Assembly: GCA_963924565.1 (NCBI GenBank)
Contig: OZ004611.1
Coordinates: 25,110,001-25,174,000 of the forward strand
Origin: Ascidiella aspersa
Lineage: Eukaryota
Direction of reading: 5' to 3'
DNA: 64,000 nucleotides
Under the pieces are notes generated by a model. It saw nothing but the letters and a program-made list of their open reading frames with translations. It was not told the DNA's origin and searched no databases. Of the stretch, positions 1-64,000 are shown in pieces. Numbering within the stretch: position 1 is the first letter of the stretch; each line of letters opens with the position of its first letter. Position numbers and translations under genes: made by a program.

Positions 1-1545
1 ATCCCACCTCATTTTAGTTGTATTTTTTTAAATGTTAGTTAAGGGAAAAGCAAATAAGTCATATTGGTTTGGAAAGTAATTTTTAGTCTGCTGTTTATAA
101 GCAGCTGGGCTACAGTTTGTATTATTAGGATGTCTGTTATTGTATTCGATTTTGTCGGCTTCCTGTGCAATATTCATCCCATATATATCCCAGACGACAG
201 TAGCGTACGTAAGTGGGTGGTAACCAGTGTAAGCCTGCCAAATCCATAACAGCCAAAATATTTTAAAAATAATATTTTTAAGTAAAACTCTTTTAACTCT
301 CGTTAACCGAACTATTTCGCTATGTCATGCATTCCACTATGTCATGCATGTTCAATGTTCATGGCTAAATAAAAGAGAAACATGTAAATCAATTATCTTA
401 CATTGATAAACCGTGACATATCTAATAACTAGGTTACTAGGACTAGTATTTTTTGATCTAAAAAAGAAATATTTCGACTTTTTTCATAAACTTGGCCGAA
501 AAATACTGTTTTACAAACTTTCGATCTTTTAGGAATGTATTGATTTAAACAACGGGTTGTTGTATGACGATGTATGTGTACTGTGTTAGTGTCTTACTGT
601 CATCAGTAATTTGATTTTATTGACTTTGACTTGAAATAGTTTGAAAAATACCCCTTCTAATAGCACACGGCGTTTTTAGAATGCAATTAGTAACTTAACT
701 GTTATAAATAGGACAATTAAAAGTTTGGCAAAGAAGTTAAATCTTTCGTCAAGATTTTAGCGGTAGGTCAAATTTTTTATTTTGACTTTTTGCAGTATTT
801 AACTGCCCTAGTTATAACTCTTAAGTTACTATTTGCATTCTTAAAGTGCCGTGTGCTATTAGCAGTGATACCATTTGCTGAGGCCAAAAAAATATTTAGC
901 CGGATTTTGTAATACCGTAGCAGTTTACAAATACTAGCGCATCTTATATTGACGAAGTAGCACCGCAAATCTTTTAATGCAAGGTTTTAGTTGACTCCTC
1001 TTGCAATTTTTTTCGGTTTAGAATTCGGAAAATGCCACAGTTTTAAATCATACCTTTTAAAGGGCTCGTTATGCTTAGCATCAAGGTAAGTTTTTGCTTC
1101 AGCGAAAACAATGTTCATTTTTAAATTTGATTTGCGATTAGCAAGTATATTTTTCTAATCGTCACAAAAAAAACTTGCTTACGTTTACTCTCTATATGAG
1201 CGGTAGGCAACCTACGGCCCGTTGGCCGGATCTGGGCCGCCAGTGTAAATTATCCGGCCCGCCGTTTTAAACTGGGCAAGAGGCGATTCCACATAATTTT
1301 TTCTATTTTCGCGCGTATCTTATTTACATATATATTATATGCTTAAGTATTGCGGGAATCTTTTCAGCCTTAGCAGTCGTACATAACCTTGAATTATTAT
1401 CAACAAAGAAAGATTCGCCAACTTAGTATAACATAACTGAATGCATCTTATTGTGTTTTGGAGTAGTTCATCTCGTCTTTTAAATACAAACATTATATCG
1501 AGAGTTTAACTGTAGTTTACGGCGTAATTTAACCTAGTTACTAGA

Positions 1546-2107
1546 CAGGGGTTCTTAAACTGTGGTCCAACTAGTTTTAGGGGGTCCTGGCTATATTAAG
1601 ACTCCATGTCACAATTCCATTTTTGAAGCGAAATCAACAGATTTATGAAGTCTAAAAAAAATTAATAAAAAAAAAATTATTCAATCGGTTATATGCAACT
1701 CAAAGCTTATTTAACTGTAATGATTGGTATTGTAAAGCGTCTATCAGTATTAGGTCCATAATCTAAGTCTATTGTTTCATCACAGTTACATCCATAAATA
1801 TACACCAATGCAGGTATTTTTACATGGTATTTTTTTACAGGTATAACATTAATACCTACGTCATACGTTCAAACAAACTCAACTTTCAGATAATTAACGC
1901 ATCCAATTTTTGCAAAAAGTCTTGACTTTTGGCGCAGTAGTGTCTTATTGCAGCTTTACTGTTTTTAATTTTGACGATTATTTTCCTGTAGGTATGATTT
2001 CATGTCACCAGGCTAGATCGAAGTAATAAATAAAAAGGCAATATTTTTTATGAAGAGGAATAGTGAGCTTGTAAGGGAGGAATATGAAAAAACCTTGAGA
2101 ACCACTG
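1546..2107 (+). mobile_element. Degraded hAT (Charlie-like) element
   Basis: CAGGGGTTCTTAAAC...TTGAGAACCACTG termini; TSD not retained. Orphan hAT-type ends also at ~1198, 5846, 8978, 13774, 14723, 49200 and 52067. Confidence 0.5.
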
Positions 2108-5100
2108 TTCTGAATAATTCGGCGAATCGTTGATTTTAGGCGACAGTGGACAGGTGCTTAAAAAGTGGTTAATGCCACAAATACTGAACCTACAACAGAG
2201 GGTGAAGACTTGTACAATATTTCTCACAAAATCAGAGTCATAGTTGATAAGGTAGGCCTACCATATGTCCTCTTTCAGGAGGATTTGTCCTTCTATCTCA
2301 AGAAAACTGAATGGTCCTCCGAGGATGTCAAAAATGTCCTATTTTTTCGCATATCAAGTCATATTGCTTAAACATTTAACAAGGCTTTTAAGCGAGACGT
2401 TGTATTCATTTCAAAAAAACACTGTAGCCATGAAACATGCTGAATTTCTGGTTTAAAACAGGTTTTCCAACAAATTTTTCTAGCAGCCTTACCTTCTTGA
2501 TTGTTATTGCAAACATTGCGCCCCGAAATTGGCAACAGAACCTCCCATTTAAAATTGTGTAGGCCTAGCCTACTATATCAGTGTTAATTACTGTATGGTA
2601 GGCTATGTTCTTATTTCTTACAAAAGCTTGTCTAGTTAGTCTATAGCAGCGGTTCTTAACCGGGGGTATAGTTCTTAATGGTCTATAGCAGCGGTTCCTA
2701 ATTTGTGCAATGTTTCTAATGGTTTCGTTTTTGTTGTACACAACTCCTACAGCGCTGTACAAACTCTGTTTTTGCCAACTTTAACATTAAAACGCCCAAA
2801 AAAGTCCACCCGAATCTTTTGTTCACCCGAATCTTCTGTTTTCTACTTTTGTTAACTTTTTTAGTACCAGTACAAAGTCTCTTCGAGTGCCATTGTATGA
2901 TTTTATATCATCGAAGGTATAACACCCCTATTTAATTATAATTTTGCTTGCTAAACACTGTCGTTGATTTCGGATTTCCAGTTTCAAGTATAATATTCAA
3001 GAAATATCTTGGTTGTGCTGAGCGCCGGTGAAATTGTAGCAGACAGTTATAGCGTCACATTCTTGAAATAGCGTAATACAAACGCGTCCTTCTCAAAGGC
3101 TCTGTTTAGAAGCAATAAAATGAATCTCCTTATTGCTGTATATAGAAAGTAGCCAACGTCGGCGGCCATTCCACACCCGAATTTATTTCAAAATTACCTT
3201 TGCTGTTACTATAATCCAGGCATTCTTTTTAACTCTTTTGATATTATGCTGGAAAATGGACCTAGACTAGCTCTGGCAAGGGTTGGCCCCTCTTCAACAA
3301 CGACATTTTTTTCGCTGTCTGAACAACGAATATTTTATTATTGAATGTATTCCACAAAGTTTCTTAGTCACTTCGTAAATGCCATGGCCTACTAACAATG
3401 TTTACTTACGTTAAGTTTACGACGTATTTCTGTCATGGAAAATTTGTATCTTACGGCAAACTCCAAAACGGTTAGTACTAATTTTGCAAGTACCAAACAG
3501 TTAGTAGAGAGTCCTCGTACTTAAAAGTTTCCGTAATCGGCCCCCAGAATTGCTTAAAACGGGCAAAAACTGCAAAAACAAAAAGCGGATTTTTGCATTT
3601 CCTTAGTAAAAGTTGACATCAGATATAATCTCGGGAATCATGGCCTGGTATTCTTCTCCCTGAATCCAAATCTTAAAAATAAGCACGGAAGGCTAATCCT
3701 GGCTAATAATAAGTTACCAAAGTGCAATATTGCAGCTAGCCTACCATAGAGCGCCAACTAAACCCAAAAGAGGGTAATAAAGAAAACTGAAAGCGGTAGA
3801 AGATCGTCCAGCAGGACAACGAAAATAAGGGAATAGAAACCTCTATTCAAAAGGCACAGGGTCTACAGTTATATAACTATATGTATGTGCGCGCATTGAG
3901 TGCTCTAGGATTTCTGACAATAATGCTAGAAACCTGAAGTGGCCAAGTTCAGTAAAGCTCAATGGTACTACAGTTTCCTGTCAAACCGGCTTGCTGTGCA
4001 TTTAAGGCTGGTAAAACGCTCAGAGTGGTACAAAGGATAGGTTTGTAAACATCTGAGTTTTTTAACTCATGCTTGTATGAAACGGAGAGATTTCAATAAA
4101 GGGATATCGACGTTGGACATACATATAAAGCAAAATCGTCTTTATATACCATAAAAGATAACATGGTAACTTCGCAAATGTATGTCCGGTGTGAATGCAT
4201 TTCCAAATACGAAGTTCGTTTTGGTTAAATCACGTGGGGGTTCCGCATCATCGGCGTTTATTTTGTCGTTGTTGAACATGTCGTAATTTACCGAGGACAA
4301 ACAATATAAATAGTGATTCGAGAAACAAGGCGTTACATAAGACAAAATAAATATGGTTTACAGCGGTCAAAATCATAATAAAATACTCAACGGAAACAGA
4401 TGTTATGAGCAATCTACAAATAGAACAAGTTTTCCAAAGATATCTCTTAATATTTTCTTTAAAATGTTTTAATTTTGTGTGTTGTGTTTAGCAATCTTCT
4501 ATAGTTTACTTTCCAGATTTATCTATAAAAGTTTGTACATGACTATACGACAGTGTCATTATTTAATTTGTGATACGTCCGTACACAAGTTTATTATCCT
4601 GCCTAAGCCCCAACAACTTAAGAGTTTCTCGGACAAACCAGCAAACATCCTAAAAATGTTTCGTCAGTTGGTTAGATGCAGGCAACTTGTATAGTTTACT
4701 GTGTAACAGGTAATTCTAAAGCCTAAAGCAAATTTACTTGTGCTCAAAACATGTTTATATTTCAGGCAAGGTACGTTGTTATAACAGTGGAATAACAACA
4801 TAGGAACACAGTTCTTAGGATAATGTTAAAGCGTGGTGGTATTTTTATTCTGATTTAAATGTATATTACACCATACTGAGTTTGCTACACAGCAAATAGT
4901 TGTACCGTTTAACTACGTCAACAAATACCCTCATAAGTTGATTTAAACGAAACGTGTATTTGACTTTACCAATTCGGTTTTTAACAAAATGCTACGGAAG
5001 AAAGTGTTAGGTTTTATGTTGGCAGTAAGATATAATATCTCTCTTTTAGAGCTTATTTTTCACCTTGAAATGAACGCTGCAAAATATTTGGATTTGTAGA

Positions 5101-5119
5101 TTTTCTAGAAAGCACAAAC

Positions 5120-5559
5120 CAGTTGTGTACACAAGTCATTTAGAAATGACTAAAGTTCCTGCAAGTCATTTAAAAATAACTTAGGTCCAAGTCAAGTCAT
5201 TGTCATAGCAAGTCAATTTTAAGTCATTTTATTGACTTAAAAGTGCACTGTTAAACTATTAAAATTGGTAAACTTATAAGCAACAATTCAACTGTAACAT
5301 GAAACAACGACACATACGCAATATACAGCAATAAAAGTGTTTAATGTGCAAAACTTGATATAAATTAAAAAAAAAACGCTTAATTTAATCGTTATTTGAT
5401 GAAATGACTCAAGTCCAAGTCAAGTCATTTGTCCGAAAGACTTAAGTCAAGTCAAGTCAAGTCATTTTGATCAAAAGACTTAAGACAAGTCAGGACATTT
5501 GAAAATAGTGACTGAAGTGCACTTAGGTCAATTCAATGACTGAAGGCATTACAACCCTG
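5120..5559 (+). mobile_element. AAGTC-array hAT MITE, diverged copy
   Basis: Collinear with 19024-19379 (shared ATTAAAATTGGTAAAC and AATGTGCAAAA, AAGTC arrays); ends TTACAACCCTG. Confidence 0.8.
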
Positions 5560-8500
5560 CCAAAAACTTGCCAGTAGCCTGTAGTTCTTTACCAAAAGGA
5601 AGAGGTAATTTGGCAGTTTTACGAGGGGATTTTTGCAATGTTATTTGACCTATGATAAATAAAAACGAAAATAGCACATGGTATTTCCAGCAAATAGTTT
5701 AATTGTGTTTCTTATTACGATGCAATTACACAGTCTTTCTGGAATTTGTATTCAATATTTGATAACAGATTAAACATTTGCACTTATAGTGGAAATAGGG
5801 AAGTGGAATACCATAAAGTTCTTCTTAAGTGTAACGTCGCTGAAAGGGTTAAGAACCACTGCACTGGTAAACAGTTCGCAGTTTACCCAAAACTAAACCC
5901 AACAGCGAATAAAAGATAACCTTTGGCCTTGAAGTGGCCTAGCAGTTCGTTAATGTCACATGCGTCGAGTCACAATCAAATTGCAGTTTTCAGCGACGTG
6001 GTGTCACAGTCTGATGCCCAACGAATAAAGGATATCATGTTTCCCCAAGTCGAGCGTAGATTTTACGCCCGCCGCTCTTTCCTCTCACCCCCCACTCTTT
6101 TCTACGCTCCTCTCCCGCCTTGTTTCTTATATTCAAACGCGCAGTCTGGGCTCCTCGCCGCCGAGTATTTGGTTTAAAGGTTGCACCAACCGCCAGCGCG
6201 CAAAGAGAGGGTAAAACGATTTTTTTTAACTGTAACTGCTCCTACAGTTGGAGCCCCGCTTCGGTTTGAAAAGCCGACAGTCAATCAATACAATTGACTA
6301 ATTGTGACGAAACTTTGCCATTGACTTTTTAGCTCATACCTATAGTTTGAAAGTAAACAATGTGCGGTGGAGCATGGATAATTCCGTTATTGGGTACGGT
6401 ATTTGAAATGCCTCTATCACATCTCTTAACAAATCACAAGACAAGTCATTTATGTAGTTAGAAATAAGAAATCCATATTATTAGATATTTCGGATCCACA
6501 TTGTGAATTAATAGGTCATTGATAATCTCCAAAGTACACGTTAAACCTGAGTTGAGGTACATAATACGGTTTTATGAAAAAATCTTGGTAATTCAAGAAC
6601 TAGGGTGATCGTATTTTTAGCTGAGACCTGTAGTTTTCATTTTGATCATCACGGGTATATACCAACGGATTAAATGTATTACGTTTAATGATTGACCAAA
6701 ACAAAAGCACTTGTTTCTCTGCGTTTCATAGCGTCCAGCTATATATTGATATCCCGTCGGTAATAGACCGCAATAAAATTTACATTTACATTAGATATCA
6801 GTCAGCATTTGCACTGCTATATGAGTTTAGTGGTATACAATAAATAATAGACGCGTGACTAAGGGCTATGAGCCAAAACGGATGCAAGTTTTAGGTATAT
6901 TACCTAGCATAAATTAGGTTTACAATCTATGTAGGTGAAACTAGTGAAACTTTCCCAGTGGAAAGAACCACCAGTCACGGCAATCAACAACCAAGGCTGT
7001 CACTACAAGAAAATATGATATATTTAGCAACAAAAAAGTACATTAGTCGTATTATAGATATTCGGTACAAATCTAATTATATTTCTTCAACTTATAAATA
7101 CAGAACAGAAAATCAGGACTTCTGTGTTGACAGCTGCCTGAAATCGCCCACGTGAAACTGCAGCTGAATAAAGTAAACGATGATTATATAATGTGGACAC
7201 TGAAGCGGTGCTATAAATGGTATTCTGTTTTGAAAGCGGTTCTAAACAATATTACACAGCCATCTATAGAGCATTAGCATTTCACGGAATTCAGTTTATG
7301 AGAACTTATCGTGGATACAATAAATATTAAAGTTCACACATAAACCAGGCTAGAGTTATGTAACGCTAAATTGTTACATACCAAATGCAGTGAACCTTTG
7401 CAGTATGCATTTCCAGTGCCCACGCTACCATAACGCCTAAAAGTAGCGTGCTGTAATAGAATAAAGCACGTAAAAAAGCCGAAAAGTATGTACACAAGTT
7501 CATTTCGTTTGTGATTTCTCTTGTAGGTTGGGCTACTGGCCTATAGTGTTTTTAAGAGATTTTGGAAATTAAAACAGTACAAAAGCCTAAGAAAAACCCA
7601 ATTTTAAATAACTAACAAAACTACGTAACGCATACAAATGTAATTATCTATATCTTAGTAAAAGCTTATATCTAAACCTAAGTAGATTTAGGATTTCATT
7701 AAGGAGTTGGGCTTGGTTTAGGATAAATGGCTTCTCAGATTAAAGGACAAGTGGTCTGCACGGCCGGACCTAGGATTTTGTTTTAGGGTGCCATGAAACT
7801 TTTAACAAAGTTACGTCAAACGTGGCTCTATAATACATTTTTTTTAAAAACACTTTGTTCTAAATAGTGCGCAAAATGCAGCTGAATTTATTGAAAAACT
7901 GCGTATAATTTGTTAAAATTGACGAAAAAGCAATTTAAAAGGGTTCGTAAGGCATTAGGAACTTGAAACAAAATAAAACACTTTTGGTCGAAATAGCAGG
8001 ATTTAGTTTACAGTTTATTTTAACCAAAAACTGCGCTATATAGAATTTATGATTTCACGGTGTAACATGTATGTACGGTACGCATGGCGTCTTATAGGTC
8101 TGAATACATTTCCACAACACAGACAAAACATACGTAAAACATATTGAAGTTTGTGCATACCGCCAAAAAAATGCATTTACTTAGAAACAGTTGAAAAAAT
8201 AAAACATATAGTTGGTTCCCCTCTCCTGGTTCACCCCCGTTGGTCTGAAGCCGTAGCATAATGGTCTACCCTTTTTGACCTAATTAGGCCGATTAGGGTT
8301 TACGACGATTCTTATTAATATTTCATAATTAGCAATAACAATCAGTATCGATCATCACAGATATTGGTTACTAGGCGAACTGCCACAAGATGTACTTATG
8401 AATTTTTCACTGCCTATAATAACAGCTTAAAAGGGGTCTAATGATTTCATTAAAATCCCTAATCATCAATTAGTTAGCTTACTTTAACCAAATTGGCTCT

Positions 8501-8839
8501 GGCGTTAGATTTTATCCATTTTCTGTTGTGAAAAAAAATGTCAGTCTAAGAGAAATATGATCTTGTGATGCAAAACTGCATACACGAAACCGTAAAATTG
8601 TATAGTTTTATTGGTCAAAAGAGCAATTTAAATGTAACACTAATAGAGTTAGTTCTGTAGTTTTGTCAACACTTAACTGTACTAATAACTTAGGTAAACG
8701 ATAAAATGATAGTTAACCTATAATTACAGATTTTGAAAGAACTGAATGTATTGTTCAGCTTGGGATAGAAAAGTGTTAGTTATAAGCTTCCAAAAAATAA
8801 TATCTCATGTCCGTAAAATTACCCAACCTTATCTAGCCG

Positions 8840-10010
8840 TTGACCTTCTGGACAACTATCCCAATAATTAATATGATCACTGAAAAACGAGTGACCTCTA
8901 ATCTTTGGGAAGGCTACTACCACCTATGCCTGAACCGGCCTTTCACAACCGTTGCCCGCGGCCCACTGTGGGCAAAAAGGTTGAGAACCAGTGATCTAGA
9001 ATCTAGATAACTATATTTGGACAAACTTTTTGGACAACTGTGTTATCATTTGCAATCTTGACAACAACAGCTTGATTTATCATTTGGACGACATGCACCA
9101 ATGTGTCGTACGGATAACTATCCACAAGAAAGTAGCCTATAAAAACCTTATTAGAAAATTTCCTACGAAATCGCAAAAAACTTCCATAAGACTTTAAAGA
9201 ACATATATTTTAAACAAACGCCTCCTACAGTTGAGTGAATTACTCCAAAAGCAAATTACCTTAACATTTTGCAAACTACCTCGTCTAGGGGTTTACCATC
9301 GCCAAATACCTGCTGTGCAAATACATTAATTAAAAATTAAACAGTATCTGGACAACTACTTTCATCAGATAGCCTGTAGACAACTGCCCCTTCAAAACCC
9401 ACCGAGAGAGCTACCCAAAACAACTTCCACCCCATCTGGACAACCGCTTCGCCGATTTATAAGTGGACAGCAACCCCGACTGATTAACCACGGAAAAGGC
9501 ACCCCACCTAATTATCCCTTATAAATCCACACACAAACACAACCTCTCACCAAATACCAATTTACCAAAAGTCTAACCAGCTATATTCTAGTTAATTACC
9601 CCCACAAATGACCCTCTTGGAATAAAAAAGCATAAATACGGTACCTCGATGACATCTACGGCAACTACCGATCGGAAAATCATCACTTAGGCAGCTACTC
9701 AACCATGTTGGCCAATACGCCTATAAAGCCCCATTTAATTAGGCTACCATAATGAAAATTTAGAAAACAAAACATGTCTCAGGTATTACTTTATGGACAA
9801 TTCCACCCATCAACTACAAATATCTGACCAACAACTATAGTTTCAATTGTCATCTGAATCGTAGCCAACCCAATACTCCTTACAACCATTCCACCTAATT
9901 ACCAACTAACAAACCAAACGTGCCCAATCATTGGACCATAAACCCAACAAGCATATGTACTGGACAATTACAGCTTGGCAATAATCCAAAACAAACGAAT
10001 CCATTTACAA
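8840..10010 (+). repeat. Old, G-poor degenerate repeat array built on TGGACAACTAYCC
   Basis: Motif recurs at ~8848, 9017, 9031, 9111, 9348, 9377, 9436, 9464, 9793 and 9960, all on one strand; strong A/C skew. Confidence 0.6.
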
Positions 10011-10207
10011 CCAAAAACACTTTCCTGCAAATAGCATATATACTATATAGGCTACATATCGCAACAAATGTTTGAAAGTTTCATTAATGCGCTTCAGTAA
10101 ATACTTACCTAGTGTCAACAAAAACATTTTTGATTTAAGTCCGTCCAAACCGACAACAATAGTCCTGATTAATTATAAAGATTGTTTTGCGACGACAAAG
10201 CTATGTA

Positions 10208-10284
10208 AGTTGAGTGTGCAGAGCATGAACATTTCGCAAATCCTAATAGTTGAGTGTGCAGAGCATGAACATTTTCGCAAATCC
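10208..10284. repeat. 40-bp direct tandem duplication
   Basis: AGTTGAGTGTGCAGAGCATGAACATTT(T)CGCAAATCC twice. A similar 24-bp duplication (CAGGCGTCGTATGAGCGTTT) lies at 51178-51221. Confidence 0.85.
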
Positions 10285-11031
10285 GTATAGCAGACAAACA
10301 TATCGTGCCTTGCATAAGCTTTTTTGAAGGTTGCTTAAACAGAAAATTTCAAGCATTCAAAACCATTTTTATGGCAAAAGTAAATGGCATGCCATTAGGG
10401 ATTAGTTTCGTTAACAGATGTTTTTTTGATTGTAGCCTATTTAAGAAAGTGGATGATCCTATTTAAAGATACACAGCTTATGCAAATGAAGTTCGACCAT
10501 TCGTTAATCCTACACATTCCCATAAGCCAGATATATATTTCTTACATAGGCCCTTGTAGCAAATCTATTACTATCTGTAACTTGTAATACATTGTTCATT
10601 AAATAAATTCAACTTTTTATCGGTCGTTTAGGCATGACTTTTCAGATAGTCAGTTTTGTTCGTTTTAAATAAACTGTTTACGTTTGCTTAGTAGGCTGCG
10701 GTGTTTGACCTTTGAAATGTCGCATAATATTTTAGCCCCAAATCTTGAAAAAGCCTGTTGTAATTTTACCGTGCATATTATTAATATTAAATACACAAAT
10801 GCAACATCAGGCGTTCTAATATAATAATGCCCAAGTGAGATTACTCTGCACTTAAACACCAGTCATTAAATTGCTGACTGCTATGCTGCCTTTAAAATAT
10901 TGATCTAGCCTAAAACAATATTTTTTATTCGAGCGCAGTGCAACACAAACCAGAAACTAAAAGACAACATCTCACGTTGTACATATTATGTTTGATGAAT
11001 CAATTCTACTACTCATTGCATTCAGTGTGGT

Positions 11032-11453
11032 CAGTGTTGTAAACAAGTCATTTTGAAATGAATTAAGTCCCAGTCAAGTCATTTTAAAAATTAATTAAGT
11101 CCAAGTCCAAGTCATCGGTTGCCCAAGTCAAGTCCCAGTCAAGTCATTATGAGAGCATGTCGATTTTAAATCATGTCAAGGACATAAAAGTAAACTGTTA
11201 CTATTAAACTATTAAAATTGGTAAACATGTCCGATTAATTATAAGCAACAATTTAACTATCGAAATAAGACAAACGAAATATACAGAACTAAAAGTATTT
11301 AATGTGCAAAACTTGAGATAAATTTTAATGAAAAAACACTTAATTTAATCCCAAGTTATTTTGGTCAAACGACTTAAGTCAAGTCAAGTCATTTGAAAAC
11401 AGGGACTTAAGTGCACTTAAATCAAGTCAATGACTTAATTCATTTCAACACTA
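11032..11453 (+). mobile_element. AAGTC-array hAT MITE copy
   Basis: Starts CAGTGTTGTAAACAAGTC, ends TTTCAACACTA; internal sequence collinear with the other copies. Confidence 0.82.
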
Positions 11454-12720
11454 AGAGTTGTACACAAACCATTAATTTATGACCCCAAATTCAAGTCATC
11501 AATTGCCTCCAATTCAAGTCATCAAAAGTATCTTTACAAGTCATTGTAAGTGAAGTCCAAGTCAAATTATGGACATCAACATTAACGTTAAACTATTCAA
11601 ATCGGTAGGCTAAACTTGTGGGATCCCTAAGATTTTGATTAGTAAAGGGCCGAAACGAACAAATTGCGCAACGTGCAAAACTGATAAACAGTAACCGATT
11701 GAAGCTAAAACATTTTTGTAATAAAAATACTTGAAGTCTTGTCATTTGTCTCGGGGACTTAAGTAAACTTAAAGTCAGTAGTATTGTTCTAATGACTTGA
11801 CTTGACTTTAGTAATAAATTACTTAGATTACAAGTGGGTGTTTTATACAATTGCGGTAAAAAGTGTTTTTTTTGTTTTAGTGGTTGCTACATGAAATAAC
11901 GCTAGAGATAAAATGATGAAATTTTTTCAATTTTTAAACATTTAATTTTGATTCTAATGACTTGACTAAGAACTGATTTCATCAATGACTCTTGGTCTGG
12001 GACTTGACTTGATTTAATTACACTATGACTTCGATATTTCTAGAGAACGATTTTACTAGAACATGCGTTATTTAGCAATTGACTTGAAATGACTTTCAAA
12101 ATGACTTGTTTAAACTAATGGTTATAAGTCAAAAGATTTAGTTAGTTCAAACAACTTAGTACAAGTCACTTTATTTTCAAACAGTACAACACTGACTTGA
12201 TTTACGATCTATGGTAATAATATAGAGAATTATAAATTTAAACAAATAAAACTTACCGCATAAAATAACATACGAGGTTACATGTTGCTCTTTAGGGTAA
12301 AGTGTATCTTTTCAATACACGTTTTATCAAAGTGTTTGTTTGTTTGAGTTGCTAAATAAATATATCAGTTAAAACATTGAGCTCTTTTGACTAAAGTGTT
12401 GACTTTTTATGTGATTTTTACCAATTTTTCAAAGTCAAACGCCAATAACTAACTTAAATTAACTTTTTGACTAACGTTTATACATTTCGGCAAAATTGGG
12501 GTAGTCACTTAAATTCTACAAATAAAATAGTTTGGTTTCTATATTATGTTTACATTGGTAGCAATGTGATAGAAGAGTCAGAGTGGAATAATTTAATAAG
12601 TTTTAATAGTTTAACACATTTATTTTAAAACAAACAACCTGACTTGGACTTGACTTGCTATTGAAAAATTTGGACCGGAATATGTTATTTGTTAAAAATT
12701 AATTGAGTATGACTTCATTT
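11454..12720. mobile_element. Cluster of degraded, inverted AAGTC-family arms (foldback-like 11454-12120 plus fragments)
   Basis: AAGTCA-oriented arrays at 11490-11570 face TGACTT-oriented arrays at 11750-12110; TACAACACTG end at ~12185; minus-oriented fragment at 12590-12720. Confidence 0.55.
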
Positions 12721-12848
12721 GAAAGGCAATAATAAGTAATTTTAAAGGCAATAATATCAGTAAAAGATACACACACGTATGTGTTAAATAACTGTGATCA
12801 AGCCGTTTTGAAACCGCCTTTTGACCAACGCTAACGGCTTACGTAGCA

Positions 12849-12910
12849 TAGTACACCGAAACTCATCAAAGTTTAACCAAATCTGTCGATCAGTGATACA
12901 AGCAAGGCAG
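12849..12910 (-). mobile_element. 3' tail fragment of the tRNA-derived element
   Basis: Reverse complement CTGCCTTGCTTGTATCACTGATCGACAGATTTGGTTA...TCGGTGTACTA matches the 15740-15800 region. Confidence 0.6.
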
Positions 12911-12958
12911 ACCAGAAGCAATTATATCAGAGTACAAGATCACACCTAAGCTTTAAAG

Positions 12959-13217
12959 CAGTATGGTTTTCAACTTTTTTAGCTAAGGCACACTAAAAAA
13001 ATCCTAAATATTTCGCGGCACTCTTTTAACAGAACAACAATAGAGTAATTTAAAAATTTTATATTGGATAGTGCGTATTTAAGTCTAAAATTCTTGCGTG
13101 TATACCTATTGTTAATACAAATAGTCTATATTCTCAAATTACAAAAAGTTTTGCGTTACACTTGACAATCTCTTGAGGCACACTAGTGTGCCGCGACACT
13201 CAGTTTGGGGATCACTG
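12959..13217 (+). mobile_element. hAT (Buster/Charlie-like) MITE, 259 bp
   Basis: CAGTATGGTTTTCAAC...GTTTGGGGATCACTG, GGCACAC/GTGTGCC subterminal motifs, TSD CTTTAAAG/ATTTAAAG. Confidence 0.78.
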
Positions 13218-14092
13218 ATTTAAAGCAAATGATCGGTTTGTGCATTATATAACCATGGCCGCGGCCGCACACACTGCACGTTTTAGTCGTGTTCAACGGC
13301 CTGCAGCAATGTGTCACGCCTAGTTGGTGAACCACGCGGCGCTCTATTTGTCAGACAAGGCCAAAACGTCAGCGGCTGTTCAATGTTTCCGGGAGCGGTT
13401 TTAGTAAAGAGAAAGCGACAGGATTTCTGCTTTTGCAATTTAGCATACGACTTGGCTCTATTCGTTACTGCGCTTGTGTGCTTTTTTTCAGCTGAACTCA
13501 TCCGAATTTGCACAACTGCCTAAACAGTTAAGGAAAAACTGCTTCTTTGTTTTGTTTACTTAGGCAAAAAAAAGTTAAAAAAATGTTTCCCATACTGGAG
13601 ATATGTGTACATAAAACTGTAGTGTGTTATAAACATTTAATTTGAAACCTCTGTTTGAATACGGTATAAAACTGATTTTTAAGTATGTTTAAAAAAAATA
13701 ATATAACATAAACGTTTTAGTTGTTTGAAACCTAAAGCCCGTAACACATAATTGATTTACTTACCGCCCATATCAGTGGTTCTTAATATTTGATGAGTGT
13801 TGGCCCCTTTGTATGTCAATAATTTGTAAACATTTACGTTCCTTAAACGAATGGGTTGGCTTAGGATAGGAAGGAATGCACTCTAGTTCGTGTTTCCTTC
13901 TAAATATACAATACAGTCTTCAAGAAAAAAACCTTTAGAAATACAGTCCACAAAAAAAAAAACGTGTACGGCAGTGGTAGCCAAATTGTAGGGGTAAAAT
14001 TAACGAATATTTTTTAACGCTTTAAAAAGCAGTATCGCCATTCTTTAATTATACACAACCAATTACGTTACGAAAATGGTACGCCGTGGCTA

Positions 14093-14508
14093 TAGGGATG
14101 TGCGATACTGATATTTACCGATACCCGATATTTTGAACAAAAAATATCACGATCCAATTTGATACTAAATGACGTCAATACTATGCAAAAACATGCAAAA
14201 ATATACATTTGAAGCGTACAAAGTTATTTTTTCCAGGCTGTAGGGCTAAAATTGTTCCTGGCGTTGAAATGTTTATTTACCTTTAGCTGCTAACCTACTA
14301 CTTTGTAATAAAATTACCTTTTAATGTAGGATAGCTGCAGTTGATCGTAAACCATGGCTAAAATTTCTAAATTAATTTTGTATCCGCTCGGTACCGATAC
14401 TTCCCTAGTATCGGACGAGTACCGATACTTCCCTAGTATCGGACGAGTACCGTTACTGCCACTTGGCATCGGGTGTTGACTCCGGTCAGATATTACTGGA
14501 CATCCCTA
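14093..14508 (+). mobile_element. hAT (Ac-like TAGGGATG termini) MITE with internal 28-bp tandem repeat
   Basis: TAGGGATG...CATCCCTA termini, CCGATA/TATCGG subterminal motifs, GTACCGATACTTCCCTAGTATCGGACGA x2 at 14391-14446. No TSD retained. Confidence 0.7.
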
Positions 14509-15337
14509 GACAACATTCTTTTTTTATATATGAGTTTGCCAAGGGATCGGCAATCATTATTTTCTTCGCCAACTTAAATAAGTTTCACAAAGAAGTCCAA
14601 ATGCCCTGACGTCCAATGTGTAGAACAGACACCTGAATTTATGACCATAGTAACCATACAGAAGTTTGCCTTATAATAGTTATTCAATTTTTTTATGTTT
14701 GTATTCACAAAATTATGTTAAAACAGGGCTCCGCAACCAGCGGCCCGTAAAACATCTACAGGATCTCCGTAATTGCAGATTTTTTCAATTTAATGTGAAA
14801 TATTTTGAATGTTTATGTTTAAGCATTTTATTTATTTATTTATATCGACTACAGTATCACGTTTTTCGTAGGAAAGCATTAGAAGATTTCAGCTTAGTTT
14901 TGCACATATTAGTTAGGGTCAGTCTTTAACAGGTGGTGGTCCATAACTTAAAGTGTTTTGGTTCGTTTTTGGAAAATCTACTCAACCCAATGGCGCTATA
15001 TGATTCTATGACATTTTACGCCATGTGCCTCGCAAACCCTACAAAGTGCAATTCGACAATAAATTCGATTAATTCCTGCAGTATGCAAATCTCTTTCATA
15101 TACCTAATGCGTAACGTATTGTTTTAAATTAAAAGTTTGCCGAATATTGCTACAAATTATGACGTAAATTTGAGACGTAATCCCTGATAATTTTTATGTC
15201 GCCTCCTAACAAAAATCCTGGATTGGTTCTTGCCAGACTGTTATAAATGTTCTTTAATATAATAGATTATTACTAGGACAAGTATTTTAAAAGCAAAATT
15301 TGAAAAATATGTATTTTTTGAAATATATGACCTATAA

Positions 15338-15611
15338 CAGTGGTTCTTAACCTTTTAAGGCTTGCGGCATTTCTAAGAAAAAATAAATAGATGGTCACCC
15401 CTACAAAAAAATTTCGTAGGTAACTTACTAGAATTTAAAAATAAACGGAACTGGAACAACACACATTAACTCGTAGAAAGTTTTAATTGGATATATTCCA
15501 CTCTAATCTTACACAAAAAGTTGTAAGAGCTAAAATCAGATTCTTGAAGATTTTCAAATATATCTCGGCGCCCTTGAGCATTAGAAATGGCAACCTGGTT
15601 GAGAACCACCG
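15338..15611 (+). mobile_element. hAT (Buster/Charlie-like) MITE, 274 bp
   Basis: CAGTGGTTCTTAACC...GGTTGAGAACCACCG with perfect TSD ACCTATAA. Confidence 0.88.
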
Positions 15612-15620
15612 ACCTATAAT

Positions 15621-15800
15621 ATATTGTTTTTCGACGACTCGCCACCCTTTAAAACTAGCTCAGATGGTAGAGCGACGGTTCCGGTATGGCCGGAGGTCGT
15701 GAGTCCAACCCTCACTACAGGCTATAGTTTTTCTAGCCTGTCTTGCTTATAACATTGATCGACAGATTCGGTTAGTCGGCGATGGCTTCCGTTGCATATG
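15621..15800 (+). mobile_element. tRNA-derived (SINE-like) element
   Basis: A-box TAGCTCAGATGG (15656), degenerate B-box, CAGGCTA..TTTTT..TAGCCTG stem, tail GATCGACAGATTCGG..GCGATGGCTT; three other partial copies in the window. Confidence 0.75.
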
Positions 15801-16093
15801 ATCATAAATAACTGTTTTGGGCATTACATTTTTAAAAATCTCAGTAATTTTTAGAAGTTTTTTTAAACTATTACATAGTGTATTCCAATAACGAACGAAA
15901 CACTTGTTTTAACTTAAAATTACAAAAAAAAAGCTCGTGGCGAAACGTCTTAGTCAAGATGATGTCAATCTAGTCGATCTGTTTTGCTTTGCAATTCATT
16001 CTAATTGTTTATCCATTTTAAATTTCATCTTCACGTAGAAATAAGGAAGAAGACTTAAACTCATTGGACCAAAAAGGTTCAATTACCCTAAAT

Positions 16094-16955
16094 CAGTGGT
16101 CTCGAACCTTTTTAATAAGCGACCCCATTTTCAATAAATTGAAATCATAATTAACATTGCAAACCCATTTTTCTTTTCATATATAATACTGCTTGAACTA
16201 AGTAACACGAGGGAATATGCGTAAATTATACACATTTTCAGAGAATTATGGCTAAATATGTGCACCAAAATCATTTATTTTAGAACGTTTTACTCAAATT
16301 ATGAATTTGAATTGCATTTAGTGTGCTGGTTGCGCCTGCATATGTCCACCAGTATTGAAAAACGCGGCTCCACTTTGCATATGTAGCCTAATGCTATACT
16401 TCCGTGTAATACTCTACAACCGATTTACCATGTTTCATTTTTTTTAATTTGCTCATTGCGCTGAATTTCATTAAACCAAGCCATTTAGTTGAAAACGGAA
16501 AGAGTAGTTGACACACAAAATTGGACAAATTCGGATAGATTAGTTACATTGGTCCAAAAGTAAATATTTATATGCTGAAATCTTTGTAACCGTTAGCAGC
16601 TCTTTAGGCCTAAAAACAACTATTTTATGTTCTCTGGATAACGATTTCTTAAAACCGGTCAAATATTGCCGCGAAAGCTTTTTAAGCCATCGGGCGGGGT
16701 ATTGGGTATAGTTTTCAACTAGCAATAATCGCGCCTCGGATAAACCTCATCAGCTACGATATCGCCACTGCGCAAACTATTTTATAAGATTATCTTTTCT
16801 ATGTTCTCAGTTACGTTTATTAGTATGACGTCATTGTAAAGAAAAAAAAATACATACATCGTCCACAAACAGCTGATATATGATGAGTTATGGCGACCCC
16901 AGAAAAATTTAGGCGACCCCACTTGATGTCGCGACCCACAGGTTGGAGACCACTG
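16094..16955 (+). mobile_element. Non-autonomous hAT (Buster/Charlie-like) element, 862 bp
   Basis: TIR CAGTGGTCTC...GAGACCACTG, GCGACCC subterminal repeats, TSD CCCTAAAT/GCCTAAAT (NNNTANNN); homologous to 62950-63653. Confidence 0.88.
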
Positions 16956-17154
16956 GCCTAAATAATACTTAAAACTGAAGGGATAGGGAATTGGACGAAG
17001 GCAACCGGTCTAATATCATCAATCGTTGTGGTGTCAAACTTAGGGCGTAGGCTTTAGACCTTATTTCGACCGTTTAGGTCCTGTTTTGTTTCCACGGGTT
17101 TAGCTCTGGTTCATATTTAAACCTTATTTATATGTGGTATGATAGTACATTTTT

Positions 17155-17365
17155 TTGTACTCCGAACTATATATGTGTTGGAAAAAAATTTGTTTTAAGA
17201 TGCTTTTAGGCATGAAAACTCTCGCGGCTTCCCTTATCCACAAATCATTAAATTTCCATTTCCACAGTTGCTTCTTGGACTACATCTACGAAGTTACAAT
17301 TGAGTTCAATGTTAACATTATAAAGAAAAAACTAAAAGTCATATTTTATTACCAAAAACATGAAA
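17155..17365 (+). mobile_element. Possible decayed LINE ORF2 C-terminal scrap
   Basis: LIHKSLNFHFHSCFLDY...NVNIIKKKLKVIFY resembles the YK..N.LP..F.DY / N.FKKKLK tail of CR1/L2 proteins; weak. Confidence 0.25.
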
Positions 17366-19023
17366 ATATGACTTTTCATGACTTCATGACTTCTTTAATA
17401 GATCTCTAAACAACTGTATTCGTTTCCTGTTTTTGCTAATTTTACCGCAAAAAATATGTCTTTAATGACTTCTACTGGCCCCAGTTGTTACTATAACTCA
17501 ATTGTAACGCAAAACGGTTCACGAAACCGCCTTATACGCCAAACTTATCTCAACATTTTAATCCTAATAAAAAATCAAGAATTTTTGCGAAGAATTTCCT
17601 AAGTTCATAAAATACATCAATGATGTTTTAGCTTCGAAAAGAAACATTCGCTTCAAAAACAGGATGGTTTTATTTAATTGCTTTTAAATAATACCTTTGC
17701 CTTAGGGCAAAAAGTTTGAACCCGAAATGGTTTCTTTTGGACCCTATATGCGAAACGACAACAGTTTATTATTGCTGGTAAATCCAACCTGTCGCAACAG
17801 GTTTCTGTTTGTTTACTTCCTGTCCTTACACAGCGTACAGTGACGTTACGTCATTTGTTGTTCAAGAAAATGTACAACTCTACAAACAGCTTTGAAGCAG
17901 TTAAATATTCTCAATTTACAGAACTTTAAGCATCTTTGGAAACAAAAGAATCTTTTGATAAAACAGGTTATATTCTCACTTGTCATGTTTAGTAGACATA
18001 TAATCCAAAATCTAAAACGCGTGCTATTGTTTTTAATTTATTGCTTGCCCTAAATAAACCGAATAAAATTTTTATTTATTTTTTATTTTAAGTAGTGTTA
18101 ATTAAAGCAAAAAGCCTCGGGTTGGTACGAGGGCGGTACATTCTAAGATCAACTGCTTTACAAGTGAGTCATCTATTCTGACAAGGGGTTCAAAGTAAGT
18201 GAAACCGAAAGTAACTACATCGAAACTTTAATCTATTCCAAGAACGTTTAACAGACAAATGGCACCACGTTGGAAAACATTGCTATCATCTCCATTTTCT
18301 AATATAATTTGGTGCAGTTCCCAAACGGAAAATATATGACGTAATATTATTGGGTGTGACTGATAATAAATATTTTATATTGGGTAATTGGACGAGATCT
18401 GCTAGTCATGATTTCTTATTCTAGCATCGAGCAAGCACGTGACAAAGTTACCCGGAATGGCCACGTGATAGTGACATTAATCAATAGGAATGGAAAATTG
18501 GGTAATTCCGGATAAAACAGATTTCAGATCCATTGTCACTTAGGCTCGATGAAGTTTCTAAGAGTCCATTGGTCCAAACTGTTTTATTTAATACTAACAG
18601 CAAGTTCACCCGAGACACTGAGTGGCAAAACCCGGCATTTAGGCTTGACACAGTAAAATATCGACACCAGTATTGTCTTTCACTTATGGTTAATTTAGAG
18701 CAAAAAAACATACACATATTTGCTTTTGAATGTCTTTCCTTAAACGAAGGCTTCCATAGAACCTTTGACACTTGTCCGGTTAAAAAGTACTGCGATCTAC
18801 GCACTAAAATGTACAAACCATTTAAACATAAAACAATAAGCCGATAAGGAGGTTGAATTTTTTAAAGAGGTGTTGAGTAAATTTGCCAATTTATCTTCGG
18901 AAAACAAGTTGTTATTTAGTAGGTAAAACATCAGTTTTAAAACACATGTATACTCTCTGTTTTAATCGTTGATTTTTGCTAGATCCCCTTACTGTGGCAT
19001 GCAAAATTTGACATGGTTTCAGC

Positions 19024-19379
19024 CAGTGTTGTAAACAGGTTATTTTGAAATGACTTTAAATAATCCAACCTTTAAATAATCCAGTCCCAGTCAACATAAA
19101 AACAAACTGCTAAATTATTAAAATTGGTAAACTCGCCCAAATGTAAGCAATAAAATACCACAAACGCAGTATACAGCACTAAAAGTGTTGAATGTGCAAA
19201 AATTATAATTTTACAACTTACTTGACAAAATGATTTAAGTCCAAGTCAAGTCATTTGTCCGAAAGACTTAAGTCAATTCAAGTCATTTTGGTCAAACGAC
19301 TTAAGTCAAGTAAAGACATTTACACCAATGACTTAAGTGCACTTAAGTCAAGTCAATGACTTAAGTCATTACAACACTG
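19024..19379 (+). mobile_element. Non-autonomous hAT/MITE, 'AAGTC-array' family, intact copy (356 bp)
   Basis: TIR CAGTGTTGTAA...TTACAACACTG; perfect 8-bp TSD GTTTCAGC (19016-23 and 19380-87); subterminal (AAGTC)n and GACTTAAGTC arrays. Confidence 0.9.
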
Positions 19380-21299
19380 GTTTCAGCAGTGTTTTTAATC
19401 AATGTGCTTGTAAAACCCTATATGATCAGTAGCTGTTTTCATTCAAATACAGTCATTGTTTGCCTTTCTATGGTGCAACCATGGCGTAGTTCCATGAATA
19501 GAGTTTCGTTTGGGCAGGGGAAGCGAAACTTGTGATTCACTATCTGGTGAAATCTCTGTGATGCCCAATTAACTTTACAACCGACGTTATTTTCCAACAT
19601 CAAAATGGAATTGCGGTGTTAAGATACTTTTACAAAAAGGAAAATACACTTGGTTTTAACAAAAAATGTTTTTATTCGGCAACCTTTTTGAAAAGATACT
19701 CATCACGTTTTTAATACTGAAACATTAAATTTGGTATTTGATTTTAAACTTAATGTTATCAGATGGTTTGCGTGTCGTCTATAACGAATGAAGTCACTTA
19801 AAATAGACCGTGCCTGGCATGATTAGTTGTTTATGGTCACAATCGAAAAGGAATTCGAAAACTCGTACTTCTGTATGTCGTACTTAAAGAACTTAGCCGG
19901 AAACGCAGCTACTAATTTCCTATACATAAAGGCTAAAACGGATATTTAAAAAAATAACGAAGTTGTCAAAGTGTTTTAAAATAGTTATAAAATATAAATT
20001 CCTAAAATCTTGTTACTTAAAAAACGGTTTGTCCTAAACATGTTTAACAAACAATCACTCCTGTTTCCAGTGGTGTAAAGGTCTAGGTCTAGGTATTTTA
20101 CCCAGTTATCAATCTTGTTAAACTGCTTTATACACAACATCAGGTTTGACAAAATGTCTAGCAATTCGCTTAAGTTCGCAATCTTGATGTTCGTTTCGAC
20201 GAACGAAAATGTTTTGGACAGTAGGCCTACAGCTATGAATAGTCCCGCCTGTTCTTTAGTGTTTGCAATTGGATGACGCAAACGCAACGACTTTAGGAGG
20301 TATTACTAAAATTGGTCGGACGAAATTACGATTCGTCTTCCTTAGTTTTGCAATTCATTTTTTAGTCGTTCGTCTTCTATATACAATATTATAAGTCGAA
20401 CTGAAGTTCTGCGAAATTCCAGATTCCCCTGTTTTAGTGCGACTAAATGGGTCTTTTTATAGGCAAACCCTTACAAAGTGCCGAAATCCCACTTTCTTTC
20501 CAAATTTGTTGTTTAAAGTGTAAACCATCAAATGCCAAGAAAATGTGAACTAATTACCTTTAATATGGTTTTCAACAAGTACTAAAAGTGTGGTTCCTGT
20601 TCTGTTAATTTGAGTTATTAAATTTTTCCGGTTTAATATTTTTAAGCGCATTTTTCACCAATTATTACTCGTAAATAGTTAAACAGGAATTTTTAAATTT
20701 GCAAGATGGTATCCAGGGGTATTTTGTTAGATTGCGAGCTTTATAGTATTTCTTTCACAATCTTCAACAGGATCTTTGTTTGACCAAAGTACATTTAGTG
20801 GGATTAGAAGTTGTAAAACGTTGCCATTCAACCATGAACCTATACTTCAATCAATTTTAAAGACCAGTCAAAACTTCTTTGGTAAACATGTATTTAATCA
20901 AAGTAAAATTTCTGTTGTTGGCACTAAAATAGAAATGGGAAAACCAAGCTTGATTATCGATATATACTTTAGGCATGAACCGAAAATAACCTGTTCGAGG
21001 GTTCGCACTACAAATACTAAACATGCGAGACATTAATATACACCATAGATAATTTTAGGCACTGATATAACCATGAGGTATTTAATCATAAGGTATTATG
21101 AGGTACGTATTGCCTTACTGATTTATGAAGTGTGAAGCAACTTTGTTTAAACAAAAGTGTGCCGCGAAAATTTATTTTTAAACAATTCATGAACCAATGA
21201 TTTAGAGTTGACCACAACTCCGTACTGCAATAGGGTCTCCCGCATTCGCCGAGGAAATTATGTCTTGCACCATAATGATCACTAACACAAAAGGCAGAA

Positions 21300-21540
21300 A
21301 ACAGCGCATTGTGACTCATAAACGACAACGAGGCACGTCACAATTTAAGAGCGACGTTGCGTTAAATACACAGGGCCCCAGAGCGTTCTGATTGGCCCAC
21401 ATGGCCGACTCGTGGATATCACGTGAGTGCGTGTGCGCGGCAGTGCGTAACGGGTGTGGTTTCGCAAATCATTGACAAGCTTCTCGTGAAGAGGTCACGG
21501 TTTTACTGCCATATAAGGCAATGTTGCGTCTCGCCTTGAA
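21300..21540 (+). promoter_or_regulatory. CpG-rich island with CCAAT box, E-box and CArG/TATA-like element
   Basis: CTGATTGG 21388-21395, CACGTG 21420-21425, CCATATAAGG 21509-21518. Confidence 0.45.
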
Positions 21541-22589
21541 ATAGAATAATAAATGCCATTTCAAAACGTTTTTTAATCTAAATTAAATAACCCTGACAAG
21601 TACAAGTCTTACGGCTTTTAGACTTGTTCTTTTTTTTATTTTCCCACGGTTGCAATAACTCCAAATGTTGTCTGCTTTAATACATCTGACTAAAAATGAA
21701 GGTAACGATCATAAGTTATGTTTCTATTTAGTAATGAGAAAAACAGTTAATTTATAACAAAAAGTTAAGGGTTAAAAGCGCCACACCCAATTAGAGAAGG
21801 GCACTTTCGTTTCCTTTTAAATCTAAAAGAAGGCCAAATGTCATTTTCTGTTATAGCAAAAAGCATGGTAATCTATTTACTTTGGAAACATAATTTATGT
21901 TTTGAAGCAAGGGCAGAGAAACTCTATTGACTGGGGGCGTTTACCAAAAAGGCCAATTAAATATTTAGACAAGATTCGGCAGTGAATAGTTTCTGTGAAT
22001 AGAATGATAATCTTAAAAGATATTTAAAGTATACGTGGCAAGGAATCTGGATAAGTTTTAATATAACTTTATGGCTGTTATTAAAACAGAGGATGTACAT
22101 GTCGTACTTAAACAACATTAGTTACATTAACTGTGAATGTACGACAACAATAAAAATCGTAATAATATAAATCAAAAACGATTTGTTCAAAATGAATTAA
22201 GTTATAGTAGTGATTACATTTTAAATGATAAAAGGCGATATCTATAAAACGATTAGGTGAAATCAAACGAACTTTAAATAGTTTGCGAACAAATTTAAGT
22301 TTTGAGTATATTTGCGGCCCTACAACAACGCCTCTCTTAAAAATGAGTTTTACACAACTGAGTAAATGCAAATCGGACTATAAAATAGACACAATAATGA
22401 CGTAAGCATCTTAGTTGTGTTGGTTACACATTACCTAAGTCCAACTATATTCCTGTTTGTGTGTACATAATTTTCTTTAAACAGTCTCCGTGTAACGCGA
22501 GATTTACATTGAGAGTAAAGGGTAAAACTACAAAACTACATACTTTAAATACCTAATTAAAATGCTTTAAAGTTTTTGTGAAAGTTTTT

Positions 22590-23060
22590 TAGTGTTGTAA
22601 TGACTTAAGTCAATGGCTGGTCAAAAGCTTGACTTGGTGAACTTAATTCACTGTTTTCAAATAACTTGGCTTGACTTTGGCTATACATGACTTGATTAAC
22701 TTGAGTATTCTGGATAAATAACATGTCTTGAGTTTGAGTCAAATGATAAGGGTTGAAATTCAGCGTTTCCATAAAACCATTGGTTATTACATTGCGTAAT
22801 TATCTCATTCTTTCCACCTAAACCCAATTTGCTTGCTATGCGTTTTTTGGGCAATTTATTATTTAAGTTATTTATATTCTGAAAACGTTGCTAATTGTTA
22901 AACGTTTTATTTTCAACAAATGATTTGACTTTAAGTTAACTTTTTACAACTATGACTTAGACTGGGACTTATTTTTTTGCAAAAGACTTGATTTGGACTT
23001 ATTTTATGGATCACATGACTGGGAATTAATTTAAAAAATAACCTTATGATAAGACTTGAT
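22590..23060 (-). mobile_element. AAGTC-array hAT MITE, degraded reverse-orientation copy
   Basis: TAGTGTTGTAATGACTTAAGTC (reverse complement of the right TIR) followed by TGACTT arrays. Confidence 0.7.
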
Positions 23061-23674
23061 GTTTTAAACTGTATGAAAACAGAAGATTTTCTATAATACA
23101 TGGTTAATGGTAATCTAAGTGGCGACTTCAGAAGAGCAATATTGCAGTTATACACTTATGCACTGATGTGCATATATGTAATGTAAATTCATTTCAATGC
23201 TTGCTTAATGCAAGATTGTCACCGGATTTTAAAAGGCTAAGCCGTGTTTGAAATTCCCCACCTTGTTTTACGCTCATTTGTAAAACCGCAAATGTTGCGA
23301 CGTACATGAAGTCGTGGCGAGCTCCAAAAAACGTTACACAATGAAATCAAGTTTTACAGCAAACAAAGCCAAAGACCAGAACGGCCGCGGAAACACGATA
23401 GCTTAAAAGGTAATATAAACCAGCGCTCGTGACAGCTTTCACAGGTTACTGGCGACGGCAAACGCAAACAGCTTTCAAACTAACACAGCCGGTTCTAAGT
23501 GTTAAACATTTTGCTCTACATTTTACAAGTGTAAATGGTTAAGTTGTTAAAAAGTCTGCGCGTTTGGCCTATAGAATAAACGTGTTTTTTTACCGTGGGG
23601 TAAAAATGTGTACTTCAATGACACAAATATAAAATTAACACAAACAAAGTTTCAAGTTTTACGGCAAATATAAC

Positions 23675-23925
23675 GGAAATCTTTTGTAGCCATATGTAAA
23701 GTTTCATTACACCTATAATACTTTTATTGCCCAACACAAAAAACCTTTCGAGTAAAAATAGCCTATGACTTTGAATAACACAGATATGATATTAAAACAC
23801 TATTTTGAAGTGTTTTGAGGAATCTTTTGCGGCCATATGCAAAGCTTCATTACACCTAATACGTTTATTGCCACCTTAATTAAAAAAAAAACGTACCATG
23901 CAAGTAAAAACGGCAAACTTTGAAA
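23675..23925. repeat. Diverged ~144-bp tandem duplication
   Basis: AATCTTTTG..GCCATATG.AAAG.TTCATTACACCTA..TTTATTGCC occurs at ~23678 and ~23821. Confidence 0.75.
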
Positions 23926-24280
23926 AAAAATATTTGTTCGACGTTGTTTAGTGTCGCACTTTAACCATGAAAAACGTGATTTTCTAAATCACGATTTTTA
24001 AGCGGAACTCAAAAAAGATGTCAAAGACATGTCGTTAGTCATTGATGTGAAAACTTCGTGATTTGACTGACGCGCAAAGGAAAAGTATTCCCCACAGTAA
24101 AAGCCAAGTATAGACACTGGACGGGCTGGATCTGGGAACCAACCATATAACCAACGAAGTAACGGTTTCTCCACCGTAATTATCTATAATAACATAGTAT
24201 TAAGACTGATGACAAACAGCGTGAACAAGAAGAATAAAATGTACACCCAAACACACAGAAATCCAACAACGCCCCTTGTA

Positions 24281-24382
24281 CTTTTTTGATATAATGTATT
24301 TTGTGCGACATATTTTTTGGCATAATGTGTTTTGTGCTAAATATTTTTGGTAATAAAGTATTTGTGCTAAATATTTTTTCCT
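24281..24382. repeat. ~30-bp tandem repeat, 3 copies
   Basis: TATTTTTTGGCATAATGTGTTTTGTGCTAAA-like units. Confidence 0.75.
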
Positions 24383-27151
24383 AAGTTTTGACTTTTCAAT
24401 ATGTCTTAGCCTGGTTTGAGAAATCTTACCAGTATAAACGCACCGTAGGTTTCCTAGATTCTAAGGGGCAAAGCGAAGGCCTTTGCCGCCAAACCTTCAA
24501 TTTATTTATTTATGCTTGGCTTTCGTTTCCTACTTGCGCATGAGACTTATTTATGGCATAAGGTTTTATGCCCTATAAAAAAATTACGGAGTGCCCTTTC
24601 AAAACAATTACGGAATCTATCCCAGTTAAGATCCTATCACTTTTGTATAGTCAAGTCAACAGGTTTTAAAACTCCGACAGTGTGATTGCATTTATTTCAA
24701 AAGTCCTTCAGTGTGAATTAAAATTCGCCTAAATGTGGCCTATACACAATACTATTAGTATGCAACATCTAGAACAAATGTAGTAGAACAAAAGTATGTG
24801 TGTAAGTGAGGAAGAAACCGGGTAGGCTAATCTTTATTTCTGTCCACGTTTAAGGTGTGGGTCTTTACGGCAAACCAAGTAAGAAATGTGGCTCCATGTT
24901 CTCTAATTGTTTGGCAAACTCTGTATCGTCTATAAAGCCCGCTCAGCAATGAAAATAAAAGGATGGACCACGTTGCCTTATTTAAATAAACACGCCATTT
25001 TAACCCACCATACCTAATACGTGGCGACAAACAGACATGCGAAGTGCGTGTATTGTGCGTATAGCGTCATAACGTCACACCAATAAAATGACCTGACTAT
25101 GGCCTGCGTTCTGTATGTTCATTACGCTTTAGGAGAGGACCCTTGTAAAGCTACCGCCTCGGGCCTTTTATCGGCGAGAGATAGTGCTTATACACAACGT
25201 CTTTTCACATACTTGTGGAATAGTAAAGCCTTTCTCGATTATACCGGTTTTAAGGCACATAAACTTGAAGGCGATTTACCTAAAATATATATTACAGAGG
25301 CGGTGATTGAAACAGTTTACAATTTAATATACATTTTAAAGAATATATCAGTTTATATAACTTAAAAATACTTTTTATACAAGTGTTCTATTTTAATGCT
25401 ATATTTGTTGCATATTTATATTAAAAGGGAAATCTAAGGCTCTTCTATACTTTGTTGGAATTTCACTGTAGCATTTTTTATGCACAGTACTGACATTACG
25501 AGTTACATGCAAATTGGTACATCCGTCGTTATATAACTTTACAAAGGCAACATAATAAGGTGCCAACACCTTGTTTGCTTCGCCACTATGCGTTCTTTTT
25601 ACTTTTTCGACATTTTAAATCACAAACATTGTTTATACTGGGATGTCATATAAGTCGGACGGTTAGGCTACTGTATGTAATTTCACAATCGAAAACAACC
25701 GTAGCCAGCGATCTAATAACCGAACCATAATTGCTTCTGTGAAATAAAAACAATTTCCTTTTATTTCGACTTCCTCTGTTCCTATTTTTCTGATGTTCCA
25801 GTGTTTTTCCCATTTGTAAGTTTAACTCAAAAGCTGAACTGAATACACTTTTTAAAATACATTTTTTAAATTAGTAATTAATTTTCTAACATACAGTAGC
25901 TCAGACTACTTTTTCTTTAGACCATTGCATTTGTTAATGGCACTTTATTTAACTACTTTAGAATAAACAACATATTTGTTGATTCCCTAGTTGGACAGTA
26001 GGCCTACAATATCTAAATATCCCCCCGTAATAAACACAAACACACGCTTTTGTTGGAAAACAAATTGCAGCGAATTCTGATAACAGCACGCACAGTCACA
26101 CACGCAAGTAGCACTCAATGCGCTAAATAACGAAAAAAACAGTAAATTGCGAAACTGGAAAGTTTTGACGAAAGTCCATATCTTTATTATTGTAGCTGTG
26201 GGTCCATACGATTTGTTTTAGGGAAGAAACAAGTGATTAAACTTCAGCTAAACCAGTTGTTTTTAATTTTTAAATACCAGAAACATACATTTTTTGTTAA
26301 AATATCAGTACAGCATTCATCGCCTTGGAAATTTAATTTTAGAACCATTTATTAAACGAATATTTGTTGCGAAAGACATAAAAGAACAAATTCGCAGGTT
26401 GAAGAAAAAACAGTCTTTACAATATCCAATACTAAGTACTGGTGCAAGTAAACAACAGACAAAAAGCTTAGCAACAAAGAAAAACATAATTCAGAACTTT
26501 GGGAAAAGCGTCGACATTTTACTTGGATCAGTTGCTTATAGCAGAACCCAAGAAAATCGCGGAACAAGACCGAATTTATTGCTAAAACGAAAATTTTAAA
26601 TATATAGCTTTAGAACAGCGGTAAGTCATAGTAATACAATAAGATTTTTAAGCGATGTATTTGCCGATTTAAATGTTAGGTATGCCTAACTTTTTATTTT
26701 TTTAACAAAATTGATTAGTGCTTCTCGATTTTCACAAAACAAAAGGGTTAGGTTCAAAAGTTAGCTGATTTGAAAGCACAGTCCGGAATTTAGTGGCAGA
26801 GGCTAACTTACAATGACTAAAAATATATCTTCGAGAGGTCGTAACCGAAAGACTGTAGAAAACTTTGGACAGCTCTTTCAAAACTCTTGAAATTTCCGAC
26901 TAAAGCAGGTAATATTCGTGATAACTGTAGGCGCTTGATGTTTAACATTTTCGTACAATCCTTCAGTAGAATGCAAGGCTATTTAAAGTCCAGGCGTTAT
27001 GAAAGTACCTATTTTTGCCAAGAACTGACCAAATTTTAAACGAACAACAGAGTTGTTTATAATAAGTCCATCTTTAAAGGACTGACTATATCGCCAATAA
27101 TTCTGTCTGTAAATCGGCATAAGCTGTTTCGAATTCCGCGGACGTCGAAAT

Positions 27152-28441
27152 CTAGGACTTCTTCATGACGAGACAGAGAGGTTGATCGCTGATCGCGTGA
27201 TTGACAGCCGGAGGTGTAGGAGCCGAAGCAAGGGAGGAACAACTGGACTGAGAGGTCCTCCTGGTTCTTGCAGTGAGCTCCAAGGGCATCATGTCCGGGC
27301 TGAGAGGTTGCGGAGTCGGGGTCCTCTTCCTTGGTGGCGGAGGACCGCTCATGGAAGGAGAAGGAGTCTCCCTAGATTGATGGGCTTTAGGAGGAAGCAT
27401 GTTGGGCTTTTTAATCGGAGGTTGGTACTCGGAGGAGTTTCCAAGGTCAGGTATCGGAAGAGGATAAGCTCGCGAGCTCCAGGGACTCTTGGTTCCGGCA
27501 GGAGGAGTCACGACCGGAAAGGAAGGGGAACTCTTCTCCCTGGAAGTCGACCTAGCGCGCGGAGGTTGCTGCGGAAGAGCGGAGGTGGAGGAAGATGGAC
27601 GGAGTTTCTTTTGACTCGCGGCGATCCGAGCTTGCATCTTGGAAGTGAGCTGTCCGTCCTTGAGCTGCGAATACAGCATCGCGGTGGCCTGGTCGTTCCT
27701 TCCTAAGCGCAACTGCTGCTCCTGGTGAATGCTAGGACGCCCTTGCCGCTGCGGATGCGGTTGCGCGGCAGCGGAGTGGCGCGGTTTGGAGAGCAGCATC
27801 CTCTGTGCAGCCGCGGCAGAAGAAGATGCGGCAACCTGCTGTTGCTGCTGCTGCTGCTGGGGATGCGGTCCGTGCTTCAACGACTTAACGAGCGCTTTCG
27901 TTCGTTCGATCGTCGTCTGGTAAGGGTCGTGGATCGTGTTGCCTCGTGGCTTCTGCATTTGCGGCTGCTGCAGTAGAGCGTTGCTGAGGCGCGCGTTAAG
28001 CTCGCTGGAAGGCGGCGGACCGTCGATCTGCGGCCTTTGGTTTATCATGGCGCGCAGTCTATCGGTGGAGAGGGCGTCCAGGGACCGCCTGTGGTGATTG
28101 GCTCCGTGGGCCGGGGCTATGTTCCTTTCGATTCTGCTAAAGCTGTTGTTGCCGGGTTGGTTAGGACGCGCCTGGAAGCTTCCCGAGGTTGGGAGCATCT
28201 TGGAGGGAGCTCTGACGAATGGCTTCACGGAAGTTTGCACCGCGGCTTGATGTCTCTGCTGTAGGGCCTGATGTTGTTGTTGTTGTTGTTGTTGATTTCG
28301 CTGCTGCTGTTGCTTTTGCTGCTGTTGCTGTTGATGGTGTTGCTGTAGTTTTTGCTGATGTCGTTGTTGTGAGGTGAGCTGACGTTGTTGTTGTTGCTTC
28401 TGAAGCTGTAGCTTGTGCTGCTGCTGTTGTAGCTGCTGCAG

Positions 28442-28475
<34 letters not shown>

Positions 28476-30277
28476 GTTGTTTTTGTGTTATTCTGCATCT
28501 GTGCGCGTCCGTTTACGTGTTGATAGCTGGAAGTGTACACAGACTCCAAGTTGGTCTGCGGCCTTCGCACGTTTCCGTTGCTCTCCGTACGGGATTTAAA
28601 CCCAGAACCCTCGGGTTTGAACCTAGGTGACGGGGCGTTGTGCGGGCGTTTGTTGGGAGACGAAAGGGGTCCTTGTTTAAGCGACGGGGCCGGCGTGACA
28701 GAAGTGGCAGCACCTTGCACCTGAGGGTTATTCGCGTTACCCATCGGATAGGTGGACTTGTCGTTCTGGAAGATGTTCCGGGTCGGCACTCCGTGTCGCA
28801 GCTGAGGAATTCCGTCGCTGCCTGTCATAACAAGCGGTGAGAAGTTACTGGAACTACTGCTGGTGCTGCTACTGGTCGGGGCTTTCGGAAGAATTGGTCT
28901 CTTGTGAGCAATCTTTCGATCCGGCTGCAGCTTAACGCTTCCCATTGAGTGACGCGCGGCTTCAAAAGCAGCCCTGTGCGCCGCCTCGTTGCTCAGCATA
29001 CTCAGCTTCTGGTTCAGGACAGAGTGGTTGTTGCTACTGGCGCTTGTCAGTTTCGGCCCGTTGGAACGGGCAACCGACTGAGGCACGCGCTGGCTGGTGC
29101 TGACGCTGGCCAGAAACTCGGTCGTTTTCTGCTGAGCAACGGCCGGCTTCAAAGTGGCGTCTTGAGGGTGGTTAGTTCCGGGAGCGCGCAGAAGAATAAA
29201 CTGACCAGACCTTCCCTGAGTGTTGTTGCCACTCGGGCGTTCTTGCGCGAGTGAAGCTTGCGGTAAGCGTGCGCCTATTGGGGTGTGTCCGTTGTTGGGA
29301 TGGGACACCGGTTCTTTGTTGAAAATCTGTTGAGAAGTAGTTCGTTGAGCGGGGGCGCCGTTTTGGCCACCGGCTTGCAGGCGTTGGTGATACGCGCTGT
29401 CTTGTTTATTGGCGGTGTGGTGCATGGGGTTGGTCGGTTTTCTACGGTTCTGGCGCGGCTGCGGGCTGGGCGTCTGTTTCACTTCGACGTTGCTGGGCAA
29501 GGTTTGGCGGACGAACGGCAGCAAATTGACGGCGTCGTCCAGTTTGACTTGAGCGCGCGGCGCCTGCGGAGTCACTTCTGGCACTTCGACCGGGGTGGGC
29601 GGTTTAACTCGGACGGCCTCGTCCACTGAGATGTTCAGCATTGCGTAGCTCTGAACGTGCTGCTTGCTCGGCGCTTTGCTGCCGCTCGAATTAGTTTCGT
29701 TCAGTGGCTTTGGAGCAATCGGCGAGACACGTTTGGGCTGGAGCGACTTAATGGCTTCACCGTTTGCTTCTTTTTCGGTTGTTGAAACGACTGGATTTTT
29801 GCCTTCTAAAGTGCGATTTTCATCCGGTTTCACTTCGGCCGGCTTTTGCGCGACTGCGTTTAATTTCGGCGCTTCGCTCTCGTTTGTCTTTGGTTTTTCG
29901 ACGGTGGTGAGCTGCACCATTCCCAGCAGCTCGATCTTGGCGTGATCTTCGCGATTCTTCACCGCCTCGGCGTTGTCCATGATGGCAGGTTCGCGGCGCG
30001 ACGGCAAACTGCTCGGAATCGGTTTTCGCGGCATCAGTTTCGGTAGCGGCTTAGGGGATTTCTTGGGTACTTTCTGGCTGGCGAAAAAGGCTTTGAGGTT
30101 CGGCATGGCCGACGACTCCATTTTGCGCTTCTTAGGGGCGTCTTTTTTCGCTTTGGCGTCCTTCGATTGGTTGCCGTTGCTGTTGTTGACGCCCACGTTG
30201 TCCCAGGTTATCGGCGAGAGTTTTCGTTTGAGCGATTTCGGTACGAAGAGGCCGTACTTCAGCTCCAACGTTTGGCT
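27152..30277 (-). CDS. BMI1: PCGF2/4 terminal coding exon 6: end of RAWUL (LELKY), NLS-like KRK/KKRK, ~1030-aa disordered Psc-like C-terminal region
   Basis: Acceptor TTTTTTCGCAG|AGC; 3126-nt open frame to TAG; markedly more GC-rich than its flanks; P/S/Q/N/K/R-rich. Confidence 0.9.
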
Positions 30278-33200
30278 CTGCGAAAAAACAAACGTTAATA
30301 ATGAAAAAAAGACAAACAAGTGTTCAACAACTGTGATTTTCAACAACTGTGAAGCAAGACAGGCTAGAAAAAGTGTATGACCGGAGGTTGTGAGTTCGCA
30401 CCTCACCGCAGGCTATACTTGCTTTTCTAGCCTGCCCGGCTTACATCATTGATCGACAGATTCGGTGAGTCTGCGATGGCTTGGTGTACAAACGTCAACA
30501 ACTGATGTTTTACTGAAGGTGACGATTTAAGTTCGTGGTTATTTAAAGTTAGCGACGATTTTTTTTATTTGTTTTCCACTTAAAATACATCTTATGTTTA
30601 AGGAAGATTAGCTATGCCGAAAAGGAAATTCTGAATCCGATAAACGGTTGAACTTACTAAGATAAAAGGCAAAATGATCGGTTTCCACACGTACACACAA
30701 AATTATTTAATAAACTAACCATTTTTAAAACCGGTGATAATATATTATTTGAAATAGCTAATTAACAAAATCATTCAATAGGTATATAAATAATTTTCTT
30801 TTAAAAATTGACCCTTTTTCTCCATAAACGCCTGAACTTACCACAGAACATGGAAAAATGTCCAAAATATCACCCAGGGTGTACTTGGGCGGAATAATGA
30901 CTTCGCCGCAAAATATCAGAACCTGAAACGATTAACAGAACGTTAGTAAACACATAAGAAAAATTGTATTTGGTGTGTACGACAAAAAGAGAAATAAGCG
31001 GTCTCGCGCGAAACCGAAATTTAAGAGCATTTTAACGAAAATTGTTTTAACGGTAAACTTGTTTACCCGGCCAATAGTTATGTCGCTTTTTGTGAAATTA
31101 TGTAGAATTCTGGTCTCTGGACTATATAACCTGTAGTTATGATTCTATTCTTATAAATTGGCGGGCCTGATTTTATGACTCTATTGTTTCTACGTTTAAT
31201 ACAGAAAGGACCTTTAGGCGGTATTGCTTCTACGCCACGTCATTCACGTGGAAATAAGTGACTTTACATATTACTCTTAATGGACGATGTTCCATCCTTC
31301 CAACAACAAAAATGCACCTAGAATTCCCGAAGAGGCCTTTTTGACGTTTCCAAAAATCTATATAATTTTGCTATGATTTGGTCCTGTGGTCTCACGCTAA
31401 AAGGGGACTTCTAGGTTGTTTTTATTATAACAAAAAAAGGAGAAATCGAGTTGTATTCACAAAGCAATCACCTGACAACCAATACATGAACGCTATCACT
31501 CTAAACCAGTGGTGATTAAACTTTTTCCTTGGTGCACCCCTTTAAAATAATCAAACAATTCTCGCACTTATAGAATTGCTTACATTACAAAACCATTGTA
31601 ATTTTCCATACAAGTAACTGATAACACAGTAACACAATACCAAAATGTGAGTTAGTTTTACAATAAACTGAGCAAAGAAATAATATACGGTAATATATTT
31701 TCAGTGTCTGATTCAGCACCCCCGCACTCCCTTGGAACAGTTGTCGCACCCCCTGGTTAAGAAACTCTGCTTTAAGCAAAGGGTTTTCCGGTAATTTTAA
31801 CGTTAGGATTAACATGCCGACCCTCTATTACCTCGACTTCTTCCGTTTCTTTAAACTTGAGCCGAATCAGCTTCTGGATGTGTTCGACTGTTACGTCATA
31901 GGCGCAGCGGAGGTATCGCTTGGAGCCTTCTTTTTCCAATTCCCGCCACTCGCTGCCCGCATCCGATTTTCGGTTTCGCCTGTGACGTCGACAATGAATC
32001 GGATAATTGGGCGATTTTTACGCGACAAAAGAGAAATTATTATTGAACTGCTTCACGCATTTTGCGCTTTTTGGAAACCATGGCGCGAAAATGTACCAGG
32101 ATGACAACAAGCATAAATAATTCAAAAGCAATTCGACTGGGATATTCGACGTGCGTTTTTTAAATCTATATATTTTGCGTTTAAGAACTAATCTTCCGAA
32201 ACAAACAACAAAACTGGAATCATTGTCCAGCAATTTAAGTTATATGTCGGTGTGGCACATAAAGGAATAACTTAAAACTCAACCAGACAGTTCAGTTTCG
32301 CACGAGTTTTATCTTTTTAAGTGTCCAAGTATGAAAAAAGGTGTTTTTTGTAGTCATTAAATTTTGGTTTTCGCTAATCTAAAATGCACAAATCGTGTAA
32401 TGGCCGATATTTGCCTGTTTTAAACAGTGAGAATTACGTGTAAAGATCATTCATGTTTCGTATAACAATTTACCTGGCTTTTGTGGCTAGGATAAACAGG
32501 CCAATCTAAGATTTCCTAGCACTTTTTTACCTTTTAAATGGTTCTATCGACAGGCAAAGTTTCCTTGCGATTTTCCTCGGGTTGGCCAAGTTTTCATCAG
32601 CCTCGCCAAGGTCTTCCGGCGTTAATCCCTTTAAAACTGCAAAAAAGGTTGAGAATAAATCACGGGCCCCTTCATTTAAATCCCGAGTCCAACTCCGGCT
32701 AAATGTGCAATTTCGTCGAGTCCAGAGTCAGGCTCCTATTCTACAGCCTGTATTTCACCCATTTGCCTAAATAAAATAAGGTAATTACTTGTAGGGGTGT
32801 CCTTCAATTCATCCACCAACACTACATATGTGGAAAATATTCCGCCATTTGCTATTCCAGTTTTACAATTTACAGTTTTCGGCCTCATTAGTTTCGAACC
32901 GTGGCGATGCGCATGCGCACGTCGGACTCAGGACTCGGATAGTTTTACGTAGTCCTACTCCCGAGTCCCGAGTCCCCATTCCGACAGCAAAACAACCGAC
33001 CCCGTCGAGTCCAGCGTCCTGAGTCCGCCTAAAACTCCGAAGACCTGGTTTTAGGACACCCCGTTAAGTAGGGCTCCTGTAAATTGGTGTAAGCCCGAGT
33101 CCGTCTAAAACTCAGAAGCCCTGGTTTTGGGACACCCCTTTCTAAGTAGGGCCCCGGTAATTTGTTGTAAGAGTTTTATCTCACCGTCTTGCTTGACCAT

Positions 33201-34019
33201 TTGGTGTTCGCTCCAGAACTTTCTCCGTCGCTGCATTTCGCCTTGACGAAGTCCAGGCACCAACTTATAGACGATCTCCTGCAGCGACTGGTCACTTCGT
33301 ATGTTGAGCAGGGGGCGAGTCTTGTGGACCTGGACTCTGCAAACCGGGCACGACTTGTGGTCGGTCAGGTAGCGGACGATGCACGTGCGGCAGACTGCAA
33401 AAGACATGGAGAAACGCAGTGTTACTGTTGTTTTTAAACTGTGCTACACGCCTATCACTTAAGTCGTTATACTTTTTGAGCCGACGCGCTAACTGCTTTT
33501 ATGGGATTACGAAAATTTATGCAAATATTTTTGTGGTTGTTTAAATGTATATTGCTTTTTGTTCAGTCTAGCGCTGCAGATTTGCTTAATTGCTTGAGAG
33601 AATTGGTTTCTTGCCAATAGGTGGTACGCGACAAAAAAGGCTAAAAAAAACTATTTTAACTTATTTTTTTAATTTTCGGTCGTAAACCGGGGGAATATTG
33701 TTGGCAGGCCTTTAGTATTTTTATCCTCCTGGAGGGCTTTTATTTAGATACCCCCCTCTACAACATGTTTGGTTAATGAAGCATGACAATCTGAGAAACG
33801 AGGTACAGTATAAACCGCCTAACTGCTCTATTGCGTAGGCAAAACGTACATTCCACGCAAAACGGCATTAAATTTCAAATTCAAATTTCGATCGCATTGC
33901 AACTTACATGAGTGTAAGCATTCTATGATGGTGGTGGCATCGACAAAATAACCGTCACAAAGGGAACAGGTCACGTGAGCGTTCATCTCACGAACAGGGA
34001 GGTTAACTTCTTGGTCCAT
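27152..34019 (-). CDS. BMI1: Polycomb group RING finger protein, PCGF2/PCGF4 (BMI1/MEL18/Psc-like); spliced CDS of 6 exons, 1260 aa
   Basis: Spliced translation: [86 protein letters not shown] (C3HC4 RING collinear with BMI1 residues 1-86). Then [50 protein letters not shown] (RAWUL), then a long low-complexity tail. Exon lengths 112+210+106+148+81+3126=3783; intron phases 1,1,2,0,0 are consistent. PCGF2 versus PCGF4 cannot be resolved; likely a pro-ortholog. Confidence 0.93.
28255..28474 (-). repeat. CAA/CAG trinucleotide tract encoding a polyglutamine-rich segment
   Basis: Runs of (TTG)n/(CTG)n on the + strand, including a pure run of about 11 CAA codons at ~28442-28474. A second short polyQ lies at ~27836-27859. 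Confidence 0.95.
30350..30494 (+). mobile_element. tRNA-derived element, truncated copy with inverted 5' piece, in PCGF intron 5
   Basis: 30375-30490 matches 15683-15800; 30352-30373 is the reverse complement of the element's internal segment; flanked by TCAACAACTG direct repeats. Confidence 0.72.
30842..30922 (-). CDS. BMI1: PCGF2/4 coding exon 5 (RAWUL)
   Basis: Acceptor TTTCAG|, 81 nt, encodes [27 protein letters not shown] (cf. BMI1 YTLMDI); donor GTG|GTAAGT. Confidence 0.87.
31507..31769 (+). mobile_element. hAT MITE inside PCGF intron 4
   Basis: CAGTGGTGATTAAAC...GGTTAAGAAACTCTG, GCACCCC repeats, TSD CTCTAAAC/CTTTAAGC (6/8 match). Confidence 0.7.
31832..31979 (-). CDS. BMI1: PCGF2/4 coding exon 4 (RAWUL)
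   Basis: Acceptor CACAG|G; encodes [49 protein letters not shown] (KRYLRC signature); donor GAG|GTAATA. Not in the ORF track. Confidence 0.88.
32531..32636 (-). CDS. BMI1: PCGF2/4 coding exon 3 (linker and RAWUL start)
   Basis: Acceptor TTTTTTGCAG; encodes [35 protein letters not shown], resembling BMI1 EDRGEVADED..ISLSIEFF; donor AG|GTAAAA. Not in the ORF track. Confidence 0.88.
32792..33170. mobile_element. MITE-like element in PCGF intron 2 with duplicated right end
   Basis: TAGGGGTGTCC (32792) is inverted against GGACACCCC (~33053 and ~33130); GAGTCC/GGACTC repeats; ~76-bp tandem duplication at 33021-33170. Confidence 0.6.
33185..33394 (-). CDS. BMI1: PCGF2/4 coding exon 2 (RING C-half and helix)
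   Basis: Acceptor TTTTGCAG|TC; encodes [40 protein letters not shown]; donor G|GTGAGA. Confidence 0.93.
33908..34019 (-). CDS. BMI1: PCGF2/4 coding exon 1 (RING N-half: CxxC, CxH)
   Basis: ATG at 34019 in AAAAAATG context; translates to ...ECLHS; donor T|GTAAGT after 33908. Confidence 0.93.
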
Positions 34020-34080
34020 TTTTTCTTTTTTTAATTAGCGGGTACCGCACATAACTTTTTTTTCAAAAAACCTGAAAACA
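34020..34080 (-). other. 5' UTR part of exon 1 with an upstream splice acceptor (cis to an unseen non-coding exon, or SL trans-splice site)
   Basis: Minus-strand TGTTTTCAG|GTTTT at 34072/34071, 52 nt upstream of the ATG. Confidence 0.55.
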
Positions 34081-35329
34081 TTCTGATTTTTAATCACAGT
34101 AAAAAAGAATACAATCCGGACAACGAATAACTTTACTGGGTCGCAATAAACCTTGGGTACTTTCCAGATTCTATAAATTTTATTAAAAATATCTATTTTA
34201 GGAGGATAGTCCTTTTTTCATAAGCTCTCCGCGCTTTGTGGTTCCACTCGTTAACGTTTTACGACACGTCAACACAAAAAAGGTCTAAGAATCGAGCTAA
34301 TAAATTTTAACCACCTATTTAAAATATTATATCATCGCGGCCTCCTAGAAAAACCCCAGTCTAAACTATATTTTGTATTTCTTTTAGTTATATAGGAACT
34401 CTTTCGTTGTTTTGGCTAGGTTGCTCTTTTATACGGAATTGGCCTGGAAAAAATTGTTTGACGTGTGCTTTTAGGTAGCGTTGCTGGGCTGACGGAAATG
34501 TCACGCTATTGCAAATTTCGTAGGTTGGTGTAAGAATTCCCTGGCGATTTATTTCATAAAGCGTGTCAAAACAAGAAAAACGGCCATGTTCTGGGTTTAG
34601 AGAAACCCTTTAGCTTTAGTTCGATTGGTAATACCGTGCAGTTTTTAAATAAATAACTTGTTCCAAAAACTAATTGTTTAGCAAATTAAGAATTCACGTT
34701 ATTGTGGCTAAAAAAACTTGGTATTGCTATAAAGGTAAAAATGCGGTTTTAAAACATTCATAAAAAGTCTAAATAAGGTAACGCGTTATTAGTTTAACAG
34801 GCAACCGACTACAATGAGAACTGTAAAAACTGTAAATTCAGTTGTCCCGTGAAATCAACACCCCCGCTTCGATTTCAACAGCAATCGCAAAGTAATTCAG
34901 AACCCGTAATCTCGTTGCCAATGCAATAAGCGTTAATTGCCTTTCCACGGGGCATCTAGAGGGTGACTAAGCTGTTAACACGTGATGGTCAGTCGGTAAC
35001 AGAACATGCAACACGCAGTCTTGTATCTCAAATCAAGGGATGACTCACTATTGATTTGACAAGGCTGTGACACAAATACTCTTAACCGGTTATAAAAAAA
35101 CTGGCCAATTGTCTCGCCACAAAAGTCATTGTCCAGGTGTTTACAGTGCAATATATCAGGCGAGATATTTGGTAATAGTAAAACACGTACTGGGTAACTA
35201 ATTTGCAAATAAAAAAGTAAAGTGTATGTAGAAATGACAAATACTGCTTCTCTTCCACAACTAAAATGCGTAGAAAGCGCGTAACCCATACGCCTCCACA
35301 CGAGCTAACGAGTCTACACCTAGCTTAAC

Positions 35330-36060
35330 ATGCTAGCGTGGATATTGCCTTTTTCCTTTCCGCCCTAGAAGCGTCGGGTAAACAGGCAAAACCTGGCACA
35401 ATTTAACGAAGACCTGCGTTACATTTGGCGGGCGGCAGAAAAACGAATTTGAATTCTACACGAAAAAGCCTAACCTTTTTTCCTGCCCAACAGAAACGCG
35501 CACCAGCTAGTAACACAATATGTTTTCGACGAACGGCGACAACAGCACACAACGGCGCAGTTTCTACTTGTGACATATGCGCCATGACAAATAGCTGACA
35601 CACCACTGTTCTGTTTGAATAACGAAAACCAACTGCAAAGCACTTTGAACATGAGGCCTCGATAACTTCCTAGATTGGGCTGTGCAAAAACTGCTGCGCC
35701 TTTTTCTAAGTATGTCAAGGCCCGAAAGCGTGCAAGAGAAACATTCGAAAGCGACAAGGCAACCAACTGGGCCCCAATACGCACGACTACTGAAGGTGAC
35801 TTAAGTATTTCTGCACTAGACTAAGCTGGCATCGTGTTTTGCGAACCAAACGGAAAGGCGAGAGATTTTTCCGATGCTGTTCAGGAGAAGGCAAGAGAAT
35901 AAAACGGGCGCGGAGGGAAAAAGGAGGTGCATCATTACAGTCTGTGACGAAACAATCGTTGCGTTCTTTCAATGGCTGTTCTGTCATCTCTTTTCACTCC
36001 CGATCTAAAGCGTTAGCCTGCCAGTTCACCTCGCGGCTACCCAGTTTTAATGCCTTCAAG
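35330..36060 (-). promoter_or_regulatory. CpG/GC-enriched island 1.3-2 kb upstream of the PCGF ATG; probable promoter or first non-coding exon
   Basis: Locally elevated GC and CpG, CCAAT motifs, candidate minus-strand donor AAAAG|GTTAGG near 35474. Confidence 0.45.
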
Positions 36061-39000
36061 GATACGCTGATCTTTGCATACAAGTAGGCCTGCTGCTTGT
36101 TTCCATAAGCAAAGCAGGATGTACATCAGTTTACATGCACTGTTAATTTATAGCCTTACATAAGACAGAAATGCCTGGACTTTTTATAAAACTGTAAAAT
36201 AGCTTTCATCTGCTACTCTTCTTAAGCCTACCTTAAACTGTGAACTTGGTTAAATATGACATTTATATATTACTAATTTTTCTAGTGTAAGTTGGGTATT
36301 AATGTGTCTTGTTTTTTTTCAAATAATTATTTATAACCATATACTTACTCAACTATTTACAAGCATACGAGTGGCAGTATGTTTTTTATTTTTTTAAGCT
36401 TTGATCAACCGTATATGTGATATGTATATAACAAGTTCTTTAATGAACGCGCGCTTAAAAGCGTCGACGTTGCGTAATTAACACATACATAACAGGGATC
36501 GACTAAAGGTTATTTCGTCGAAATTGCGCCACGTGTGTTGTTTGTTCTGATTAAAATGCGTTCCTCTGATCAGCATATCGCGAACGTTTACAATCACCGT
36601 TGCGTAACTGGTAATATTTCATGATACTGACCGCATGTTGATTCTACATTTATTAATGAAGATTTAAACGTTTACCATGAAGAAAGTTTACATGAATACT
36701 GCTGGAGATGAGTGCGTTTTTTTCGCACTTGAGAGTGAAACATCTTAAATCTGTATCTTGTAAATATAGAAGCTATACTGCAAAACATTTCAGTCCACAG
36801 TTGTTTTCCGTATTTTAGCAACTTACACTCATTAGTTGTGTAGGAAAGTCATTGTTTAAAATTAAAAAAATATTCACGGAGGAGTAGTACCAATGCCAAT
36901 AGTTGTGTCGTAATATTTTCCCATGTTCCTTTTAACATTTAAAATATAAAAATTACGACAGCGTTTTGAAGTGGTTTTATTATTCAGGTCTCCAGGCTAT
37001 CCTCGATAATAAACAGAAATCACTCTACATAGCCAAAAAGCATTGTATAATATACAAGAAGTATACTTGCAGCAGCTTTAGGCATCATCCTCATCTTAAA
37101 ATAACTTGACCAATATAGAAACGGTTATTACGTCAGCCTGTTCAAATAGCAAAATACTTCAAATAGTACGCGACTATTGGAATAAAGAGGAAAACTTCGC
37201 TGAAATGCACACGGTAGCATGACGTGTGTTTGAAAACATAAACTATACAATGCAAATACAAAAGTTCTTAGCATCATGATTACATGTAAACACATAAAAA
37301 GTTTAACATAATATAATCTGTTTTTGAGATTTATTTATGTTTATTAGGATTTTAATATGGTCGTGGTTTCGTTAATGATGAATTTGATTAAAACATTTAA
37401 ATAAACAAAATGCAATTTATTGTCTTTCGAAATCCTATGAACTATCAAACTGACCACGTTTCCTAGTGATTTTATCAATAAAATGACCTATTTTGTAGCG
37501 TTTTCTTCGACATTTTAATATTTCATCTCTCAGTGCATCTAATCTTTGTCCAGCAGATTGACCGAAAAGGCTTTACGTGTTTAGCTATCGATTCGGAATG
37601 CGCCGAACGGAGGCATATCCGTGCAATTTTTGACTAAAACTTCACACTTCAATATTCTTCACACACTTCCAACTTTTGGAGTATTTGATTTGGCCAACTT
37701 TTTTTGCTATAGTAAACAACCGTCTTGTGTGGGTAACTTTTAAACCATCTTCTGTAAAAAATCGATATGGCCGGTCAAATGAGGTTTTTATTAGGTTATA
37801 TATTGTTGATGGGTTGCCGGGGTAAAGGTGAGAAGGCGTTTGTCACGTTGGTTAGGTTATGTGATGTCAAACTCACTGTGGACATCTTAACAACACAGTT
37901 GTAGCACTACCTTCAATTACTCCCAGTTATGGTACAGCGACTCATTCAGCAGTAGCCTATGGGTGACATACAACAGTACCAAATAGATGAAAACACTAAA
38001 TAAGGGCATTTCCTCTTCTAGAATTTAATATGTTCATATATCTATATAACGTCATTTTAAACGCATGGTGTGTAAACATTTATCGGAAATGAATATCGAC
38101 TTACTTGACCTGGTGTAGTTTTCTTTTATAAGAACGATTTAAATAAAATTGCATTATTTTAGAAACCAAAACAGTTTAGACTTTCTTGTCTCAGTCAAAA
38201 TCAGTCACTATAGGTTCTAGTTTATAAAAGAGAAATATATTTCGCCAATCACGGCATCATCAGTCTCTAAAAAACGAATACAAAATAATGTTAACACGTA
38301 AACCAGGTGGTAGAATTTCAAAATAATGGGAAAATAATCATAAAACCTAGAGCAACAAACTACGCGACCAGGTTAAAAATATAAAAATATAGAAGATAAA
38401 AGTTATAGGTATAGGGCTATAGAAAGCACGATAAAAAAAATCCTAAAATATTAATTAACGACTGTAATGACATCCTTTACGACAATATTAGACGTTGGAA
38501 ACGGTATGCAAAACGTATGTAAACCTTAATCCTTATATTCACCTAGCATGAAGCACGGATTTAAATCTCTGGTTCACATTAGGGCTTTCTGTCATCCTTA
38601 ATAAATAAACATTTTATATGTAAATCATTTATTTTTGTTGTTGTATAACCACAAGACCTGGATACCTAAAGGGCATTTAACTAATTAGTTTAAAAAGCAT
38701 TTATTTTTACAAAATTATAATATCTTTTCGCCAAATTTTGAATATCAGCCACAAACTAAGGAAATGGAATAAATAGTGTTTTGGGGATTATTGAAATGTC
38801 GGTATTTCCGAAATACGACTCATTGCGTCGTTTTCAACTTATTCCAGGTAAGGATCGGTAGACAACACCGATCCTTCCAAAATAAAACCAACCCTGACCT
38901 TCGGTCGGTTCTCCGAAATAACTTTGACGCATATATCCCGTCCTATATCCACGCTCTTGACAACAAAAGCGTTGCTTTGTGACGTAAGCGAAACGCGATC

Positions 39001-42000
39001 GATTAACAATCGATGTTTTAAAATTGGATACGCATCGTTGAGCATTCGCGTTTAGGGTCAATATTTCGCCTATTTTCGGGGTTATTCGTAAAGCCTAGGT
39101 TAAAACGTCAGTAGAGTCATTTCCCCGTTTTTATAGACAAATTTAGGAAATTTAAAATTTAGTATAACCGTCAAACTGTTTAGTAAGGACTACAAACACC
39201 GTTCAAAAACTGCTATTCTTTACGCAAAAATAAATGCGAAACATGTATTACCAAAATTTACCAACTGAAGTCGAAGCAGATATTAAATGCAAATTAGGTA
39301 TAGTCTGATGGTTTGTGGCCAATGTCTGAATCGAATAGTGATCAGAAAACAATTCTATGTGCCTTGGTATTCGCAAAATACTTTGTCTGAGTGCCACGTA
39401 AACCCCATATAATTTAAAATATTAAATATTTTCTGAAGTCTGCCTTATCAGCAATGACCAAGTTCTTCTTCGCCATGTTAACAACTATAAATTTATTTGT
39501 AACATTCACAAAATGTTCATTATTTCTGTATGGCTTTAATATATATTTTTAAGTGAAAGTACCTCCAGCCAATACGCTTCAAAATTTTAAATTATTTCTT
39601 CATTCCTATATTACTACCTTTTTTCTCAATGGAATACTTGAATTCTTATTTATAGGTTATTGTTTTGTCTTCCATGCCTTACAAACAATCACACGGTTTT
39701 GCCAGAGCAAAGATATAAACAACGCACTTTTTGTCCAAAAAATTATTTGTAAAAAATTGAAAAAAATTTAAGCAAAATAGATACCGAATTATTTAAAGGC
39801 GCTTCCTTAGTTGTCATTAGTGCGCGCCTTTCAGTGAGTTAAAATTAGTTTTTACTATAAAACGGTATCTTATATGAAGTCCGTTTTCAAGAGTCACAAT
39901 GTATAGTGATTTTATTGAATGGCCAGGTTATCTAAGGCGGTTTTTAAATACAGTCTGTAACCAAAATTTCGACTCGAATAACAAAACATTTTCGTAAAAC
40001 AAAATCCTTATGTCGGAAACTGTTAAGCATACCTTAAAAACAAACACATCCTGTATTTCAAATAATTTTAATGTTGTGTACGTCAATAATGAATTATCAA
40101 ATAAACAAGAAGCTATACGTTTTACAAAGACAAGAGAAACATTGTAGCAGCACGTGTTGCAGGATACAATACTAATAGATATAATTAGGAACTTTGAGGC
40201 TAAATAACTATCAAGTTTGTTGCAAAATTTGTTATATTAGAAAATGTTCGTGATTTTGTGTAAAATGTGCATTATTTGTCAAAAGTGAAAAGTGCATTAT
40301 TTGTCTTAAAACATAACACATGTGTCGGCTTAAACTTTAAAGTCTGAAAATCCGTAACGTATAATTTACGAAACAAACCTAATAAAATGTTTTCGACAAA
40401 ATTTGTGAAACAATCATTCAGATCTTTTCACATCTTAGTTAACCGCACTCGTAAGAATACCTTGAAAGGCTGGTAAATAAAAGAAGATGTTTTGATGTTG
40501 TGACGCCAGTTTTTTTTATTGCAAACTGACCTGAGTTTACGATGTGTGATATTCGTTATGCGTTCACCGTTTCCTTGACAGCTGCGTTTTGCGATGTTGT
40601 TTTTCGCATAAAGCGCATATGCTTTTACCTGGTCTGGCATCGCTTTAATCGCTTTACTCACGGAAATGCTTGCAGTTATGTCAAGCAACGGCCAGCCATT
40701 CAATTGAGGCGCAATTGTTGTTGGTGTGGGCTGCATCCTTTCGTCGTATTGTGATAAGCCCACGTTGCTAGCACGCATACCGACCGCGCGCTGAAGGATA
40801 AACAAACCTGTTTTTACTGCCTCGTCGAATATTCGCTGCTTATTTGCTGATAAAAAGAGTGGCGTGACGACCCTTCAAGAATTAATCGTTGCGTCCACAT
40901 CAGCAGGGAAATTGTTCATTCGTCGGGTTTAACGACGTTGCGAATCACGTTCAACTTAAAAGAGCGTCGAAAAGATAAAATGCAATGAATCTAATTTTTC
41001 AACCTGTCTATTACGTCAATTCAAGAATTGTTTAGTTTTACATATATTAACAAGAATATTTCCAAAAGCTTTAACATGTTGTTATTTTTCTATTTAAAGA
41101 AATAACGATGTATTTTTTAAGATTGTTAAAAGGTTTCTTTCACTGCTGTTTTACAAAGCTTTTGCCACCACTACAAGGAACCTATAGGAACCCGTTTTAC
41201 AACTTATTTTCATATTTGTATAAAGCAATGTGCCAAACAAAAGTTTGCCAGTTCCTCAGGCACAAAACTTGCACAGCAAATCGCCCAGAACAAACATGAC
41301 AGGAAAAGCTATAAAGGCTCACTCAGGAAGAAAAGCAGATAACACAATGAGATATCGACGGGCAAGTGGGTTAAATTTCAACTAGGCGCGTGGGGTGAAC
41401 AAAGGATTCTTTTGATAGCTTTGTCATTTTCAACAACTCCAACCGAGCTACAAAGTCAGTGAAGTATCGGTGTTATTAAATAAACTATTCTGCAGTGAAT
41501 AAGTTGGATTAAAAATGTTGTTTCCGTACTTATTTTTTCTTAGAAATACAGACAAATAAGTGATGAAAAAAAAGAACAGCTTTATTAAACACAAATTCGT
41601 AATCAATACGTAAACAAAAACTATTGTCACATGTTAAACCTGAAACGATATCAAACGTTGGTAAGACCTATACTTCGTTGTTTTTTCCAAAAACATAAGT
41701 TGTAAATAATTTTAGTACTTTAAAATATGTACAGCAGTTCTTGATTTTTAAATGTGTGCGGCAGTTTAAATGCTTTGAACTTATCTCCATTTGAGCTTAA
41801 ATTTTGATTGAACCAGAAATATATTTCAAAAGTTTGTTTTCCAGAATAAACTAACAAAGAATTCCATTATAACTATGGTATATACGTACATTGCTTTACC
41901 TTATCGCCTAACTAAATTAACTAAAACGCCGACTACAATTTGGCGGGATTTATAAGTTTAAAATGGTCAGTTTGCAAGCGCGTTTCTAGCCTAAGTAAAG

Positions 42001-45000
42001 GGTTCTATGCGGACTCTTAAGTTAATGATTGGGTGTTAGGATTTATATAAGGCTAACACATAGTAGTTTTATTTTCCTGTATTCGTCCAAGTAATGAATT
42101 CAAGTAAATGACCGAGTATTGGTCGCAAAGACATAAATTTTTGAGGTACAGTACATAATTGTTTACAAAAACCGACGTCAAAATATTAATCGAGTAATAA
42201 GTTTAAATCGAGTAATAAGCAACGTTACACTCTTTAAAATAGTGGGGAATCATAGAGTAGGTATTGTACTAGAAATAACCCAAATGATTAATATGTTTAA
42301 CAATTCAGAAAGAATTATGAGGGCAATACAAAAAAAGAGCTTAAATAGGTTTGATGGGCCAACACAGACAAAACTCAGCTGTGACGCTATCACAATCACA
42401 CTAAATATCTTCTTTGGAATTTATTTCAAAAGCAGAAGGTTTAATTTGAATAAAGAATAGATAACTTTATTTTTGTTTAAAAATATGAAAAGCTGTGTCG
42501 TGCTTTGAAATAAATTCTGTCTGACTTGTTTTTGTTATGGCCTAATTAAAATTTATTATCGTTCTGCAAGCTCTGCAGAACTTTGTTTGCCAGTTAAACT
42601 CCGCTTGTACTAGCCATACACTCACTAGAGTTTAACGTGCTTTAGGGAAGTTCATCTAAATATAACCTGACAGGCCCGAGCTTATATTGTCCTGGCGATA
42701 AGGATAAAGACCAGATGCTGAAGTTCCCAACTAACAAAGCGTTACAAAAACGCCTGTACAATTGCGTTTTTCTCTTCTCCTGTAAGTTTGGATATTAAAA
42801 ACAGTACGTTAGGACAGACAAACCTATTTCGTAAACAAACTTTCACCAGATCGACGGATTCACTGAACATGTTTAACGTTAACAATATTTTTTTGTTCAA
42901 AGCTTACCTATACTGCAAATTTACGAATACCTATTACGTGGTGAAAACAATTTTCAGAAGAAAATAATTTAACATTACAAGGTTGTTGGCATTATACAAA
43001 AGTATGATGCAACGTTTGTCGTTCAAACAAAAACCACAAAATCAAAAGATACGTCTTTTCAATTCGTATAACCTGCTATAAACAAATAAGTTGAGCTTTA
43101 CGATCATCACTGAAAGAAATAAAAATTTGCATTTGAATAAATATTAAGAATTTAAACAATTAAAAGAAAACAAACTTTTTGCCATTAAGAGTTGTTAGGC
43201 TAAAATGAGTTTAATGTTTCTCAATATATTTTTTTAGTTGTGACCATCGACTGCAGCGGAACATTGTTTGATTTTTCGGTGCCGGCATATCTCAGGAAAA
43301 TATTGATCAAAATTCCCAGTACAACGTGTAATAAAAGTACATACAAAGTGGGAATCCGTAACTACCATATATATTTTTGTGAATCTTGATCTTATATATT
43401 TTTAGGTTTAACTATCGGTTTTAAACTATAGGTAAAAATACAACGCGACGCGTACCGAAAAGGAAAGTGCAAATATTCGTTCCCAGTACTTACTTAATTA
43501 CTTTCGCATCCGTTGTGAGCAACCGCTGCCACATTTCGTTTCAGGGTCGATAACATCTGAAGGAGAATTGGAACCTACCCTTTATTAGGTTCGTTTCACT
43601 GGCGTGAAGCGCGTGACGTATTGGTATGAGGTTTAACTCCCGGGTTTTTTGGCGTTTCTAGCTAAACGAATTTTTCCGAAAATTGGAATTTCTGCTAAAT
43701 ATAGCTGACTGTTCATTTTGACAACAGTTTGGTGTTTAATCATTACTCACGCGTTTTAAACCACCAGTGTATTCGCTTCAAAAACATATCTCGTCTCCGA
43801 CAACCTAATTTATTTGTTCTTTTAAGTTTAAGATAATATGGGATAGATCGGCAAACTGCGTCTTGACAGTGGCTCTTCTGTTCGGAGATTTAACACCAAA
43901 AACAAGGCAGAGAGGTTTACATCATGTTTAAAAATCTGTGTCAACGTTTAACGACTGATTGTATTAAAACCTTGACAAGATTTCGTACAAACGTGATTCA
44001 TCAAGTCAAAGTAGATAACTTTACGTAAAAGTGACTTCTATAACCAAGACCTGATAAAGCACAGTTATGCGAAAAACTGTCAAGAGTTGAATACAATTTG
44101 TCGTTAAACAGTGCCAACTGATTTTTAGATTTTTTCTAGATTAGCAAACGTCTATCAACAAAGACCAATATTGAAACTTCGCTTCGTTCATCACTGCTGT
44201 GTGGTGTAACAAAACAGCAATGTTTTTCATATAATCTCTTATTTGTTACTGCTTCAATGAACCAAACCACGATGTATAACTGTTGCAAATGCCTTAAACA
44301 ACACAGTCTGTGAAAATCCATAATTTATGATTTCTTACGATGTTTTCAGTTGTTATTATGTGAGCCCAAAATAGCGCAAAAAAGTTTAAATTGTATTACG
44401 CGGCTCTTTGAAATAATGGATTTCAGCATGCGTCTAGTGTGCTAAAAAAGTGTCCACCCCTATAATAAGGCATAGAAAAGGGTAAACATTTTTTTAAATG
44501 AACATACAATCGTGTACATTTAAAGAGCCTTGTGCTTATATGTATTGTTGTAGCAAAACAAAACAGTTCCAACAAACGTAGACAATTGAATTGCGGTAAC
44601 CTAATTTCAATACTCAAAAGGAAGGAGGTCGAATTTCCAGAAAATACATCTTTTTTTAGTTTGAAAAATTTGAATGAAGGACCAATGTCTAAAAACAAAT
44701 TATTGTCGTTATCACTTTAAGGTCATTTTTGTAAGATTTGCTACGGTTTAATTTTTAAGTAGTTTATCAGCCTATTTTTAAGCACACATAAAGAGGAATG
44801 CGATTACGAATATCATTTTTTTAATGTTGCAGCATCAGGTTTTCGATTTAGAAAGATAACTTATTTTCCTAAAATAGGCATACACTAAAAAAAATAAAAA
44901 ATAATAAGCATAATGAGTAAATTTGTTCCAATGAACACTTTTAGGAAGCTTAGTGCGGTCGTTAAAACGCATAACGTATAAATAATACAACCGTGTAGGG

Positions 45001-48000
45001 GGGATCAAGGTTTTTGTTGGCATTAATTTTTTGGAGGATGGCGTCACTAAGTTAAGCCTATCTTAAAAACGCTGTTGTTATTGAGCGAACTTCGCGTGCA
45101 GCTGTATCGAGTCTAATAAAAAAATTGCAGTTATTTGGTTTTTATTGACAACTTTCAATGAAAAAGGGTACGTGACGCAGTAGGCACATAAAAGAGATTC
45201 GTATATTTGTTTAAATAGAATTCATAGTTTAACTTAACAAAAATTATTCTTGATAATTTTATGAGTTCACATGGCGTAACATGCCATACTATGTATGGAG
45301 CTTTGGGCTGAAGCAAGCAAGAACATGTTCATAGCTGAAAGAGACAAGAGCAAAAATTAAAATGGACAGAAGTTCGAAGCGCGAAAAACATATTTTTTAT
45401 AAGTAACCCTTTGCTTGATGCCGCTCCTGTATCCGTCCCTGCATCCGTCGTTTTTAAATGTTACTGTAGCACATTAAATGGGCCTCGAGAGTTTCAACTG
45501 GTCGTAGAGCTTTTACTTTAGAACTACTCTATTTATATTACAAAGGACATGCATACAGCATGCGAGACTTTAACACTATTATAAAATATAATTTTACGGC
45601 ATTTATGTGTAGTTAGGATAAATATTAAGCTATAAGTGTAATTAAAGTAAATACTAAATCTATGTGTACGCCTTTAGCGTCATGGGAGTTTTTTGTAGTA
45701 AATTTATAGTTGATCTTCTTCAATAAAAACCCAACCCACAAAAAATCACAGGAGAAATGTGCTTCACTATCACGGGTCGGGTATGTGTAGAAAAGGTTAA
45801 GTGTGAGTGTCTGTACGTCTCATTTAACTTAGACGACATTTCATTCCCCTCTATTTCAGTTATTTCTACGTACTTTCTTGGCAATTGACGTCACAGTGAT
45901 GTGCAATTACGTCATAGTAATGCGCAGTGGACTATTGTGACGCAATTGTTGGCGCGTTCGTTACGGTGGCAGGCTTTTCTAATCGATTCAACCGCGACAA
46001 AGAATATTTGTGTACTGGCGCTAGTTGCTAACTTCACAAGTGAAACAAACATTTGTTTTAAAAAGCTTCTTTTAAAACACCTAGTTCAACATTTCAAGTA
46101 ATTTCAAAAAGTGGATTCGAAGAAGTTTTTCTCAAATAACAATGACCCAGTGTTACGCCTAAATAAGGACAAACCATCAGTTTGTATTGATTTAAATCTA
46201 CATGTAAATCGACACCTATCAAACTGTGTGTTAGCTTTGCTCTGCGACTTTGGGAATAGTAGACTATAATTTATATGTTTTAATTTCTAGACCTTATTGG
46301 TTATGCATAGCTAGATTTCTTATAATAACGGACATTGTAAACCGCAGAATTACAATATCTGTCATTTGTCAATGTTAACACTGTGTCTAGCTTCTGCGAG
46401 AAACTATATGCATCAAAATTCCAAATTTAGCAATTTAGGCTTATATTTATTTTGAACCTATAATCCTAAAAATTATGTATAAACACAACTGTTTTTACAT
46501 GTAGTAAAACCATTTTTTTAAATAAAATCTATACTTTTTCGTTAAACAGTAATTTATTTATTAGCTTTCTGTTTAACGATGAAAGTATAAAATTTATGGT
46601 AAAAAAAGTAAAAAGCCAGTCAGTCCTAAACTAGCCGGAGGTACAAAAACTGGCACTAAACTTGTTTTACCTGCTGTTTTAATTAAAGCGTATAGACCAC
46701 ACCCATCAGTTTTGCTAAAATCGTGTTGTGATTGTGTCAGTTTTGCGTAAGCCACTTGATAGAAGTCACGTTTCGGACATCATCATTAAACCGGCGACCA
46801 CATACCTGTCTGGCGCAAAAAACGTCAGAACACGAACAAAAAAGGAAAGTCCAATGCAAAGCGCTTCGAAACGTTCGACATCGGACCAGTTGGGTTTTTT
46901 CTTGTGTCTAAATATACGCTGCTGTCAGCCAGCGCTCTTAAAAGACAACGGAAATTTTAGAGGCACACACAAAAAAGGATTATATAGAAGGCATCTTTTA
47001 TACTTCCTCAAAATGCTATGTTTCAAAACCCAGATCTTGTTAGTTTTGTTCTATGATTTGCATACAGAAAAAAGTTTTAACGCATACAGAAAAATACAGA
47101 AAAAAGTTTTAACTTTGATCAAGTTTAGAAGTGTAAAATCAATTTACATTGACGAAAAATGTCTTCCTAAATACCCCATCGTTTTATTTATTACGTCGTA
47201 AACTTAAAACAAAGGCTTTTCCAAGTTATGCTTACAATTTTGGTATTTAAATCATAGGTTATCACAACCACCCTACAGTATATTAAGAAAGATTATAATA
47301 TCAATCATAGGAGATACAGATTAATGTCTCGGTTAGAATAGTTAAGTTACATGTTTTAATCAAAAGTAGAAAAAGTATTTAAGACAATACATTGGTCAGT
47401 AGCATCGTGTAAAAGTTTTCAATATATTTGCCTTATTGAATTAAAAGTTTAGTTACATTTTACCTAATTAGTTACATTTACTTAAAAACCGCAACTTTCG
47501 GTTACTCTGGTTAAGTTAAAAACCGCCTTAAATGTTTGCTAGACTTTATAGGCTGAGTAGCGACGAATACAAGTTTAGTACACCATAATCTAGAAAATCA
47601 AATATTAAAACAATATATACATTTACACATTTGTTGTTACCAATAGGCATACACTCCAGCATTATGGACTTAGATACGCACTATCCATCACAAATTATTT
47701 ATATGAGACATTTACATAGTTTGTCGTGTGTTAAGGGCAATTGCAAAGTTGCCATATTGTTGTTCTGTTAAAAGTTTGCTGAAAAATATTCAAGATTTTT
47801 TTAGTGTGCCGTGAGCGAAAAAAGGTTGGAAACCACTGCTTTATAGGCTAAGCAGCGACTAATACAAGTTTAGAACACCATAATCTAGAAAATATTCCTT
47901 AATTGTCGAGAGAAATAAGCGTAACACGCGGATAATAATGTTAATTATTGAAACAATATATATAGACATTTACGTCCATCGAGTGCAGTGCTGTGGTAGA

Positions 48001-51000
48001 TTTTGTCACGTTTAAAGCTAGGACAAATTACAAATCGAAAATGAGCTGGGCCTTCAACACGTAGCAAGCGCCACACATGATCGATTTCGGTAACCCTAAA
48101 TCGCTTGAAGGGGTTTGCGGCTTTAGATTACCTCCGCTGGGATTTCTAGACATTCAAGACTCGAGCACTGAGTTTCGCATTTGAGTAGATTGCAATTTTA
48201 GCGCCTCGGTGTACTTGGAAAACTATTTGCTTATTGCTAAGTGCAGGAAGGTAAGCCAAACTTATTAATTTTCCCGTTTATAAACGAAATAGCAATGTAT
48301 TTGCAACTTACTAGCAATTCTGTTTCACAGACCAACGAAGGTTACGAAGGTTGAATAAAGCTTTAATTGTGTGAAAATAAGCTCTTATAAGCTATGATTG
48401 ATCCACTTTAAAATGAATGCAGGATTGCAAGCTTTTACAAAATGAATCTAAAAAAAATAAGAGTATTCAGAATAACACTTTGACATTTATTCTGAGATTA
48501 ACTGTACCTCACTATTTTTTGTTTGAATGTCAACACAACATTTTACCTATTACCTAAAATATAGTCGCAGTTTCACTAAAGAGTTATAAAAAATATTATT
48601 CAATGTCCCTTAACGAGTTACACCTGTTTCGGTATGTGACAAGCGTTTGTAACATTTGATTTGTAAATATTTTCTAAATGTGTGATTATAACATTTATTT
48701 TGTGTAAATAAATATTAACCCTGTTTGTCCCCTTAAGTATAGGCTTACCAGGCATACGTGCATTTTAGTCGGAACAGATACGATTTGTAGGGCTTTGTCC
48801 AAACGACCCGATTTGTAGGATTTAAAAATGTTTTCGTTAAACTTGGTCTGTTTTTACTAACTTGATGAAGAGTAATACCCGATGTGCGTCTTTTTAGTTC
48901 CTTGCATTAAATGTGAATATAATTCCTTATATAGTTACTATATAACAATCCATAAGTGTGCCGCGACATAATTGGAAATTTTTAGGAATCTAATTTTTGC
49001 CTAACTCTAACAACCTATTGTGTACGATTAGAGTGTATAAATCCAATTATAACTTCCTACGTTGTGTACAGTACAGTAGAGTTGATGTGTGTTGTGCCAG
49101 TTCCGTTAATGCACTATAGTGAATTACCTGCGTAAAAATCTTATGATGGGGGTGCTGCAAAATATTTATTATTTCTGAGGGGTGCCACGAGCCACAAAAG
49201 GCTGAGAAACACTGCACTATAACGTGTAATTGGTCCAATGGTGGGTTAACTTGTTAGGCCTTTGCTAGTTCAATCATGGATTGTCTCATTTTTATTGCAC
49301 TTTTGCGCGAGAATTGGTTTGGCAACAACAATCCATCTTAAGTTCAATATTTTGTAACGTCACGCCATGTCGTATTTTTATGACGTTACACTTAAATGGT
49401 CAATGAACCGATTTTAAGCCTAAAAATACGGTATAGCTAAACTTTGTGCCATGCCTAATGATATGCCCATCTCTATACGGGAAATCTTTAGGATATTAAA
49501 GAGACAGACAAAAGGTAATAGGAGAAGGATCAGATCCGACAAAGTTAAATGGTTTTATTTTCCGTTTTCTGCCTTCAAGCCGTGTAATAGATAGCTGCTG
49601 TTGTACTTAGGCCCGTTGATGGCTTACCCAACACATTTGAGCATAAGTCATGAACGAATGCAAAATTGAAAACTCAGGGTAATTTAATTGACCTACACTA
49701 TCCTAGCCCAAACACCAATCAAAAAATGATGTAGTATGTATTCCAGTGAAAAAATATTCTTTGCTTCAAATTATGTTTTATAAAGGTGAGCCACAAACGC
49801 AATGCATAAAGCAAAGTTATTTTAACTGGACGTCCTATTTTTTTACGGCTAAGCAAATAAACATTAACGGCCTAATTAATACAGTTAAGCTAATGATGTG
49901 ACCTCAGGTTACATCCACCAGTAAATCTGCAGCTATACATCTTCTGTTGATCGGCTTAAAGTCCTAATAGAGAATATATTTAGCCGGTCCGAAAGTAGTC
50001 AGGTAAACACTTTTTTATCTCTTTTCCACAAAGACAACACGGAACTCAATATCGAAACCGATCCAAATCCGAGAAAATGCTTCAGTGCAGGAATCGACAA
50101 TAGTAATTTTGGGAATATGATAAAAACGCTCAAACCATACATATTAACTGACATAATTTTGACGTCTATTTCTACGGACTTATTCAACTCTCGTATATAG
50201 ACTGTATTTGTATTACATTTCTTAGCTGCTTTAAATACGAGTGTGTTGGATTGTATGTTCAATGGTAATCACAGTTTAAAATTCCTTTAACCTATAGTTT
50301 ACCAGCTCCTAAATTTTAAGAATAGCCAATGTGAGTCAAACAATCAGTCAGGCAACTTTTAGTTGGGTAACTGAAAACATTATTTGATGTGCTATGAAGC
50401 TGATTAGATAAATTACATATAGTTGTTTAGTTGAGAAAAACGTTGGTCGATAAAGGCACTTAACATTTAATTAGTACAGCTTAGGTTTTTACTTTTGTTA
50501 TTGGGCAATTTATAAGGTTATAAATTTCTTGCTGTTTTTCAGACCCAATATCGCCCGGTACAGTTTCACCAAACTCACGTAATAGCCTATAACCTGTCCT
50601 AATAAAGAAAATGATTTTTTCATCAAGACAACTTTGATAAAACAAATATTGATGCAATCACTTACATTTTTGTCTAACTAGAATTTCGGTGCCGAATGTA
50701 TACTCACAACAGTCAACAACAAATAACATTTGATCGAGTGTGATATACTCGGGTCGAATATTTAGGTTAGCCTTGTACAATTAAATTTTGTTAGGCTATT
50801 CCCTTACAGAAAGTATGACTCGCACAATTGTATCAGCACTGCAAGCTTTCAATGCATGAATCAAATATGGTTCGAAACTAGGAATATTTTAGTGCTTCAC
50901 TCCTAGTATACAAGGCTATATATCTGCGCGCCAATTTAGACATTAAGTGGAATGTACTGTGCCCAGTTTATTTTAATAGTAAATGCTTTACATATTAAGA

Positions 51001-52239
51001 CCCAAAAAAGTCTAAATACACGAATGGTTCAGTAGGCCATACAAGATTTTAGCCTTTAAGACGTGCTTATGGCGAAAAGTGTATAGTTCATGTAACGTAT
51101 TTATAAGCAAAGCGAAGATCGAATGTTGAGGCCTGATCTTGGTACAGCATTAATAAACTTTGTCCACATTTAATTAGCAGGCGTCGTATGAGCGTTTAAA
51201 ACAGGCGTCGTATGAGCGTTTTTTTTAACATTTATTATTGTGTATGCGAATCTTTTGCACATTTGCAAACGACCACCAACAGTTGACGATTTTATTTATT
51301 TAACCGTCAAAGTTTCTATTCAAACAAAGCACCAAGTCAGGATCTTCAGAAAGTCGGACTTCAGACAGCAACCGCTGCAAAAATTACCCACAGCAGATGT
51401 TTATTTTACGGTCAAACCACTACGAAGCCGTTTGGGTATAGAAAAGCATTGGACCATTAAGTTCACACATATGCTTGCACCTGAGTGTCAAACTATGCTT
51501 GACTGAGTTTAAACACAGCTAACATGTTTTAGGATTTTTTTTTCAGCACAAAAACATTGATCTTTCACCAAAGCTTATCATTTGTAGTTTTGCTGTCAAA
51601 GTTGGGTTTGAAACTGGGTAACCCTATAGGACTAATATTTGAGACTTTAAATAAGGTAACTAAGCGTGGGACTATTTAATGAATGTTGGACAATGAATAA
51701 CTTAAGCTTAGGTGCATTATAAATAAAATAAGGTTTTTATTTTGCCAATAGTAAAATACTACGTAAAAATATTTGGCTTAAAAGTGTAACTTTATTATGA
51801 AGTGTCCTCGTGGCTTAAATATCCTACATAAGGTATTTACAAACTTTTTTGCTAATTATGTGTTGTCATGTGGAGAAAAATCATGTAAAACCAATCCGAA
51901 TGTGAAACTCAAATAATGTATAGCCGTATCGCGGTGAATACTAAAAATAAACTTATAGTTTTAAAACCTGATCACATCGATACAATCTGAGGTAAGAAAA
52001 TAGCACAAATTGGTTTAAAGTAGAACCTATCCAAAACAGCCTAAACCTAAGTAAGATTTTTTAAAGCAGGGCCCCAACCTTTTTTACTCCGCATGAAACT
52101 TGAAATGAAAAGAAGCCCTTCACCAAAGGTCTACGCGTAACCCATTCCACAATGTTGTAAAATTCACTGTGAGAGCGTCATGTTATTGAAATAAATTAAT
52201 TCGCAATGACGTCTGTGCCACATGGCGCGGAAACACACA

Positions 52240-52420
52240 GGATGATGGGTTTTCTATTCAATGCAGAATATAAGGGAGGATTTAGGTAGTTCTAACACAC
52301 AATACAGGCTCATCGTATTAAAGAGGTATTAAAAAGTTTGTGGAAAACACCCATACAGCGCTGGAATAGGCTGGATGGAAAAACAATTGAATAGGTTCAA
52401 AAAGAAACTATTAACCGTGT
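52240..52420 (+). mobile_element. Probable decayed 3' end of a CR1/L2-type LINE ORF2
   Basis: Frame-shifted peptides HNTGS..., QRWNRLDGK and LNRFKKKLL follow the order of the HNTR..WNxL..LxxFKxxL C-terminal motif of these LINEs. Confidence 0.38.
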
Positions 52421-53657
52421 GACGTGTCGAAACAGAAAAAGGAAATGAGAAGTTTCGCTGTAAACAAACTAGCACTTAATAACCACTGTCACGTTAAGCT
52501 GAAAGTTGACGAGGTAAATACTGTCAATCGGGGATTATCAAAACATCAAGTGTGTTTTCAGTTTTTTCTAAGTAAACTTGAAGTCGTAACTGCAAACATG
52601 CGGAAGAAAATTCGTGTTTAATTCTAAGTTTGGCGTCAGCTTTTATCATACTGTGTATTGCCATGATGATTCAGTTTAATGTCCCGCTATAGAACTGCCA
52701 TGACTAAACGTTGACGCGTCGGGAGTATCATTTAAATAATGCAAAGGAGCATTCCAGCGCATCGTTATAACAACAGGCCTGTTTAAATGTTCAATATAAA
52801 AGCGCCCATAGTACTTTTAATCTTTACCTTTTTCGAATTTCAAATGTTCGAATATCAGCCGTCTTTTGACACCACTTTGTGCATATTTTCAGTCCCTGGT
52901 TTGTTTAGTTAGATTTTTGCACTCTTTCCTATATCTTTTTGTGTCACTTTTAATTAGATCACAATATGGTTGTAAAAGGTCAAGCGTGTGGGAATGTATC
53001 CTACTTACAATCTAAAGTTTTTTTTTTTAATTTTATGCCGAAAATTTGACAAGTTCTGTTTTAAGTGGTTGTCTTTTTTAAATACGGCAATTGAAGAAAT
53101 AACTATTCTAGGGTCGTTACACTTGGCCTTTTCGAGAAATGCGACAAGGCAGCAAGGGAATGACTTTGCTGTTTTAAAATAACATTGTCAAAATAATCCT
53201 AAGATACGCGTCTCTTCGCTCAAACTTCTATTTACACTTTTGTTTACCAGGTTGAAACATGACACAAGTCGATTAGCTTTGGTTCAACCTCGTCACGATT
53301 TTCTGTGTATTTTAAAATACATAACTTTCAAATTACTCCAACGAAATTTCGATTGTATTTACAAGAAGTGTCTGATTTGAAATAGCATTTTTCGACGACA
53401 CGAAAGTGATTTGTAAAGTCAAAGAACAATGAACCCTTTCCAATGCATGTAAAATTACTGTTTACTTTTTTGGATTGCTTACAAGTTTTCACTTTTGTTT
53501 TCACACTTAATTTATCTTGAATTAGTTTTATTCGCTTTAAGTCATTAGCTCTTCTACTCCAAATGTCGATAGCTTTGTCGTCTGTATAAAACAAACCCTA
53601 ATACGTTAAATGTTTTATTACCTAATTAAGACAGACAATGAAACATATGTACACACA

Positions 53658-53819
53658 CAGTGTTTTTTTAAGGTATTTTGGGGGACCGAAACGGTCCCCC
53701 AAATTTCTCCAGCGGTTTCCCAAATTTTGGACTTGCAACTTTTTGGTATTTAAATGAAACACTTGCGGTCTCTTAAAACTTCTTAGCGGTCACCCAATCC
53801 AAACCTTAAAAAAACCCTG
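53658..53819 (+). mobile_element. hAT MITE, 162 bp
   Basis: [37 protein letters not shown], perfect TSD TACACACA, internal hairpin TTTGGGGGACCG-AAA-CGGTCCCCCAAA. Confidence 0.9.
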
Positions 53820-53831
53820 TACACACATATA

Positions 53832-53970
53832 TACCGGGACCGTCGCTCTACCAACTGAGCTATGCAGGCTCAGAAGGGGACGAGTCGAGAAACAACCATA
53901 CGCCAATGCTTGCTCACTCTGTTAGTACAAGCAACTTCATATTGAATCTGCAATGGCTTTCAGTGTACTA
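53832..53970. mobile_element. tRNA-derived element: minus-strand head (53832-53909) joined to plus-strand tail (~53940-53970)
   Basis: Reverse complement GCATAGCTCAGTTGGTAGAGCGACGGTCCCGGTAT matches the 15656 head; AATCTGCAATGGCTTTCAGTGTACTA matches the tail. Confidence 0.68.
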
Positions 53971-56514
53971 ATTAAGACAGTTTATGGCTTAGAAAGATGG
54001 CAAACACGAACATGAAAAACAGATGAAGGGTCCACCCTACCACCGAAATTGGTCAGTTGATGTTGTAGGGCTCTAGATAGGTCGACAGTCAAAAATGAAA
54101 CTTCATGTTTTTTTTTACATCAACAGGAGTTTCATGAAAATTCAGGGACTAGAGAAGAGACAGCACATTAGGCCGTCCTTGGTATGACTGAGCCTCTGCA
54201 GAGAATTTCAAGGCATTTATAAACTGGTTGTAGTTTTATGGGCTGTTTTTCTTAACTATAGTTAGCCAAAAATGTATGCTATTTTGGGGTAAACGTATTT
54301 TCCAAATCTTTCTTCACAAAAAAGGAGGACGTTTAACAGGTTAACAACCAACTGTATTTAAATAATACCTATAATTCTCTTCACTTAACTTTTTGTAAGT
54401 TAATGTGGACAAAACGCAAAATAGACCATAATTAGTTGAATCAAAGTAAAGTGGCCCTCGTCGTGTTGCTGGCGCATTTGTCTAAAGTAATGGAGAAATC
54501 CTGCACAGAATCAATCTTTGTAAATATAACCACTCAAAACTGCTACGTTCAGCCACCCATAGGTTGAGAAACACTTCTTTAAGCCAAACGTTGGAAATAC
54601 AGGTTGTAAAGTAAAGATAATGTAATTACTAGCGGTGTGTTTTATTTATAGACAAACTGGCGCCAGAATGCGTGGAAAATTAGCTCATAAAGCGACCATT
54701 TAATGGCGTGGTAATTAAAAAGTGGGTTTTCGACTATGGAATAACTACACTCACGAAAATTGAATTGTTTCTGAAAACTTTCATTCTCAACAAGCAACAT
54801 TTCAATTGTATTTAAAAACTTCATCAACCTTAGGCCCTTCAATGGGATCTCTCGCCTAAATCGAAAAGTTTAATTTTAACGCTTTTTTTCTGGATTATAG
54901 AAGTCGAGCTTTATTTTTAAAGCGACTGATTAAAGTTATAAGTTTACAAGAAAAGTTTAAAAAGTCGACATTCGATAAAATCGACATATCTTGCTGTATT
55001 TAGAGGTTTCGATTATAACAGATTATATATACCACCATCAGTGTAGAATCAATTTATTTCTAGACAATGTTTTTAATTGGCGTTTGGCGATCGGCAGACA
55101 ACGGACATCCTAACATTTCTTTATTGTGTTTCTTTACGGTATTAGGGGAGCAAGAGACACTACGGATAGGTAAAACATTCTATTTAACAATGGGTTAAAG
55201 TATCAGATAACCCCCTTCGTATGCCGAACAATTAACCGCATCACATTCCCCGTGCTGAGAGGCTACACCGCTGTACAACAAGGATTCTTAATCAGAGTTT
55301 GAATGGGCAACCAAGGGAATTTTTAACTATAAACCTACAGAAACAGAACTGCATTTGTTTTGTTAGGGCTGTTTTTGGGTAGGAAACTTACATAAATTAG
55401 CGATTCAATTCGACGCATTCATATGGGTTGAATTTAGTCATTATTTATGGGAAAATTTTGCAAAAACCTTTTGTATTTAAAACGTTAAAATTTTGATTTT
55501 TGTTGTTGTGCTTAAAGAGACGTTCTCTGTCTGTCTATTACACTTGCGATATTATTCAGGTAAATGTCATTCAGTTTGCAGAATAGTTAAACAAATCGTA
55601 ATGAACCAAACGTGGTCCAAAAACCTTCGATCTTAGTGTACATCGCTTTTATGTCAAAAAATATTTTAAGCAAGGTTTAACTTCGACTAATAGGTTGTAT
55701 TTTTATGAAACATAAATAGCTTGGCAATATTGCACCACCTTTCGCAACATATTACCTCGAAGGAAACTTATTCCAGTTCCAATCCAGAACAAAGTGAATT
55801 AATGGACAAATATTTAGTAGCAGCTGCTTTACATGTATTACTATATCTAACGTTTCCATTTTGAATACTGTTGCGATAAAGCTGACAATACATAACGTTA
55901 AACCAAGCAATAGTTCTATATATGGTGAGTATATTGCAAAAGGATAAGCTGGTATTCTATCAAGTTAGAAAACACAACGCTAATGGATATTAAACTTCCA
56001 ATACCTTCAAATTTGAATGCATTTCAAACCAACAAATCCAAAATAAACGTTACGTAATCAGACAAAATAAAGAACGCATACAGGCGTCTCCACAAATGGA
56101 GGCGACCGTATTGACACCCCGCCAATTGACACAACAACGAAATGACACAACCGCGAAATGACATTACTCTCTTGAAACCTAAAACCACGCACCGAAAACG
56201 TTCCACAGGTATTTGGTTTAGTGCCTGTATCGTTTCCATTAGGCATTCATGGTGTTTAGGTCTTATTTATCGGATTTGGAACTAGAGGGTCAGCAAACCC
56301 ATAGAATGCAGAGGTTATATGCTTGGTGTTTCATATAGCTAGCTGGTTTGGCAGCCTTTCGTGAGCATGTAATTTTCTAACGTCTTTTAAAAATAACGTA
56401 GTTTTGCAACTACCAAAAATGCCAATTTCGCTGTAGTGTGTAGCTTCGTCAACTTCCAGCAATAGCATATTGTCCAAAATGCCATATAACTTTGATGTTA
56501 CTATGCATAACAGC

Positions 56515-56910
56515 CATTTTGCTGTGATGTCATTATGCAGAACTGTCATTTTGCTGTGATGTCATTTCGCTTTGATGTCATTTCGCTTCGATGTCACTTC
56601 GAAGAACTGTCATTTTGTTATTATGTCATTTCGCTTTTGTGTCATTATACAATGCTGTTATTTTGGTTTGATGTCAATATGTAAAACTGTCAATCTTCTG
56701 TGATGTCACTTCGCTTTGATGTCATTATGCGGAACTGTCGTTTTGCTGTGATGTTATTTCGCTTCGGTGTCATTACGCATAACTGCAATTTTATTATTAT
56801 GTCATGTCATTTAGCTTCGGTGTCATTAGACATATCTGTTATTCAAGTGTGATGTCGCTACGCTTTGGTGTCATAATGCAGAACTGTCATTTTGCTGTGG
56901 TGTCATTTCG
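56515..56910. repeat. Degenerate 16-bp minisatellite (~25 units) with a 48-bp higher-order period
   Basis: Units CATTTTGCTGTGATGT / CATTTCGCTTYGRTGT / CATTATGCAGAACTGT, mostly in A-B-C order. Confidence 0.9.
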
Positions 56911-58589
56911 CGACCATGTTTTACGAGGTCAATAAACTGCTGTTTAAATGTTAAATCGACCAATAAAGTATTTTTACAAGATCGATACAGACTTTTGTAA
57001 ACATTGAATCACAAGTTGAACACTGTTTGCTGTGCATGGATTCTGTCAAGCTTATATACTTTCGTTTTAGGAAAATGTGAAACAGCTTGTTCCGTGTGAT
57101 ACAACGATTAATGCGACGTCCTTTGGTAGAAGTGTTTAAAGAGCTTGGAGCGTATGACACATTATAAATGTATATATATGTTCAAATAAGAAATATATAA
57201 TTCCGCTTTGGTAAAATACATATTCCTGCAAACGTCAGATTTTGCTATTTAATTAAGTTTTACTTGTTTATATGTACAAAACTTATGTTAGTCAATATAT
57301 CTATCTTCCATCACAAAATTATTGCAGTTGATACAAGGGCAACTGAAATGCTTAAAAATTAAGTTAGGTTTTCTGTGGTTGTTTTTTATTACGTTAAAGC
57401 TGTTTTGACTTTTTTTCTGTTTAACAACTATAAAATGTAGGTTATACGTTTTTTATGTGCGATGTGTTATTTTTTTCTTACACACCTTGTACTAATTTCC
57501 TTTCAACGATAAGCATTAAATTGCGTGATTCTGTAAATTACAGGGTATAAAACTAATTTGTAATGTTCACTTTCAACCAATTACAGCCCGCAACCTTTGA
57601 CAGACAAACACTTTCAGATGAAATTATACAGCGAATTAAACTAAAGATTGTTTGTCGCCTATGATTTAAACGGGGCTTACTAAAAATAACTGGTACAATT
57701 CGTTAGGAAGAAAGTAAGTCAGCAATTTAACCAAACCTCTTCAGACATTTTACCAGAGAATTGTTTTCGTGGGAGGTGTATTGCCTACCTATAGTAAACG
57801 CAGAGCAGAACTGCTGTTTAAATATTTTTAGTAACAGGTTGTTTAAAGTAAAAGGTGCTTCAGGGTTAAAGGTTAAGGTAACCCCGGGTTAGAGTAGTAA
57901 TCTTACTAATGTAGGGGACAAAGTTAAACTTGTAGGTATAGGTCACCTACTACAGCGGCACTGATCTTTGTTAAATCTAATACTTTGCGCGTATTGTAGC
58001 TAAAAGGGCTCCCCAGGGCTCTTATCTCAACCAGTCTGGGACTTGACATTTCACGTACGCCAATATGATGAAAACGCATTATTGACCGCGATGGCCAAGT
58101 ATAGCTACGTGCGCAGATAGCGCCACTCCATATTGCCCAAAAATATCACATTAAACTATACAGGAAATCTAGATTATGTGTCTAACCCACCAAGGTTTTA
58201 GTGAAAAATGATGAAGCGGTGCCGAATTCCACGAAGGTAAATTGCATTGGAACAACCTTAATAATTTATTATTTGTGTTCGAAAACGTGTAAACACTACA
58301 ACTGTTTTCAAAATTTATATTCAGACAGCGTACAACAACTTGCTACGTTTAACTAGTTTAGCCACCTTTCTGGTGACAAAAAAACGATACCAAACGCTAA
58401 AACTGTTTTACACCTTACAAGTCAATAGTACTTTGCTCTCATGTTATCGCGAAACGCTCTCACCAGAACTTATTTAAATAAAGCTTAAATGGTAAGTTTA
58501 TAAATGCATTATAATTTTAATTGCCGCTAATAAGTTTAACCATATGCACACCTCTTGTGAAATGGCTAACAGGTTACTGTTTAATGAAA

Positions 58590-59235
58590 ATTAGGCGTGA
58601 ATTTGTAAACAATAGCGCGCTCGTAAGAGAAATCCGGCTTAAGCTACTGTACTGTAAAATACACCAGCCCAGTGCAAAAGAGCGTCGGCGGCGCGTCCTT
58701 TGAAAGCGGGGGAGTAAAACGAGGCAAAAGTAATGGCGGGTGCGCGTCGTCATGCCGCGAAGGTCGGTCACGTGACGGAGATTAAAAGATCGCACAGTGA
58801 GAAAAAGGCAGCGCGTGGGAGCGAGAGAGCAGGAAAGGCGCACAAAAAAGAAAGAAGGCAGGAGCAGACGGAGGTTAAATGAAGGGGCGTGGATGTTTGC
58901 GCGTTGCTCGCGCACCGTGTGTGTGCATTCGAAACTGAACAGGGTCAGGGCGGCCTTCTTGATTATAGCGTTTTGCGGAGGCAGGAATTGGCCTCGGCTA
59001 GCGTTTCCCGTTTTTTTATTCTTTACTACTTGGGTCCGGGGGCAAAGAAAAAGGCCTCGCAATGGCTGGCGTCGAACGAGCGCCATATTGCTTTCGAAAA
59101 CTGGCGTGAACCGAATGCAGCCTTACATCTTAGTGAAGTGACTTGCGACAGGGAATGCAATCCGGGTTGGTACTATTTTGAAATCGCATGACGTTTGAAT
59201 TTATTATTACCGGTGACGCGGTCTGACGATAACAA
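58590..59235. promoter_or_regulatory. CpG/GC-rich island, promoter- or enhancer-like
   Basis: Appears to be the most CpG-dense non-coding stretch in the window. Contains GGTCACGTGAC E-box (~58766), YY1/Pho-like AATGGCGG (~58732) and CGCCATATT (59081), and TCF-like CCTTTGAA (~58697). Confidence 0.5.
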
Positions 59236-62200
59236 AATTTCACGGCGGCTAAAATTACCTATACAGAGCAATAAATCAATATAATTTAGCCCAGTCAGAC
59301 AACCTCAAAAACGAGGCATGCATCTCGATTTTTATATAAGAAGGAAACAAATTGTATCACATTTACCTTTAAAACAAAATTTTAGAGTAAATTAATATGA
59401 ACTCTAAAACGAATGACACTAGGTTATACTGCTTGTTGATCATTGCTGTGACGACCCGAATAACTGGTGCCACAGAATCTGATAAACCACAAGCAAAGCG
59501 TATAATACTTTCAAAACAAACTATGTTTTTTGTTGTTTTACTCTTGTTTCAAAGTTTATGTTTTACTTGATTACCTTGGTACACTTAACTTAGCTGTGTA
59601 CGCTGTTCAACACTATAACCCTTTTATAGCAGGTGTCTGGTTTTGTATGGACCCCATCAATATACAAATACCTTGGATAAATATTCTTCCCAATGAAATG
59701 TAAAGTTCCACCTTTTAACATTTGTATAGTTTAGCGGAACAAAAAACGGCGAGGTAGCTGCATTGCGATGTACTAAAAAATATTCTATAACACACTAAGT
59801 TGTTGTAGGAGGATGACATTCGAAATAGAACCTGCATAAACGACTGAAAACAAGTTTAAACTTTGCAAATTGCGGATGGCAGTACATAAAGAATCAATAG
59901 CTAAACAGCAACCAAATAGCGTTGTACACCAGTGCCATTGAGTGATCAAATTAATGGCAGCGAAAGGCGTTTCACGCTTATGAAAAGGTTTGATTTAAAC
60001 TAAGTGATGTTTGGGCATTTTTCTGCTCCAAGCGTTTCACCAAAACGAAATGTGATTTCTAGCGTTTTGTACCATCGGGTCACACGTCCAAATACCACCA
60101 ACAAAGTCGTTTACTACATTGTATCAGCTCATTGCTCATTAAATAAAGTTAAAGAGCTTTAAACCGAAATCAAGAGGACTTAAATCAAACTGAACTTGAA
60201 GATTTTAGATGTTTAGTAAAGCAGTTATACACGAAATACTCAATCCAGCAACCGGTGTCTTGCTAAACAGTCGAATCCCTTTTGATCAACTTTTTTTTAT
60301 ATTTGTAACCCACTCTACTGAGTAAGCGTGTCCAATTTTATTTATATCTTGATCGTATACAATTGTTTTACTGAAAAGCCCCAGGTTTGGTTGTCAAACC
60401 GTTATAACAGTTGTCAAAATAAGCAAAATAGATTTTATTTTTTAAACCACAGTACATCCAACCCAGGCCTTAATAGTCGCACATCCTGTTCCTAAATCCT
60501 ATTTCTTTCAAATAAAATTCTATTCCTTTTAATTGCTCGTTTGGTTTTCGAGGTAAGCTAACCTTGCCGTACTTGGCGTTACATGGAACAAATTACCATA
60601 AAGAGATTAACAAACCATCTTGTTGTTGGCTTGCGGCAATGCTAACAACTTAAAAAAAAAATGGATGTCGAAAAATATTCGAAAATGTAGGCTAAACGGC
60701 CGGATATCATATAAAGCGCCAAAAATCAGTTTTAAAGTTCACATAAATTTTAGAAGGCCAATTGATTTGGACACTTAATTAAATCACAAAAACATCACCC
60801 GTACAAAGTAATTTTTTTACATATAGGGGCCAGTTGGTTGACAACAGGATTTTGTTTAAATTTGGGCTACATTCATTTGTTTGCGATTTATTTTTAATCC
60901 ACTTACAAAGATTTATTTTTATACACTTACAATTTGGTACCTTTATTTAAAGTTGCATTTTAATGATACAGTAGTTCAATACTGAATTATAAGTAAAACA
61001 GTAAAATATAAATTAACGACATTTTAGTTAAATTGGGTTCAAAATTAACCTGGCCGCAATTTACTGGTAACTTGCGTCTTTCTAAACAAAAATACTAATG
61101 TCAGAAAAGAATTGAAATTGTATAAAACTTCCGTTTAAAGTTTAGATTGCATTATTGGATATTTTAGGGTTTGGCCAACTTAAAAAAGGATGTACCTTTG
61201 ACTTAAAAAAAATCGCCAAATTGAAATTCGAATTTTCAAAGTTAAAAACATTCAATTTAATTGACTAATACAAAAAGCGCTTCTGGTGAAAAACGCCGTT
61301 TATCACGTCCGTTGCGCAACGCTGGAGTTTTATGCATTGTCTGTACAAGTAAAGTTTTAAGTTACAGTGGCTGCTGTCTGCTCCTAATGCATTTACTTGA
61401 GTGCACATGCCGTAACGGTTTCACAGCCTGTGTTGTGATATTACTGCTGATAAAACAGTGACAGTGATTGTTTTGTGCGTTTCCCGAAAAAGGCAATATT
61501 ATCGTTCCATGCTGGCGTATATACAGTATATACCTGTATTTCAGTGCAAACGCTAAATGCGAGTACAGATAGAGCGTCTAAAATGACGGAATACCAATGG
61601 AATGGTGGTTACTTTCACAGTCGTCTGACCTTCACAGTCGTCTGTAATAAGCTAAAGATTGCTGGTTTCTTAAAAAAAAACTATTCCCATGGGGTCCTTG
61701 AACAAAAACCTGTAGGTTAAAATAGTAGAATTACCAACGAAACAAAAATAAAATGCAAACCATAACAAAATACCATTAGACGCGTAAAAGTAAAATGGAC
61801 TCCAGCCATAAGACCTAAAAACGTCTTGGACTCTTGGTGTCAATACTATGGTATAGATTATTTTGCTTTAAATATTGTTGCTTTGTAGATGTGTGTTCCC
61901 GATATAATACAAAAAAGTTGACTTCTAAATGGGGTTAAAAAGGAAAATCCACGGCACATTGACAGCCACCGCCATTATTTGTACTCTGTCACAATGGGTT
62001 GCCCAATCTGTATTTTGCCTTCCAAAGCTCTGAACCACATTTGAACCTGGGTATTGATTGGTTTGATGCAATTTGATCTGTTCGTTTTAAAAATTCATTA
62101 ATTAATCAGAAGTCTGTGTAAGGCCACCATTCCAAAAACCTGTGTATGAAATGACAGAAAAGGTTTATTGGGAAACGCATAGAGGTTAAATGCGTTTAAT

Positions 62201-62949
62201 AAGCAGACTCGGCGAGAATGGGTGGCGCTCTGTTGGCAATACAAATATCCAAAAGTTCAAATAGTTGTAAATCATTTGCTTAATAAAGTTATCCGTTGCT
62301 TGGCCAAATACGCACAGCATCGGACGCTATGGTCTTTTGACCCAGATGAGAAAGACTTAAATCGGCCAGCTACGGTGGCGTTCAATTTAAAGTGCTGGAA
62401 AACCTAATCTAATTGCACCTGACTTCAATTAGCTGGCGTTTATAAACGGCGCTAAATGGCAAAGGGCACGAATTTCCGTGGCAATTTCAGCGGGCTTTTA
62501 AGGCACTTTTAAGCCACGGTGCGGATTGGACAGGGTGTGTTTAAACGTGTTTATGAAAAGCGAGTCGCTTAAGGCATTATATAGGCCAATTACTCAAGAG
62601 GCTTCAACATGAAACGGGTTTGTCAGCACGGCCGCTGTTATGAATGAAATAAAAAGTAAAGGTCTCACAATTTTGGCGTCACATTTGATTTCCATCCGTA
62701 ATGCATGATTTTAGCAAAACTTGCATTGACATAAAACTGTATCTCAAATTCATCTGTCTTTTCTAAAAAATATCAAACTGTTTTTAGGATTTCCACCATT
62801 TTGAAATTAATTTTATAGTTTCTAATAATACTCAGTATCTAACAAATGTAAAATAGGTTTTAAAAATGGATGTTCTTTACTTTTATGAACTTTGAACAGC
62901 AAGTACGAACTAAACCGTTAGTTCTAAACATGAGGCATATCTCCTAAGA

Positions 62950-63653
62950 CAGTGGTCTTCAACATTTTAACCAAGCGACCCCAATTTGAAAAAAATGAAA
63001 TCAGAATTTACATTGCGACCCCATTTTGTGTCAAATACCAATTAAAAAAATTCAATTATTGCTGGAACAAAGTCACACAAGCGAATATGCGGAAATTGTT
63101 CGCAATTCCAGAGAACTGATGCTACACATGTGCAGAAAAATTGATTGCCTTTAGGAAGTTTTAGTTAAACCTGAATTTAACAAACGAACGATCACAAAAA
63201 TTGCAATTTGTTTCAACAGTAAATTGCACTTAGTGCGATGATTGCGCCTGCAGAGTATCAAATAGTTTTTGCAAACGCGGCTCCACTTTGCACAAGCATA
63301 ACCACCTATGCTTTACTTCAAGCGATTACGATGTTTCGTTTTTAATATTATGCCCTTTGCGTTGAATCCAGCCTCTCAAAGCCATGTAGTTGAAACAGCA
63401 ATGAGTATTTTAGTAAAATAATCACAATTAGAAAGAGTGGGGTACGTTGATTGCCTCATATTGACTTAGCAGCTCTTAGCAGCGATTTTATGTAGAAGAA
63501 ATGAGCTTGTCTCACTTACGCATTCACTCACGTAAATTAGTGTGACGCCATCCTAAAGGAAACGAAATACATTAATAGTAATAAAACAGCAGGAATATGA
63601 AGAGTTATGGCGACCCCAGAAAAATTTTAGGATTCACAGGTTGGAGACCACTG
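62950..63653 (+). mobile_element. Second copy of the 16094 hAT family, 704 bp
   Basis: TIR CAGTGGTCT...GAGACCACTG, TSD TCCTAAGA/GCCTAAGA; shared internal blocks such as AAACGCGGCTCCACTTTGCA and GAGTTATGGCGACCCCAGAAAAATTT. Confidence 0.88.
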
Positions 63654-64000
63654 GCCTAAGAAGCCTTTGATAATAATTTCTTATCGTGATTTAAGCTCAT
63701 ATTTCAAATTTGTATTGACTTTTTTGCTGCCGTTCGCTTGCTGCTATGTTTGCTTTTATGGTTTCCTATACTGTGGAGTTGTCTTTTAGTCTCCTATTTG
63801 TTTCTAATTTTCTGTGTTAAGGCTACGTTGTACCGTTGCTACATTTTACGACCAACTTGCCGTATTTTTACGCACAACAATCCCGGCACTGGTTAAAAGT
63901 TAGAAGAAATCATTTATATTATATTTGTATAAATAAAACTTAAAAAAAAAAAATCAGAATAGGAAACGTATAAATTTAATCCAAAAAATTTAATAAAGTC

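Follow-up and report, generated by a model that had tools for sequence, protein, structure and literature searches.

Does the long tail of a Polycomb core subunit in this phlebobranch ascidian end in docking sites for CtBP? Most of what is known about how PRC1 connects to other co-repressors comes from vertebrates (CBX4-CtBP) and from fly proteomics; in the latter, CtBP-complex subunits were recovered together with the PcG proteins Scm, Pc, and E(z) (in passages of PMC4470282), and direct contact is not known. A conserved CtBP-type module on the PCGF core, if real, would provide a concrete contact point in non-vertebrate animals and would mean that one and the same link between complexes can shift from one subunit to another.

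We modeled the gene as six exons on the minus strand of the window (the whole stretch of 64,000 nucleotides that was analyzed), encoding a protein of ~1260 aa. The model is backed by RNA-seq reads and two splice joints (Table 1). These joints, 30277->30842 and 30920->31830, flank exon 5; the first was seen in 2 reads (run X5) and a spliced contig (run X2), and the second fits equally well with its cut shifted 2 places to the right. Exon 3 lies outside the stretch covered by the RNA-seq analysis, and its splice sites come from the sequence and from a match by eye to P0001. The tail is a single exon of 1041 codons (30277-27155) that follows the acceptor cag/AGC at 30278-30280. A program-made ORF of 1084 aa with a GTG start at 30406 was rejected because, judged by this acceptor and the RNA joint, it includes 43 intronic codons. 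The last exon is transcribed from the minus strand, and the stranded X5 reads and the X1 and X2 contigs cross the stop codon unbroken into the 3' UTR, with no splice that removes the protein end. No sequence variants were found within 27152-27290 in runs X1, X2, and X5. An antisense ORF (27182-27706, plus strand) was also set aside, as all stranded reads had one orientation, with first mates on the plus strand only, consistent with minus-strand RNA.

Table 1 Features of the PCGF2/4 gene and its terminal motifs, in window coordinates.
Feature	Position	Strand	Description
Exon 1	33908..34019	-	ATG at 34019; first half of RING finger; from ORF; donor GTAAGT
Exon 2	33185..33394	-	Second half of RING finger and conserved stretch after it; splice sites read
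Exon 3	32531..32636	-	Linker; splice sites read
Exon 4	31832..31979	-	Start of RAWUL; splice sites from RNA joint and sequence
Exon 5	30842..30922	-	RAWUL, 27 codons (VLIFCGEV...FPCSV); AG/GT sites read; RNA joints on both sides
Last exon	27152..30277	-	End of RAWUL, 1041-aa basic tail, stop codon 27152-27154
PLELT, canonical PxDLS-type	27272..27286	-	Last-exon residues 998-1002; ~1217-1221 of model
Linker between motifs, non-conserved	27182..27271	-	30 residues; mean column score 0.38, equal to background
Conserved terminal block, 10 residues	27158..27187	-	Mean column score 0.90, against 0.37 for whole tail
PLCLV, terminal motif	27167..27181	-	Last-exon residues 1033-1037; ~1252-1256 of 1260-aa model
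3' untranslated region	26500..27151 (at least)	-	X5 stranded reads, X1 and X2 contigs

Pfam and PDB searches were run exon by exon, on single-exon pieces. The N-terminal C3HC4 RING finger is closest to BMI1: exon 2 matched BMI-1 in the PDB at E 4e-31 to 8e-27, compared with 9e-20 for PCGF1, 2e-19 for PCGF5, and 6e-4 for PCGF6. Because exons 1 and 2 each hold half of the RING, its Pfam matches are partial and under the cut-off (zf-C3HC4, E 0.012, in exon 1; RING models, E 4.6e-5, in exon 2). Exon 4 matched RAWUL (PF16207) at E 1.5e-5, and its 25.8 bits fall below the cut-off of 33.5 because the piece spans no more than profile positions 1-34 of 65. What remains of the domain is encoded by exon 5 and the beginning of exon 6 and aligns with P0001 and P0002, two proteins with PF16207 in their precomputed Pfam lists. 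By its domains, the gene encodes an ascidian PCGF2/4 (Psc/BMI1-type) core subunit of PRC1, and the assignment in the initial annotation to a PRC1 core subunit holds.

The tail is basic (K+R 143, D+E 59, net charge +84) and rich in Q, S, and P. In an AlphaFold2 model of the tail, built from an alignment of 8 sequences, 897/1041 residues had pLDDT < 50, and both motifs fall inside residues 933-1035, which have pLDDT < 50 and no secondary structure. Both are thus predicted to lie in an accessible, disordered region. The tail had first been described as ~1000 aa of low-complexity sequence; this is right for its length and partly for its composition, but about a dozen islands are conserved with Phallusia and Ciona. 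We flag this since Psc-type 'low-complexity' tails may be strings of conserved linear motifs, not mere charge carriers.

The initial annotation placed PLELT and PLCLV where Table 1 has them, 35 codons apart, and the reverse complement of 26900-27600 agrees. The coding strand reads GAC ATG ATG CCC TTG GAG CTC ACT GCA AGA across PLELT and GAT CAA CCT CTC TGT CTC GTC ATG AAG AAG TCC TAG from PLCLV through MKKS to the stop. We scanned for a strict pattern, P-[LVIPME]-[DENS]-[LM]-[VASTRG], which we take to be ELM LIG_CtBP_PxDLS_1. PLELT is its only match in the 1041-aa tail and PLCLV fails it, having Cys at position 3; by this pattern, PLELT is a canonical CtBP motif and PLCLV is not. In 20,000 shuffles of the tail, one strict match arose somewhere in 26% of cases (P = 0.26) and within the last 60 residues with P = 0.016. 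A pair of loose matches in the final 60 residues came up in 0/20,000 shuffles of the whole tail and in 1/20,000 shuffles of the last 200 residues.

Other uses of such an end were considered. An HP1 chromoshadow ligand (PxVxL) was rejected since such ligands have a central Val, and the motifs have Cys (PLCLV) and Glu (PLELT) there. A CaaX prenylation box (C-L-V-M) was rejected since 3-7 residues follow it in every ortholog, and a PDZ ligand since the extreme end is variable (KKS, KKA, KKT, KK, KKNSGD). The best look-alikes of the last 57 residues in the ESM Atlas were a ZNF238 fragment (0.80) and, at rank 2, NRIP1 (0.77); as shuffled proteins reach 0.8 one-third of the time, we give these scores no weight.

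We compared 8 ascidian sequences, including Phallusia, Ciona, Clavelina, and Styela. A search with the last 152 residues of the window protein gave 6 matches, among which P0001, P0003, P0002, and P0016 are real; P0014 and P0015 were judged low-complexity matches (many stretches, none at the C-terminus) and left out of all counts. The relatives are only 20-42% identical to the window protein over the tail. Against this background, PLCLV ranked 1 of 1037 five-residue windows by conservation and was present in 8/8 sequences, including Styela, and PLELT ranked 7 and was present in 6/8. The flanks of the motifs scored 0.32-0.38 (tail mean 0.37), in agreement with the expectation of conserved islands in the initial annotation. 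In the terminal block, P, L, C, L, V, K, and K are 7 of 26 columns invariant in all 8 sequences. The motifs are 26-36 residues apart in the 6 sequences having both, and basic residues after each (ARTRR, MKK) recur in every ortholog. In Styela clava, the position of PLELT holds PLRTI or PLHPT (P0025 and P0004), so the proposed pairing is kept in 6/8 ascidians and reduced to PLCLV in Styela-type sequences, and the canonical motif is dispensable in one order. Invariance across ascidian orders, together with the shuffles of the C-terminal end, effectively refutes a chance resemblance without function, even if a single strict match somewhere in the tail is not rare. By its conservation, then, the end of the tail is a real linear-motif module.

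What might this module bind? A CtBP gene is present in the genome (G000:C2, about 15.29 Mb; L001 against CtBP1, E 5e-31), and its N-terminal region is, at the sequence level, almost unchanged: matches of these exons to CtBP1/2 reach E 8e-21 and 1e-22, and in one of them 38/41 aligned residues are identical to solved CtBP1. This region reportedly contains the PxDLS-binding cleft (Nardini and coworkers, 2003). The initial annotation had also asked whether the CBX protein of the species is without a motif of its own; no CtBP-type motif was found in three exon pieces of one CBX-like gene.

We consider CtBP recruitment the best explanation for the putative two-part terminal module, at roughly even chances of being correct. 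The long, basic, disordered tail would end in PLELT with basic residues and then, 26-36 residues on, PLCLV-x-KK at or adjoining the C-terminus, and the most likely function would be to dock CtBP via the hydrophobic cleft in which the N-terminal domain of CtBP takes up PxDLS motifs. As ligands, PLELT would be canonical and PLCLV a variant, near PLSLV of Hairy and PLNLV of FOXP1/2. We infer that CtBP is the partner and that both motifs bind it, possibly in a bivalent mode: on one flexible tail they could engage two CtBP protomers at once, because CtBP is at least a dimer. PRC1 would then be physically coupled to the CtBP complex via its PCGF subunit, where vertebrates use a CBX subunit (CBX4). 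The conserved motifs thus suggest a direct Polycomb-CtBP link on another subunit than in vertebrates. Ciona and Phallusia are tractable by electroporation, which makes the prediction directly testable.

PcG and CtBP are already functionally linked on published data. The contact of CBX4 (HPC2), or Xenopus Pc, with CtBP is said to run through a PxDLS-type motif (Sewalt and coworkers, 1999). Passages of PMC2745409 describe this PRC1 subunit as contacting CtBP and bringing it to Polycomb bodies, and CBX4 as binding and sumoylating CtBP. The carrier proposed here is likewise a PRC1 subunit, but it is PCGF2/4 instead of the chromodomain subunit, and it has two motifs at its extreme C-terminus. Hox loci lose both Bmi1 and Ctbp1 in Psip1-/- cells, according to the abstract of PMC4132756. 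Two CtBP-binding motifs in a C-terminal tail are also known from the E-tail of TCF7L1/TCF7L2 (excerpt of PMC8651982), which are DNA-binding transcription factors, not chromatin-complex core subunits. PLSLV differs from PLCLV by Ser/Cys only; it belongs to the non-Asp variants ending in V or A close to the C-terminus that are treated in parts of PMC1950541, where a single motif is involved, as opposed to two here, and where the physiological relevance of these variants is questioned. PLNLV of FOXP1/2, listed among CtBP-type motifs in excerpts of PMC5126810 and PMC6586819, is one residue from PLCLV, although it is internal, unlike the C-terminal ascidian motifs. In FOXP2 it proved non-essential for CtBP binding (excerpt of PMC5126810), so a pattern match alone is weak evidence. 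Our literature search returned no match for the whole word PLELT and, for PLCLV, only an unrelated polymer paper; no CtBP ligand with Cys at position 3 and no CtBP motif on Psc or PCGF was found in the literature searched, and CtBP occurs 0 times in bioRxiv 2020.03.18.997064, on PRC1 evolution.

We then looked at Psc-like proteins of other animals. A first homolog search, in which the 8000 candidates sharing most words were scored, many via a poly-Q tract, missed Ciona. A search with the Clavelina protein P0016 (1129 aa) covered the best 120 of 345 matches in a length window of 0.55-1.75x the query (about 621-1976 aa); this excludes normal-length BMI1 and MEL18, and vertebrate ends are represented only by long read-through gene models. 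No amphioxus, echinoderm, hemichordate, or cnidarian proteins were among these best 120 of 345. A strict PxDLS-type motif lies <=60 residues from the C-terminus in 4/11 mollusc, annelid, and brachiopod Psc-like proteins (5/11 with the looser pattern) and in 0/112 other long PCGFs, which contain 0.086 strict matches per 1000 residues. Ridgeia has PLELT with 39 residues after it, Patella has PLNLS, the sea slug Plakobranchus (P0005) has PLNLV, the same pentapeptide as FOXP1/2, and Paralvinella has PLDLH, by the loose pattern only. Those mollusc motifs whose flanks most resemble the ascidian terminal block read acidic-Q-P-L-N-L-V/S-K-R. A profile of the ascidian C-terminal end (47 columns, 6 sequences, without P0025 and P0004, which have no PLELT) found nothing significant in 123 non-tunicate proteins. 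Its two best domains, at 5.8 and 5.4 bits (E 0.17 and 0.22), came from the Ridgeia pair and fell on the PLELT segment, with Plakobranchus 8th at the PLCLV segment (E 2.4), and homology of the lophotrochozoan motifs with the ascidian ends is unsupported for this reason.

These comparisons bear on whether the two motifs share a partner. CtBP ligands differ from one another at position 3 (D, N, S, E), whereas the ascidian Cys is fixed; its invariance in 8/8 sequences hints at a different or additional constraint. PLELT could be the CtBP ligand and the terminal block, DQPLCLVxKK, a different motif, namely a short hydrophobic strand for another module. Examples would be a SUMO-interaction-type core (L-x-L-V after acidic residues and Ser) and, within PRC1 itself, a strand-addition contact. 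We regard this division of labor as unlikely, but several features fit it. Cys and V-x-KK are stricter in 8/8 sequences than CtBP ligands need, PLCLV is outside the strict pattern, and the terminal block persists in Styela with PLELT gone. SUMO-interaction motifs have a [VIL]-x-[VIL]-[VIL] core, usually with acidic or phospho-Ser flanks. LCLV matches this core, hydrophobic-x-hydrophobic-hydrophobic, with S/D/E upstream in 8/8 orthologs, and PLELT does not fit; however, the KK that follows in 8/8 is atypical of such motifs. In Ridgeia, 39 residues after PLELT, the protein has a hydrophobic end after SNSD much like the end in Ciona, and in Plakobranchus and Patella the PxDLS-type motif is likewise followed by a brief hydrophobic run close to the end. 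The Ridgeia likeness, however, comes from one sequence and is non-significant, and the mollusc motifs with flanks nearest the ascidian terminal block are canonical CtBP-type.

It is also possible, though improbable, that neither motif binds CtBP and that both are conserved for some other partner, for regulation through phosphorylation beside PLELT, or for contacts of the tail with DNA or nucleosomes, as in the C-terminal region of Drosophila PSC. About a dozen other tail islands (one of them, for example, of 12 residues) are conserved as well, so conservation alone cannot name the partner, and in the window protein, P0001, and P0003 there is an R-x-R-x-x-S site after PLELT. The tail is also strongly basic, like PSC-CTR, which is likewise long, disordered, and attached to a PCGF2/4 core; parts of bioRxiv 2020.03.18.997064 describe a compaction role for such tails. 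No sequence similarity between the PSC region and the ascidian tail was seen, and none of the four dipteran Psc proteins in the comparison (P0007, P0008, P0010, P0012) has a strict-pattern match. Weighing against a partner other than CtBP, PLELT exactly fits a well-defined pattern that is rare in other long PCGFs, and motifs of this class occupy the corresponding place in molluscs and an annelid; their third residue is E, N, or D (D in the loose pattern only), just as in known CtBP ligands.

With CtBP docking as the preferred reading, the initial annotation, with its idea of PRC1 recruitment rewired in this lineage, is probably too restrictive. Canonical motifs (PLNLS, PLNLV, PLELT) near the C-termini of mollusc and annelid Psc-like proteins make inheritance as likely as rewiring, and the Polycomb-CtBP link may be ancestral. 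One scenario, which we offer tentatively, is that a near-C-terminal CtBP-docking motif was ancestral to bilaterian PCGF2/4. It would have been kept in ascidians (doubled, or paired with the terminal block), some annelids, and some molluscs. In vertebrates, whose CtBP contact sits on a CBX paralogue, it would have disappeared along with the long tail, and insects would have lost it as well. If so, PRC1-CtBP coupling would be old, and its carrier subunit would have been swapped during evolution.

The motif pair closes the coding sequence of a gene on the minus strand, which encodes a PCGF2/4 (Psc/BMI1-type) PRC1 subunit. Reading the reverse complement of 26900-27600 confirmed the two motifs, their coordinates and the 35-codon spacing proposed in the initial annotation, with PLELT starting 35 residues before PLCLV and a stop codon closing the terminal block. 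Two reads of the stranded RNA-seq run X5 show the splice joint 30277->30842, as does a spliced X2 contig that additionally carries the joint 30920->31830. These joints and the GT/AG sites yield a six-exon model with a coding capacity of 1260 residues. The mechanical ORF 27152-30406 was rejected as an exon because it is too long, given the acceptor (polypyrimidine tract and cag) at 30278-30280. X5 reads have a single orientation (first mates on the + strand) and cover the last exon and extend to 26500 or beyond, giving a 3' UTR of 650 bases or more. Neither joints nor variants fell within 27152-27290 in the run reads and contigs compared.

Coordinates of the gene model, motifs and other features (window positions unless a locus is named)
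Feature	Position	Strand	Remarks
Exon 1	34019-33908	-	GT/AG sites read
Exon 2	33394-33185	-	GT/AG sites read
Exon 3	32636-32531	-	GT/AG sites read
Exon 4	31979-31832	-	RNA joint 30920->31830 and GT/AG sites
Exon 5	30922-30842	-	RNA joints and GT/AG sites
Exon 6 (last)	30277-27152	-	RNA joint 30277->30842
RRKPTNP island	29420-29446	-	kept in Phallusia and Ciona
Two-helix block	28940-29026	-	last-exon residues 418-446
Q-rich tract	28247-28477	-	residues 601-677
17-residue island	27455-27505	-	residues 925-941
PLELT	27272-27286	-	upstream motif
R-x-R-x-x-S	27254-27271	-	directly after PLELT
PLCLV	27167-27181	-	core of terminal block
Stop codon	27152-27154	-	TAG
CBX-like pieces	L009 1477-2049; L012 267-521; L012 614-697	-	second half of chromodomain, two AT-hook-like GRP/RGRKP stretches, C-box
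Intron stretch	30427-30613		run X1 word depth ~106,000
Loose contig ends	30439-30482		numerous, run X1
Intron stretch	31549-31735		run X1 word depth ~3,000

Domain searches, run exon by exon, matched RING models and RAWUL. The top solved relative of the second RING exon was BMI-1 (E 4e-31 to 8e-27), and PCGF1 and PCGF5 scored ~1e-19. The tail, encoded by the last exon, retrieved 'Polycomb group protein Psc' from Phallusia mammillata (P0001, 1166 aa) and Ciona intestinalis (P0002, 1188 aa); its last 152 residues are 63% and 48% identical to these, respectively. The source of the window is accordingly a phlebobranch-like ascidian, nearer to Phallusia than to Ciona.

We compared eight distinct ascidian sequences (the window, Phallusia P0001, Ciona P0002, Clavelina lepadiformis P0016, Styela clava P0025, P0003, P0011 and P0004). 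Tail identity to the window is 20-42%, and only 26 alignment columns are invariant, seven of them (P, L, C, L, V, K and K) in the terminal block. By mean column conservation, PLCLV ranks first (1.00) and PLELT seventh (0.875) of 1037 five-residue windows, against means of 0.32 for the 30 residues upstream of PLELT, 0.38 for the inter-motif linker and 0.37 for the whole tail. The motifs are clearly better conserved than the flanking tail, the opposite of the outcome that the initial annotation named as refuting its proposal. PLELT is kept in six of the eight sequences, with a spacing of 26-36 residues to the terminal block; in Styela and P0004 its site reads PLRTI or PLHPT, and the terminal block alone is retained. 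Basic residues follow both motifs in every ortholog. Judged from these alignments, the terminal linear-motif module of ascidian PCGF2/4 is real and deeply conserved. The R-x-R-x-x-S directly after PLELT (ARTRRTS in the window, SRTRKSS and SRTRKLS in P0001 and P0003) is absent in Ciona and Clavelina; its phosphorylation could control the binding partner of PLELT.

PLELT is the sole match in the tail to the strict CtBP-type pattern P-[LVIPME]-[DENS]-[LM]-[VASTRG] (after ELM). Among 20,000 shuffles of the tail, at least one strict match arose anywhere in 26% and within the last 60 residues in 1.6%. Two loose matches within the last 60 residues arose in none of 20,000 whole-tail shuffles and in one of 20,000 shuffles of the last 200 residues. 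Together with the conservation ranks, these rates rule out pure chance.

The terminal module is best explained as a putative CtBP dock. PLELT is a canonical CtBP-type motif by the strict pattern, and both motifs lie within predicted disorder (AlphaFold2). A CtBP gene is present in the same genome (assembly of 308.6 Mb, 75 contigs), and the first two coding exons found are near-identical to solved CtBP1/2 (in the first, 38 of 41 aligned residues agree). PLCLV, however, falls outside the strict pattern, and its Cys is invariant, a constraint that CtBP binding would not impose. Published work lists PLNLV of FOXP1/2 (PMC5126810, PMC6586819) and PMDLS of Knirps (PMC9890238) as CtBP ligands and places two CtBP motifs on the TCF7L1/2 E-tail (PMC8651982), and in FOXP2 the pattern match is described as non-essential for CtBP binding (PMC5126810). 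Weighing the supporting points against the pattern failure of PLCLV, its invariant Cys and the FOXP2 precedent, we consider the chances that at least one motif recruits CtBP to be evenly balanced. The terminal block may instead be a SUMO-interaction-type strand, which its L-C-L-V core with upstream Ser and acidic residues fits; the end of the Ridgeia protein likewise has a hydrophobic stretch after SNSD, like the Ciona end, but this resemblance is based on one sequence, and the KK flank is atypical of such motifs. Both motifs may also serve a partner other than CtBP.

We surveyed 138 proteins for such motifs (120 of them the best 120 of 345 matches; taxa assigned from protein names), leaving 13 tunicate entries and two low-complexity matches out of the counts. 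In this survey, 112 proteins from insects, chelicerates, crustaceans, vertebrate read-through BMI1 models and other rows (128,081 residues; far from independent, with many ants, bees and birds) had 11 strict matches anywhere and none in the last 60 residues of any protein. The 11 proteins from molluscs, annelids and one brachiopod (10,787 residues) had five strict matches, and four proteins had one in the last 60 residues. In Ridgeia P0030 and its near-identical counterpart P0028, PLELT runs into TKKSR and is trailed by 39 residues, as in ascidians. Near the C-terminus, Patella P0129 has PLNLS then KRD, Plakobranchus P0005 PLNLV then KRD, and Paralvinella P0124 PLDLH then K (loose pattern only). 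No near-end motif was found in Lingula, Littorina, Batillaria (partial protein), Babylonia, Nucella or Mercenaria, and an ascidian C-end profile gave no significant match to the non-tunicate survey proteins. Position 3 is E or N, plus D in Paralvinella (loose pattern), as in known ligands. Such repeated occurrence of one pattern class at an equivalent position, with this residue variable, is expected of a real CtBP site. The distribution suggests that the motif came down from an early bilaterian Psc-type protein and was not invented in tunicates, and it hints that the PRC1-CtBP link may be ancestral. The last ~45 residues of P0030/P0028 and P0005 contain a PxDLS-type motif and then a short hydrophobic run behind S-N-S(-D), resembling the Ciona end, and the two-part layout, beyond the first motif alone, may be old. 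The initial interpretation, paired CtBP motifs as a possible lineage-specific rewiring of PRC1 recruitment, stands in part: the conserved module, canonical PLELT and a CtBP gene favour it, but PLCLV is off-pattern and restriction to one lineage is probably too narrow a reading.

Whether the species' CBX lacks its own CtBP motif was also raised. A compact CBX-like gene was located on contig C1 at ~28.105 Mb, comprising a terminal exon that encodes an AT-hook and a C-box (PF17218, 23.4 bits, above cut-off), an AT-hook exon and a piece with the second half of the chromodomain. These three pieces have no strict or loose CtBP-motif match. They make up an incomplete gene, another C-box match, a weak one, lies on contig C7, and the question is answered only in part.

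In the literature searched, we found no paper reporting that a PCGF or Psc protein carries a CtBP motif. A PRC1-evolution preprint (bioRxiv 2020.03.18.997064) does not mention CtBP and excludes Ciona from its PCGF table. Other studies report that, in flies, subunits of the CtBP complex are recovered together with Scm, Pc and E(z) in purifications (PMC4470282) and that Psip1-/- cells jointly lose Bmi1 and Ctbp1 from Hox loci (PMC4132756). Ciona and Phallusia would allow a direct test of the predicted CtBP dock.

The tail was initially described as ~1000 residues of low complexity. It is indeed rich in Q, S and P, basic (143 K+R, 59 D+E) and mostly disordered as predicted by AlphaFold2 with the eight-sequence alignment (pLDDT <50 in 897 of 1041 residues), but it is not featureless, with ~12 invariant islands in a three-species alignment. 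The ordered exceptions in the model are the helical block 418-446, the sole confident fold besides poly-Q, and a poly-Q helix. In the former, helices 418-426 and 430-446 (block pLDDT 73-87) span a conserved 15-residue island with H434, A437, R442 and M445 invariant in the eight sequences; the block is a possible helical docking site for some other partner. The Q-rich tract (~77 residues with K/L/H/R interruptions) has no counterpart at the same place in Phallusia and Ciona, and read mapping passed over 28263-28489 as repeat. Styela and P0004 carry a degenerate version of the 17-residue island, which includes an S-P site and is near-invariant among the other six ascidian sequences. In the RRKPTNP island, R278, R279, K280, P281 and P284 are invariant (three-species alignment).

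The two intron stretches of raised word depth (~50-60 elsewhere in run X1) look like inserted high-copy repeats. In run X4 (organism B), 0.20 of the sampled last-exon words were found at >=95% likeness; this run is presumably from a close relative or a mislabelled sample.
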